From the NCBI RefSeq assembly GCF_963921235.1, contig NC_086108.1, positions 63,676,001 to 63,740,000 of the forward strand: a stretch of 64,000 nt of DNA. Reading direction: 5' to 3'. This DNA comes from Mobula hypostoma (taxonomy: Eukaryota). The position numbers were made by a program, and so were the translations under genes. How positions within the stretch are numbered: the first letter of the stretch is position 1; each line of letters opens with the position of its first letter. The notes below the pieces were generated by a model. The model saw only the letters and a program-made list of their open reading frames with translations, was not told the DNA's origin and searched no databases. Positions 1 through 64,000 of the stretch are shown here, one piece after another.

Positions 1-9
1 CTAATTAAA

Positions 10-1350
10 TGTCCTCCTTCTTCAAAGAAAGGGGCTTTCTTTCCTTCACCAAAAATGCTGCTCTCACCCACGTCTCTTCTATTTTGCGCATATCTGCCAT
101 ACCACCAGGGATAGGGTCCTCACCTACCACCCCACTAGCTTCTCTGCCCAGCACATAATTCTCCGTAACCTCTGCCATCTCCAATGAGATTCCACCACCA
201 AGCACATCTTTGCTCTCCCCCAACTTTCTACTTCCCACAGGGATTGTTCCATACGTGACTCCCTTGTCCATTTGTCCCTCCACACTGATCTCCTTCATAG
301 TACTTACCTTTGCAAGTGGACAAGTGCCACACCTGCCCCTACACCTCCTTCCTCATTACCATTGAGGGTCCCAAACAGTCCTTCCAGGTGAAGTGATATT
401 TCACCTGTGAGTCTGTTGTGGTCATCTGCTGTATCCGGTGTTCCCAATGTGGCTGCCTCTACATCGGTGGGATCCAACATAGATTGGGAGACCGCTTCGC
501 CCAGCACCTGTGCTTCATCCGCCTGAAAAAGCAGGATCTCTCAGTGGCAACCCATTTCAGTTCACCTTCCCATTCCTATTCTGACATGTCAGTCCATGGC
601 CTTCTCTTCTGCCACGATGAGCCCACACTCAGATTGGAGGAGCAACTCCTTTTAGCCAGACGGTGATGAACCTGTGGAATTTTTTTCCCATGGGCAGCTG
701 TGAAAGCCAATTCTTTATGTATATTTAAGGCAGAGGTTGATAGATTCTTGATTAGTCAGGGCATGAAGAGATACGGGGAGGAGGCAGGAGATTTGGCTGA
801 GAGGAAAATTGGATCAACCATGATGAAATGGCAGAGCAGACTCGATGGGCCAAATAGCCTAATTCTGCTCCTATATCTTATCGTCTTATGGTCTTCTAGT
901 CTGTCTTGGTAGCCTCCAACCTGATGGTGTGAATTTCCAGGAATTGCACCCACCCTCTCCTTCACCATTCCCCACTCCTGTTTCTCTCTCTCACCTTTTC
1001 TTCTTACCTGGCAGTCACCTCCCTCTGGTGCTCCTCCCCCTTCCCTTTCTTCCGTGGTCTTCTGTCCTCTCCTATCCGATTACCCCTTCTCTAGCGCTTT
1101 ATCTCTTACACCAATCAACTTCGCAGCTCTTTACTTTGCCCACTCCCCACTGCCAGTTTCACCTATAACCTACCACCTTGTGCTTCTACCTCCCCCACTT
1201 GCTCTGACTTCTCATCTCTTTTTTGCAGTCCTGACGAAGGGTCTCGGCCCAATCATCAACTGTTCACTCTTTTCCGCTGATACTGCCTGGCCTGTGTGTG
1301 TTGCTTGGATTTCCAGTATCAGCAGATTTTCTTGCATTTTTGGTTTCCGT
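10..1350 (+). mobile_element. Degenerate Penelope-like element 3' part (GIY-YIG and pseudo-LTR), interrupted by a CR1 3' end at about 650-897
   Basis: VICCIRCSQCGCLYIG GIY-YIG-like peptide (418-666); colinear with the PLE at 3500-4690; decayed hammerhead motif at 1227-1262. Confidence 0.85.
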
Positions 1351-1657
1351 ATCACCTTCGAGCTTGTACTCCTTCTCCTCACCCCACTGCTTTCCTTTCC
1401 AGTTCTGTTGAAGTGCCTCAGCCCCAAAACAGCAGCTCTTTATTCCCCCCCATAAATGCTGCCTGACCTGCTGAGTTCCTTGAGTATTTTGTGTGTGTTA
1501 CTATGATCTTGCCTGATTTTAAATTGGTGAACAGTGATGATTTGTACCAAGATACCATATGTACTAACGTATTGGTGCTGTGAGATATTGATACTTAGAA
1601 TGATCTAAGAAACATAATTTGGAAAATTAACACTAAAGAAAAATGTTATGAAGAATG

Positions 1658-4600
1658 CCTGCAATCACCGTTTTTTTGACTTTGTCATGTTAGGCAAAGA
1701 TCGCAAGATCTTACATCTACGGACTCCAGAGCCTGCCGGCCCCGATGCTAGCAGGCATGAACTTTCAATTGCGGTTTCTGCCATTGATCTCGGCGGCTCC
1801 AACACCTCAGGACATATTCAAAACCCGGACTCCAGCAACGACCATGGACACATTCGAAGTGATTACGCAACCACCAACTGCAACTCCAGCCTTGAACTCC
1901 AGGCCGGGTCTTCATGTGCTGCTGTTGTGACTCCCGTCTCCCCTTCCCCCACCACCACTCCGCAGCCCCGTCTTCCTCAGATCCCACCGTCAACTCCTGA
2001 GCCCTCAGAGGCTCCATCTTCCTCTCTCCCCAACCCTCTCCTCTCCACTGACACCCCCAGCCTCCCCCCTCCCCCCTCTGATCCCAGCTCTCATCCGTGC
2101 CGGGTCTTTACCATCCCCTCCGACCTTCAACTGTCGGAGGCAGAGTGCTCTGTCCTCAGTAAGGGCCTCACGTTTGTCCCCCTTCGCCCACACCTCAGCG
2201 AGTTCCGTGTTCGCCATGATGCGGAACTTTTCTTCCGCCGTCTCCGTCTCCGAGCCTACTTCTTCGGCAAGGACTCTTCCACCCCCACCGATGACCCCTT
2301 CTCCCGTCTTCAACCCTCCTCTTCTTCATGGACACCCCGCTCTGGTCTTCTGCCTGCTCTGGATCTCTTTATTGCCAACTGCCGACGGGACATCAACCGT
2401 CTCGACTTCACCGCACCTTGTCCCCATTCCAAACTCACTCCTTCGGAACGCTCTGCTCTCCACTCCCTCTGCACTAATCCTAACATTATTATTAAACCCG
2501 CTGATAAAGGGGGTGCTGTTGTAGTCTGGCGTACTGACCTCTACCTTGCCGAGGCACAGCGACAACTCGCGGGTACCTCCTCTTATTTACCCCTCGATCG
2601 TGACCCCACTAAGGAGCACCAGGCCATTGTCTCCCACACTATCAACGACTTTATCCGCTCAGGGGATCTCCCATCCACTGCTACCAACCTTATAGTTCCC
2701 ACACCCCGCACTTCCCGTTTCTACCTCCTACCCAAGATCCACAAACCTGCCTGTCCTGGCTGACCTATTGTCTCAGCTTGCTCCTGCCCCACCGAACTCG
2801 TTTCTGCATACCTCGACACTGTTTTATCACCCCTTGTTCAATCCCTTCCGACCCATGTTCGTGACACTTCTCACGCTCTTAAACTTTTCGATGATTTTAA
2901 GTTCCCTGGCCCCCACCGCTTTATTTTCACCATGGATGTCCAGTCCTTATATACTTCCATCCCCCATCAGGAAGGTCTCAAAGCTCTACGCTTCTTTTTG
3001 GATTCCAGACCTAATCAGTTCCCCTCTACCACCACTCTGCTCCGTCTAGCGGAATTAGTCCTTACTCTTAATAATTTCTCCTTTTGCTCCTCCCATTTCC
3101 TCCAAACTAACGGTGTAGCTATGGACACCCGTATGGGTCCTAGCTCTGCCTGCCTTTTTGTTGGGTTTGTGGAACAGTCTATGTTCCGTGCCTATTCTGG
3201 TATATGTCCCCCACTTTTCCTTCGCTACATCGACGACTGCATTGGCGCTGCTTCCTGCACGCATGCAGAACTCGTTGACTTTATTAACTTTGCCTCCAAC
3301 TTTCACCCTGCCCTCAAGTTTACCTGGTCCATTTCCGACACCTCCCTCCCCTTTCTAGATCTTTCTGTCTCTGTCTCTGGAGACAGCTTATCCACTGATG
3401 TCTACTATAAGCCTACTGACTCTCACAGCTATCTTGACTATTCCTCTTCTCACCCTGTCTCTTGCAAAAACGCCATCCCCTTCTCGCAATTCCTCCGTCT
3501 CCGCCGCATCTGCTCTCAGGATGAGGCTTTTCATTCTAGGACGAGGGAGATGTCTTCATTTTTTAAACAAAGGGGCTTCCCTTCCTCCACTATCAACTCT
3601 GCTCTTAAACGCATCTCCCCCATTTCACGTACATCTGCTCTCACTCCATCCTCCCACCACCCCACTAGGAATAGGGTTCCCCTGGTCCTCACCTACCACC
3701 CCACTAGCCTCCAGGTCCAACATATTATTCTCCGTAACTTCCACCACCTCCAACGGGATCCCACCTCTAAGCACATCTTTCCCTCCCCCCCCTCTGCATT
3801 CCGCAGGGATCGCTCCCTACACAACTCCCTTGTCCATTCGTCCCCCCCATCCCTCCCCACTGATCTCCCTCCTGGCACTTATCCGTGTAAGCGGAACAAG
3901 TGCTACACATGCCCTTACACTTCCTCCCTTACCACCATTCAGGGCCCCAAACAGTCCTTCCAGGTGAGGCATCACTTCACCTGTGAGTCGACTGGGGTGA
4001 TATACTGCGTCCGGTGCTCCCGATGTGGCCTTTTATATATTGGTGAGACCCGACGCAGACTGGGAGACCACTTTGCTGAACATCTACGCTCTGTCCGCCA
4101 GAGAAAGCAGGATCTCCCAGTGGCCACACATTTTAATTCCACATCCCATTCCCATTCTGACATGTCTATCCACGGCCTCCTCTACTGTAAAGATGAAGCC
4201 ACACTCAGGTTGGAGGAACAACACCTTATATCCGTCTGGGTAGCCTCCAACCTGATGGCATGAACATTGACTTCTCTAACTTCCGCTAGGCCCCACCTCC
4301 CCCTCGTACCCCATCTGTTACTCATTTTTTTGCACACATTCTTTCTCTCACTCTCCTTTTTCTCCCTCTGTCCCTCTGAATATACCTCTTGCCCATCCTC
4401 TGGGTTAACGCCCCCGTCCCGTCTTTCTTCCCGGACCTCCTGTCCCATGATCCTCTCGTATCCCCTTTTGCCTATCACCTGTCCAGCTCTCGGCTCTATC
4501 CCTCCCCCTCCTGTCTTCTCCTATCATTTTCCATCTCCCCCTCCCCCTCCAGCTTTCAAATCCCTTACTCACTCTTCCTTCAGTTAGTCCTGACGAAGGG

Positions 4601-4685
4601 TCTCGGCCTGAAACGTCGACTGCGCCTCTTCCTATAGATGCTGCTTGGCCTGCTGCGTTCACCAGCAACTTTGATGTGTGTTGCT
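1658..4685 (+). mobile_element. Young, 5'-truncated Penelope-like retroelement (Neptune-like): RT, Cys-rich linker, GIY-YIG endonuclease, 3' pseudo-LTR
   Basis: ORFs 1648-2763 and 2932-4263 share one frame, broken by a TGA at 2761 (PG*PIVS for PGRPIVS). Motifs KPADKGG, MDVQSLYTSIP, RYIDD, CKRNKCYTC and GVIYCVRCSRCGLLYIGET. Flanked by TGAAGAATG at 1649-1657 and 4686-4694. Confidence 0.95.
4586..4621 (+). ncRNA. Minimal type I hammerhead ribozyme motif in PLE pseudo-LTR
   Basis: AGTC-CTGACGA-AGGGTCTCGGCCT-GAAA-CGTC-GACT: stem I AGTC/GACT, intact core, short stem II, palindromic ACGT in place of stem III, GUC cleavage triplet. Confidence 0.8.
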
Positions 4686-5329
4686 TGAAGAATGACCCAT
4701 TGTTTCAATACTTTTGAGAATAATGAGTGGCCAGATCAATTTGATAGCTATTGTAGTTTCTATTTTGATAATCCTAGCCATCTCATTTATACCATGGATA
4801 TCCAAACTTTCCATATATCCACATGTCCACCTCCCACCAGAACAGACTGCTGACCCTTCACTTCCTGAATGGAGGCAAAACTGGTCCTTATCCTCCATCA
4901 TTGCCATTCTCCTGTACCTCATCTTTGTTACACATTGAACAACTCCTCACTGTCTCCAAATAAAGGCTGTTGCAATGCAAATCTGTGTAGTTCATGAATA
5001 TAGTTACCGTTTTGGTGGATTACAAGTTTGTATTTGCTAGCATCTTCCAACCCATCAGTCTTAGCATTCAATGAATCCATTATCTCCTTCATAATGCTTC
5101 CACTATCCTTTTTACCTTTCTTTTCAAAATTATAATTGTGCCTCACCCTTCATGATATCCCAGTTCACTTCTCAATCCTTCCTGCTCACAATGCATTCAC
5201 TTCCCACAGTACCTTAATATCCTATTCATTTTATCTCCTTGTTTCCAGCCATTCAGATCTTTTACAAGTGAAATTTTCATTTTCTTACACTGCACTTGCC
5301 AGCGTTATTGTATATATTTTCTATTTAAA

Positions 5330-6590
5330 TGGCTGTGGAGCCTCATTCATTGGGTATATTTAAAGCAGAGGTTGATAGAAACCATAAGACTATAAAATAT
5401 AGGAGGAGAATTAGGCCATTTGGCCCATCGAGTCTGTTCCGTCATTTCATCATGGCTGATCCAATTTTCCTCTCAGCGTCAATCTCCTGCCTTCTCTCCA
5501 TATCTCTTCATGCCCTGACCAATCGGGAATCTATCAGCCTCTGCCTTAAATATATATAAAGAGTTGACCACAAGTGCTACAGATTCACCACTTTCTGGCT
5601 GAAAGAATTCCTCCTCATCTCCATTCTAAAAGGACGCCCCTCTATCCTGAGCCTATGTCCTCTGGCCCTAGACTCTCCCACCATAGGAAACATACTCTCT
5701 ACATCCACTCTTCACCATTCGAAGGGTTTCAATGAGGTCACCCCCTCAATCTTCTGAATTCCAGTGAATACAGCCCTAGAGCCATCAAACATTCTTCATA
5801 CGACAAGCTATTCAATCCTGGAATCATTTTCGTGGAGCTCCTTTGAACCCTCTCCAGTTTCAACACATCCTTTCTAACATAAGGGGCCCAAAACTGCTCA
5901 CAGAATTCCAAATGAGGTCTCATCAGTGGTTTTATATTCTAGACTCTTGAAATGAATGCAAACATCCCATTTGCCTTCCTCACCACAGTCTCAACCTGCA
6001 AATTAACCTTTAGATAATCCTGCACAAGGATTCCCAAATTCCTTTGCACCTCAGTTTTTTGTATTTTCTCTCCATTCAGAAAGTAGTCAACCTTCTCATT
6101 TCTTCTACCAAAGTGCATGACCATACACTTCCCGACACTGTATTCCATCTGCCATTTTTTTGCCCATTCTCCTAATCTGTCTAAGTCCTTCTGTACCTCT
6201 CTACTTCACAAAACAACCTACCCTTTCTCTTATCTTCATATCACCTGCAAACTTTGCAACAAAGCCATCAATTCCACCATCTAAATCATTGAATTTACCG
6301 TAAAAAGAATCGGTCCCAACACAGAACCCTGTGGACCACCACCAGTCACCGTCAGACAACCAGATAAGGCTTCCTTTATTCCCACTCTTTACCACCTGTC
6401 AATCAGTCCCTGCCTTATCCATGCTAGAATATTTCCTGTAATAAAGTTCTTGATAAGTAAGGATGTTGAAGGTTGTAGAAGGAAGGCAGGAGAATTGGTT
6501 TGAAAGGAAATTATAGATCAGCCATGATGAAATGGTGGAGTAGACTTGAATGGTCTAATTGTGCTCCTGTGTTTTATATTCTTTTGGCCT
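5330..6590. mobile_element. Nested CR1 LINE fragments (minus copy about 5378-6443 inside a plus-strand 3' end)
   Basis: Minus-strand peptides MRPHLEFCEQFWAP, KCMVMHFG and VAKFAGD typical of the CR1 ORF2 C-terminus; CR1-type 3' UTR. Confidence 0.9.
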
Positions 6591-7974
6591 AAAACACATT
6601 ACCATTAACAAGGTGCTTATGTAGAACTTAACACAATAGCCATTTATGTAGCTGTTGTTAAGGTTTCACAAATCCTAGCCCATGGAAAACTAAGTAATGG
6701 CCTAGAAATTCTGCTGCATTGGATAAGGATCCATGACTGTGTACTCTGTGGTGAGCTCTGCATGCTTTATCTAAATGTTTTCTGTTGTAAAATTGTCCTG
6801 TGCACAAGTCCTTGTGTGCAACTTAACTAGTCTTACAAGCTTAATGCAAGAATATTTGTCTGCTCACTTTCTTTTCAAAATGAGTGAAGCAGGTAGGTAT
6901 TGGGACAAGGGAGGGAAGAATAGGGAAATTTTCCGGGGAGGAATAGTAAAGTGAAGTTTGTGGTGTCAGACAAGCTAAGCCTATTTTTTAAAGATTAGCT
7001 TCATTTGATATATATATAAACATCAAAACATTCCCTGAAATGTGTCATTTACACCAACAAACATCACAGCACGAGAACGTGGTAGGGGAAGCCTGCAAGT
7101 TTTGCCATTTCCTGGCAGCTACATATCATGTCCACAACCTACTAACCCTAATCTTTGGAATGTGGGAGGAAACTGAAGCACCTGGAAGAAACCCACATGG
7201 TCATGGGGAAAACATACAAGCAGCAGGAATTGAACCTGAATTGCTGGTTCACCACACTACGGTGGTGTCCAAAGAGAATTGGTTGTCCTAGATCAGAATG
7301 GGCAAGTGTGTGAAGACAGGTGGAGGGGGAGGATTGGAGGAAACGAGAAGAGATGAGATGGTGAGGTTTATGAGATTGTGATTTGTTGGATGTAGGAGTT
7401 GGAAGCTTAGAGGTAGTTTTTATCTTAAAGGTACCTACATACAGCTGGTTCCCATGGTTTGGTTCCCTGGGCAGGTTTGCTCAACTAGGTCCCTCCTGAG
7501 CATTGCCGAAGTAGGCTTCACCTTGGCAATCATTCATGAGTTCTAAACTAAATTCATCAAGTGATAAGCTTTCCTATGAAATTCTACCACATAGAATACA
7601 AATATCTTATCCTACACAACTGTGCCTTCAGAATTCAACATACCGTATGAGATCATTTAAACTGTAAGATTCCTGCATGAAAGGTTTGGTGTGGTAGTAG
7701 GGCCACATGGCAAGGTAACAGGGCCACTCAGCCCACCACCCCTATGCCAGGTAGATGGGTGTCTCAAATGAGAATGGGCATCTTACTGACATGCTCACAC
7801 TCTGCAATTGGAAATGATTACCACAGTTGTCTTTAATTACAGATCAATATTTCCTTTTACATGTTGGGAATCCGAGATAAGAATCACAACATGCTGGAGA
7901 TTTTCAGCAAGTCAGATAACATTTGTGGAAAGGGAAAGTTCATATTTCAGGTTCCCAAGAGCTTTAACGTTGTG

Positions 7975-8465
7975 ACCCACTCTCACAGCTGGAATATTGT
8001 ACACTTGTTTGCAGTTCTAGTCACCACACCATAGGACGGACTAGAATTGGAGGAAATGCAGAAGAAATTCACCAAGAAGTTGCCTTGGAGCAGAGAAATC
8101 TGAGGTGGACGAAAGAGAAACACAAAATCACGAGAAACAGAGATATGGTAGATAGTAAGACATTTTTCCCCATGGCAGAGTAGTTTGAGACCATAGGACA
8201 AAGGTTTAAGATGAGGTGTAGGATGTTCAGAGGAAATCTGAGGAAAATTTTCATCAAGAGGATTATTACAATTTGCAACACTGCCTGAGAAGGTGACAAG
8301 GGCAAATACATTCACAATATCAAAGAAGCATTTGAACAATTACTTCAATCACTGAAGCTGGTAGGCCATAGACAAAGCACTGATAAAAGGGATTAATATT
8401 GATAGGACCTGATGATCAATAGGACCTTGCTGGGCCAAGGCCTTCTTCTTTGCTGTATGGCTCTG
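7975..8465 (+). mobile_element. Old CR1 3' fragment
   Basis: Decayed similarity to the CR1 ORF2 end (LEYC..QFW..; FTQR region) seen in younger copies in this window. Confidence 0.7.
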
Positions 8466-8702
8466 AGCACATGACCATCAGATCTCCCTTTTGTAATGTT
8501 AACCCTTCTTTCCACTGAGACTACCTAATGGACTGAGCATTGCCTGTCTGTTAAGATACTCTTATATGTTGTTTTTTTTCCCATATCTACTGGAGCATTG
8601 CTTGGGGCACAGTGGCATGTTAAAAGCTTAATTCTTATTGTTTGAAAAGTAGCATTGTGATGGTCATCTGGATCCTTCTGTACCCTTTCTCTTTCTTTGC
8701 AG

Positions 8703-8887
8703 AGAAAGTCCATGATGAGATTGTGAGTGTAATTGGCCAGCAAGATCCTGTGATGGATGATCGAATCAATCTTCCTTACACCAATGCAGTTGTTCATGAA
8801 ATACAGCGAAAAGGCATCTTAGTCCCATTTACTCTTCACAGGGAAACTACTCGAGATACAACAGTGGGAAAATACTTCATACCAAAG
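8703..8887 (+). CDS. Cytochrome P450 family 2 (CYP2J/2D/2K-like), exon 7
   Basis: Pyrimidine tract and AG at 8701-8702, GT donor at 8888, 185 bp. Translates EKVHDEIVSVIGQQDPVMDDRINLPYTNAVVHEIQR...YFIPK with the K-helix ExxR motif (EIQR). Phase and size fit the conserved CYP2 exon 7. Confidence 0.95.
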
Positions 8888-9769
8888 GTAATTGAAACAC
8901 AGGTTTTCAACATGAAATCGTATTGAACGAACACAGAATATAATATAAATAAGATGAAAGACTCAAGAAAGATGATTATAAGAGCTGGGTGCTGTGAGTA
9001 TTCACAGTTTGAGAGATTTGCTAAAGCTAGGGTGTGTTTTGATATGAATAATTCATTTCTTGAAGCCCTATTGAGGCATTTCCTTCCTTTTTACTATTCT
9101 GACAAATACTTGTGTTGTGGATTAAATCTACAAATCTATCAAGATATCACGAGAGCCTCACAGGTAAGAAATACATTCATAATCAGTCCATCTTAATTTA
9201 TTTGTTTAAACAAATCTCCACTGTTTCCATTGCTCCTGTCAAAATATTTCTTTAATAATTCTCTTTTTTATTTGGCTCCATGCAAACTTTTTGTTATTCA
9301 CTATGATTAAAAACTGCTTTATGTTTTAGAACTGACTTTTGCTGACTTGAATCTCTCTCCTTGTTCCATTCTCAAAGTCCACTCTTTATCCTTAGTTTTC
9401 CTCGGAACATGATGTGAAAAATGGATTAACACCACATATCCTTTCAGGAGTAAAACATATGTGCACACAAACAAACTAGGATGTGATGAAGACCACAAGG
9501 ACAATTTGCTTGTTATTGCCTTGCATCTTAGAAAAATTGGTTGAGAACAGCCAGAGCTTGCATTTTTCAAGCTACAATGACCTCATCCAGCTCTGCAGCA
9601 GAAGAAGCATACTGATGGGTTTCACATTAACACCTTAATTTACAACTTTGGGGAAGCGAAATACTGCTTCTTCCTACTCCCTACATAAACCACTAATTTG
9701 CACCATCCACCCCTATACTGACAGCCATAGAAGCATCCTCTCTTGCTCAGCAGGGAGGTTGATTCCAAC

Positions 9770-10200
9770 TTTACAAAACATTGGTTGTACCTTAGCTGGA
9801 GCATTACACACAGTTCTGGTCGCCACACTATATGGAAGATGTGACATTGCTGGAGAGGGTGCAGAGGAATTTCACCAGGATGTTCCCCAGGATGGGATGT
9901 TTCAGTAATGAGGAGAGATTGCAGAGTCGGTGTCTGTTCTTTCTGGAACAAAGGAGGTTCAGAAGTTACCCGATTGAGATATATAAAATTATGAAGGGTG
10001 TAGATAGGGTAGTCTGCAGGAAACTATTCTCCATATCAGTGATAGACATACTTAAGTTCATAAATTTAGGAAGGGTTCACTGATTTAGCAGAGATCTGAG
10101 AGGGACTTTTTCACTTAGTGAATGAGTGGGATCTTTTCACTCAATAAATGATGAAAACATTGCCTGAGAGAGTGCAGGAAGTAGAGCAATTTAAGTGCTC
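9770..10200 (+). mobile_element. Old CR1 3' fragment (resumes at about 11200-11295)
   Basis: EDVTLLERVQRNFTRMFP...EIYKIMKG peptide. Confidence 0.75.
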
Positions 10201-10219
10201 ACCCAGTCACTTCTAAAAT

Positions 10220-11200
10220 GTCAAGTCAAGTCAAGTCGCTTTTATTGTCATTTCAACCTTAACTGCTGGTACAGTACACAGTAAAAACGAATCAACAATT
10301 CTCCAGGACCATGGTGCTACATGAAACAACACAAAACTACACCAGACTATGTGAAACAACACTAAACTACACTAAACTATGTGAAACAACACAAAATCAG
10401 GCCTACCCGGGACTACATGAAGTGCAAGACAGTACAATAATTAATAAACAAGACAATAGGCACAGTAAAGGACAAATTACAATATAATAATAAATGATTT
10501 AAATGTAAGCAATGTAAACAATGTTTCAGCAGGAATTGAGAAAGAAATGAGCAAAAATTGCAAAGGGAGTGGAGTGGTGTTCAGTTGTGTGTGTGTGTGT
10601 GTGTGTATGTGTGTTGGTGTCAAACTAGACTCTGGGAATTGAAGATTCTAATGGCTTGGGGGAAGAAACTGTTACACAGTCTGGTCATGAGAGCCCGAAT
10701 GCTTCATTACCTTTTACCAGATGGCAGGAGGGAGAAGAGTTTGTATGAGAGGTGCGTGGGGTCCTTCACAATGCTGTTTGCTTCGCGGATGCAGCGTGTG
10801 GTGTAAATGTCTGTAATGGCGGGAAGAGAGACCCCGATGATCCCTTCAGCTGACCTCACTATCCACTGCAGGGTCTTGCAATCCGAGACGGTGCAATTTC
10901 CGAACCAGGCAGTAATGCAGCCGCTCAGGATGCTCTTGATACATACCCTGTAGAATGTGGTGAGGATGTGGGGTGGAAGATGAACTTTTTTCAGCCTTCG
11001 CAGAAAGTAGAGACGCTGCTGGGCTCTCTTGGCTATGGAGCTGGTGTTGAGGGACCAGGTGAGATTCTCCGCCAGGTGAACATCAAGAAATTTCGTGCTC
11101 TTAATGATCTCTACGGAGGAGCAGTCAGTGTCAGCGGAGAGTGGTCGCTCGGTGCTCTCCTGAAGCCAACAACCATCTCTTTTGTTTAGTTCACATTCAG
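10220..11200 (-). mobile_element. Rex1/Babar-like (L2-related) LINE 3' fragment
   Basis: KFLDVHLAENLTWSLNT...AQQRLYFLRRLKK...TTFYR...SILSGCITAWFG peptide; (TTGAC)n tail at 10221-10237. Confidence 0.85.
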
Positions 11201-11297
11201 ATACAGTTAAGTGCTGACAGCATTTAAGAAGCATCTGGATGAGCATTGAATTGTTTGGGCATAGAAGAATATTAGTCATGCTGGAGAATGGGATTAA

Positions 11298-13590
11298 GGC
11301 ATAGAAGAAGAATTAGGCCATTCAGCCCACTGAGTCTGCTCCACCATTTCATAAAGGCTGATCCATTTCCCTCTCAACCCCTATTTTCCTGCCTTTTCCC
11401 CAGAAGCTTTCACCTCTCACTAATCAAGAACCTATCAATCTCAACCTTAAATGCACTCAGTGACCTGGCCTCCATAGCCACCTGTAGCAACAAATTCCAC
11501 ACGTTCTTCACCCTCTGGCTAAAGAAATTCCACTTTATCTCTGTTCTAAATGGATATCCCTCTAAGTTGAGGCTATGCTCTCTGGTCGTTGATGCTCCCT
11601 ACAAAGGAAACATCCACTTCATATCCACTCTATCTAGGCCTTTCAGCATTTGATAGGTTTCAATGAGATCCCCTCCCCCTCATTCTTCAAAACTACAGTG
11701 AGCACTGGCCCAGAACCTTTAATCACTGCTCATATGATGAGCCGTTCATTCCTGGAATCATTCTCGTGAGCCTCCTCTGAACCTTCTCCAATGTCAATAC
11801 GTCCTTTCTTAAATAAGGGACCAAAACTGCTCCCAATACTCCATGAGATTTCACCAGTGCCTTATACAGCCCCAGCATTACATCTTTGCTTTTATATTCT
11901 AGTCTTCTTGAAATGAATATTAATATTGCATTTGCCTTCCTCACCACCAATTCAACCTACAAATTAACCTTTAGAGAATCCTGTGTGAGTACTGCCCAAT
12001 CTGTTTGCACCTCACATTTTTGAATTTTCTCCCCGTTTAGAAAATAGTCTAATAGAAAAGTGTTTGCCTGATCAAACACTTCCTAACACTGTATCCATCT
12101 GCCACCTCTTTGCCCATTCTCTTAATCTGTCTAAGTCCTTCTCAGCCTCTCTTCTTCCTCAACCCTACATGCCCTTCCACCTGTCTTTGATTCGTCCGCA
12201 AACCTGACCACAAAGCCATCAATTTCATCATCTAAATCGTTGACATATTGTAAAATGTAAAAAGAAGCAGCTCAATACATACCCCTTGGAATATCTCTAG
12301 TCACTGGCAGCCAATCTGAAAAGGACCCTTTTATTCCCACTCTTTGTCTCCTGCCAATCAGCCAATGCTGTATCCATGCTAGTATTTTTCCTGTGCTCTT
12401 ATCTTGTTAAGCAGCCTTGGTGCGGCACCTTATCAAAGGCCTTTTGAAAATCCAAGTACGCAACATCCACTGATTTTCCTTTGTCTATCCTGCTTGTTAT
12501 TTATTCAATGAATTCCAATGGATTTGTCCGACAAGGTTTTCCCTCAAGGAAATCATGCTGACTTTGGCTTATTTTGTCATGTACCTCCAAGTACCCCAAA
12601 ACCACATCCTTAATAATCAACTTCAACATCTTCCCAACCACTGAGGTCTGGCTAACTTGCCTAAAAGTCCTTTGCAACACACACAAAATACTGGAGGAAC
12701 TCAGCAGGCCAGGCAGCATCAATGGAAAAGAGTAAACAGCCGACGTTTCAAGCTGAGACCCTTCATCAGTACTGATTTTGTGTGTGTGTTTGGATTTCCA
12801 GCATCTGCTGATTTTCTTGTGTCTATAAGTTCCTTTCTTCTGCCTTCCTCACTTCTTGAAAGAGTGTAATGACATTTGCAATTTTCCAGTCCTCTGGAAT
12901 CATGCCAGAATCTATTGATTCTTGAAAGATCGTCACTAATGCCTCCACAATCTCTTCAGCTACCTCTTTTAGAACCCTTGGGTGTAGTCCATCAGGGTCC
13001 AGGTGGCTTCTCTATCTTTATCTTTCACCATCTCCCTAGGGAAAGCAACTGCACTCACTTCTGCCCCTTGATACTGTGAAACTTCCAGCATACTACTAGT
13101 GAAGATTGATGCAAAATACAAATTCAGTTCATCTGCCATTTATTGGCTAGCTTACTTTCATAGTTCATCTTCTCTCCACCTCCCCCCCCCACCACCAATG
13201 ATTTCTTTAGTTGCCTACTGGTTATTTTTTAAAAATTCCCAATCCTTTAACTTTCTGCTAATTTTTACTCTATTATATGCCCTCCTCTTTCGCTTTGACT
13301 TCCCTTATCAGCAACAGTTGTGTTATCCTGCCTTTAGAATACTTTCTCTTCTTTGAAGTGCATCTATTCTGTGCCTTCTGAATTGCTCCCAGAAACTCTA
13401 GCCATTAAAATTCTGCCATCATCCCTGCAAGTGTCGCTTTCCAGTCAAGTTTGGCCAGCTCCTCTCTCATGCCTCTGTAGAGCTGATACATTTAAATTTA
13501 GCTTCTATGTTTCAAATTGCAGGGTAAATTTTATCACAGTTTCCTAATGGTTCCATTATCTTAAGCTCAAGTTCATTTCACAACACCCAA
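11298..13590 (-). mobile_element. Decayed CR1 LINE with a PLE pseudo-LTR inserted at about 12674-12820
   Basis: CR1 ORF2 peptides (VSQTSVVGKML...SQHDF; LYKALV); hammerhead-type motif at 12738-12773 on the minus strand. Confidence 0.85.
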
Positions 13591-13954
13591 TTAATATGGG
13601 TGGATGCCCAGAGGTCTTGATGGTCATCGTGGGCCAGATGGCTGTCTATGTCTCCATCTCACCCGGACTCACCCTGGGACTATTCCTGGCTCTTGAGCAG
13701 AACAGACTTGTATAGAACTCAACTAGTGAATGTTGTTGATTTGTAGATTTATTTAACTTTTGCAACATGCAGAGGTAATGATGAAACTCAGCAACCATAT
13801 TAAGATGGTCCCTTGGGCTTCTGTTCAGTTGTATTTTGGTTTTTAATGAGTTGAAGCCCTATATATCTTCTAGCCTTTCCTCACATCCAAGCTTAGATAT
13901 AGAAGATTGAAACTTTCTATTTCATTTGACATGTATTTCTTGTTTGGTCGTTAG

Positions 13955-14096
13955 GGCACACAAGTAACTGCAAACCTCTACTCAGTGTTGATGGACAAAT
14001 CAGAATGGGAAACACCTGAGGAATTTAATCCTGAACACTTCCCGGACAAAAATTGGAAATTTGTGAGAAAAGAAGCATTTTTCCCTTTCTCTGGAG
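13955..14096 (+). CDS. Cytochrome P450 family 2, exon 8
   Basis: TTAG acceptor ends at 13954, GTAA donor starts at 14097, 142 bp (typical CYP2 exon 8 size). Translates [47 protein letters not shown], including the meander (PERF-like) region. Confidence 0.95.
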
Positions 14097-15653
14097 GTAA
14101 ATGGTTTCATTTATGTCACGGTATATGGCAGAAATTAGTAATTAGTTGAATATTTTAGGAGTGAATGAAAGAAAGAAAGCAGCTTCCTTGTTATTTATTT
14201 GGTTCAAGTTACTTGGATTGTACTGTATATCATGTCCATTTCTGTCGACCTGACAGATTAACCTTTTACATGTGGATCCTTCAATAGTTTTGATAGAATG
14301 GATACTACCACTTGGAGAATGTTTTAAATCAATCGAGTGAACAGAAGTTCGTAATCTTTGTGAGGAAAGTGGCTACAAACTTTTAGCTTCTTCATAATGC
14401 TATTTTGTGCTAATAACACAAATGAAAATCTTCATATTCACCATCATTATTCTGACATTTTTATTTTATCTAGCCAACTATAAAGGCAACTTTCATCTCA
14501 TTTCTGAATATATTATTTATTTTCTAAGATAAGAGCCTGAAAATATTGAGGGAACAGACTATTTTGAAAAACGATCTAGTGCTTTCCTGGTGTATGTGAC
14601 AAATAAACTCTTTTTGGGTTTCCCGGTACAGTTATTGATTATAACTGATATTTCAATGACAGACTCTGCCATCTTCATCAGGGATGATACCTGGGCTTGT
14701 CTTATCCCGTGGTATTTATGTTGTTTATTAAATAGATTATTTTTGCTTGATCATTTACCAACTTCTTTGGTTTGTTATGATATTATCCAATTGATATTAT
14801 CCTTCCAGGAAGTGTTCTACATGAATAGTCTTTGGCCTTCTAGGTACCAGGTGGTGTTCCAGAAAGTGGAACCATTTCACTTTCCCCAATACCGTGACTG
14901 TAATATGCCTGCCGTGCTGTTCAAACCACATACCTCCTTCCAATACACTCTGGATATGGTCAGATATGAGCTGCCATTATATATGAAGCATTTGATCATG
15001 CTTATTTATCTGCGTTGTATTAGTTCCTTCAGGATAATTCTCCCATCCAGACCAAACTATTACCATTGAAAACGTGAAGTTTAGTTTGGCTTAAGAACAA
15101 CTGCTTTTTTCACTTAAAGCAGTTCAATATATTCACTTTTTTTGAGAAATGGTATTAAAATTAAACTGATGTGGATATCAGAAGATGGATTTGCTTGACA
15201 TTTTTTTAATGGATACAAATTAAAATGAATGTGTATTAAAAATTAAGTTAAACCAACTTTCTGCACTTGCAGTAAGATACGTCCATTCATATTTTTAAAT
15301 GGTGTTCATAGTGGAAACCAAGCAAATTATTTCTAGGCTCCATTCCTTTCTAATCTAAGTAATGTATTCTGAGGGAATTGCTGATCCAATTGATTCAAAT
15401 CCAGACTAAGGTCAGCCAATGAAAGAAACTCTTCTTCATTTGTGAAGATATTTTCTGAATCTTATTCAGGAACCACTGATTGCAAAGATTATACTTCAGC
15501 CCCAAAAATTATGTTATGATTGAGCAGATAAAGAGAAGATTGTGCTGGGTATTTATACTCGGGGTGCTTCAATATTTATTCTCAGTGCCGGTGAATAGAA
15601 AGATTATTTCACATGCCTGTAATTATATAATGCATATGTCTATTCATTTGCAG

Positions 15654-15829
15654 GAAAACGCAACTGCATGGAAGAACCACTGGCTAGAATGCAATTGTTC
15701 CTTTTCTTCACTTCTTTAATGCAGAAGTTCAAATTTGTTTTTCCTGTGGGTGTCAAGCCAAGTTTTGATGCTGTAATGCATCTATTACGTAGCCCTCAGC
15801 CATACAAGATATGCGCAGTTCCACGCTGA
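15654..15829 (+). CDS. Cytochrome P450 family 2, terminal exon 9 (heme-ligand Cys)
   Basis: TTTGCAG acceptor. In frame with exon 8 it gives GKRNCMEEPLARMQLFLFFTSLMQKF...PQPYKICAVPR*. The C-terminal CAVPR resembles CYP2D/2J-type ends. Confidence 0.95.
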
Positions 15830-15967
15830 ACCAAGGGAGCAGTAGTATCTATTGTATGACACAATACCTTGGCTCCTTGGACCAGCTTTCTATCTCTCCT
15901 CTTTGCAACTCTGAATCCTCTTTAACTCAAGATCACTAAGAAATCTCCCCTTTAAAATCAATGTTTC

Positions 15968-15973
15968 AATAAA
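15968..15973 (+). promoter_or_regulatory. Probable polyadenylation signal of the CYP2 gene
   Basis: AATAAA about 140 nt downstream of the stop codon. Confidence 0.6.
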
Positions 15974-17664
15974 TGTGTTATGCTGTGGAAACATGAGGAA
16001 AGGAAGCATTCATTTGTAAAGAAGATCAGAACATTCTCTCGATTTAATACTTCTGAAGTAACTAAGTATTTCTTTCTGGGTCAGCTCTTCCTGCTAATCA
16101 AGGCTAAGAACAACCATCTAACTTCTCTTTAGTCTCTCCCCCACATCTTTCCATCCAACAACTGTTCATTGACAGCATCATCTGAAGGCATAAGCCAGTT
16201 TTTGCGTAGAAGCCCATGACACATTACAATATCTCTTTCTTTTTAAATCTTTTTATTAAATTAGTACACAAAAGGTAAACCATATAGGCGCTGATACACA
16301 GTTGCAATATAACTTTACAAGAAATATTAATACACAAAAAAGTTAGTACAAGCAGTGCAGTTTAGATATAAAATAACCAGGTAATATAATAGTATACTAA
16401 TTTTCAACAATATCTCTAAATACTCATATCTTCTGTATGTCCTGATGAAAGGTGTTAGTCCATTAACTCTTTATTCCTCTTCATAGAGGCTGCCCGGCCT
16501 GCTGAGTTCCTTCAGCATCGTCTGTGTGTTACTCTGGATTTCCAGCATCTGCAGAATCTCTTGTATTTAGTTCTTCCTTCACTACTGTATAAGCAGAAAT
16601 TTCACAATTTCACAAATCAGTCTTGCTACAAGTTCTTCAGCCAATGCCAATTCCACTTCCTTCTCTAATACTTGTCTGAATTAGACCATTTTTTAAACCT
16701 TCGAATAGATTACTTATATGTTCCTAAGCAAAAATACTTACTTCTCCTGTAGAACAATAATATTAAGGCCAACAGAGAAGATTTGAATAACTCACAATTG
16801 ACCAGAGTCATTACTAGAATCATAAACTAACTTGAAGCCATTAGGAGCTAATCATCTCTACCATGATTCTTGCCCAGAACAGAATCAGGGGAATGTTTTG
16901 GGTGTAAACATCTTCAAATGCTTAATTCTTAATCATCCTTACATGCAAATTCAAATTGCATTTGCATCCTCTGAGATTAGTGTAGTGGGTATGTGCTTGC
17001 GTAAACTTGGACAGTATTCAGCTCTGGGCAGGTAAGTAGCATGTTATATTCACAATGCACAAACTTGTGGCTATAAAAATCTACAAGAGAAAGTCTCACC
17101 ACTGTTCTTTGACTTTCAACAAAATCACTACTGTTAAATCCCCAATTATCAAGATACTTGGAAATACAGATTGGATTGGTTAAAACTTAACTGGATTGGT
17201 TAACTAAATACTGTGGTTACAAGAATAGGTGAAAGACAGGATATGTTATGATGCATGACTCCCATTTTGGTTCCCTCAAGACACAACTCAGGGGAGCGAT
17301 AGAAGGCAAAATTAGTGCAGCTCCTCCACCATTAAGACATTTAAAACCATCCCATATATGCAACTCATTTGCTTGTCACCACATCCCCCACTCTTGTACA
17401 TTTATTCTCTCCACTATCAGCAAATTACATCTTGACTATAATGTACATCATTACAAAATTATTATTCTGACTTACAAGGCTTGTTTGGTAACACTTACCA
17501 TATCCCTAGCTGCTATCTACCTCAAAAGAGAAAATTAGAGATTTTATAAGAATATCAACACCAAGTAGCTTCCCATCAAGTTTCATGTCATTCTGATTCA
17601 GAAAGTTTTTTTATGTTCTTTGGTTCATCAAAATTCTGAACTCCCTACCTGACAGTACAGTTGG

Positions 17665-19240
17665 TAAACACAAGAAATTCTGCAGATGTGGAAAATCCAA
17701 AGCAACATGCACTATGCTGGGAGGAACTCAGTAGGTCAAGCAGCATCAATGGAAATGAACAAACAATCAACATTTTGGGCAGAGACCCTTCTTCAGGACT
17801 GGAAAGGAATGAGGAAGATATTGGTTGGGGCAGTTTGTTTCTATAGGTTGAGACAGAAATTGAGAAAGGACAAGGAGATATCAGAAATATATCAAGTGAA
17901 TTTAAGAGTAGGGTGGAAGCTGAAGACGAAGTTGGTGAACTTGACGAGCTCAGCACGGGCACATGAAGCAGCCCAAAGCAGGTATCAACGTAGTGGAGGA
18001 AGAGTTGGGAAATGTTACCAGGGAAGGCATGGAACATTGACTGTTCTACATAGCCAATGAATAAGTGGGCAAAGCTGGGGCCCATGTGGGTGCCCATGGT
18101 CACCCCTCAAGTCTAGAGAAAATGGAAGGAGCTGAAGGAGAAATTGTTGAAGGCGAAGACAGTTCTGCCTGATGAAGGAGGGTGGTGATAGAGCGAAACT
18201 AGTTGGTCCTTTTATTGACAAAGAAGCAGAAAGTTTTAAGGCCTTCTTGTTGGGGAATAGAAGTGTATAGGGACTGGACACCCGTGGTGAAAATGAGGTG
18301 GTCAGGGCAGGAAATTGAAAGTTAGTGAGGAGAGCGCGAGCATGAGAAATGTCATGGATGTTGGTGGGAAGGGACTGAACCAAGGAGGATAGAATGGTGT
18401 GAGGTATGAGGACATAAGTTCAGTGGGGCAGGAGCTTGATGAGATCTGTGATGGTCTTGCAGACAGTTTTCTGATGGTTCTGAGTGGAGTCCTCTTCAAG
18501 GGGTAGGCATGAGGAGGTGGCTGTGAATTGTTGCCAGGCTTCATCAAGATAGAGTTCAGTGTGCCACACTGCAGTGTAACCCCTTTCACTGCAGGTTTGA
18601 TGGCAAGGTTAGGACTGGTGTATAGAGAGTGGAGAACAGTGTATTCAGAGGGAGTAAGTTTTGAGGAGGAGAGAGGAGTGCTGAGGTTGAGCCGGCTGAT
18701 ATCTTATTGGCAATTAGAGACTAAAAGATGCAGTGAAGGCAGGGAACCAATGTGGGGAATCCAAGAAGAGGAGGAGCATTGGAGATGGGAGAAGGGATCA
18801 TCAGTGCGGGGTGGGAAATTCTTGCCGAAGAAGTGGGCTTGGAGGTGGAGGTGATGGAAAAGCAGCTTGGTGTTGGGGGACAAAGTCAAGGCCCTTGCTG
18901 AGGTCATCTCAGAGAAGGAAATGGTGAAGACACAGCAGAGATTAGATCTGGCATGAGAATTGGAGGTGTCATAGGAGAAGGGAATTTTGTGGTGTTCAGG
19001 GAAGGTAGGGTGGGACGAAGATGGTGGCTCCGAGGACCCAAGAAGTGACCTTGGATCCTGAGGGACCTGGAATTGGAGGGTGGTGGTGGTGGTGGGGGAA
19101 GGGGAGACTGGAGGCCCAGCAGCAGCGAGGTAGGTTGAGGCTGGAGCAAGATCTAAACACTGCACGTTTTGCAGTCTGATAGCATCTAGGGTCACAGGAA
19201 CCAGCATTGGTGATGATAGAATCTGAGGTCTGGATCCCCT
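17665..19240 (-). mobile_element. Decayed, internally deleted Penelope-like element
   Basis: MGTHMGPSFAHLFIGYVEQSMF and LQAHFFGK...DDPFSHLQ match the PLE at 1658-4685; pseudo-LTR with hammerhead relic at 17766-17800. Confidence 0.85.
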
Positions 19241-20789
19241 TCGATCCAGTACAATCGGTATATTTTTATCACAATTCAATTATGGGATATGGTTCAAAAC
19301 CATGCATTACCATCACTTTCTCAAACGTCTCTCTGGGGTAAGCATGATATGCTGGACCTGCTGTCAATACCCATATCCCATAACTGCATTTTAAAGAAGA
19401 ATGGCTTCATCACTTGCATATTTATCCACTTTACTTAATGCTGTCCTGCCCCTTCTTTCACCAACTCCAATATGCAATGTGTTGCCATGTGCATCTTGTC
19501 TACTTGAGCACTCAGTCATTGTGATTCAGTCCCAATAATCCACATCAGCTCATGGCATATTGAATAAATAGCCTTAAATCTTCTTGCGCTTTCCCCCTGC
19601 CCTGTTCCTGCATCCCACTCCACCTGTCTGCCCTCTCCATCCTCTGTTTCTTTAGTTCCCACATTTTATACATCCAGTCCACTCTTGGTATTAGCCATCC
19701 AGGCCCAAATATGTGGAATTTTCTTTCTTAATGCCTACAATTCCTTCTCCAATCTGTTATAAAAATAAATATTGCTGTTCCTCTGTTCTGAGAATTCTTT
19801 GGTCACTCTCAATCTCTTCTGCAAGAGCATCATATTCTTGATGACAATCAGTGAAGCAATTCCAGACACTTAACTGGAAACAAATATTATAAGTTTCAGC
19901 ATATCACCCTTATTACGTTATAACATTTAACTAGTCACATGAAGGATCTTTTTTAATTGTTGTGAGTAGATTTTAAAATGTAGCATTCCTAACATAAGGA
20001 CTACAGTAGAAACTTTGAATTTGGGTATGGAAATCATGTTTAATGTATAAGCATACAATTTCTGAGGAGAGTATGCATTACATTCCAAGTATTCACTTCA
20101 GTATGTAATGAATCCCATGTCTGGCTTCCAGCTGCAATGTGGAATCTGGTTTTGAAAACCCTGACATTTAAAATGTAGCTGATATTGTGTTCTGAAGAAT
20201 TTATGTTAACAATAAGTGCCAATAGAACAGAATACAGCTTATTTTGGATGAATCTTTTTGTCTACATGTTAAATGAGAACAAAAGCAAAGCTAATTCCTG
20301 TGAATAAGGTAGCTATCTATAGAATGGGAAAACATTACTATAAAGAATCAACCATCATACCAGCAGTGTTTCCCATTGCTGTGTGAAAATTGGACAACAG
20401 CTTTTGAGCACAACATTTGACAATTAAATGCATAAATCAAAAAATTATGTGTAGGCTTTTCTCAAAACTTGAATCTAGTTCTTCACATACTGTATATTGA
20501 ATCATGTGAAGTCGTAGATATTGCCTTGCAGATTGAACGTATTAGTATATTTGAGGTTTTGTAAGTACCCATATAATATTATTATGAGGTGTCATTAATA
20601 AAAGTGAAATAATCTCTCTGGCAATGAAAATCAAATTTTCATCTGTGTAGACTTATTTTTCAGGTTTTAACAATTGTGTGTGATTAAAAAAAACATAAAA
20701 GAAGCAAAAAGCCTCAAATTTACATTTTATCAGTTAATTTTAAATAACTTGTTCTTTCTTTACCACTCTTCAAGGGCAAGAGGTAGAAG

Positions 20790-23110
20790 AAAGGAAACTA
20801 TAGTTAGTCTGACCTCATTGATGGAGTCAATTATTAAGGATGGGGTTTCAGGGTACTTGGAGGCACATAATAAAATAGGCCATAGTTTGCATGGTTTCCT
20901 CAAGAGAAAATCTTGCCTGACAAATCTGTTGGAATTCTTTGAATAAATAACAAGCAGGAACATCGGTTGATTTTGTATCCTTGAATTTTCAGAAGGCCTT
21001 TGACAAGGTGCCACACATGAGGCTGCTTAACGAGGAAAGATTCTAGCATGGATAAAGCGGTAGCTGATTGACAGGAGGCAAAGAGCGGAAATAAAGGGAG
21101 TCTTTTCTGGCTGACTGCCAGTGACTGGTGATGCTCCACAGGGTCTGTACCGGGACTGATTCATTTATTTTGTATGTCAATGATTTGGATGATGGAATTG
21201 ATGGCTTTGCTGCAAAGTTTGTAGATGATATGAAGGTAGAGTGCCCATAAAAAGTATTGCCCCTCCCCCTGGAAGTTTTCATGTCTTATTGTTTTACAAC
21301 ATTGAATCAGTGGATTTAATCTGGCTTTTTAGACACTGATCAACAGAAAAGATTCTTTTGTGTCAAAATGAAAACAAATTTCTGCAAATTGTTCTAATTA
21401 TTAAACCCAAACTAATTGATTGTATAATTACTCAACCCCTTCAAGTCAGTATTTAGTAGATGCACCTTTGGCAGCAATTGCAGCTTTGAGTTTATGTGGA
21501 TAGGTTTCTATCTGGACACGCAATTTTTCCCCATTCTTTACAAAACTGCTCAAGTTTTGTCAGATTGCTTAGGGATCGTGTGTGAACAGCCGTTTTCAAG
21601 TCCATCCACAAGTTGTCAATTGGATTGAGGTATGGACTCTGACTTGGCCACTCCAGAACATAAACTTTGTTGATTTTAAGCAATTCCTGTGTAGCTGTGG
21701 CTTTATACTTGGGGTCATTGTCTTGCTGGAAAACAAATCTCCTCCCAAGTCTCAGTTCGCTTGCAGATTGCATCATGTTTTCCTCCTGATTTCCAGGTAT
21801 TTTGCTGCATTAATGTTACCCTCTGGTTTCACAAGTCTTCCTGAGCCTGCTGCTGTGAAGCATCGCCACAGCATGATGCAGCCACCACCTTCCTTCACGG
21901 TAGAGATGGTGCATCCTTCTGCTGACTCATGCTTCCTCAGAACTACTTGTCCCTCCCCCTATGTTTGTATCATCTGCAAAGATGGCCACACATCATCAAT
22001 TCTGTCATCCAGATCGTTGACATATAATATGAAAAGTAGCGACCCAACACCAGCGACTACAGAAGTCTTCATCAGCAGGCAAACAGAAACGTTCCGTTTA
22101 TTTGCACTCTTTGCATTCTGCCAGGCAGCCAATTTTGTGTCCATGGTAGTATCTTTGCTGTAGAGAATGGGCAAAGAAATGGCAGATGGAAGACACTGTA
22201 AGGAAATGTATGGCCATGCATTTTGATACAAAGAATAAAGGCATAGGAAATTATCTAAATGGGCAGCGTATTCTGAAATCAGAGGTGCAAAGGGACTTGA
22301 GAGACCTAGTACAGGATTACCTAAAGGTTAACTTGACTTGCAGGTTGAGTCAGTAGTAAGGAAGGCAAATACAATGTTATCATTCATTTCAAGAGGACTA
22401 GAATATAAAAATAATGATGTAATGCTGAGGCTTTATAAGGCATTGGCCAAACCACATATGGAGTATTGTGAGCATGTTTGGACCCCATTTCTAATACTGG
22501 CACTGGAGAGGGTCCAGAGGAGGTTTATGAAAATTGTCATGGGAATGAAAGGGTTAATGTATGAGACGTATTTAATAGCTGTTGGCCCATATTCACTGGA
22601 ATTTAGAAGAATGAGGGAAATCTCTTTTAAACCTACTGAATATTGAAAGGCCTAAATAGAGTAATGGGAGAGCCGAGGACGGGAAGACACAGCATCAGAA
22701 TATGAGGACATAAGTTTACAACAGAAGGAAGGAGGAATTTCTTTAGCCTGTAGGTTGTGAATCTGTAGAATTTATTGCCACAGACAGCTGTACAGTCCAA
22801 GTCACTGAGTATTTATAATCGCAAGTCAATAGGTCCTTCATTATTAGGGGTTTCAAAAGTAATGGGAAGAAGTGGAGAATGGGTTGACAGGGAAAATAAT
22901 CCAGCCATAATAATCCAGTGGTCTAAGATTACAGTGGGATCTAGGCCAACCTAATGAAGTGGGCCTAGGAACGGCAGATGGAATTTAACTTGGACAAGTG
23001 TGAGGTGTTATACTTCGGTAAGTTAAACCAGTGCAGGATTTGCACAGTAGGTGCCATGGCTCTGAGGAGTATTGTAGAATGAAGAGACAAAGGGATACAA
23101 GTTCATAGAT
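20790..23110 (+). mobile_element. CR1 fragments interrupted by a Tc1 fragment and an inverted CR1 piece (about 21910-22160)
   Basis: KSCLTNLLEFFE and LYKALAKPHMEYC peptides. Confidence 0.8.
21237..21910 (-). mobile_element. Tc1-like DNA transposon, 3' half with one TIR
   Basis: FVFQQDNDPKY...VLEWPSQSPYLNPIDNLW transposase motifs; TIR-like end at about 21237. Confidence 0.9.
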
Positions 23111-23249
23111 TCTGATCATAACATGCTAATGAATGAATCACTGATCTGTTCATTGCAATTATTTTCATTGACGTGGATCTTGCAAGGACACAGAATGACA
23201 GGGAAGCTGCAGAACTTAGTCATGGAAACATAGTTCATTGAATATTTTA

Positions 23250-26200
23250 AAAAATTTTTTGAGGATGTGACTAAACACATTGATGGAGTTAGAGCAGTAG
23301 ATGTAGTGTATATGGATTTCAGCAAGGCATTTGATAAGGTACACCGTGCAAGGCTGATTGAGAAAGTAAGGAGGCATGGGATCCAAGGGGATATTGCTTT
23401 GTGGATCCAGAATTGGCTTACCACAGAGTGGTTGTACACGGGTCATATTCTGTTTGGAGGTTGGTGCCTCAAGGATCAGTTCTGGAACCCCTACTCTTCG
23501 TAATTTTTATAAATGACCTGGATGAGGAAGTGGATGGATAGGTTAGTAAATTTGCTGATGACACAAAGGTTGGGGGTGTTGTGGGTAGTGTGGAGGGCTG
23601 TTACAGGTTACAGCGGGACAATGATAGGATGCAAAACTGGGCTGAGAAGTGGCAGATGGAGTTCAACCCAGATAAGTGTGAGGTGGTTCATTTTGGTAGG
23701 ACAAATATGACGGCAGAATATAGTATTAATAGAACATAGAACATAGAATATTACAGCACAGTACAGGCCCTTCGGCCCACAATGTTGTGCTGACCTTCAA
23801 ACCCTGCCTCCCATATAAGTCCCCAACTTAAATTCCTCCATATACCTGTCCAGTAGTCTCTTAAACTTCACTAGTGCATCTGCCTCCACCACTGACTCAG
23901 GCAGTGCATTCCACGCACCAATCACTCTCTGAATAAAAAACCTTCCTCTGATATCACCCTTGAACCTCCCACCCCTTACCTTAAAGCCATGTATTGAGCA
24001 GTGGTGCCCTGGGGAAGAGGCGCTGGCTATCCACTCTATCTATTCCTCTTATTATCTTGTACACCTCTATCATGTCTCCTCTCATCCTCCTTCTCTCCAA
24101 AGAGTAAAGCCCCAGCTCCCTTAATCTCTGATCATAATCCATACTCTCTAATCCAGGCAGCAGCCTGGTAAATCTCCTCTGTACCCTTCCCAATGCTTCC
24201 ACATCCTTCCTATAGTGAGGCGACCAGAACTGGACACAGTACTCCAAGTGTGGCCTAACCAGAGTTTTATAGAGATGCATCATTACATCGCGACTCTTAA
24301 ACTCTATCCCTCGATTTATGAAAGCTAACACCCCATAAGCTTTCTTAACTACCCTATCCACCTGTGAGGCAACTTTCAGGGATCTGTGGACATGTACACC
24401 CAGATCCCTCTGCTCCTCCAAACTACCAAGTATCCTGCCATTTATTTTGTACTCTGCCTTGGAGTTTGTCCTTCCAAAGTGTACCACCTCACACTTCTCT
24501 GGGTTGAATTCCATCTGCCACTTCTCAGCCCACTTCTGCATCCTATCAATGTCTCTCTGCAATCTTTGACAATCCTCTACAATATCTACAACACCACCCA
24601 CCTTTGTGTCATCTGCAAACTCGCCAACCCACCCTTCTACCCCAACATCCAGGTCATTAATAAAAATCACGAAAAGTAGAGGTCCCAGATCAGATCCTAG
24701 TCACAATCCTCCAATCTGAATGTACTCCCTCCACCATGACCCACAAGTTCTAGCCTAATAGCCTCATAATTTGCCCTTCCCCGATTAAAAATTTTCCTGT
24801 CCTCTCTGATTCTGTCCTTTTCCATGATGATGCTAAAGGTCAGTGAGCAGTGGTCACTGTCCCCCAGTTACTCACCCACTGAGAGATCTGTGAGTGACCC
24901 GGTTCATTACCTAGTACTAGATCTAGTATGGCATTCCCCCTAGTCGGCTTGTCCACATACTGTGACAGGAATCCATCATGGACACACTTAACAAACTCTG
25001 CCCCATCTAAACCCTTGGAACTAATCAGGTGCCAATCAATATTAGGGAAGTTAAAGTCACCCATGATAACAACCCTGTTATTTTTGCACCTTTCCAAAAT
25101 CTGCCTCCCAATCTGCTCCTCTGTATCTCTGCTGCTACCAGGGGGCCTATAGAATACCCCCAATAGAGTAGCTGCTCCCTTCCTGTTCCTGACTTCCACC
25201 CATATTGACTCAAAAGAGGATCCTGCTACATTACCCACCCTTTCTGTATCTGTAATAGTACCCCTGACCAGTAATGCCACCCCTCCTCCCCTTTTTCCAT
25301 CCTCTCTATCCCTTTTAAAACACTGAAATCCAGGAATATTGAGAATCCGTTCCTGCCCTGGTGCCAGCCAACTCTCTGTAATGGCCACTACATCATAATT
25401 CCATGTATGTTTCCAAGCTCTCAGTTCATCACCTTTGTTCCTGATGCTTCTTGCATTGAGGTACACACATCTCAGCCCTTCTACCTTACTGTCTTCACAC
25501 GATTTATTCTGCTTCTCTTTCCTCAAAGCCTCTCTATATGTTAGATCTGGCTTTACTCCATGCACTTCTTTCACTGCTCTATCGCTCTGGGTCCCATCCC
25601 CCTTGCAAGTTAGTTTAAACCCTCCCGAACCATGCTAGCAAACCTACCTGCAAAGATATTGGTCCCCCTAGAGTTCAGGTGCAACCCATCCAATCTGTAC
25701 AGGTCCCACCTTCCCCAGAAGAGATCCCAATGATCCAAAAATCTAAAACCCTGCTCCCTGCACCAACTCCTCAGCCACGCATTCAACTGCCATCTCCTCC
25801 AATACTTACCATCACTGTCACGTAGCACTGGCAGCAATCCTGAGAACGCCACCCTTGAGGTCCTGTTCTTCAGCCTTCTGCCTAGTTCCCGAAACTCACA
25901 CTTCAGGACCTCATCCCTCTTCCTGCCTATGTCGTTGGTCCCTACATGTATCATGACTTCTGGTTGCTTTCCCTCTCATACCAGGATGTCGTGCACCCGG
26001 TCAGAGACATCCCAGACCCTGGCATCCTCTTAATGGTAAGACTCTTGGTAGTGTGGAGGATCAGAGGGATCTTGCGTTCTGAGACCATAGGACACTCAAA
26101 TCTGCTGCGCAGTTTGATTCTGTGGTTCAGAAGGCATACGGTGCATTGGCCTTCATCAATCGTGGGATTGAGTTTAGGAGCTGACAGGTAATGTTGCAGC

Positions 26201-26750
26201 TATATAGGACCCTGGTCAGATCCCACTTGGAGTACTGTGCTCAGTTCTGGTCACCTCACTACAGGAAGAATGTGGAAACCATAGAAAGGGTGCAGAGGAG
26301 ATTTACAAGGATATTGCCTAGATTGGGGGGCATACCTTATGAGAAGAGGTTGAGTGAGCTCGGCCTTTTCTCCTTGGAGCAACAGAGGATGAGAGGTGGC
26401 ATGACAGAATTGCATAAGATAATGAGAAGCATTGATCGTGTGGATAGTCAGAGGCTTTTTCGCAGGGCGGAAATGGCTAACATGAGAGGGCACAGTTGTA
26501 AGGTGCTTGAAAGTGGGTACATCGGAGATGTCATGGGTAAGTTTTTTACGCAGAGAGTGCTGGGCTGCCAGCAACGGTGGTGGAGGTGGACGTGATAGGG
26601 TATTTTAAGAGATGCCTGGATAGGTAGATGGAGCTGAGAAGAATAGAGGGCTAGAGGTAGTCCTAGGTAATTTCTAAGGTAAGGCCATAATCGGCACAGT
26701 TTTGTGGGCCGAAGGGCCTATATTGTGCTGTAGGTTTTCTATGTTTTCTG
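23250..26750 (+). mobile_element. CR1 3' portion split by a younger opposite-strand CR1 (host pieces 23250-23730 and about 26030-26750)
   Basis: VDVVYMDFSKAFDKV and LYRTLVRSHLEYCAQFWSP peptides; the sequence rejoins as ...tattaat|ggtaag..., with TTAAT on both sides of the insert. Confidence 0.9.
23731..26025 (-). mobile_element. CR1 LINE with partial ORF1 (SGNH esterase), APE endonuclease and an internally deleted RT
   Basis: ORF1 HVGTND...DGLHLN; endonuclease YLNARS, ITESW, MGDFN, ILDLV; RT C-terminus FADD (23981-24670); (ATGTTCT)n tail at 23731-23748. Confidence 0.95.
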
Positions 26751-26849
26751 AGAGTACCTGGTTGCACACTCACTTGGTCATTTTCAGGAGGGTTCCCCAT
26801 TCTGACCAGGCCCACAATGCCGCTAACCCAGTACACAAATGTTAGCTAG

Positions 26850-27520
26850 AAAATGGATAGGGAGCATACTCTGATTAGTGATAGTCAGCATGGCTTTGTG
26901 AGGGGTAGGCCATTCCTCATGAGCCTTATTGAATTCTTTGAGGAAGTGACAAGACAAATCGATGAAGTGGTACTGTTGGGATTTTAGGAAGGCATTTGAC
27001 AAGGTTCCCCATGGTAGGCTCATTCAGAAAGTCAGGAGGAATGGGGTCCAAGGAAACTTGGCTGTGTGGATTCTGAATTGGTTACCCACATAAGGCAGAA
27101 GGATATAAATGAAGAATATTCTACTTGGAGGTTGGTGACGAGTGATGTTCCGCAGGGATCTGTTCTTGGATCTTTGTGATTCTTTAAAATGATTTGAATG
27201 AGGAAGTGGAAGGATGGGTTAGCAAATTTGCAATTGACACAAAGGTGGGTGGAATAGTGAATAGTGTAGAAAGTTGTTTTAGGCTGCAGTGGGACCTTGA
27301 TTAGGAAGCTGGGCTGTGCTGAAAAGTGACAGATGAACTTCAATCTAGAAAAATGTGAACTGATACCCTTTGGAAGTTCAAACTTGAAGGCAAAACAATG
27401 TTAATGGCAGAATTCCTGGCACTGTGGAGGAACAGAGGGATCTTGAGATCCCATAAAACTGCCATGCAATTTCATAGGGATTTAAGAATGTGTATGGTGT
27501 ATTGGCTTTCATAAGCCGGC
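26850..27520 (+). mobile_element. Decayed CR1 RT fragment
   Basis: Nucleotide similarity to the SQHGF...KAFDKVPH...SKFA region of other CR1 copies here. Confidence 0.8.
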
Positions 27521-28499
27521 CAGATGTACCCAGTGAACTGCAGTGCCCAGCAGCCTACCTAGCCCACACGAGCCTAATCACGGGACTATTTACAATGTCC
27601 AATTAACCTATTAACTGGTATGTTTTTGGATTGTGGGAGAAAACCAGGCAGACTCACTGGGACAAATGGCCTAATTCTGCTCCTATATCTTATGATCATC
27701 CAAAGGATTCATCCACATGATTCAGAAGGAGAATGTACAACTGCTTACAGATCGCACCAGAATTGATCTCCAAACTCTGGAACACTCCAAGCTACAACAG
27801 CATCACCCTAACTTCTAAGCTACTGTTGTGCCAATTAGGTCCTGCGCTGTGGTTATAAAAATATAGTTTCATTAACATCAGAAGATATACTTTTAAACTA
27901 CTGAAGAATTCTTGACAAAGGAATAAAATTTCTTGGCACGTTGATGTAATTAGTTGTTGGGAAACAAATTTTCACTTCAACCCAAGTAGAAAAATTTGGC
28001 ACAGAATTAACATTGAGAAAAATAAAATCCTATTTAAAATGTAAAAAATTGCAGAGCCGTAATTTTTTGTTTTTTTTTTCTTTATATAAGTTCCATAGAA
28101 TTCTAACAACCTTTTAATTGTGGTTACGAAGTTGAAACCTTTAACAATTATGATCAGTTAGGCAAACAGAGAACCTATATTTACTGACTGGTACCTTCTT
28201 TGGTTCAGTTCATGTGCACGTAAATTTAGACAACTGAGTACTTATGGGTGTACTCACTTGGTTTCTCTGACCCTCCATGATCAGTTAAAGACAAGAAATG
28301 TAATATCTAGGAAAAGAAGTCTACACTGGTCTTCTTCATCCCAACGTAATCTCCACATTTTCGACTGAGGATCATCCACTTCTGCCATGGTTGCTTTCCA
28401 CAGAGTTGTTGGTGCCTGTGCTCCTCAAATCCTCCATTCTTATTATTTTTCCTCATCAGATCAATCTATTACCTTTCAATTTAATCAGCTCAGGATTAT

Positions 28500-29825
28500 C
28501 TGAGACAAAATGCTGGAGGAACTGAGCAGGTCAGGCAGTATGAATGGAAAAGAGTAAACAGTCTACGTTTCAGGCTGAGACTCTTTGTCAGGACTGGAGA
28601 AAAAGATGAGAATTCAGAGTAAGAAGGTGGGAGGGAGGGGAGAAAGAAGCACAAACTGGTAGGTGATAGGTGAAACTGGGAGAGGAGGAGGCGTGAGGTA
28701 AAGAGCTGGGAAGTCAATTGGTGAAAGAGATAAAGGGCCAGAGAAGGGGGAATCGGATAGGAGAGGGTAGAAGGTCATGAAAGAAAGAGAACAGGGAGGA
28801 GCACAAGAGGGAAGTGATGGCAGGTAAGAAGATAAGCTGAGAGAGGGAAATGGGAAGGAGGGATGGTGAAGGGGGTGTGGGCATTATGGGAAGTTCGAGA
28901 AACCAATGTTCATGCCATCAGGTTGGAGGTTACCCAGACGGAATATAAGGTGTTATTCCTCAACCTGAGTGTGGCCTCATTGCGGCAGTAGAGGAGGCCA
29001 TGGACTCACATGTAGGAATGGGAATGGGAAGTAGAATTAAAATGGGTGGCTACTGGGAGATCCTGGTTTTTATACTCCAAGCAGGTGCTCGGCCAAGTTG
29101 TCTCCCAATTTATGTTGGGTCTCACAAGAGGCCCAATACAAGAGGCCTCATTGGGAGCACTAGATACAGTATATGACTCTAATAGACTCACAGGTGAAAT
29201 GTCACATCACTTGGAAGGACAGTTTAAGGCCCTGAATGGTAGTGAGGGAGGAGGTGTAGGGGAAGATGTGGTTCCTGTTCCACTTGTAAGGATAAGTGCC
29301 AGTAGGGAGATTAGTGGGATGCATGAATGAACAAGAGAGTCGCGTAAGGAGCGATCCCTATGGAAAGCAGAAGTGGGGAGCGGAGAGGGAAAGATGTGCT
29401 TGGTGGTGGGATCCCGTTGGAAATGGTGAAAGTTGCAGAGAATTATGTGCTGGATGAGGAGGCTGGGGGAGGGGGGGGGTGACAAGAGGACCCCTATTGC
29501 TGGTGGGGTGGCAGATAGATGGGGTAAGGGTAGATGTGTGTGAAATGGAAGAGATATGGGTGAGGGCTGTGCTGATGGTGGAGGATGGAAGGAGAGCCCT
29601 TTCCTTTGAAGGAGGAGGGCACCTCATTTGGTCTGAAATGAAAAGCCTCATCCTGAGAGCATATGTGGTGGAGTCAGGAATTGAGAGAAGGAGATGGCGT
29701 TTTTTCAACTGGCAGGGTGGGAAGAGGTATAGTCCAGGTAGCTGTGAGAATCAGTGGGTTTATAAAAGATATCAGTATTCAGCTGTCTCCAGAGATAAAG
29801 ACAGAGAGATTGAGAAAGGGGAGAT
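28500..29825 (-). mobile_element. Decayed Penelope-like element 3' part
   Basis: IQHIILCNFHHFQRDPTTKHIFPS and QDLPVATHFNSTSHSH peptides; hammerhead relic at 28560-28595. Confidence 0.9.
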
Positions 29826-30458
29826 TCTCATTGGTTCTGGCCCAAAGCTACAGTAGTATTGCTTTATGGCCCTTCTCCTTTAGCCTTGTACTTCTTTTGT
29901 TCTGTCTAACTCAGACAGTTTCAAGCTGGTTCAACCAAGTTAACCAAACACTGGGCCCAGATGTCCAGATAGCAGGCTCAGAAACACAAGAAATTCTGCA
30001 GATGCTAGAAATCCAAAGCAACCCACACGAAACTCAGCAGCATATATGGAAATGAATAAACAGTTTCAGGTTGAGACTCTTCTATGGAAAAAAATGCTGC
30101 CTAATCTGCTGAGTTCCTGCATCATTTTGTGTGTGTTGCATCTGATAACAGACTGTAACTTCCGCAAGCCTGCATTTTACATAATATAGAGCTTCTTATC
30201 TGAAAATAACCTCAGCAGAAAACTCACTGTGCTCACATTCAGTTGGTCTGATTAAGTTATCCCTGAGGAAGAACCAGTCCACTAAACATTTCTCAAAATG
30301 ATGGCTGTCTCACAAAATGGCTGCCTCTATTCTTGCTTTGTGCACTGCTTCTCTTTCTATTTTACTCAGCAACCAGATGGCAAGAATAAAGATTTTTGCG
30401 TTGTCTGTTTTCACCACTCTTGCCTCATTCCCGTTCACTGATTTGTAGATTATAGTTA

Positions 30459-30688
30459 TGTAGTAAAACATATATATATGTTGTAATTGTGTTAACTGTC
30501 TGGACAGGCCCCTCTGCTGACTGCCCCTGTGGCTCCTCCCACAGAGTCCTGTATAAAGGTGTTTTGCCTTGCCCCTCCCCCTCAGTCCGGGGCCAGACAC
30601 TCACCATGGAGGTCGTATTGTACAGCGAATAAAAGCCTTTCAGTATTTTACCAATCCTCAGCCTTTTGGAGTTATTGAAGGTGCTTCA
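30459..30688 (+). repeat. 5' LTR of a Ty3/gypsy element
   Basis: TG...CA termini, TATAAA at 30552, AATAAA at 30628, directly upstream of the gag ATG (30715). The left boundary is approximate because there is no 3' LTR to compare. Confidence 0.7.
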
Positions 30689-30714
30689 ATTTTATTCGCT
30701 GTACATTTTAATGC

Positions 30715-33700
30715 ATGGAACACACACTGAGACCAGACAAATTAGACCTCGATCCGCAAACACCTGAAGCTGGGAATGCTTTTGAACTCTGGCTGGCCTG
30801 CTTCGAAGCGTACCTAGAGGACATTAAAGCGACCGACCCCGTAGCGAAGCGCAGATTTCTACTCTCCAGGGTCAGTCCATGGGTCTATTCGCTGGTCAGA
30901 GACCAGCCGAACTACGATGGCGCGATGAGTGCCCTCAAAGGACAATACCTGTGGCCGATAAACAGCGTCTGTGCTCGGCACCGCTTAGCGACTCGGCAAC
31001 AACGTCCCGGGGAATCGAGTGTTGAGTTCGTCCAGGCCCTACGGACACTCGTGCGGGCCTGCAATTGCCAGGAGCTGACGGCGGCGCAGCATGCAGAACT
31101 CCTAGTGAGAGACGCCTTCGTCACGGGGACCAGGTCAGTGTATGTGAGCCAGCGGCTGTTGGAAAAAGCTGATCTTACCTTAAGTTTGGCGATCGAGCTG
31201 GCTGATACGTTGGAGACCGCTCTGCACAACTCTAAGGCTCTCCAGGCACACGATCCCCCAATGGCCTCATGGGCGCTGCAGACCCCGCAACCCGCTGGCA
31301 AATCGACCTCGGCTGCTGCCAGTCGCGACTCCGCGAAGTGCTACTTCTGCAGACTGGAGAAGCACCCCCAGAAATACTGCCCGGCCCGACAAGCTACCTG
31401 CTCCAGCTGCAGAAGGAAGGGCCACTTCGCCAAGGTCTGTAAGTCCAAACCGCGAGTGGGATCGAGCAGCACCGCGTGAGAGACGTGGAGGTCGCCATCT
31501 TGCCTGCCGCCATCTTCCCTGCACGCCGCCAGCACGTGCGAGACATGGGGGCTGCCATCTTTCCTGCACACCACCACCACGTGCGAGACATGGGGCGGCC
31601 ATCTTTGTCGGTGCCACCTCCCACCGCCTACGACCAACGGGTGCTCACGGGGCACCCCACCGCGCCGGACCAAGACAGCGACCCAACCCTAGCTTCCGTG
31701 ACCCTCGACCAAAGCGCTCCCCATCAGATCGCAAGGTCAATGATGGACATCCTGGTGGAGGGGCGCAGGACAAGCTGCCTGTTTGACACAGGCAGCACGG
31801 AGAGTTTTATCCACCCGGACACGATGCAGCATTGTGGACTCGTGATACGGCCGGTAAGTCAGAGGGTCATCATGGCTTCCGAGTTGCATACAACAGACAT
31901 CCGGGGAGGGTTGTGTAGCGACGCTAGTGGTGCAGGGCACAGAATATCGAGATTATGTTACTGGTCTTGCCTCAACAGTGTGCCCCTGTGCTATTGGTGT
32001 TCGACTTCCAGAGCCACCTGAAAAGCGTGACATTGAAGTATGATGGGCCCCTCCCACCAATTACTGTCGTAAATCACCAGTTTTGTAAGGATACGTCACA
32101 TACCCCGCTACTGACCACACGCACACACCAACCCGCACGTCCCACCCAACACCATGCCAACTGCCGCACTACCGACGCCACTTGCGGCCTCTCCACCCTC
32201 AAGATCCCTCCCCCACCGCTGTTTGCCAACCTGACCCCCGACTGTAAACCTGTGGCAACTAAAAGCAGGAGGTACAGCGCGGGGGGACAGAGCCTTCATT
32301 AAGTCGGAGGTGCAGCGGCTGCTCAGGGAGGGGGTCATTGAGGCAAGCACAAGTCCTTGGAGGGCGCAGGTGGTCGTTGTTCGGAACAGGGAAAAGAATA
32401 GGATGGTCGTGGACTATAGTCAGACCATCAATAGGTTCACGCAGCTCGACGCGTACCCTCTACCCCGCATCGCCGATATGGTCAATCAGATAGCACAGTA
32501 CAAGGTGTACTTGACCATAGACCTAAAATCTGCTTACCATCAGCTCCCCATCCGCCGGGAGGACTGCACTTACACCGCCTTCAAGGTGGACGGCAGGCTT
32601 TATCAATTCCTGCGCGTCCCCTTCAGTGTCACAAATGGTGTATCTGTCTTCCAGAGGGCAATGGGCCGGATGGTGGACCAGTGCCAACTGAAAGCCACGT
32701 TCCCATATCTGGATAACATCACCATCTGCGGTCATGACTGGCAGGATCACGACAACAACCTCCAAAAATTTCTCCAAGCAGTCAAAGCTTTCAATCTCAC
32801 CTATAACAAGGACAAGTGCGTATTCGGGACCACCCAACTTGCTATCCTTGGGTGTGTCGTGGAGAACGGAGTCATTGGCCCTGACCCCGACCGTATGCAC
32901 CCCCTGTTGGAACTCCCTCTTCCCAACACCCTCAGAGCCCTCAAAAGGTGCCTGGGCTTATTTTCATATTATGCCCAATGGGTCTCTAACTATGCAGACA
33001 AGGCCCACCCCCTGGTCAAGTCCACCACATTCCCCCTCTCTACCGAGGCCCGTGCGGCCTTCAGCCACATAAAAGGGGACATTGCCAAAGCAGCAATGCA
33101 TGCGGTGGATGAGGCCATTCCCTTCCAAGTAAAGAGTGACGCCTCCGACTTTGCGCTGGCTGCTACCCCAACCAGGCGGGAAGACCAGTGACGTTCTTCT
33201 CCCGTACGCTTCAAAGCCCTGAAATTCGGCACTCCGTGGTAGAGAAAGAGGCCCAGGCCATAGTGGAAGCTATTAGGCACTGGAGGCACTATTTTGCTGG
33301 CAAAGGGTTCACCCTGATAACTAACCAGCGCTCAGTCGCATTCATGTTTAATAATCAACAGCGGAGCAAAATCAAAAATGATAAAATTCTGAGGTGGAGA
33401 ATCGAACTCTCCACCTACAACTATGACATCATGTCCAGGCCTGGGAAGCTCAACGAGCCCTCCAATGCCATATCCTGGGGAATGTGCACCAGCGCGCAGA
33501 TCGACCAGCTATATGCCCTACACGTAGATCTTTGCTACCCAGGGGTCACCCGGCTTTTCCACTTCGTGAAAGCCCGGAACCTGCCTTACTCCCTTGAGGA
33601 GATCAGGACAATGACCAGGGACTGCCAAGTCTGCGCAGAGTGCAAACCACACTTCTACCGACCCGAAAAGGCACCACTCATCAAGGCCACCCGCCCCTTT

Positions 33701-34530
33701 GAGCGATTGAGTGTTGACTTTAAGGGCCCCCTTCCCTCCACCGACCGCAATGTGTACTTTCTTAATGTAATTGACGAGTACTCACGGTTCCCCTTCGCCA
33801 TCCCCTGCCCCGACACCACTACCACGTCAGTTATAAAAGCCCTGCGCAAGCTCTACACTCTGTTCGGATACCCATGCTATATCCACAGTGACAGAGGGTC
33901 CTCGTTTATGAGTGATGAGCTGCGCCAATATCTACTGGCTAGGGGAATTGCAACCAGTAGGACCACGAGCTATAATCCCCGGGGGAATGGACAGGTAGAG
34001 AAGGAGAATGGCACGGTGTGGAAAGCCACACTCTTAGCCCTCAGGTCAAAGGGACTGCCGGTCTCCCGCTGGCAGGAGGTCCTTCCCGAGGCACTCCACT
34101 CCATCCGCTCCCTGTTATGCACAGCCACCAATGCCACCCCTCATGAGCGGCTCTTTTCTTTTCCCAGAAAGTCGACCACTGTAACCACTCTACCAACTTG
34201 GCTGACGTCCCCGGGGCCAGTGCTGCTCCAGAAACATGCGAGGAGAAATAAATACTCCCCGATGGTCGAGAGGGTTCACTTACTTCATGCGAACCCTCAG
34301 TATGCCTACGTGGTTTTACCTGATGGGCAGGTGGACATGGTCTCCATCCGCGACCTGGCGCCTGCAGGAGCACCGGGCCCCTACCCTGAACACTCCGTGA
34401 TGACTGTTGACCCCGTACCCACCGATGTATGTACCCATGAGACACTGCACACTCCAAACCCTACACAGACACCACACGACACTCCCATACCGGGCGCGAC
34501 GCACACACACGAGGGAATACCGACGCCTAA
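30715..34530 (+). mobile_element. Ty3/gypsy (Mag-like) LTR retrotransposon internal region, frameshifted and 3'-truncated
   Basis: Gag with two CCHC knuckles (CYFCRLEKHPQKYC, CSSCRRKGHFAKVC); protease FDTGS; RT IDLKSAYHQL and YLDN; RNase H SDASD; integrase VDFKG, HSDRG, QVEK. Order is PR-RT-RH-IN. Confidence 0.95.
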
Positions 34531-35067
34531 CATGCTGGTAACCAACTTAGTATATGCATTGCTACTGCTCTGAAAATCTTATTGGCTTCAAACATGCTGA
34601 ACAGACTATTAACTGGATGTTAATCAGAGCTTCTGGAAGTCCATATATACATTCAGTATAATTCCTTCATCAACTCCTGTACTTGTAAAATAATTCATTC
34701 AAATTAAGAATTCAAACAGGTTTAGTACATAACTATCAGTATTGCCTGCTATTTACCAGTTCAGGTTCTTTTAAGAGGCATTTAGTTCAGTCTCAACTAT
34801 ATAAACTAGGAGTAGCAATGCACAAAGCCTTCAGGACAAAAGTCAGGATGTACTCCTTGGAGTGACCCACACCTGTAGCACTTGGGTGGGAGTGAAGTAG
34901 AAAGAATGGGAGGAGGAGAGGACGATCGGGGAGTAGTTGGCTTAGGGTGCTCATAGATGCAAACACAGTACATTCCCTCAGCTGGTCATTTTTCAGCAAG
35001 AGGAATCACATGACCAGTCATGCTATTTTTAATCCTGTTCATTTAAAGTAAATTTACATTTACTTTA

Positions 35068-35260
35068 AGCAACATACATAAAAGTTGCTGGTGAACGCAG
35101 CAGGCCAGGCAGCATCTATAGGAAGAGGTACAGTCAACGTTTCGGGCCAAGACCCTTCGTCAGGACTAACTGAAAGAAGAGCTAGTAAGAGATTTGAAAG
35201 TGGGAGGGGGAAGGGGAGATCCGAAATGATAGGAGAAGACAGGAGGGGGAGGGGGAGGGA
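35068..35260 (-). mobile_element. Solo PLE pseudo-LTR with hammerhead motif (35132-35167)
   Basis: Reverse complement reads AGTC-CTGACGA-AGGGTCTTGGCCC-GAAA-CGTT-GACT. Confidence 0.9.
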
Positions 35261-35843
35261 TCTTTAGTGTGAGTTTTCAATTTCCCTGTGCTTTGCTCAG
35301 GTCTGCCCTCATGTGGGCTTTCAATATATTGCTCTTTGAATCAATCTGAATTCTGCTGCATGCTCATTGCAGGATCAAATCAAGTTTTGAAACCTTACGT
35401 TCAATACTCTGACTCAATTTCCATGGTATATAAGAACCAAGAAACAATTAGCTTGACTTCTCTATGAACACATGCTTTTAATTTTGGGGTGGAGACTTTA
35501 ATATGAGAGTGTTATAGGTCTCATTGAGCAGTGTCAGTCAAACCTATACATTAAAGCTCAAGAAAGTTGTAAAGTTTATCAAGTTACGGAGCTACATGGT
35601 GCTCTCATTTTATAAGGTCAGAGCACGATAGATACCATGCACTTTTGACACCTGTTCTCCAGTCTTAACTGTGGTTGTGGCTAATCATTGATGTCAATAG
35701 ACCTTTAATGCCTCCAGTTTCTTTTAGTCACAAGCATGAACAAGTTGCCAAGATCCTGACTGAAAAATGTTCTTGAGGAATTTGTGTGCTTGGTTGTTTT
35801 TGTCGCTCTCAGTGCCTTTAGCTCATTGCAGGCAAATTGACAA

Positions 35844-36150
35844 TGGTGAGATTCAAACAAGAGGACATGAGTTGAGAATTAAAGGGCAAAAGTTTAGGGG
35901 TAACATGAGGGGGAACTTCTTTACTCAGAGAGTGGTAGCTGTGTGGAACGAGCTTCCAGCAGAAGTGGTTGAGGCAGGTTCGATGTTGTCGTTTAAAGTT
36001 AAATAGGACAGCCATATGGACAGGAAAGGAATGGAGGGATATGTGCTGAGTGCAGGTCAGTGGGACTAGGTGAGAGTGAGAGTTCGGCATGGACTAGAAG
36101 GGCCAAGATGGCCTGTTTCCATGCTGTAATTGTTATATGGTTATATGATA
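35844..36150 (+). mobile_element. CR1 3' end
   Basis: TRGHELRIKG...NFFTQRVVAVWNELP peptide; ATATGGTT-type tail. Confidence 0.9.
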
Positions 36151-36499
36151 ACCACTTCATATGCTTATCTTTAGAAACTGTTACTCTGTGACCCAGGCTT
36201 TAATTCATTGAACTCAGAGTTCACAAGCAGGAGGGAATTTCCTAAAGCATTTCAGCTGCAGTCACCTAATGTCCTGCACACATCTTTTCAGTCCTTTGGG
36301 TTGTCAGTTCTAAAACTATGGGGGCTACCTACATTTGCTGTCCTCCTGACCTGTCAAAATCATCCAGACCGCTAATCATCCATGTGTCACCAGCTCTGCA
36401 GGGTTGTTAGTTCCTTGCAGTGGGTTAAGGAGATGTGCCTGCAGTAGAAAGGTAGATACTGGAGCTGCTGATGACCCTGATTTCTGTTATGGGAAGTGG

Positions 36500-37105
36500 A
36501 TAATGAAATTTGGCCTGTCCCCTAAAACCCTCATTCATTTTTATAGATGCACAGTAGAAAGCATTCTTCTAGGGTGCATCACAACCTGGTATGGAAGTTG
36601 TCCTGTCCAAGACCGGAAGAAGCTGCAGAAGATTGTGAACACGGCGCAGCACATCACACAAACCAATCTTCTGTCCTTGGACTCACTTTACACTGCACGC
36701 TGTCGGAGCAGTGCTGCCAGGATAATCAAGGACACGACCCACCCAGCCAACACACTTTTCTTCCCTCTTCCCTCCGGGAGAAGGCTCAGGAGCTTGAAGA
36801 TTCATATGGCCAGATTTGGGGACAGCTTCTTTTCAAATGTGATAAGACTGCTGAATGGATCCTGACCTGGATATGGGCCGTACCCTCCAAATATCCGGAC
36901 CTCTATCTCGGGTTTTTTTGTACTACCTTACTTTGCATTTTTCTAATTTTTCTATTTATGATTTATAATTTAAATTTTTAATATTTGCTATTGATTTGTA
37001 ATCCAGGGAGCAGGAAGCGCAGAATCAAATATTGCTATGATGATTGTACGTTCTAATATCAATTGTTTGGCGACAATAAAGTATAAAGTATAAGTAAAGT
37101 AAGTA
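36500..37105 (+). mobile_element. Rex1/Babar-like LINE 3' fragment
   Basis: HFYRCTVESILLGCITTWYG...LPSGRRLRS peptide; AATAAA followed by (AAGTAT)n-like tail. Confidence 0.85.
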
Positions 37106-37267
37106 TAATGATAACCTGGTACCCACACTCTCTCCCACAATATATGCGTAATGCAAAACATGATAGAGAGATGAGTCCTTTCTCCTACTTTGCTCATACA
37201 GTTCAGTGTCTCCTCCCACTGCTGTATTCTTTTGTCCTTATGTTGAGATGTGGCCTCTGTTGAAATC

Positions 37268-37522
37268 TGGATTGAAGCCCAAAGGTCGATCGGAAATAAG
37301 GTTGATTGGCTGTCCAGATAGCAGCCCAAAGGTCGTTTGGACATCCAGATTGAAGTCCAAGGGTTGATTGGATGTCCAGATAGCAGCCCAAAGGTCAATT
37401 GGACATCCATATTAAAGCCCAAAGATTGATTAGAAGTCCAGATCAAAGTCCAAAGGTCAAATGGACATCCAGATTGAAGCCCAAAGATTAATTGGATGTC
37501 CAGATTGAAGCCTGAAGGTCGA
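37268..37522. repeat. 31-bp minisatellite, about 8 units
   Basis: Units such as CAGATAGCAGCCCAAAGGTCGTTTGGACATC start at 37315, 37346, 37377, 37408, 37439, 37470 and 37501. Confidence 0.9.
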
Positions 37523-37883
37523 GGCCCAATGTATCTAGCCTCAAGTCTGCAAATCTCTGCAAGTCCACTTGGTAAGTCAAAGGCTCAACGTCTGCAAATT
37601 CATAAGTCTGCTGGAGGGTGAATGCCAAAGACGATGGCCTGCCTTGGGATTAGAGGACTGTGCATGTGTGTGGGTGCCAGAGAGGAAGAAGTTTTATTTT
37701 GCTGTTGTTGCTTTTTCACTTGGTCTGCTTTATTTTGTTGTGTTCTGTGTGGTTCTGCTGATCATGGTGGACATGCTGTGTTGGCACAGGAATATATGGT
37801 GATACTTGCAGGCTGGCCACAGCACATCTTTGACTGTGTTGGCTGTTAGCACAAATGAACCATTTCACTAACGTACATGTACA

Positions 37884-40800
37884 TAAGAACATAAGAAATA
37901 GGAGCAGGAATAGGCCATCTGGCCCGTCGAGCCTGCTCCGCCATTCAATAAGATCATGGCTGATCTGGCCATGGACTCATCTCCACCTGCCAGCCTTTTC
38001 CCCATAACTATTAATTCCCCTGATATGCAAAAATCTATCCATCCTTGTCTTAAATATATTTACTGAGGTAGCCTCCATTGCTTCACTGGGCAGAGAATTT
38101 CACAGATTCACCACTCTCTGGGATAAGTTGTTCCTCCTCATCTCCATCCTAAATCTATCTCCCCTGGATCTTGAGGCTATGTCCCTTAGTTCTAGTCTCG
38201 CCTACCAGTGGAAACAACTTTCCTGCCTCTATTTTATCTATCCCTTTCATAACTCTATATATTTCTATAAGATCTCCTCTCATTCTTCTGAACTCCAGTG
38301 AGTACAGTCCCAGGTGAGTCAATCGTTCCTCATAGTCTAACCCCCTCATCTCCAGAATCAACCTGATGAAACTCCTCTGCACCACCTCCAAAGCCAGTAT
38401 ATCCTTCCTCAAATTAGGAGACCAGAACTGCATGCAGTCCTCCAGGTGCGGCCTCACCAGTATGATGTACAGTTGCAGCATAACCTCCCGGCTCTAAGTT
38501 CAATCCCTCTAGCACTGAAGACCAACATTTCATTTGCCTTCTTGACAGCCTGCTGCACCTGCAAACAAACCTTTTGTGATTCATGCACAAGCACTCCCAA
38601 GTCCCTCTGCACAGCAACATGCTGTAATTTTTTTTTACCATTTAAATAATAATCCGATCTTTCATTTTTCCTTCCAAAATGGATGACCTCGTATTTACCA
38701 ACATTGTACTCCATTCTGCCAGACCCTTGCCCACTTAGTTAACCTATTTATATCTCTCTGCAGACTCCACATCTTCTGCACAATTTGCTTTTCCACTCAA
38801 TTTAGTATCATTAGCAAACTTAGATACAATATACTCGGTCCGCTCTTCCAGATGGTCAATGTATATCATGAACATTTGCGGGCCCATCACTGCAGCCCAC
38901 CGCTCACCACTGATTGCCAAGTGGAGTAACGCCCATGTATTCCAACTCTCTGCTTTCTATTGGTTAACCAATCCTCTATCCATACTAATACATTACCCCC
39001 AAACGCTACACATTCTTATTTTATGTATAAGTCTTTTATGTGGCACCTTATCGAATGCCTTCTGGAAATCCAAGTAAGTAACGTCCATCTGTTCCCCTCT
39101 GTCCACTGCGCTCGTTATATCCTCAAAGAATGCCAGGAAGTATGTCAAACAGGACCTGTTTTTGCTGAATCCATGCTGCATCTGCCTGATGGATCCATTT
39201 CTTTCCAGATACCTCGCTACTTCTTCTTTAATGATAGTTTCAAGCATTTTCCCATCTACAGGTATTAAACCAACTGGTCTATAGTTATCTGACATTTGCC
39301 TACATCCTTTTTTGAACAGTGATGTGACATTCATTGTCTTCCAATCTGCTGGGACCTGTCCAGAGCCCAGAAGATTTTGGTAAATCATCACCAAAACCTC
39401 TACAATAACTTCTGCCATTTCTTTCCGTACCCTGGGATGCATTCCATCAGGACCAGGGGACATCTATCTTCAGACCCACAAGTTTACTTAGCACTACCTC
39501 TTTACACTTACGAAGGACAAACTCCAAGGCAGAGTACAAAGTAAATGGTAGGATACTTGGTAGTGTGGAGGAACAGAGGGGTCTGGGAGTACATGTCCAC
39601 AGATCTCTGAAAGTTGCCGCACAGGTAGGTAGGGTAGTTAAGAAAGCTTATGGGGTGTTAGGCTTCATAAGTCGAGGGACAGAGTTTAAAAGTTGCAAGC
39701 TCTATAAAACTCTGGTTAGGCCGCACTTGGAGTACTGTGTCCAGTTCTGGTTGCCTCACTATTGGAAGGATGTGGAAGCATTGGAAAGGGTACAGAGGAG
39801 ATTTACAAGGATGCTGCCTGGTTTAGAAAGTATGCATTATGAACAGAGATTAAGGGTGCTAGGGCTTTACTCTTTGGCGAGAAAGAGGATGACAGGAGAC
39901 ATGATAGAGGTATCTAAGATATTAAGAGGAACCGATAGAGTGGACAGCTAGAGCCTCTTCCCCAGGGCACCACTGCTCAATACAAGAGGACATGGCTTTA
40001 AGGTAAGGGGTGGGAAGTTCAAGGGGGATATTAGAGGAAGGTTTTTTACTCAGAGAGTGGTTGGTGCGTGGAATGCACTGCCTGAGTCAGTGGTGGAGGC
40101 CGATACACTAGTGAAGTTTAAGAGACTACTAGACAGGTATATGGAGGAATTTAAGATGGGAGGTTATATGGGAGGCAGGGTTTAAGGGTCAGCACAACAT
40201 TGTGGGCCGAAGGGCCTGTACTGTGCTGTACAATTCTATGTATGTCTATAGGTTTAATGATAGGTATTGCATCGAGGTCCTCGCCTCCTATCACATCCAT
40301 AACATTTCTCTTTGGCACATTAGGTTCATCTTCCACCGCGAAGACCAACACAAAATAGTCATTCAAAGCCTTGGCCGTTTCCTCATTACCCAATATCAAC
40401 TCCCCCTTCTCATCCTCCAAAGGACCTACATTTACTTTAGCCCCTCTTTTCCGCTTTATATAATTATAAAACTTTCTACTAGCTATTTTTATATTTTGTG
40501 CTAGTTTATTTTCATAATCTAGCTTCCCTTTCTTTATTGCTTGCTTAGTGGTACATTGTTGCTTCTTAAATTTTTCCTAATCTTCCAGTTTCCCACTACT
40601 CTTGTAGCTTTTAGTTTGATGTCTTATTTTCAGAATCAGAATCAGGTTTATTATCACTGGCATGCGACGTGAAATTTGTTAACTTAGCAGCAGCAGTTCA
40701 ATGCAATACATAATCTAGAAAAAAATGATAAATGAAATAAAAATAATGAAGAAGAAGAAATAAGTAAATCAATTACAGTATATGCATACTGAATAGATTT

Positions 40801-41730
40801 AAAAAACATGCAAAAAACAGAAATCCTGTACTGTATATTAAAAAAAAGTGAGGTAGTGTCCAAGGGTTCAATGTCCATTTAGGAATCATTTGGCAGAAGG
40901 GAAGAAGCTGTCCCTGAATTACTGAGTGTGTGCCTTCAGGCGTCTGTACCTCCTACCTGAAGGTAACAGTGAGAAAAGGTCATGCCCTGGGTGCTTAGTT
41001 ATTTCCTTATTTCCTTAGTTATTCAAGGCTGGCTCTCCCTACCCTTACTGCCCTTGCTTTTAACTGGAATATACTTTTGCTGAGCACTGTGAAAAATCTC
41101 TTTGAAAGTCTTCCACTGTTCCTCAATTGTCCCACTATATAGCCTGTGATCCCAGTCTACATTAGCAAAATCCTCATTCATCCCATTGTAGTATCCATTG
41201 TTTAGGACAATGTTAATCCATTGTTTAAATACACTGGTTTTAGATTGAACGATTGCATCCTCTATTTGTATGAGAAATACAATCATACTGTGATCACACT
41301 TTCCAAGAGGATCCCTAACTACAAGATCAATAATTTTACCTGTTTTATTGCACAGGACCAGATCAAAGATAACACATTCCCTTGTAGGCTCAGTAACATG
41401 CTGTTGAAGAAAGCCACCATGGATGCATTCTATGAAGTCCTCCTCAAGACTGCCTTGACCAACTCGATTCACCCAATCTATGTGCAAGTTAAAGTCCCCC
41501 ATGATAACTGCTGTTCCACTCTTACATGCCTCAAATATTTCTCTGTTTATTGCCTGTGCTACTGTAATGTTATTAATCGGTGGCCGATAGACAACTCCCA
41601 CCAGTGATTTTTTCCCTTTACTATTCCTAATCTCTACCCAGATGGATTCAACATTCTGCTCTTCAGATCTTATATCATCTCTCACTATCGCCCTGATCTT
41701 ATCTTTAAATAAGAGTGCTACCCTACCTAT
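37884..41730 (-). mobile_element. CR1 ORF2 (endonuclease and RT, decayed) with nested plus-strand CR1 (about 39510-40247) and a Rex-like 3' end (about 40631-40995)
   Basis: ESIWVEIRN...VYRPP...MGDFN (41023-41685); SPGPDGMHPRV...QHGF...KAFDKVPH (38993-39463); (TCTTATGT)n-type tail at 37878-37897. Confidence 0.92.
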
Positions 41731-41749
41731 GATAATTTAATTAATTATT

Positions 41750-42004
41750 GAGATTCAGTGTGGAACTGGCCCTTCAAGCCATGTCTCCCAGCAATCCCCC
41801 AATTTATTCTGAGCCTAATCATGGGACAATTTACAATGACGCATTAACCTACCAACCAGTACGTCTTTGGACTGTGGGAGGAAACTGGAGCACCCGGAGG
41901 AAACTCTCGTGGTCACGGGAAGAACGTACAAACTCATTACAGACTGTGGCAGGAATTCAACTGGGGTCACCGGTATTGTAGAGCGTGGGGCTAACCACTA
42001 CGCT
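41750..42004 (-). mobile_element. tRNA-derived SINE with V-domain
   Basis: Minus strand begins AGCGTAGTGGTTAG (box A-like) and contains TTTCCTCCGGGTGCTCCAGTTTCCTCCCAC, the V-SINE signature. Decayed relatives lie at about 6990-7260, 27520-27830, 44320-44545 and 55365-55620. Confidence 0.8.
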
Positions 42005-42224
42005 GTCTGATTCTGACTCCTTGGCTCATCCACAGTGCTGTGGCGAGAGTCCCAAGAATTCAGTTCAGTGCGTGGAGACGTTAGAATGGAGGCTGTTGGT
42101 GGGAAAATAAATCATTTGTTACCTGATTCTGTGGTGTGCCAGTGTGGCACACCCTGTACTCTACCTTGGTTGTATAAACTCATGGGCAGAAGGAGACCAT
42201 TTAGCACATTGTGCCATACATTTA

Positions 42225-43817
42225 CAAACCCCATTTCCAGAAAAGTTGGGATATTTTCCAAAATGCAATAAAAACAAAAATCTGTGATATGTTAATTCAC
42301 GTGAACCTTTATTTAACTGACAAAAGTACAAAGAAAAGATTTTCAATAGTTTTACTGACCAATTTAATTGTATTTTGTAAACATACACAAATTTAGAATT
42401 TGATGGCTGCAACACACTCAACAAAAGTTGGGACAGAGGCATGTTTACCATTGTGTTACATCACCTTTCCTTTTAATAACACCTTTTAATCGTTTTGGAA
42501 CTGAGGGTACTAATTGTAGTAGATTTTCAATTGGAAATTTTGTCCATTCTTGCTTGATATAAGACTTCAGCTGCTCAACAGTCTGTGGTCTCCATTGTCT
42601 GATTCTCCTCTTAATGATGCGCCATACATTTTCAATAGGAGATAGATCTGGACTGGCAACAGGTCAGTCAAGCACACGCACTCTGTGTCTACAAAGCCAT
42701 GCTGTTGTAGCCCGTGCAGAATGTGGTCTGGCATTGTCCTGCTGAAATAAGCATGGACGTCCCGGGAAGAGACGTCGCCTTGATGGCAACATATGCCTCC
42801 CTAAAATCCTAATATACGCCTCAGAGTCAATGGTACCTTCACATACATGCAACTCACCCATGCCGTGGGCACTGATGCACCCCCATACCATCACAGGTGC
42901 TGGCTTTTGCACCTTTCGCTGATAACAATTTGGATGGTTGTTTTCATCTTTGGCACGGAGAACTTGACGCACGTTTTTTCCGAAAACTAGCTGAAATATG
43001 GACTCATCTGACCACAGCACACGGTTCCACAGTCTTTCGGTCCATCTGAGATAAGCTCGGGCCCAGAGAACTCACCGGTGTTTCTGCATAGAGTTGATGT
43101 ATGGCTTCCTCCTTGCGTAATACAGTTTCAAGTTGCATTTCTGGATGCAGCGATGGACCATGTTGAGTGACAATGGTTTTCCGAAGTACTCCCGAGCCCA
43201 GGTGGCTATAATTGTCACAGTAGCATGACGGTTTCTTAGGCAGTGCCGCCTGAGGGCTCGAAGATCACGCGCATTCAACAGTAGTTTCCGACCTTGCCCT
43301 TTATGCACTGAGTTCTCTGAATCTTTTCACAATATTATCTACTGTAGATGTTGAAAGACCTAAATTCTCTGCAATCTTGCATTGAGAAATGTTCCTTTTG
43401 AACTGACTAACAATTCTCTCATGAATTTTGGCACAAAGGGGTGAGCCATGACCCATCCTTGCTTGCAAAGACTGAGCGTTTGATGGGCGCTACCTTTATA
43501 GCTAGTCATGATACCTCACCTGCTACCAATTAGCTTGCTTAATGTGGAGTCTTCCAAACTGGTGTTACTTGAATATTCTGTGCACTTTTCAATCTTATTT
43601 TAACTCTGTCCCAACTTTTGTTGAGTGTGTTGCAGCCATCAAATTCTAAATTTGTGTATGTTTACAAAATACAATTAAGTTGGTTAGTAAAACTATTGAA
43701 AATCTTTTCTTTGTACTTTTGTCAGTTAAATAAAGGTTCACGTGGATTAACATATCACAGATTTTTGTTTTTATTGCATTTTGGAAAATATCCCAACTTT
43801 TCTGGAAATGGGGTTTG
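42225..43817 (-). mobile_element. Full-length Tc1-family transposon (DD34E) with long IR/DR-type TIRs; transposase inactivated
   Basis: TA at 42223-42224 and 43818-43819. TIRs of about 213 bp (42225-42438 and 43604-43817), each containing AAAGTTGGGA twice. Motifs WSDES, QQDNARPH and SPDLSPIE with 34 residues between D and E; stop codon at 42664. Confidence 0.97.
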
Positions 43818-44135
43818 TAGGTTAGTCCTATTTCCCAGTCCTTAGTCCATGTCTTTGAAAGTTGTGGCTCTTCAGAAGTTCATCCCACAAGCTTTTCAAT
43901 GTGCTGAGGTTTTCTGCTTTCACCATGTTTTTCAGACGGGTTACAGACCACTGCCATTCATCTCAAATGCAGTTTCAGAGACAGGCACAGAGGAACACGT
44001 CAGTGCAGCATCTTGCATACCTTCAATGAAGTGGCTAAATGGTTAGCTGTGACACAGGCCACATGCCTGTTAGAAGGCTAATGCTGTTTACACTGGTTAG
44101 AGTTTGGCAGCAAAGTGGCACAGCTACCTCAGCCA

Positions 44136-44270
44136 TCAAAGTTGCTGGTGAACGCAGCAGGCCAGGCAGCATCTTCCTAGAGATGCTGCCTGGCCTGCTG
44201 CGTTCACCAGCAACTTTGATGTGTGCTGCTTGAATTTCCAGCATCTGCAGAATTCCTCTTGTTTGCGTTT
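44136..44270. mobile_element. Tiny PLE pseudo-LTR insertion with terminal inversion
   Basis: 41-bp perfect inverted repeat; flanked by CAGCTACCTSAGCCA at 44121-44135 and 44271-44285. Confidence 0.9.
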
Positions 44271-44784
44271 CAGCTACCTGAGCCACTGCCTTACAGTGCT
44301 AGTGACCTGATCTATAGTGAGAAATGTCCATGTTTTCTCAGTGACTGGATGGGCTCACTCCTTGTGCTTCCCCTATTCCCAAGAATGTGGTTTGATAGGT
44401 TCACTTAGCACTGTAATTTGTCCTTACTTTGTAGCTGGGTGGTGAATCTAGTATTTTGGGGGTGTGGATGTGGGTTACGTGGGAAAAATAAAATGGAATT
44501 TATCTAAATGGGCGAGCTAAAGACCCTGCTTCCATGCTGCATGACTAAGAATTTGTAGTTAATCTGCGGATGAAAAATGTATTTATTTGTACTTATTTGT
44601 CTATCTTGATCTACTTTCTCCTGGGTTAGAGGCTTCCTTTGGTGTAGCTTTCAAAGTTACAACAGCCCATAATACTTTCAACAGAGGGGGATCTCAGCCA
44701 GACACTTCACTGTTGTATTGAAGTGACAAAGGGGATCTCTGTAAGAGGAACAAATCTGTAAGAAGAACGAGTGCTATATCTGGT

Positions 44785-45090
44785 TAACACGTGGCCAAGT
44801 GGTTAAGGCATTGGACTAGCTACCTGAAGGTCCTGAGTTCGAGCCCCAGCCGAGGGAACGTGTTGTGTCCTTGAGCAAGGCACTTTATCACACATTGCTC
44901 TGCGACGACACTGGTGCCAAGCTGTATGGGTCCTAATGCCCTTCCCTTGGACAACATTGGTGTCATGGAGAGGGGAGACTTGCAGCATGGGCAATTGCTG
45001 GTCTTCCATACAACCTTGCCCAGGCCTGCATCCTGGAGAATGAAGACTTTCCAGGCACAGATCCATGGTCTCGCAAGACTAACGGATGCT
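44785..45090 (+). mobile_element. tRNA-derived SINE with CORE-like segment
   Basis: Box A TGGCCAAGTGG (44792-44802), box B GTTCGAGCC (44837-44845), followed by GTGTCCTTGAGCAAGGCACTT. Confidence 0.8.
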
Positions 45091-45850
45091 ACACCTGACC
45101 CTACACCTCCTCCCTCACCACCATTTGGAGCCCCAAACAGTCCTTCCAGGTAAGATGACACTTCACTTGTGAGTCTGTCAGGGTCATCAACTCTTTCCGG
45201 TGCTTCCAGTGCAGTTTCCTCTACATCGGTGAGACCCGACATAGATTGGGGTTCTAATTTGCTAAGCACCTTCACTCTGTCCACCACAGAAGGCAGGTTT
45301 TCCTGGTGGCCACCCATTTCAATTTGACTTCTGATTCTCATTCCAACATGTCAGTCCATGGCCTCCTCTACAACCACTATGAGACTATACCAAGGTTGGA
45401 GGAACAACACCATATATTTCATCTGGATAGCATGAAGATCAGTTTGTCTAACATCTGCTAATTTCTCTCTCCCTCCCTATTCTCTCTTTTCATTTACCAT
45501 TGTCCCTTCTCTTCCCCTCACCTGCCCATCACCTCCCTCAGGTTTCCCTCCTTTTTCTCTTTCTTCCATCACCATCCTTCTCATTCAGCCCTTTGCCTCT
45601 TCCACCTATCACCTGCCAGCTTCCCTCTTCAACCCCTGCCTTACCCACTCACCTTGCCTCTCGTCTACTTCCACCTACCACCTGCCAGCTTTCCACTTCA
45701 ACCCCTGCCTTACCCACTCACCTTGCCCCTCATCTGCTTCCACCTATCACCTTCTTATTCTGGCTTTTGCCCTTTCCTTTGAAGGGTCTTGGCCAGAAGT
45801 GTTGACTGTTTATTTTCATCTATAGATGCTGTTTGACCTGCTCTTTGCAG
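45091..45850 (+). mobile_element. Decayed PLE GIY-YIG region and pseudo-LTR
   Basis: Colinear with 3910-4640; includes a local tandem duplication of about 60 bp at 45590-45750. Confidence 0.85.
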
Positions 45851-47829
45851 GAATTGATGATATAGAATAAAAGAGTCATGGATGTTTATACCTTGTGAGA
45901 AGGACATTAGGTTAGTGTGCTCATCATGCCTATGCTGACTGAAAGTGAGCCACTTACTAGCTCTTATCTGTGTCCCTGCGGGGCACTGAACGTTCATCCA
46001 TATACTCTTTAAATATGATGCAGATTTCACACACCATTACAGGCAGTGAAATATAGACCCCACTTTTGAATGTAAATAGTTTCCTCAACTCCCTTGATAT
46101 TTTTCTATCACCTTACATTCCTGGCCCCCGTTTATTTTTACATGTTTTCATAGGTTTATTCCTTGCCATTTTATATAGGCCTCTCATAATTTTACTCCTG
46201 TTAAACGTGTATAATATTGTACAAGAAACAAAGAAACAAAATGTGAAATAATACCAATTTGCTTTGAGGTCACCTGATAATAAATGAAAGGACTATTTTA
46301 ACAGAGCAATAGTGTAAAATGGCTTTTGTTTTCATTGAATTCAATATCTTTTGTTTAAAGCTGCTACGAAAGTCAAATTTGCACACTAGAATGACAGATC
46401 AAAGCCCCTACAGCGAATCTGCCAATTTATCCTCCCTGGAGGATTGACTCTCGCCCAGATTGGCCAGCACTGCCTGATGCATTCAGAGTTTATACTTCGC
46501 AGGTGGCTGGACAATGAGGCAAATGTATTGCAGGTGCCACAAACCCAATCATCTGCAAACATTGAACATACATTCCACTATTCTGAGCACAGCCTCAGGA
46601 CACCTGTGTCACTGACAGGCGGCATCACTGTTATTCTCCATTAGCGCAGGACAATATTCCTGTTGCATATATAATTATCAGCATTTGTTTTTAAAATGTC
46701 TGAATCAGGCGCAAGTTTATTAGAAATCTATTTTTTTAAAAATGATACGTTTCAGTGATTTGCTATTGTTCTTAATTGCTAGCTTGTTTTCCCCCCTTCT
46801 CTTTCACAGCTGTTGGCCACATTTCACAGTAGACGTCATTAATTACTTGATACCAGGATAGAGTCTTTTATCGCTGGTTTCCATCTTAGTACATGAATGC
46901 AATCCAATGCTTCTGTTTTTTTTTGCGTGTGGGTCATGAAGTTCACCAGCTGCAACAAATTATCCAGTTATAGCTTGTAACTTATTAGAAAGTCGTTCTG
47001 CCATATTTACTTACAGCTGCGTTGGCTTAATTTTCATCATGGTTAAATATGAAAATATATCATCCAATTAGTGGAAAATTATTGAAGATCTTATTCTGCA
47101 GTAGATTTTTTTGTTAAATTTCCTTGTTTACCTTTTTTACAGGTTTTGCTGTCTATTGGTGTCTTTGAAGGACAAGAGAAATATTATTTTCAGATGCTGT
47201 TTGATAATAGATCAAACAGAGTATTTAACTATTTGTAGTTTTTGATGGATAAAGTGACAGTGTGATCCTTGAAAGGTTGATCAGAAAGTTGTTCCTTTGT
47301 TGATACAGTACACCCAGAACCAGAATCATAAATAAAAGGGCACCGCAAACCAGCTTGTCGTACACTCAGATCATGATTAATCCTGTGCTTCACTTGGTAA
47401 TATGCTCTACAGTTAACTACAGCTTACAATGTAATCTTGCTTCTTTTTTTCAAAAGTACAAAGATCAAAGTCCATTTATTATATATACTGTATACAACCC
47501 TGAGACTCATCTCACAGAGAGCCACAAAGCAAAGAAACCCAATAGAACTGATTAAAAAGAGACCATCAAACACCCAATGTTCAGAAAAATAAAACAAATC
47601 ATACAAACAATAAAACATTCAGAACTGAAGTTCACAAAAGCAAGTCCACAGCCACAAAGCCAGGCACAGCCGATCCAAGTTAATTGCAGGCCACAGCATC
47701 AGTTCAGCACAGAGACGAGTAAACCTTGTGGAGCAGTGAGCCGAACACTGGCCCGTCTCTCACCTCCAGCACCAATGCCAGACCTTTTCAATCTGGCTCA
47801 GTGCTTCAACTGGTCAAACCTCAGGTCAT

Positions 47830-50064
47830 AGAAACATAGAAAATAGGTGCAGGAGTAGGCCATTCGGTCCTTCGAGCCTGCACCGCCATTTATTATGATC
47901 ATGGCTGATCATCCAACTCAGAACCCCGCCCCAGCCTTCCCTCCATACCCCCTGACCCCCGTACCCCTGTGTGGGACCTTGTCAAAAGCCTTTTGAAAAT
48001 CCAAATATACCACATCCACTGGTTCTCCCCTATCCACTCTACTAGTTACATCCTCAAAAAATTCTATGAGATTCGTCAGACATGATTTTCCTTTCACAAA
48101 TCCATGCTGACTTTGTCCAATCATTTCACTGCTTTCCAAATGTGCTGTTATCACATCCTTGATAACTGACTCCAGCAGTTTCCCCACCACCGACATTAGG
48201 CTAACTGGTCTATAATTCCCCGGTTTCTCTCTCCCTCCTTTTTTAAAAAGTGGGGTTACATTAGCCACCCTCCAATCCTCAGGAACTAGTCCAGAATCTA
48301 ACGAGTTTTGAAAAATTATCACTAATGCATCCACTATTTCTTGGGCTACTTCTTTAAGCACTCTAGGATGCAGACCATCTGGCCCTGGGGATTTATCTGC
48401 CTTCAATCCCTTCAATTTACCTAACACCACTTCCCTACTAACATGTATTTCGGTCAGTTCCTCCATCCCACTGGACCCTCTGTCCCTTACTATTTCTGGA
48501 AGATTATTTATGTCCTCCTTAGTGAAGACAGAACCAAAGTAATTATTCAATTGGTCTGCCATGTCCTTGCTCCCCATAATCAATTCACCTGTTTCTGTCT
48601 GCAGGGGACCTACATTTGTCTTTACCAGTCTTTTCCCTTTTACATATCTATAAAAGCTTTTACAGTCCGTTTTTATGTTCCCTGCCAGTTTTCTCTCATA
48701 ATCTTTTTTCCCCTTCCTAATTAATCCCTTTGTCCTCCTCTGCTGAACTCTGAATTTCTCCCAGTCCTCAGGTGAGCCACTTTCTCTGACTAATTTGTAT
48801 GCTTCTTCTTTGGAATTGATACTATCCCTAATTTCTCTTGTCAGCCACAGGTGCACTACCTTCCTTGATTTATTCTTTTGCCAAACTGGGATGAACAATT
48901 GTTGTAGTTCATCCATGCAACCTTTAAATGCTTGCCATTGCATATCCACCGTCAATCCTTTAAGTGTCATTTGCCAGTCTATCTTAGCTAATTCACGTCT
49001 CATACCTTCAAAGTTATCCCTCTTTAAGTTCAGAACCTTTGTTTCTGAATTAACTATGTCACTCTCCATCTTAATGAAGAATTCCACCATATTATGGTCA
49101 CTCTTACCCAAGGGGCCTCTCACGACAAGATCGCTAATTAACCCTTCCTCATTGCTCAAAACCCAGTCCAGAATAGCCTGCTCTCTAGTTGGTTCCTCGA
49201 CACGTTGGTTCAAAAAACCATCCCGCATACATTTCAAGAAATCCCCTTCCTCAGCACCTTTACCAATTTGGTTCACCCAGTCTACATGTAGATTGAAGTC
49301 ACCCATTATAACTGCTGTTCCTTTATTGCACACATTTCTAATTTCCTGTTTAATACCATCTCCAACCTCACTACTACTGTTAGGTGGCCTGTACACAACT
49401 CCCACCAGCGTCTTCTGCCCCTTGGTGTTACGCAGCTCTACCCATATCGATTCCACATCTTCCCGGCTTATGTCCTTCCTTTCTATTGCGTTAATCTCTT
49501 CTTTAACCAGCAACGCCACCCCACCTCCCCTTCCTTCATGTCTATCCCTCCTGAATATTGAATATGCCTGAACGTTGAGCTCCCATCCCTGGTCACCCTG
49601 GAGCCATGTCTCTGTGATCCCAACTATATCATAATCATTAATAACAATCTGCACTTTCAATTCATCCACCTTATTACGAATGCTCCTTGCATTGACACAT
49701 AAAGCCTTCAGGCGCTCTTTTACAACTCTCTTAGCCCTTATACAATTATGTTGAAAAGTGGCCCTTTTTAATGCTTGCCCTGGATTTGTCGGCCTGCCAC
49801 TTTTACTTTTCTCCTTTGTACTTTTTGCTTCTACCCTCACTTTACACCCCTCTGTCTCTCTGCACTGGTTCCCATCCCTCTGTTGTGAACTAACCTCCTC
49901 ATGCCTAGCCTCTTTAATTTGATTCCCACCCCCCAACCGTTCTAGTTTAAAGTCACCTCAGTAGCCCCCGCTAATCTCCCTGCCAGGATATTGGTCCCCC
50001 TAGGATTCAAGTGTAACCCGTCCTTTTTGTACAGGTCACGCCTGCGCCAAAAGAGGTCCCAAAG
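47830..50064 (-). mobile_element. Young CR1: end of ORF1, then open ORF2 with an in-frame deletion of the RT core
   Basis: Open 672-codon frame (47918-49936) with APE motifs and the RT N-terminus; DKVPHR is fused to TGVRGYGGKAGAGF*. TSD AGGTCAT at 47823-47829 and 50065-50071. Confidence 0.95.
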
Positions 50065-51230
50065 AGGTCATGCCTTGCTCTTGGACCTGGGCTCTGCCAC
50101 TTTGATACGCTCTTGGGCCTGGGCCCCATTGCCTCGATTCAGCCTGTACACAACCATTCCAATCGGCCTGGTGCTTAAATCAGCCAAACAGGTAGTTGTT
50201 CCTCGATCTCGGGTCCGGGTCCTGCTATCTCGGCTCTGCCTTGCCTCAGTTCCGTTGCTTCGAATCTTCTCTAAGCCCGCTCAAGGAATGGCCAAAAAAT
50301 TGGCTCTTTCCCCACTCTCGGGCTGGGCCCCGCCGCCTTGATTTGGATCGTACACACCAAGCTGCAACCATCCTGCACCTTCGAGACTTCAGTTCATACT
50401 GCAAAAATGCTAGGTCGTACAGGCAGGTTGAAAGCTCGACTCTGAAAGGGAAGTTACAGGCTATCATTGCAGAGATCATTTTAGAGAAAGAGTGTGAGTA
50501 ATAAAGTAGTTGATAGCTGCATTTGCTGCCAGCAAGTCGTCACTGTGCTAAACTGGAAGCCACCTTCTTTCTGCCTACTTTCTTTCTTCATGTTTCCTCA
50601 TGCTAATTCCTGGAAGGTTCATATGTTGGACCCCTCACTTTTCTAACTGTTCTGGGCAAAACACAAAACCTGCCATGCAGGATCGGCCAAATGTCCCACC
50701 TGATACTCACAGCCAGTGAAGTCTGCTTTAACCCTAGAATGTTTCCAGGTTCATTAAAGTCAGAATGTTTCAAAATCTTTGAAGTTTTTGAAAGGGAGTT
50801 TTGCCTCCAGTTTTCTTTCCTACAGGGTTTGATGTGCATTAAATTGCAGCTTTTTACAAACACACTCACACATACACCCCTTGTAGACAATTGCCTGATG
50901 GTGACTCGTCCAGCCTGAGCCTGTGTGGTATGTGTTTGCCCATCTGAGTAGAGGCAGGAAGTGCTTTGCAGTGCAGTCTACAGCTGCCCTTTCAGGAATT
51001 TGTGGGAACTGTCTAAACTCACATTTGTTTTTCCTCTCTCTAGCCTAGATCAGTGGCCCAATTGTAACTGATCATGTGTCAGAATATAAACCAATGTGTC
51101 TCAATGGCCTGTATTAATTACCAGCTCACCTTTCTCTGAGGGGTCATCTTATACACTGCTGTAAAACTTTTATTCCCACCCAATGACAATGACTTGTTTA
51201 AATAAGATATAAGAGCAGAATTAGGCCATT

Positions 51231-52464
51231 AGAGTGGATAGGGGAGAACCAGTGGATGTGGTATATTTGGATTTTCAAAAGGCTTTTGACAAGGTCCCAC
51301 ACAGGAGATTAGTGTGCAAACTTAAAGCACATGGTATTGGGGGTAAGGTATTGGTGTGGGTGGAGAATTGGTTAGCAGACAGGAAGCAAAGAGTGGGAAT
51401 AAACGAGACCTTTTCAGAATGGCAGGCGGTGACTAGTGGGGTACCGCAAGGCTCAGTGCTGGGACCCCAGTTGTTTACAATATATATTAATGACTTGGAT
51501 GAGGGAATTAAATGCAGCATCTCCAAGTTTGCGGATGACACGAAGCTGGGTGGCAGTGTTAGCAGTGAGGAGGATGCTAAGAGGATGCAGGGTGACTTGG
51601 ATAGGTTGGGTGAGTGGGCAAACTCATGGCAGATGCAATTTAATGTGGATAAATGTGAAGTTATCCACTTTGGTGGCAAAAATAGGAAAACAGATTATTA
51701 TCTGAATGGTGGCCGATTAGGAAAAGGGGAGGTGCAACGAGACCTGGGTGTCATTATACACCAGTCATTGAAAGTGGGCATGCAGGTACAGCAGGCGGTG
51801 AAAAAGGCGAACGGTATACTGGCATTTATAGCGAGAGGATTCGAGTACAGGAGCAGGGAGGTACTACTGCAGTTGTACAAGGCCTTGGTGAGACCACACC
51901 TGGAGTATTGTGTGCAGTTTTGGTCCCCTAATCTGAGGAAAGACATCCTTGCCATAGAGGGAGTACAAAGAAGGTTCACCAGATTGATTCCTGGGATGGC
52001 AGGTCTTTCATATGAAGAAAGACTGGATGAACTGGGCTTGTACTCGTTGGAATTTAGAAGATTGAGGGGGGATCTGATTGAAACGTATAAGATCCTAAAG
52101 GGATTGGACAGGCTAGATGCGGGAAGATTGTTCCCGATGTTGGGGAGGTCTAGAACGAGGGGTCACAGTTTGAGGATAGAGGGGAAGCCTTTTAGGACCG
52201 AGGTTAGGAAAAACTTCTTCACACAGAGAGTGGTGAATCTGTGGAATTCTCTGCCACAGCAAACTGTTGAGGCCAGTTCATTAGCTATGTTTAAAAGGAA
52301 GTTAGATATGGCCCTTGTGGCTACAGGGGTCAGGGGGTATGGAGGGAAGGCTGGGGCGGGGTTCTGAGTTGGATGATCAGCCATGATCATAATAAATGGC
52401 GGTGCAGGCTCGAAGGGTCGAATGGCCTACTCCTGCACCTATTTTCTATGTTTCTATGTTTCTA
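51231..52464 (+). mobile_element. Young 5'-truncated CR1 (RT core to 3' tail)
   Basis: Open 377-codon frame with SGVPQGSVLGP and KFADD; (TTTCTATG)n tail; inserted into an older CR1 3' UTR. Confidence 0.97.
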
Positions 52465-55400
52465 TTTGGCCCATCAAGTCTGCTCTGCCATCTCATCATG
52501 ACCGATCCAATTTTGCTCTCAGCCCCAATCCCCTGTCTTTGTAATGTTTCGAAGCTCCTTTTAATATGGGAATCAGGAGTCCTTTTCTTTACAGCAGCCA
52601 GTGATAAACTCTGAGACCACTTAAGATAATGGTTGCAAACTATAACTACATTCCTTCATTGCTTCTGAGCAAGACTGCCTCATTTCCTTATGCGCATTGA
52701 ATCAGACTTGTTCCTATAAATCTACATTCTTCAAAACCGTGCATTGCTGAGAATACCAACATTGGATGAGGGCTTGAAGGTTTATATGAGATAGTTCCAT
52801 TGTAGTTGAATTTTTAGTCAAAGACAAAACATTTTTTATTAACAATATTATTTATTATTAGTTAGTAGCAAGTCCCGCAGCCTCGCTAGGAGTAAGGAAT
52901 GGACATTTGAAAACTATCCGGCAAACATATTAAAAATAGTGGGATCTGTGACATGAATATTTCATGTTTCCAGGGAGCTGGCACCAAGCAGTATTGCAGA
53001 ACTACAAATTTTATTTCTATTACTGTAGGCTTCGAGCCTCCCTTGAGGAAAGGCAAGCTTAAGGCTTCTCGTGGGTACTGCAGGAACATAAATAAAATGT
53101 GCCAGCTTGTCTAAGGTGGTCTCAGACCCACATGCTACTTTGTCATCAGTTTTCACTTTCATTTCCAACACTTGGTGGGAAGTTAAAGGGCCATATGTTC
53201 TGGGTAATGTTGCTAGATGCTAATATTCATTATTTATCTTAGGCTAATATTTCCTAGTGGGGCATGGCCCTAAAGATGATGAAGACCAATTGATTAAATG
53301 GCTGGAGATCTATGGCAATGAGAATGTGGTGGACTGTCTACAATGAATAAAACTCTTCTCAGGCTTCCAGCCAGGTACAGGTATCAATTATAACCAATGT
53401 TTCGATGACACACTCAGCCATCTTCATCAGGGATGACTATCTACTGTTCACCATTCCCCATGATCTTTTTGAATGAGGAGAATTAACTGCAAATGCCAGA
53501 AATGAGCACAAACCAACATTGGAACCAATTGGAAATATGAGGAGGTCTCATGTAGTCATTGGATGAAACGTTAAAAATAAACTTCAGTAAAAGTTTGAAC
53601 AGGACCAGTTGAATGCAGGAAAGGGGTTTCAGTAATTTCAGCTTTCATCCTTGTTCAAAACTCCTTCCAAATGTGAGTTTGCAAACATTACCTTACTATA
53701 AATATGATTATTTAATAATGGTTTTTTTATTGATCGAAACCATGCTTAATTTTAAACAGTAACATGGATGGAGTAAACAATGTGGGTATGAAGTGCAGAA
53801 GATATGAAATTGGGGTTGGTTGCAATTGGAAGCAGCTTATTAACATGACTAGGTTGTCATCATCATCTAATAACATCATTCATTCACATGAAAGTCTAAA
53901 CCAGCCACAGATGCAGGAAACTTGACATAATTTTTTTTTAAAGTTCAAGACAATAAACAGGTGAGACACATCTGTAATAAAGAAACAGAGTTAACCCTTC
54001 ATTAAAGTCAGAGAACAATTTAGCATATTTAATGGTAGCAATATAACCAACACAGGGATGCTCTGGTAATAGAATATCACTGTTACAGAGAATAGTTGTG
54101 TCTGATGGAAAGCCAGTGCAGAGTCAAGATCTAGATTGGTGTTGAATGTAAGTCTACTATTTAGCCTTTAATGAGAGTTAACCTTCTCTGTTGCAGTATC
54201 ATTGGCTGTGATGCTTATTGTGGATCTCAATGTCCAGTTCCTTCCAGAACCTGGCCTGGGACATCACAAGAGTCAGTCATGCACTTAAGGTAACTGAAGT
54301 TCATTCACTATCCTGCCCGCCGCTTCTCTGCCTCTCAGGCATCATCGTCAGCCGAGCCAATCATCATGTACATTTCTTGCTTACCCAAGGTGCATGAGAT
54401 CCCTCAAAATACCAGTTTGCTGCTGGGGTGTAAGATTGACATTCAGAGTCAGGTACTTGGGCATTCAGCTCGCTGCATGACGCTACATGAAGTAGTTAAA
54501 GTCTGCCCATAACTCTCCCAGGAATTGTGACCTTGTCACTTTAAACCATGTAATTGTGACGCTGTTGCTTTAAACAATGCTTGTGGACATACAATGAAAA
54601 ATGAAATTGAGGAGGATAGATTATTGGGAGGCAAATGAAAGAATGTTCAGTTGAAAGGATTAACTGGTGAACAAGTTAGTGCTAAAGGGAAGCCATCTGG
54701 TTGTAAGTCAGTTGTTGTAGTATGCTACAGATTGGTGTTGGAACCGATGTAATTTATCATTTCAATAAATTACCTCAAGCTGCAGGCAGTTCAAAGGTGT
54801 CTATATTTTCAGATGACAGCAAAACAGCAGCAATGACAAATGATGAGCAATAGTGTGCACAAATTCAGAAGCATCTATAAATTTTGGGTGAAAAGGGTAA
54901 TGCAGTGAATGCCATTTTTTTCCTTCCATCAGATATAAAATTGTGTGATTACCAAAAAAGGATAAAATAGGAGACACATTTACTAGAAACATATCAAAAG
55001 ACCTTGGAATCTTGACAGATTGATTACTAGCACCAGTAGCCTGAAGTTTCCAGGTGCTAAAGCTAATAAATAAAATGGTGAACTGCATTAAAAAAAGGAT
55101 AATATTTTAATCAAAGTCTGTCAGTGTAATTGCTGTGAACAGTGTAGTGTGTTGTTAAATATTATATTTAATATGGTGAGTTCCTACAGAAAGGAAGGGT
55201 AAAGATTGTCTAGTCAGGACAATAGTCATACATACTGTAGGTATACTGTAGTGCATGCAGGATAATATCATTTCTCATATATAAAGTGTAAAGCATCTCA
55301 GTTGTCTTTTTTGAAGTGGTGTGCAATATTACAAAATGTGTGTGTATTTTATAGGAATAATAGTAGAGTGATGGAGGGGTAAAGTTGTTGCCTCTCGGCT

Positions 55401-55699
55401 CCAGTGACTAAGGGTCAATTTTTCCTCTGATTTTGCCTGCAGAGAGTCTGCAGTCCTCTCACAGCACTGTTTCCTCCAGCATTCCAAAGATTTGGGAGTT
55501 GGTAGGTTGTTTCAATGTGTTCCAGAATCTAGGAATTAATGGGAATGTAGAAAGAATGAAATGGGATTAGTATAAATGGTGCTGGATGGTTGACACGGAC
55601 TCAATGGACTGTAGGACCTTTGCCCGACACAATTTTAACAAATCAATGCAAGATTGCATATCTCTAGATGATGGAGAGCAATTCAAGATTTGACGTATA

Positions 55700-56012
55700 C
55701 TCTGAACTGCCGCTCACTGGATGTTTTGTATTTGCTGTCAACTCTAGAGACTATTGTGCATGAAAATCCCGGGAGATCAGCAGTTTCTGAGACACTCAAA
55801 CCACCCCATCTGGCACGAACAACCATTTCTTGGTCAGAGTCATTTCGATTACATTCCTTCCACGTCCTGATGTTTGGTCTGAACAACAACTGAACCTCTT
55901 GATCATGCCCGCATGCTTTTATGCATTGAGTTGCTGCCAGGTGATTAACTGACTAGATATTTGCATTAACGAGGTGTAGAGTTGTACCTAATAAAAGTAC
56001 ACTGACTGTGTA
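55700..56012 (-). mobile_element. Tc1-like non-autonomous remnant (TIR and transposase N-terminus)
   Basis: MVVRARWGGLSVSETADLPGFSCTIVSRV, an HTH-like peptide; TIR-like end near 55984-56012. Confidence 0.75.
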
Positions 56013-56669
56013 TTCAACTGAAAAGTTTACTATGTGAATGAGTTTATTTAAGGTTTAGGTCTTCAAGTGGTTTAAAATTCCCCAAGGAGTTCCACCTTTT
56101 TCTGTTGTGATAGTTAATGCATTCCAAGCTGTGAAAACAGCAGTTCAGGTTAACTGTCAAGCAGACAGATAATCACTGAGAATTATGACCAGCTCTTAAA
56201 TAACTGCATATATGGTTAGTGCGTTACTTTACATAGATTCAAGTGCTGCAAGCCATGAAGTAATTAGGTTAACGTGAACAGAAGATTTAGTTCAAGTGGA
56301 GTGAGGCAAGTTTCATAGTCATTTGCTTTCCTGCTTGGGATAGTGAAGCAGTTTTTACAACTCCATTGCCATTCTCTCATATTAGTCTACTGAAGATCAT
56401 AGCAGGATTTGAGAACCTGACTGTTGGTCAGGTACAATATTAACCAAGTTACGTTAATTATGGTTTATGCTCTTCTCCAGTTTTTTTTAGGCAGTACCTA
56501 CCAAATCTTATTACACACCATTTCTTGTACTATTTTTGATGATTGATTATCTGTCTAAAATGTTAATTTTCAAAAGGAGTAAATATGAGGAATATCTATT
56601 CAGAGAATCTTAGGTTTGAGCTGGAATAGCATTTATTTGTTCCTTCATTGATACACAGGTACTTATATT

Positions 56670-57010
56670 TAGATTAGATTATGAGGACGCACAGTCCTCT
56701 TTTATCATCATTTAGTAATGCATGCATTAAGAAATGATACAATGTTTTTCCAGAATGATATCACAGAAAACACATGACAAACCAAGACTGAAAAACTGAC
56801 AAAAACCATAACATATAGTTACAACAGTGCAAACCATACCGTAATTTGATAAGAACAGACCATGGCATGGTAAAATCTCAAAGTCTCTCGAAAGTCCCTT
56901 CATTTCACGCAGATGGTAAACCTCCAGTGCTGCAAACTTGCCGATGCAGCATCCCGGAAGCATCCGACCACATTCTGACTCCAAGTCCGTCCGAAAACTC
57001 TGAGCTTCTG
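56670..57010 (-). mobile_element. LINE/SINE 3' end (Rex/L2-type tail)
   Basis: (AATCT)n tail preceded by AATGATGATAAAAGAGG on the minus strand. Confidence 0.5.
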
Positions 57011-58378
57011 CTCCCTCATTAATTTTAACAATTAATGGTATTGGGTTCAATTTATTAAATTTTACATACTTGAGGAGTGGATGAGGGAAAAGCTGTTTTT
57101 GGCTTGTGTCAGTGTCCTCCTGCAGGACGCTCTGTATAGCCAGGTGACTCGCAACATGCTGCCAGCCCTGGTGGGATGACTAATCCATCTGCTGGCAGGT
57201 CATATTTCTGTGAGCCAAGGGCCAGATGGAGTTTGAAGGGCCTTAATGGAGTAGCAAGCATGGTCTCCTGTATTCAAATGGGATTACCAAATTGTGTTTT
57301 AAACTTTATTTCAAAAAATGTGTAAATTAATTTAAAGAAACACGTGAATGTGGACTTTACATAAAATTGACTTTGAATTTTTAAAACACTACTTACATGC
57401 TCTTGAACAATTTCTAAATGTATGATGACTGGAGACCTTTAGAAAAAGTGGTAAGTCAACATAATGGTCAGAGTGTAGGGCCTGAGGTTCTATCACTTGC
57501 AGCCTAGTCACCAATAGTGACTCCGGGGTCTAGAATGGGAGATCAGGTGTGTTGGTCTCGGACCTCCAGCATATCTTGTACATCTGCATGGCAATGCACC
57601 GGTGCAAGAGTTTAAACTGCACCTGATGTGAATATTGCCATTGGTTAGCTGTTCTCCATGGAACAGATGATCCATCCAGATAACAAACAGTTTTGGTGCT
57701 CGAGACGTGTGAAAAGTTGAAAATTATGTTTAATGTATCCTAAGTGGCCCTTTTTGTCCACTGCCGTTTATTTAGAATGTGCACAGCTTGCTGAAACTTA
57801 TTTTTCCAATATAAATCATAATAAAAATAAAATAAAACTGCTGGAAACCCTCAGGTCAGACAGCATCTATGGAAAGAGAAATAGCTAACTGGGAAAGAGA
57901 GAAAACAAGATAGTTTCCATTTTAGAGCAGGTGGTGGAAGAGTTAGCTTAGAGCAAAGAGAATAACTGATACTACAAGACCCCAATGACTTAAACTGGCA
58001 GGTGGAAGCACATTATGATTTTTATCTGCATCATGTGTTACTAATAGCAAAACCATTGGATATGCTTGGCAGATCAAATCAGCAAGAGAAAACTGAGCCA
58101 AAATGATGATAGACAGAAATCCCCAGTTCTAATACAGACAAAGGGAAAGTGAGTTACATACAGTTAGAGATTCAATTTTGAGTATGGAAAAAAGATGAGA
58201 TGTTGTTATTCAGTCTTGAGTTTACTCTAGTTTTAATAACACAGGAGGCCACAGACAGGACAAACTGGGAGTGGGATAGGTAGGCAGGAAACTGGAAGTA
58301 GCAAGTCTAATACATGCAACACACATCAAAGTTGCTGGTGAACGCAGCAGGCCAGGCAGCATCTGTAGGAAGAGGTGC

Positions 58379-58414
58379 AGTCGACGTTTCAGGCCGAGAC
58401 CCTTCGTCAGGACT
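58379..58414 (-). ncRNA. Minimal hammerhead ribozyme motif (PLE)
   Basis: Reverse complement is identical to 4586-4621. Confidence 0.8.
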
Positions 58415-59075
58415 AACTGAAGGAAGAGTGAGTAAGGGATTTGAAAGTTGGAGGGGGAGGGGGAGATCCAAAATGATAGGAGAAGACAGGAGGGGGAGGG
58501 ATAGAGCCAAGAGCTGGACGGGTGATAGGCAAAAGGGGATACGAGAGGATCATGGGACCGCTTTGCTGAACATCTACACTCTGTCCGCCAGAGAAAGCAG
58601 GATCTCCCAGTGGCCACACATTTTAATTCCACATCCCATTCCCATTCTGACATATCTATCCACGGCCTCCTCTACTGTAAAGATGAAGCCACACTCAGGT
58701 TGGAGGAACAACACCTTATATTCCGTCTGGATAGCCTCCAACCTGATGGCATGAACATCGACTTCTCTAACTTCCGCTAAGGCCCCACCTCCCCCTCGTA
58801 CCCCATCTGTTACTTATTTTTATGCACACATTCTTTCTCTCATTCTCCTTTTTCTCCCTCTGTCCCTCTGAATATACCTCTTGTCCATTCTCTGGGTCCC
58901 CCCCCCCCCCGACTTTCTTCCCGGACCTCCTGTCCCATGATCCTCTCGTATCCCCTTTTGTCTATCACCTGTCCAGCTCTTGGCTCCATCCCTCCCCCTC
59001 CTGTCTTCTCCTATCATTTTGGATCTCCCCCTCCCCTTCCAACTTTCAAATTCCTTACTCACTCTTCCTTCAGTT

Positions 59076-59111
59076 AGTCCTGACGAAGGGTCTCAGCCTG
59101 AAACGTCGACT
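59076..59111 (+). ncRNA. Minimal hammerhead ribozyme motif (PLE)
   Basis: AGTC-CTGACGA-AGGGTCTCAGCCT-GAAA-CGTC-GACT. Confidence 0.8.
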
Positions 59112-60062
59112 GCACCTCTTCCTACAGATGCTGCCTGGCCTGCTGCGTTCACCAGCAACTTTGATGTGTGTTGCTTGAATTTCCAGCATCTGCAGAATTC
59201 CTGTTGTTTAAGTCTAATACATCTATCAGTAACAAGGATGGCAAAATGCATCCCTGTAATAGTAGATTTACATTGCAGCTGCTTTGAAACTTAGCAGGAT
59301 ATGAATCAAAGCGAAGTCTGTAAATGGAGCAAATCAAAGTAATTTGAAGCATGTTAATTGTTAACTCTCTTTTTGTACAGTGTGAGCCCCACAGAGATTT
59401 CAAATTCATGGCATAAAAATTCATGCTTTCTTGACTATGATCAGTGAAATAATCTAAGGCTAGAAACATCACACAGCAGGCCACAACAGCATTTATCTAT
59501 ATAATGGAAGTTTAATTGCACTTGTCACATCATTTAGTTTACAATTTGACATTAGTTGTGGAGCCTAAAAGATAACAAGGGTTTATAAAACATTTATAAG
59601 TTGCATAGATTTATGTATGACTGGTTTAAAAACTATTGACAGTATTATTCTAAAATATCTTATTGCACACAAAACACTGAATAGCACACAGAAATTAAAG
59701 CAGAAAATATTGGGAATACTCAGCAGGTCAGGCAGCATCTGTGGAAGATGAAACAGTTTATGGTTTAGGTTGACAAATTATTAAAGATGAAGAGTCTTCA
59801 GCCTGAAATATTGACATTTCATCTTTCTGTAGATGCTCCCTTACCTGAGTTTTTTCTAGCATTTTCTACTTTAGAGTCATAGAACACTACAACACAGAAA
59901 CAAGCCCTTCAGCCTTCTCATCCATGCCAAACTACTAATCCGACTAGTCCCTTCAAATGCACGCAGATCATAGTCCTTCATGCTCTTCACATTCATGTGC
60001 CTATCCAAACTTCCTTCAAATCTTGAAATTGAACCCGCAATCGCCACTTCTGCTGGCAGCTT

Positions 60063-61813
60063 AATGCTAGGTGGATTCTTAAGGGGCTGGAAAGGTTGAT
60101 GAGGTGGGCAAGGATATCATTTAAGCCTGCAAAATCAAGATCTGTAGTTCTGAAGAAGGGGTGAGTACAGGAGAAATTTTGTTTCTCTATTGAGGACATT
60201 CCAATTCCTACCATCACAGAGAACCCTGTTAAAAGTCTTGGGAAGATTGTTGATGCAACATTCAGAGATAAGGCGGCAATAAGAAACACCTGTGGGGAGT
60301 TTGAATAATGGTTGCAAAAGGTTGACAGGACCGGCCTTCCAGGGCGGTTTAAGGCATGGATTTACCAGCACGGTTTACTACCAAGAATCCTCTGGCCCCT
60401 GCTTCTCCATGAGTTTCCAATTTCCACTGTTGCTGAATTAGAGAGGGTAGTCAGCCGGTTCCTGTGAAGATGGCTGTGTTTACCAAGGAACATCAGCAGC
60501 ATCGCTCTATATGAGAATAACTGCAAACTGAGACTCCCCCTGAAATCCATCCAAGAGGAGTTCAAGGTTTTGCGAGCAAGAGAGGTGCTGCAGTTCTGGG
60601 AATCTTCAGATCCAAAGGTTGCCCGAGCAAGAGTGGCAGTGAGAACTGGAAGAAAGTGGAGACCAGTGGCTGCAGTTGAAGAAGCTGAGGTGAGACTGCG
60701 CCACAAAGTGCTGTTGGGGGGCAGCTGCCAAGGGAAGAGTGGGATTTGGAAGCCTTGAAGTCCCCCATTTTGACAAAGTGCAAGGGAAAGAGTGATGAGA
60801 ACTGGTCCAGAATGAAGTAAGGGCAGCTGTGGAGGAGGAGAGGACCAGCAGAGCAGTGGCAATGAAACAGCAAGGAGCCTGGACCAAATGGGAGCAGGTG
60901 ATCGAGCAAAAGATCATGTGGAACGATCTCTGGAAGGTGGATCCACACTGCATCAAGTTCCTTATCCAGGCAGTTTATGACATCCTTCCTAACCCATCCA
61001 ACCTGCACTGCTGGGGCCCTGCAGAACGACCAGCTTGTCCCCTCTGTGAGAAGACTGGTACGCTAGAGCATCTTCTGAGCTGCTGCCCCAGAGCTCTTGC
61101 CAATGGCCGTTATCGGTGGTGGCATGATCAGGTCCTCCAGACAAATGCTGAGACAATCAGCAGCACCCTTAACATCTGCCAGAAAACAAGTCCAGTCAAG
61201 AATATCATCTGCTTTGTCAAAGAGGGGGAAAGACCAACAGAACACCAGAAAGCAATAGGGTTGCTCTTTGCTGCGCAGGACTGGAAGCTAAAAGCAGACC
61301 TGGGAGAACAGCTGCAGTTTCCTCCCCACATCACAGAGACTACATTGTGTTGTGATCCGACTCATCGAAGCATGTTCTTATGCTTGAGTTTACCGTGCCA
61401 TGGGAAGAATGCATGGAGGAGGCCTACGAACGGAAAAGAGCCAAGTATGAAGCTCTGAAGAACAACTGCCAAAGAAGAGGCTGGAGAGCAAAGTGTTGGC
61501 CTGTGGAGGTTGGGTGCTGTGGCTTTGCAGGTCAGTCGCTCTGCAAAGAATACAATGCACTTGGAATCGTGGGAGAGAGAAGGAGAGCCATTTCTACCAC
61601 CACAGATGCAGCAGAGAAAGTGTCAAGGTGGCTCTGGATAAAGAGGGCAGATCCGTGGGCTGCTGCTAGGGCACAGGCCGTGGTCTGATCAACCCCGGCT
61701 GGGTCGCCTGGGCGAGGGTGTATGATGTTGAAAGACCCGAAATACCTGACGACCCCAGGTAACATCACTGATGATGTGCCCTAGCTTAGCATCATGCAGA
61801 TGTTTCTTTAAGA
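60063..61813 (+). mobile_element. 5'-truncated Hero (R2-group, restriction-like endonuclease) non-LTR retrotransposon, decayed
   Basis: WIYQHGLLPRILWPL, RTGRKW, QQGAWTKWE, CCHC finger CPLC...HLLSCC, RWWHDQVL, LEFTVPWEE...KRAKY and PVEVGCCGF; ORF stop at 61688. Confidence 0.9.
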
Positions 61814-62830
61814 ACATTTCCTCTTTCTGTGGATGCTTCCTGACCTGAGATTTTCCTAACATTTTCTGCTTTAGAGTCATAGAACACTACCAAACAGAAA
61901 CAAGCCCTTCAGCCTTCTAGTCCATGCTAAACTATTAATCCGACTAGTCCCTTCAAATGCACACAGATCATAGTCCTTCATACTCTTCACATTCATGTGC
62001 CTATCCAAACTTCCTTCAAATGCTGAAATTAAATCCACAATTTCCACTTCTGCGGGCAGCTTGTTCTACACCCTCACCACCCTCTGCGTGAAGTTTTTCC
62101 CCCATATGTTCCCCTTAAACATTTCACCTTTCACCCTTAACCCATGAGCTCTAATTTCAGTGTCACTCAACCTGAGTGCTTCTATTTACCTTATCTATAC
62201 CATTCATAATGTTGTATTCCTCTATCAACTTTCCTCCCAATCTTCTACATTCTAGAGAATAAAGTTCTAACCTATTCAACCTTTCCCTATTACTCAAGTC
62301 CTCAAGTCTTTGCAGCATCCTTGTAATTTTTCTCTGCACTTTTTCAATCTTATTCATACATTTCTTGTGGGTAGGTGACCAGATATGCACACAATACCCC
62401 AAATTAGGCCTTACCAATATCTTATACAACTTCAACATAACATCCCATCTCCCGTACTCAATATTTGATTTATAAAGGCCAATGTGCCAAAAGCTCTCTT
62501 TGTGGTCTTATTACCTGTGATGCCACTTTCAAGGAATCATGGATTTATGTTCCCAGATCCCACTGTTCCACCGCACTCCTCCATGCCCTACTGCTCACCG
62601 TACAAGTCCAACCTTGATTTGTCCTCCCAAACTGCTTCACCTCACACTTGTCTGCACTAAATTCCATCTGCCAGTTTTCAGGCCATTTTCCCAGCTGGTC
62701 CATCCTGCTGCAAGGACTAATAGCCTTCCTCTCTGTCCACTACACCCTCAGTCTTGGTGTTATCTGCAAACTTGCTGTTCCAGTTAACTACATTATCATC
62801 CAGGTCATTGACATAGATGACAAACAACAA
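61814..62830 (-). mobile_element. CR1 3' fragment (its first 249 bp duplicate 59814-60062)
   Basis: LYKILVRPNLGYC and SKFADNTK peptides; direct alignment of the two copies. Confidence 0.85.
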
Positions 62831-63769
62831 GAGATGAGAGGACAATGGGCTGGGAATGCTTATCACTGCAGTTCTCAAGACTACTTGATTTTTAATCCAT
62901 ATTTCCAATATTTCCTTGATTTTTTAAAAGTTTCATGCTAATCTGATATGAGCACAGTTTTACAGCAGCATGGCATCTAAGAATTTTCAAAGAATAGTTA
63001 AGCTATGAATTGCTTATTTAGGCTAACGTTGATTCTAACTATTACTAATTAGAACTAAGTGAACAGGAGTTTTACAGTTTTGAAAAATTAAGTCTTTCAT
63101 TCATGGAAGTTACATATTTGTTTGGATACTGCCATCGTTGGATTACACTGTTTAATTTTTATTTAAGCTGCAGTTTAACAATTCATTGCCTGCTGGTATT
63201 TCATATAACTACATTTATACACATAACTGTTTAGTATGTTTCCTGGTAGTCAAAGTATGTATATATAATTGTGTAATGAGTCTCCTAGTGCTTATATTTG
63301 TATGATTCTGGAAACATCTTTGGTGCTACATTATTTGAATAGGGGGTATCTGATTGGTTAACTCTTATTAACAAATTTGAATGTAATTTCTCTTACCTAT
63401 GGTATAAGGAAAACAGAACACATTGGCTGACTATCTTTTCTTTAACTCTTTTTTCTTAGCTACTGAATTTTTTTGACTCTATGTCTCTGATTCTCTTTGA
63501 TCTGTTAGCCCTTAATGAAACAATTGTGAAGCAACAAGTTTGGTGCCACTTTCTTGACTTCCAAAAGAATCTTGGATCAAAAACATCAGAATCCACAATG
63601 TGCTTGGCTAGAGTATGAGAAATGTTTGCAAGTAGCTGTAAAATTGATTGCTATACAGGAGCCAAGGCATTACCATACACAGAATGGAATCCAAGTTCTG
63701 GTTTAGAAAGAATGAAGTCCTTCAGATGGAACTTACTTATTGGAAGATCAAAAGCATTGTGTTGATAGT

Positions 63770-64000
63770 AACACACACAAAATACTGGAGGAACTCAACA
63801 GGCCAGGCAGCATCTGTGGAAAAGAGCAAACAGTTGATGCTTCAAGCCGAGACCATTCTTCACGATTGGAAAGGTTGATGAGAAGTCAGAGTAAGAAGGT
63901 GGAGGGAGGGGAGAAAGAAGTGCAAGGTGGCAGGTGATGGTGAAACTGGGAGAGGGGTGGGGGTGAAGTAAAGAGCTGGGAAATGGATTGGTGAAAGAGA
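63770..64000 (-). mobile_element. PLE pseudo-LTR, running off the window end
   Basis: Similar to 28500-28740; decayed hammerhead motif at about 63832-63867. Confidence 0.85.

Follow-up and report, generated by a model that had tools for sequence, protein, structure and literature searches.

The putative primer site (PBS) of a decayed Ty3/Gypsy copy in the Mobula hypostoma genome is complementary to a segment of the element's own LTR and, as judged from sequence comparison, this pairing is real and covaries over a whole animal Gypsy clade. The pairing likely serves a Tf1-like, tRNA-free self-priming whose primer would be released by an internal cut at the predicted poly(A) signal, a reading to which we assign a probability of roughly 0.78. 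Throughout, the window denotes the whole analysed stretch of 64,000 nucleotides. Table 1 lists the element's features.

Table 1. Parts of the retrotransposon copy in the window, with the basis of each assignment.
Feature	Position	Strand	Basis
5' LTR (230 nt, TG...CA)	30459..30688	+	3' LTRs, PPT and 5-bp TSDs of sister copies
TATAAA box	30552..30557	+	sequence; 62 nt before arm
Initiator-like TCAGTC with predicted transcript start A30584	30582..30587	+	32 nt after TATA T; fold-back ends
Predicted 35-nt leader at the primer's 5' end, unpaired	30584..30618	+	inferred
Primer arm in R (16 nt, PBS-complementary; predicted cut after 30634)	30619..30634	+	pairing, folding, covariation
AATAAA, predicted poly(A) signal within arm	30628..30633	+	sequence and folding
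Second stem (30635-30645 with 30673-30684), stacked on PBS helix, starts RCC	30635..30684	+	folding
Spacer, single base A between LTR end and PBS	30689	+	LTR end from sister copies
Putative PBS (arm complement, without TGG)	30690..30705	+	sequence comparison
gag, two CCHC knuckles; in-frame stop ends this copy's frame	30715..31479	+	translation; Gag N-terminus common to homologues
pol pieces: protease, RT with YLDN, RNase H, integrase; frames broken	31443..34538	+	truncated before PPT and 3' LTR

The window element is a Ty3/Gypsy LTR retrotransposon, given the TG...CA LTRs, TSD and PPT of its family and the pol order PR-RT-RH-IN. The window copy itself has lost its PPT and 3' LTR, i.e., homology to a two-LTR copy stops at 34538. 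As claimed in the original prediction, TTTTATTCGCTGTACA (30690-30705) is the exact reverse complement of 30619-30634, a segment that holds AATAAA, and these two sites are the window's sole exact matches to the 16-nt motif. The LTR had been predicted to end with the CA at 30688 and to be followed by no TGG. Both points are borne out by the 3' LTRs and TSDs of sister copies: 18 of 20 whole sister copies have a direct second LTR and 17 of these reach the LTR end, terminating in CTTCA (16) or CTTTA (1). Their 5-bp TSDs are exact in 15 cases, match at 4/5 positions in one and are absent in one. Since the sister copies fix the LTR at 30459-30688, the PBS starts one base past the LTR. The fold of 30615-30710 (-34.3 kcal/mol, z of -7.5) is matched in stability by none of 200 shuffles; in the predicted structure, the 16-bp helix sits atop the second stem and the LTR end is bulged out.

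Candidate loci of the window family number some 2,400-3,200 in this genome. In 67 of the 76 distinct copies that include LTR, PBS and the start of gag, 14 or more of the 16 arm/PBS pairs are intact. A search of the same genome with two foreign Gag pieces recovered this family together with a single sister subfamily of 7 copies, whose LTRs are 82% identical to those of the main subfamily. The sister helix shows an A-T to T-A transversion on both sides in 7/7 copies and a second double change in 3/7. The TATA element reads TATAAAGG in 59/69 main-subfamily copies and AATAAAG- in 5/7 sister copies, while the Inr TCAGTC is retained in 62/69 and 6/7, respectively. A C-to-T (CpG) arm variant was the intended test of primer-to-PBS copying; here, compensation is not significantly commoner (7/30 vs. 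8/66, p=0.22). Within the family, arm and PBS do not stand out clearly from the rest of the LTR in conservation (non-CpG minor-allele values of 0.027 and 0.041 vs. 0.033-0.046), as expected because the copies decay after insertion. A search for poly(A)-tailed genomic copies gave 0 matches.

We then compared PBS and LTR across relatives. Rays, catsharks, cnidarians, Trichuris/Trichinella and a damselfly provide the named homologues (proteins only). With an alignment of 77 homologues as query, we obtained 80 metagenome and 9 genome-collection loci; scans of viral contigs gave no relatives. We dropped loci without a 5' end, within-family duplicates and three loci whose LTR is cut or unclear (L126, L137, L144). 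The final set comprises 28 families and that of the window, i.e., 29 families, several of which are close kin. The LTR end was set independently of the duplex in 11/29 families (from sister copies, a second LTR or a repeat at the contig end) and chosen among the CA sites before gag, with the duplex known, in 18/29.

An own-LTR duplex score of at least 10 is reached by 27/29 families, compared to 44/812 cross-family pairs; the LTRs are unrelated. That is, besides the window family, 26/28 relative families pair their PBS with their own LTR, and the pairing is kept among relatives with changed sequence; the refuting outcomes named in the original prediction, a different LTR boundary or complementarity lost among relatives, thus did not occur. 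All 11 families with an independently fixed LTR end score 10.5-19.9. The two families that score at chance (L139, L146) both look decayed. For arm positions -4 to -16 (27 families), pairing is above 2000 permutations at each position (p<=0.005 each) and totals 395 pairs vs. at most 262 in the permutations, while from -17 it is at chance. Individual changes follow the same pattern: in L138, even the TAAA is changed and the PBS changes to match, and L116 differs from its sisters by a single change in both LTRs that is mirrored in the PBS. Across families, 20-77 nt separate the arm end from the LTR end. The arm is followed by CC at +2,+3, i.e., the RCC start of the second stem, in 21/27 families, and the length of this stem is weakly above that of shuffles (18/300 shuffles as good). 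The covariation supports the earlier proposal of tRNA-independent priming by an R/U5-derived end, where the priming itself is what we infer.

In the mechanism we propose, transcription would start at A30584 and the 5' end of the RNA would fold back on itself, bringing 16 nt of R into a duplex with the PBS, which begins one base beyond the LTR. By analogy with Tf1, the element's RT/RNase H may cut right after AATAAAA (30634), and minus-strand DNA synthesis would begin from the 3' end thus released; the primer would be about 51 nt long, including the 35-nt unpaired leader. The resulting minus-strand DNA would measure 55 nt in the window family, with strong-stop DNA of 21-78 nt predicted across families, and transfer would occur via the short R stretch between cut and poly(A) site. 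Plus-strand synthesis would copy about 16 nt of the primer and thus rewrite the PBS. Such copying would regenerate the PBS and therefore explain the covariation.

For the window family, the transcript start can be approached from the genome. TATA and Inr are at -83 and -51 relative to the arm end, which places the predicted start A30584 51 nt before the arm end. We searched for fold-back junctions that join sense R up to AATAAAA to antisense U5, i.e., the expected trace of a primer copy. This junction is found in 59 loci, while the reversed-pattern control yields 0 and the metagenome loci none. The respective sister-subfamily pattern has 55 matches, from which 20 new loci were examined and 2 new loci left out (79 examined in total). 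The 59 loci comprise 34 full palindromes, 8 in which the left LTR part is complete and the right one cut, 8 that run into PPT and pol, 6 truncated ones and 3 small inversions. The 20 sister-pattern loci divide into 14 that extend to the LTR start, 2 that continue into PPT/pol and 4 truncated ones. Since 25 of the 34 full palindromes carry a 5-bp TSD at 4/5 or better, palindromes were formed before integration. Their arms are 94.7% alike within a locus vs. 92.6% between loci, and the palindromes therefore look independently formed.

The truncated fold-backs (n=10) are informative about the template end. Three of them end at LTR positions 126-127, i.e., 30584-30585 (L326, L356, L374; p of about 0.001), and L374 is flanked by perfect TSDs. 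Two others are later deletions and five end at about 122-149, such that none of the ten ends deep in U3 (LTR 16-117). Microhomology with internal sequence is used by 2/3 start-site junctions, and one sister-subfamily fold-back extends 4 nt beyond the predicted start. These fold-backs fit a template RNA with its 5' end near 30584 and a plus strand that copied the primer over varying lengths. Together with the TATA/Inr spacing of 32 nt, fold-backs ending at the Inr support, for the window family, the original view that the partner is probably not at the cap site. They are no proof of priming, since similar products result when the template is switched between arm and PBS; the palindromes and six small in-LTR inversions may arise by such switching, whatever the primer.

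Structurally, the palindromes (within L325-L407) are LTR-only insertions of about 405 bp with two U3 ends and TSDs. The six inversions (L363, L364, L373, L382, L403, L405) start from the arm end, run through about 30-60 nt of antisense U5 and then return. A few further copies (L012/L303, L015, L036, L037) have their second LTR in inverted orientation or, at the LTR, a hairpin junction.

The fold-backs also bear on an alternative that we consider unlikely, namely that the 3' copy of R self-primes. Here, the arm near the RNA 3' end would pair with the PBS, circularising or bridging genomes, and would be trimmed or cut after AATAAAA; first strand transfer would be a fold-back onto the primer molecule. 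Such priming would draw on the location of the arm in R, hence at both RNA ends, on its predicted open state in the 3' copy and on the very short U5 plus remaining R (20-77 nt). Furthermore, 10/79 fold-back loci run through U3 into PPT and pol, but such loci are also expected if the PBS end of plus-strand strong-stop DNA anneals to the 3' arm of genomic RNA. Fold-backs that stop at the predicted cap site, on the other hand, need the 5' copy as template, and the in-cis stacking of the second stem on the helix belongs to the 5' leader.

Slightly less probable still is a plain Tf1-type primer, i.e., transcription starting in the arm or close to it, with the A of AGY (-11) as start and the first 11-16 nt as primer. 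Most families show the respective A-G-Y at -11 to -9 (A in 19, G in 23 and a pyrimidine in 26 of 27 families), which would suit an 11-nt primer in some, and the sushi-type primer AGTTCGTT of this genome has the same start. In addition, a TATAWA box is found upstream in 0/10 invertebrate LTRs inspected. However, pairing extends to -16, the sister subfamily has a T at -11, and for the window family both the promoter motifs and the fold-back ends point to -51. A short cap-end primer may nevertheless hold for other families of the clade.

The poly(A) signal within the arm gives rise to a further, improbable reading: the hairpin would merely hide the signal of the 5' LTR, with priming by another primer or at another site. 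The HIV-1 poly(A) hairpin hides its 5' LTR poly(A) signal in this way. Folding predicts every base of the hexamer to be paired in the 5' leader but the copy in the 3' R to be open, and AATAAA/ATTAAA is enriched at the arm end (13/22 TAAA-ended families; expected fraction 0.13, p=7e-7). Yet neither hexamer is present in 14/27 families, and L138, L148 and L168 keep the duplex without any. The helix always begins one base past the LTR end, a register needed by priming but not by masking, and there is no other primer site before gag, whose ATG follows after 14-47 nt in most families. As regards the original suggestion of a signal-hiding hairpin, the hexamer is common and not obligatory in the arm (13/27), and hiding the signal cannot therefore be the whole function. 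Within the self-priming mechanism, masking of the 5' LTR poly(A) signal would be a side benefit: given the paired and open states predicted for the two copies, the helix would also suppress premature polyadenylation.

That a host tRNA or tRNA fragment primes, the LTR match being a by-product, has next to no probability, given no TGG within 10 nt after the LTR in 29/29 families, a PBS that varies by family while tracking each family's own LTR, and no supporting point found (a screen of 11 distinct tRNA calls, 9 of them Lys-TTT, is too narrow to count).

Phylogenetically, the clade's RTs form one group (SH-aLRT 99) in two quick trees, from which 9 and 5 rows, respectively, were dropped for short RT. 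The group is apart from 4-5 sushi-type rows of the same genome, where sushi sisterhood is not rejected (p-AU 0.27). It also lies outside five presumably Mag-type rows (support of 78 for sisterhood with Mag) and apart from presumably Osvaldo/Gmr1-type elements of this genome; both labels are our assumption from RT motifs rather than from named reference sequences. The Mag-type and Osvaldo/Gmr1-type controls have a TGG-type PBS. The earlier label 'Mag-like' is therefore half apt: the Gag with twin zinc knuckles agrees with it, while the RT forms a clade of its own outside the Mag-type elements of the genome. Chromodomain/SH3_Tf2-1 Pfam matches are found in 0/11 clade proteins scanned, and the precomputed domains of 120 homologues include no chromodomain/SH3-type tail. 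Judged by sequence, the clade probably self-primes as Tf1 does but is no Tf1/sushi member by domain content or RT tree.

Two observations accompany the trees. Among 46 clade rows, i.e., window 32235-33191 and relatives, the RT active site is YxDN in 29, YxDD in 15 and unreadable in 2, and YxDN also occurs in young copies with 99-100% identical LTRs (L112, L114, L122). The sushi-type family of this genome (L255, L259, L261, L262) also shows a self-complementary PBS, with a duplex of 10-11 bp in L259 and L261, and L259 has an ATAAAA about 30 nt before the sushi-type partner.

According to the literature passages available, Tf1/sushi chromoviruses and two plant lineages are the groups for which self-priming has been described, with proof solely from fission yeast. 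In Tf1, Tf2, Tj1 and further Tf1/sushi chromoviruses, the PBS lies beside the 5' LTR and is complementary to the element's own R, no tRNA being used; the primer of Tf1 is its first 11 nt and further stems beside the PBS helix make up the 'pretzel' (passages in PMC10085805, PMC4600332, PMC5341516). Likewise, the PBS of our clade adjoins the LTR, is complementary to it and is no tRNA-type site; of 'pretzel'-like stems, a single one is evident beside the PBS helix. In contrast to Tf1/sushi elements, the clade shows no chromodomain/SH3_Tf2-1 match (11 proteins) and forms a separate RT clade, and its partner often carries a poly(A) hexamer. The partner lies 20-77 nt from the LTR end vs. about 174 nt in the sushi-type control of the same genome, and the predicted primer of the window family is internal, with its 35-nt leader, and not the first 11 nt.

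For plants, self-priming was predicted from PBS-LTR complementarity for Tcn1 (gypsy) and TAR/Houba/Osr-1 (copia), with no mention of an overlap with the poly(A) signal in the relevant passages (PMC6317226). These are other lineages in other hosts, i.e., Tcn1 is Tf1/sushi and TAR is Ty1/copia. The Conserved Hairpin Site of fungal GalEa elements, an inverted repeat that replaces the PBS, differs as well: GalEa is copia, both arms are downstream of the LTR, and the authors, in the passages available, found no LTR complement (PMC5445492). With the Mag cluster (Mag, SURL) and Cigr-1, the clade shares short LTRs, a single compact ORF and two CCHC knuckles; two CCHC are listed for SURL, and for Cigr-1 two CCHC, a lost GPY/F and no chromodomain (entries in PMC2774666 and its supplement table). 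In this genome, however, Mag-type elements carry a TGG-type PBS and fall into another RT group. Identity of the clade with Ciona Cigr-1 is a lead only, drawn from that feature row. Saci2/lennie, described in the passages available as having tRNA PBSs, are set apart from the clade by description, not sequence. Selgy was considered as the clade's name and rejected, as it denotes a Selaginella lineage. A full-text literature search, with key older papers beyond its reach, returned no report of self-priming in an animal non-chromoviral Gypsy clade, including the passages from PMC3601003, PMC6238403, PMC12471100, PMC6934838, PMC4558846, PMC3670739 and PMC2864245.

On balance, we lean slightly towards viewing the group as a pan-animal non-chromoviral Gypsy clade with a second self-priming architecture. 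Here, one R segment would act as primer, poly(A) signal and masking helix, the capped RNA would be cut about 50 nt from its 5' end, strong-stop DNA would be as short as 21 nt, and the RT often has YxDN for YxDD. The clade's breadth comprises rays, sharks, cnidarians, nematodes and an insect by protein and some 27 further families by DNA. If true, a Tf1-style cut needs no cap-end primer, thousands of copies would be beyond tRNA-fragment silencing, and the misjudging of such elements by PBS-based LTR finders would be explained. The covarying families supply ready compensatory pairs and make the mechanism open to direct tests using short RNAs and RT, and fold-back insertions provide a genome-only route to map an RNA start.

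Some minor observations concern the collected loci and the remaining window. The LTRs of eight loci (L141, L156, L165, L175, L177, L188, L189, L193) contain pyrimidine tracts ending in YAG, i.e., splice-acceptor-like, in or just before the arm; enrichment of YAG tracts in the LTRs was unconfirmed by a strict pattern. Very short LTRs of about 80 and 120 nt are found in L141 and L193, respectively, leaving little promoter room. Clade elements on bacterial MAG contigs of the genome collection (L191-L195) are most likely eukaryotic contamination. Elsewhere, the window contains LINE-like RT/endonuclease fragments (23981-27400), a 31-nt tandem repeat (37298-37520) and an inverted SINE-like copy pair (58309-59181).

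What the first reader, a model, noticed from the sequence alone, without database searches (positions are those of the whole stretch)
61701..61780. Hammerhead core in a scrambled, double-pseudoknot topology in the Hero 3' UTR
Seen: just after the Hero stop codon lie all three hammerhead core strands with matching helices. GGGTGT-A (61716-61722, a GUA triplet) pairs with GAA-ATACCT (61739-61747) as a 6-bp stem III with two G-U pairs. TGATGTT (61723-61729) pairs perfectly with AACATCA (61761-61767), which directly precedes CTGATGA (61768-61774), as stem I. GACCC (61734-61738), directly before GAAA, pairs perfectly with upstream GGGTC (61701-61705) as a stem II equivalent. An extra helix, CCTGGG/CCCAGG (61707-61712 with 61754-61759), encloses stem III. 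Known: hammerhead types I-III are circular permutations of the strand order CUGANGA, GAAA, UH. Here the order is UH, GAAA, CUGAUGA, the reverse cycle, which needs two pseudoknots or a dimer and would be missed by standard descriptors. R2-group elements are known for 5' HDV-like ribozymes, not a 3' hammerhead. Inference: this may be an unusual self-cleaving RNA, or a hammerhead-derived fold, that defines or presents the Hero 3' end. I cannot confirm it is unpublished.
Basis: partly seen in the sequence, partly recalled or inferred. Interest (0 to 1): 0.92.

Follow-up and report, generated by a model that had tools for sequence, protein, structure and literature searches.

The report
Permuted hammerhead ribozyme in Hero retrotransposons
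The tail of a family of jumping genes (Hero-type retrotransposons) carries a conserved, knotted version of the self-cutting hammerhead RNA, wired in an order so far reported only for a few environmental RNAs; whether it actually cuts is untested.

Summary
On this one sequence the case is weak: an equally strong arrangement arose in 5 of 150 shuffles of the window.

Comparison settles it. In 62 divergent relatives from metagenome contigs and this genome:
- CUGANGA is kept in 53, with only N varying, and GAAA in 57.
- U16.1 is kept in 61, and the cleavage-site base is never G.
- The motif is intact in 27 of 29 copies with an open reading frame, against 17 of 31 decayed copies.

The "reverse" order is already published. 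Eckert et al. 2023 (PMC10085705) described and cleaved non-circularly permuted "type-SGC" hammerheads.

This RNA is a new variant of that kind. Its ends lie inside block C, between A9 and G10.1. An 11-bp helix reaching into the ORF, plus a hairpin holding the stop codon, bridge that gap. It sits in an animal non-LTR retrotransposon.

Cleavage after 61722 is inferred, not shown. A role in forming the element's 3' end is not supported.

The parts
60065..61814 (+). 5'-truncated, decayed copy of a Hero-like (R2-group) non-LTR retrotransposon. Full-length copies elsewhere in the genome measure about 3.5 kb from the shared 5' boundary first seen; searches show the 5' UTR reaches about 45-90 nt further upstream.
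   Evidence: Own-genome matches start at query position 266 of 59800-61400 and end at 61814. ORF pieces carry a CCHC motif and RPD..ELTVPWE..K..KY. RVT_1 and zf-RVT are found in relatives.
61686..61688 (+). ORF stop codon TGA, lying in the loop of hairpin P0
61665..61675 (+). Helix X, 5' strand (inside the last codons of the ORF); pairs with 61775-61785
   Evidence: 11 Watson-Crick pairs in the window. All 8 scored pairs change on both sides across lineages.
61677..61699 (+). Hairpin P0 (61677-83 with 61693-99; one mismatch at 61681 in this copy); loop UCUGAUCAA holds the stop codon and the palindrome UGAUCA
61701..61705 (+). Stem II, strand 10.x (GGGUC, G10.1 first); pairs with 61734-61738
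   Evidence: Not part of the search model, yet 92.5% of cells pair and 4 of 5 pairs change on both sides. 17 distinct fully paired variants.
61707..61712 (+).
61713..61715 (+). CGA, 5' side of the internal loop between Pb and III (kink-turn-like together with 61748-61753 GACGAC)
   Evidence: GA directly before III in 37 of 62 rows; NNNGA after III in 53 of 62. The kink-turn reading is inference.
61716..61721 (+). Stem III, strand 16.x (GGGUGU, U16.1 last); pairs with 61742-61747
   Evidence: U16.1 in 61 of 62 rows
61722..61722 (+). H17 (A). The predicted cut lies between 61722 and 61723.
   Evidence: By analogy with hammerheads. H17 is U 24, C 22, A 16, G 0 in 62 rows. Cleavage itself was not tested.
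61723..61730 (+). Stem I, strand 1.x; pairs with 61760-61767
   Evidence: Anchor-based extraction, not part of the model: 5 of 5 paired in 51 of 62 rows, 21 distinct variants
61734..61738 (+). Stem II, strand 11.x (GACCC, C11.1 last)
61739..61741 (+). G12 A13 A14 of the hammerhead core (A15.1 is 61742)
   Evidence: GAAA intact in 57 of 62 rows
61742..61747 (+). Stem III, strand 15.x (AUACCU here; most of the 30 aligned family copies have C at 61743)
61754..61759 (+). Helix Pb, 3' strand
61760..61767 (+). Stem I, strand 2.x
61768..61774 (+). C3-A9 of the core, CUGAUGA
   Evidence: CUGANGA in 53 of 62 rows, with N7 = U 33, A 8, C 7, G 5
61775..61785 (+). Helix X, 3' strand, starting directly after A9
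   Evidence: A9-to-X linker is 0 nt in 21 of 28 parsed rows
61789..61814 (+). 3'-terminal hairpin (61789-93 with 61799-803) and the element's end ...UAAGAA, followed in other copies by flank or (GAA)n

Best explanation
The end of the ORF and the start of the 3' UTR of Hero-clade non-LTR retrotransposons encode a hammerhead ribozyme of about 105-125 nt with a non-classical, doubly pseudoknotted wiring.

The strand order is: X5' - P0 hairpin (stop codon in its loop) - stem II strand 10.x - Pb5' - stem III strand 16.x - H17 - stem I strand 1.x - short linker - stem II strand 11.x - GAA - stem III strand 15.x - Pb3' - stem I strand 2.x - CUGANGA - X3'.

This is the same ring of connections as the published type-SGC, -CSG and -GCS hammerheads. 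Stem I is linked to stem II by a few nucleotides, and an extra helix joins their other sides. The difference is where the ring is opened: here it is inside 'block C', between A9 and G10.1. Helix X and hairpin P0 hold those two ends together.

Shown: the six helices and the full hammerhead core are under purifying selection.

Inferred:
- The RNA cuts itself by hammerhead chemistry after H17 (window 61722|61723).
- After the cut the two pieces stay held together by X, II, Pb and III.
- Because X5' and P0 lie in the last codons and the stop codon, a terminating ribosome must melt them. Folding, and therefore cutting, would then be coupled to the end of translation.

The biological purpose of a cut at this place is not established.
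For: Core conservation in an unselected set. A covariance model containing only X, P0, Pb and III found 64 matches at E<=1, all on the ORF strand; 58 of the 61 loci that have a stop codon and downstream sequence carry a match. In the 62 rows kept: CUGANGA 53 of 62 with N7 free (U33, A8, C7, G5); GAAA 57 of 62; U16.1 61 of 62; G10.1 57 of 62; C11.1 53 of 62; H17 never G (U24, C22, A16) across 31 clusters at 80% identity. With G making up 0.29 of the motif, the chance of no G in 31 independent draws is 2e-5.

Helices that were not in the model. Stem I is 5 of 5 paired in 51 of 62 rows and at least 4 of 5 in 59 of 62, with 21 distinct variants. Stem II is 5 of 5 paired in 45 of 62 rows, with 17 variants. 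Mean pairs in cis are 4.71 and 4.55, against 2.53 and 3.01 when partners are swapped between rows.

Tool counts. On A3 (24 rows), 94.1% of cells pair against 66.0% in shuffles, 30 of 37 pairs change on both sides, and the covariation score is 0.738 against 0.220 (0 of 500 shuffles reach it; slid controls <=0.135). On A4 (62 distinct rows), 92.5% against 62.0%, and 0.746 against 0.205.

Selection. The motif is intact in 27 of 29 loci with an open C-terminal ORF, against 17 of 31 with a broken ORF; Fisher p = 0.001.

Precedent. Type-SGC, -CSG and -GCS hammerheads with the same ring of connections cleave in vitro at the predicted site, and all four of their stems were validated by compensatory mutants (PMC10085705, sections 13-15).
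Against: There are no cleavage data of any kind.

No RNA run with raw reads was available.

None of 30 sampled genomic copies begins at 61723.

A cut here would separate the ORF from the 3' end that target-primed reverse transcription needs, so the benefit to the element is unclear.

Block C is interrupted between A9 and G10.1. Eckert et al. assumed this does not occur, and nobody has tested it.

One lineage with a 614-codon open frame has UUGAAGA, i.e. C3 changed to U (L058).

No 3D model was made, so the steric feasibility of closing Pb onto III is inferred.

Rfam's hammerhead models do not score the motif. This is expected for this wiring, but it means no independent model supports it.
Confidence: 0.6

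Rival explanations
1. A hammerhead-derived but non-cleaving scaffold. The pseudoknotted fold is the RNA element that the Hero protein recognises in cis to start target-primed reverse transcription, as R2 proteins recognise their 3' UTR. On this reading the core nucleotides are kept for shape and protein contacts, and the break between A9 and G10.1 disables catalysis.
For: The motif sits where R2-group elements carry their protein-binding 3' UTR RNA; R2Tg is reported to bind a pseudoknotted RNA (abstract of PMC12222951, seen in the listing). No copies start at the cut site (0 of 30). Integrated copies always carry the sequence downstream of the site. Block C is interrupted. A C3-to-U lineage has an open ORF (L058). 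There is a kink-turn-like loop, a type of motif that I recall as binding proteins.
Against: The selection looks specific to catalysis. H17 changes freely among A, C and U but is never G in 62 rows. N7 is the only free position in CUGANGA. G5, A6, G8 and G12, which are not needed for the helices, are kept. Permuted relatives with the same ring of connections are active ribozymes.
Confidence: 0.27
2. The helices do not all form in one molecule at one time. Either the RNA switches between a nested form (X, P0 and the long Pb-III hairpin) and forms containing stems I and II, or the active hammerhead is assembled between two RNAs held by a kissing contact of the palindromic P0 loops.
For: Stems I and II and the Pb/III pair all cross one another, so three sets compete. 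6-nt palindromes occur in the P0 loop in 34 of 62 rows, in three versions that keep self-complementarity: UGAUCA 28, UGGCCA 3, GACGUC 3. As I recall (Lunse et al. 2017, seen here only as a reference-list entry), small Penelope-element hammerheads act as dimers.
Against: The linkers are very short: 0-1 nt from 10.x to Pb in 27 of 28 rows, 0-2 nt from Pb to 2.x in 25 of 28, and 1 nt at H17. This fits one compact fold. Type-SGC ribozymes with the same crossings work as single molecules in co-transcriptional assays. The palindrome is absent in 28 of 62 rows.
Confidence: 0.1
3. A chance assembly of short motifs in a structured 3' UTR.
For: In the window alone, an equally strong arrangement arises in 5 of 150 shuffles. 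Many windows were read in the first stage.
Against: The arrangement is present with compensatory changes in 28 of 80 related loci under a strict descriptor, against 0 of 80 reverse complements and 0 in 20 x 80 shuffles. The model found 64 matches, all in the ORF orientation.
Confidence: 0.01

Closest known systems
Non-circularly permuted hammerhead ribozymes, types SGC, CSG and GCS (Eckert, Friedrich, Weinberg and Weinberg 2023, NAR 51:2850, PMC10085705)
   Same: The block order is cleavage site, GAAA, CUGAnGA. There are two pseudoknots in the core. A short linker joins stem I directly to stem II (here 2-5 nt in 23 of 28 rows; 'typically three' in the paper). A fourth helix joins the other sides of stems I and II (here Pb). 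The whole conserved core is kept.
   Different: In the published types, CUGAnGA is followed directly by its stem II strand (block C is uninterrupted). Here that strand lies 5' of the site block, and the RNA's ends lie between A9 and G10.1, closed by helix X plus hairpin P0. Pb is joined to stem III through an internal loop. [quoted passage not shown] These copies lie in animal-type retrotransposons. The published ones were shown to cleave; this one has not been tested.
Classical hammerhead ribozymes, types I-III (Rfam RF00163, RF00008, RF02275-7)
   Same: The core is C3-A9, G12-A14, A15.1-U16.1 and H17 not G, with G10.1-C11.1 and three stems meeting at the core.
   Different: The strand order is the mirror cycle and there is no simple three-way junction. 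No Rfam model scores it at E<=10 in the window or at E<=1 in 15 related loci.
Hammerheads of Penelope-like elements and retrozymes
   Same: A hammerhead core carried by a retroelement.
   Different: Those are classical type I or III motifs in terminal repeats of Penelope-like or non-autonomous elements (abstracts seen in the listings). This one is a single permuted copy overlapping the stop codon of an autonomous R2-group element.
HDV-like ribozymes at the 5' end of R2 and other non-LTR elements
   Same: A self-cleaving RNA in an R2-group element, with a double-pseudoknot topology.
   Different: It is a different ribozyme class, sits at the other end of the element, and does a different job (5' release from a co-transcript; passage of PMC13580325). 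No HDV-family Rfam hit was found in a full-length copy (L046).
3' UTR protein-binding RNA of R2 elements
   Same: Position at the 3' UTR of an R2-group element; a pseudoknotted fold; a likely contact with the element's own protein.
   Different: No hammerhead core is described for R2 3' UTRs in the papers seen. The Rfam scans of the window and of 15 related loci listed no retrotransposon 3' UTR family.

Membership tests
Hammerhead ribozyme (catalytic core) | Conserved C3 U4 G5 A6 N7 G8 A9 with only N7 free | tested here: met
   CUGANGA in 53 of 62 rows, N7 = U33, A8, C7, G5. The nine exceptions are 7 broken-ORF loci, L058 (open ORF, UUGAAGA) and L081, an open-ORF locus scored ACGAUGA that looked by eye like a misaligned CUGACGA, not re-scored.
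Hammerhead ribozyme (catalytic core) | G12 A13 A14 followed by an A15.1-U16.1 pair | tested here: met
   GAAA in 57 of 62 rows, U16.1 in 61 of 62; the U-A pair at that column in 60 of 62 distinct rows, the other two being 1 unpaired and 1 gap.
Hammerhead ribozyme (catalytic core) | Cleavage-site nucleotide H17 is A, C or U, never G | tested here: met
   U24, C22, A16, G0 of 62 rows in 31 clusters.
Hammerhead ribozyme (catalytic core) | Stems I, II and III abut the core strands and covary | tested here: met
Hammerhead ribozyme (catalytic core) | A9 is contiguous with G10.1 (at most 1-2 inserted nucleotides) | tested here: not met
   A9 runs into helix X, and G10.1 lies about 70 nt upstream.
Hammerhead ribozyme (catalytic core) | Site-specific Mg2+-dependent self-cleavage giving 2',3'-cyclic phosphate and 5'-OH ends | not testable with these tools
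   Only assembled contigs of public runs were on hand.
Type-SGC permuted hammerhead (Eckert et al. 2023) | 5'-to-3' order is block S, block G, block C | tested here: met
   UH 61721-22, GAAA 61739-42, CUGAUGA 61768-74; the same order in all 62 rows.
Type-SGC permuted hammerhead (Eckert et al. 2023) | Each block is uninterrupted (CUGAnGA directly followed by its stem II strand) | tested here: not met
   The stem II partner of 11.x lies 5' of block S in every parsed row. For this reason I do not file it as type SGC but as a further opening of the same ring.
Type-SGC permuted hammerhead (Eckert et al. 2023) | Short linker from stem I to stem II, and a helix joining their other sides | tested here: met
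   Linker of 2-8 nt, 2-5 nt in 23 of 28 rows. Pb follows 10.x by 0-2 nt (0-1 nt in 27 of 28 rows) and precedes 2.x by 0-3 nt in 27 of 28 rows.
Kink-turn (considered for the Pb/III internal loop) | Helix, 3-nt bulge, then tandem sheared G-A pairs: NNN-GA on one strand and GA on the other | tested here: inconclusive
   NNNGA after III3' in 53 of 62 rows and GA before III5' in 37 of 62. Some lineages have a 5'-side bulge instead. The consensus is recalled and no 3D test was done.
HERO clade of R2-group non-LTR retrotransposons | Single ORF with RT followed by a Cys-His motif and a PD-(D/E)XK-type endonuclease | tested here: met
   ORF pieces in L045 and L046. RVT_1 at 63.8 bits in the 69%-identical relative P0002. 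The defining features are as described in PMC3636483 and PMC2790886 (passages).
HERO clade of R2-group non-LTR retrotransposons | The RT groups with named HERO elements in a phylogeny | not tested
   No labelled HERO sequences were on hand. The best named relatives include proteins of Takifugu (Q76IN2), Tetraodon and Branchiostoma at 56-58% identity. HEROFr, HEROTn and HERO-1_BF are catalogued from those taxa. That Q76IN2 is HEROFr is my inference.

The most novel reading that the evidence does not exclude
This is an active self-cleaving ribozyme: a fourth way of opening the non-classical hammerhead ring, inside the supposedly indivisible CUGANGA block. In the papers searched, it would be the first permuted hammerhead in animal genomes and the first hammerhead of an R2-group retrotransposon. 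Because its closing helix and a hairpin contain the last codons and the stop codon, folding and cutting would be gated by translation termination. That would give the element a built-in switch between serving as a messenger and serving as a retrotransposition template. In many lineages a palindromic loop would add RNA dimerisation.
Probability: 0.3. Interest if true: 0.9.

Novelty: new variant of a known kind. Interest (0 to 1): 0.8.

Why it matters
Non-circular permutations of a ribozyme were first reported in 2023. They came only from environmental RNA of unknown hosts, and the report assumed that the three core blocks cannot be split.

This case would do four things:
- It would show that the assumption is too strict, because the ring can also be opened between A9 and G10.1. 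Descriptor searches built on the three blocks therefore miss members.
- It places a permuted hammerhead in a defined, abundant genetic element of animals, where its biology can be studied.
- It adds a ribozyme candidate to the 3' end of R2-group retrotransposons, a group now being engineered for gene insertion.
- It offers a compact, covalently braced hammerhead design.

If it does not cleave, it is still a clear case of a ribozyme fold kept as a structural or protein-binding RNA.

Tried and rejected
(1) Covariation among copies in the window's own genome. The 28 copies used are about 92-93% alike, and only 2 of 41 RNAalifold pairs show changes on both sides. This was uninformative, and the predicted nested fold hides CUGAUGA in a hairpin.

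(2) The window's minimum-free-energy fold (-41.2 kcal/mol, z = -3.37) has a 12-bp stem between the cleavage-site strand and the 3' hairpin. That stem is not conserved: 8 or more contiguous pairs in only 2 of 26 other lineages, none above shuffles.

I used metagenome contigs instead.

(4) Rfam gave no ribozyme family in window 60500-62500 at E<=10, nor in 15 related loci at E<=1.

(5) A test for retrotransposed 3' cleavage products. The 5' ends of 30 copies found with 61723-61814 are scattered (61706, 61699, 61697, 61683, 61661, 61571 and so on). None is at 61723.

(6) A test for a cleavage-derived leader on full-length copies. The upstream 3' fragments start at 61500 or earlier, 61619, 61656, 61734, 61754 and 61759, not at 61723.

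(7) Public runs. No RNA holder is listed, and all 24 runs are kept as contigs only. Laying four of them shows contigs that bridge the site and depth that peaks over 61700-61760 in four organisms. Contigs cannot show RNA ends. Three single-contig joints touch 61723, which is too weak to use.

(8) Earlier notes of this scan hold nothing on this element.

(9) My strict descriptor failed on the window itself. GGGUCG 61701-06 can also pair with CGACCC 61749-54, and the script took that as the extra helix. This alternative pairing was not seen when I looked at other lineages by eye.

(10) Literature searches for a prior description in Hero or non-LTR elements found none. The library lacks most subscription journals, and I did not read the supplements of Eckert et al.
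Full report
**Observation.** The ORF stop is TGA at 61686-88. The surrounding sequence is a 5'-truncated, decayed copy (60065-61814, + strand) of a non-LTR retrotransposon that is abundant in this 3.48-Gb genome. There are 1795 first-look candidates for the 3' end, of which 40 were scored at 91-93% identity, against 47 candidates for the 5' part. Copies end at ...GTAAGAA (window 61814), followed by unrelated flank or (GAA)n.

Full-length copies, about 3.5 kb from the shared 5' boundary (extend the 5' UTR about 45-90 nt further), encode an N-terminal zinc finger, a reverse transcriptase, a Cys-His motif and an RPD..ELTVPWE..K..KY endonuclease. An intact relative that is 69% identical carries RVT_1 at 63.8 bits. 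The nearest named proteins are from teleosts and Branchiostoma, including Takifugu Q76IN2 and a Tetraodon polyprotein. HEROFr, HEROTn and HERO-1_BF are catalogued from those taxa (passages of PMC2790886 and PMC7650587). "Hero" is therefore a reasonable label, but I made no phylogeny.

**Is it more than chance?** From this sequence alone, hardly. An arrangement as strong as the real one turned up in 5 of 150 dinucleotide shuffles. The region does fold better than shuffles (z = -3.37), but into a different, nested structure. Copies within the genome are too alike to decide.

**Relatives from elsewhere.** An alignment of the C-terminal 335 residues with seven database relatives was used to scan metagenome contigs. 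Of 269 stretches that matched a pattern, 183 encode a relative, and the best 80 were kept as loci, at 34-73% protein identity. Of these, 61 have a stop codon and at least 60 nt beyond it.

Their 3' UTRs, read by eye, keep CUGANGA and CGAAAC while the flanking helices change in step. For example:
- Stem II: GGCCC/GGGUC, GACUC/GAGUC and GAUGA/UCAUC.
- Stem I: GUGGU/ACCAC and CCAGG/CCUGG.

- The bases directly after CUGANGA pair with the last codons of the ORF (helix X; window 61665-75 with 61775-85, 11 bp).
- Between X and stem II sits a hairpin (P0; window 61677-83 with 61693-99) whose loop holds the stop codon.

**Formal tests.** A strict six-helix descriptor hits 28 of 80 loci on the forward strand, 0 of 80 on the reverse complement, and 0 in 20 shuffles of all 80.

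On a MAFFT alignment of the window plus 23 of these loci (A3), the pseudoknotted structure gives the following:
- 94.1% of cells paired, against 66.0% in shuffles.
- 30 of 37 pairs with changes on both sides.
- A covariation score of 0.738 against 0.220 (0 of 500 shuffles reach it).
- 0.135 or less when the partners are slid.

Those rows had been chosen for pairing. I therefore built a covariance model containing only the nested helices X, P0, Pb and III and searched all 80 loci, two own-genome copies and the window. It gave 64 matches, all on the ORF strand, and 58 of the 61 loci with a 3' UTR carry a match.

Stems I and II, which the model does not know, were then read off by position alone: the five bases after H17, the five before CUGANGA, and the five before GAAA. 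In 62 rows (two matches were dropped: a weak second match in L087 and the internally deleted L064):
- Stem I is fully paired in 51 rows, with 21 distinct variants.
- Stem II is fully paired in 45 rows, with 17 distinct variants.
- Swapping partners between rows drops the mean from 4.71 to 2.53 pairs for stem I, and from 4.55 to 3.01 for stem II.
- The counting tool gives stem II 92.5% paired cells, with 4 of 5 pairs changed on both sides.

**The core.** In the same 62 unselected rows:
- CUGANGA is kept in 53, with N7 = U33, A8, C7, G5.
- GAAA is kept in 57.
- U16.1 is kept in 61, G10.1 in 57 and C11.1 in 53.
- The cleavage-site base is U24, C22, A16 and never G, across 31 clusters at 80% identity.
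- The chance of no G in 31 independent draws is 2e-5.

This is the hammerhead consensus in every particular, including its one free position and its one forbidden base. Defects sit in dead copies. The motif is intact in 27 of 29 loci with an open C-terminal frame, against 17 of 31 with a broken one (Fisher p = 0.001). The two exceptions are L081, where the alignment appears by eye to have misplaced a CUGACGA that I did not re-score, and L058, which has UUGAAGA.

**What is known.** Eckert et al. 2023 (PMC10085705; abstract, sections 13, 14 and 15, and passages read; supplements not read) divide the core into block S (site), block G (GAAA) and block C (CUGAnGA with its adjacent stem strands). 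They report natural "non-circular" permutations. It has a linker of about 3 nt from stem I to stem II, and a fourth helix tying the other sides of I and II. It cleaves at the predicted site, and all four stems were validated by compensatory mutants. Types CSG and GCS were also found.

[quoted passage not shown] They also state that no such RNA was found in genomes of known organisms, apart from one bacterial candidate.

**How this one differs.** Here the stem II strand that should follow A9 lies upstream of block S. The order is 10.x, Pb5', S, G, Pb3', 2.x-CUGANGA. Read as a ring (S to G, to 2.x-CUGANGA, to 10.x, to Pb, and back to S), this is the same ring as types SGC, CSG and GCS, cut at a fourth place inside block C. 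Helix X and hairpin P0 hold the cut ends.

Linkers are short (28 rows):
- A9 to X: 0 nt in 21 rows.
- 10.x to Pb: 0-1 nt in 27 rows.
- Pb to 2.x: 0-2 nt in 25 rows.
- Stem I to stem II: 2-5 nt in 23 rows.

The loop between Pb and III often fits the kink-turn pattern. NNNGA follows III in 53 of 62 rows, and GA precedes III in 37 of 62. A sharp bend there would let Pb return from the far end of III to the far ends of I and II. This is inference from a recalled consensus, and some lineages have a one-sided bulge instead.

No Rfam 15 family scores the motif. Eight full-text searches found no paper linking a hammerhead to Hero, Zebulon or other R2-group 3' ends.

**What it does.** I think self-cleavage after H17 (61722|61723) is the most likely activity, at about 0.6. 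The selection pattern is specific to catalysis, and relatives with the same ring of connections are active.

Its purpose is open. The cut lies 92 nt before the element's end and all integrated copies contain those 92 nt, so it does not make the 3' end. None of 30 copies sampled with the 92-nt piece starts at the site. The 3' fragments that precede full-length copies start at varied points, never at 61723.

After a cut, the two pieces would still be joined by X, II, Pb and III (about 28 pairs in the window copy). X5' and P0 are the last codons and the stop codon, so a terminating ribosome must open them. I therefore favour a link between the end of translation and the fate of the RNA, but this is inference only.

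The main rival (about 0.27) is that the fold is kept as the protein-recognition element for reverse transcription and no longer cuts. A switching or dimeric form (about 0.1) is suggested by the palindromic P0 loops.

**Verdict.** This is a real, ancient, conserved RNA and a new variant of a known kind. It is of high interest to ribozyme and retrotransposon specialists, and it can be tested directly with a short transcript.

Noticed in passing
L037, L038, L039, L041, L043, L044 (upstream of the full-length copies): Full-length copies are directly preceded by a 3' fragment of another copy, of variable length (starting at window-equivalent 61500 or earlier, 61619, 61656, 61734, 61754 and 61759) and ending in ...GTAAGAA. 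This head-to-tail arrangement would fit the reverse transcriptase jumping from the 5' end of one RNA to the 3' end of another. L024 also holds two 3' ends about 1.5 kb apart.
   Followed up: partly
L036 about 866-955 and the equivalent stretch in L037-L044; also after the 3' ends in L059, L060, L063 and L098: A conserved 5' UTR unit of about 40 nt, present once or twice, is built of two small hairpins (CUGG..CCAG, then UGAC, then CCAG-GAAAGA-CUGG). It recurs with apparent compensatory changes in distant lineages, directly behind the previous copy's end. It may be a second structured RNA at the 5' end of the element. Rfam gave no hit in L046, L059 or L060.
   Followed up: partly
window 61684-61692 and P0 loops of 62 related motifs: The P0 loop holds a 6-nt palindrome in 34 of 62 rows, in three versions that stay self-complementary (UGAUCA 28, UGGCCA 3, GACGUC 3). 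UGAUCA is kept even where the stop codon lies elsewhere (L047). This hints at loop-loop dimerisation of the RNA.
   Followed up: partly
window 61713-61715 with 61748-61753: The internal loop between Pb and stem III fits the kink-turn pattern (GA on one strand, NNN-GA on the other) in most lineages. This motif usually binds proteins and makes a sharp bend.
   Followed up: partly
window 61701-61706 with 61749-61754: GGGUCG can also pair with CGACCC (6 bp), competing with stem II and Pb in this family. I did not see this in other lineages when reading them by eye.
   Followed up: no
P0079 (Takifugu Q76IN2), last 12 residues: The record's C-terminal tail (...DRPRLGRPSECV) resembles the window's 61689-61722 translated in frame past the stop codon. 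This suggests that the fugu element has nearly the same P0, stem II, Pb and stem III sequence at the nucleotide level.
   Followed up: no
window 61400-61830 in four public runs of four organisms: Summed contig depth peaks over 61700-61760. Loose ends cluster before 61685 and behind 61742-61785, so the ribozyme core is the part shared by several diverged families in other species. Three single-contig joints touch 61723 (61649>61723, 61723>61661, 61723>61780) and are unexplained.
   Followed up: no
window 58222-59178: Near-identical translated stretches appear on opposite strands (frames 58222-58671 on the minus strand and 58771-59178 on the plus strand). This points to an inverted repeat of several hundred bases just upstream of the Hero copy.
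   Followed up: no
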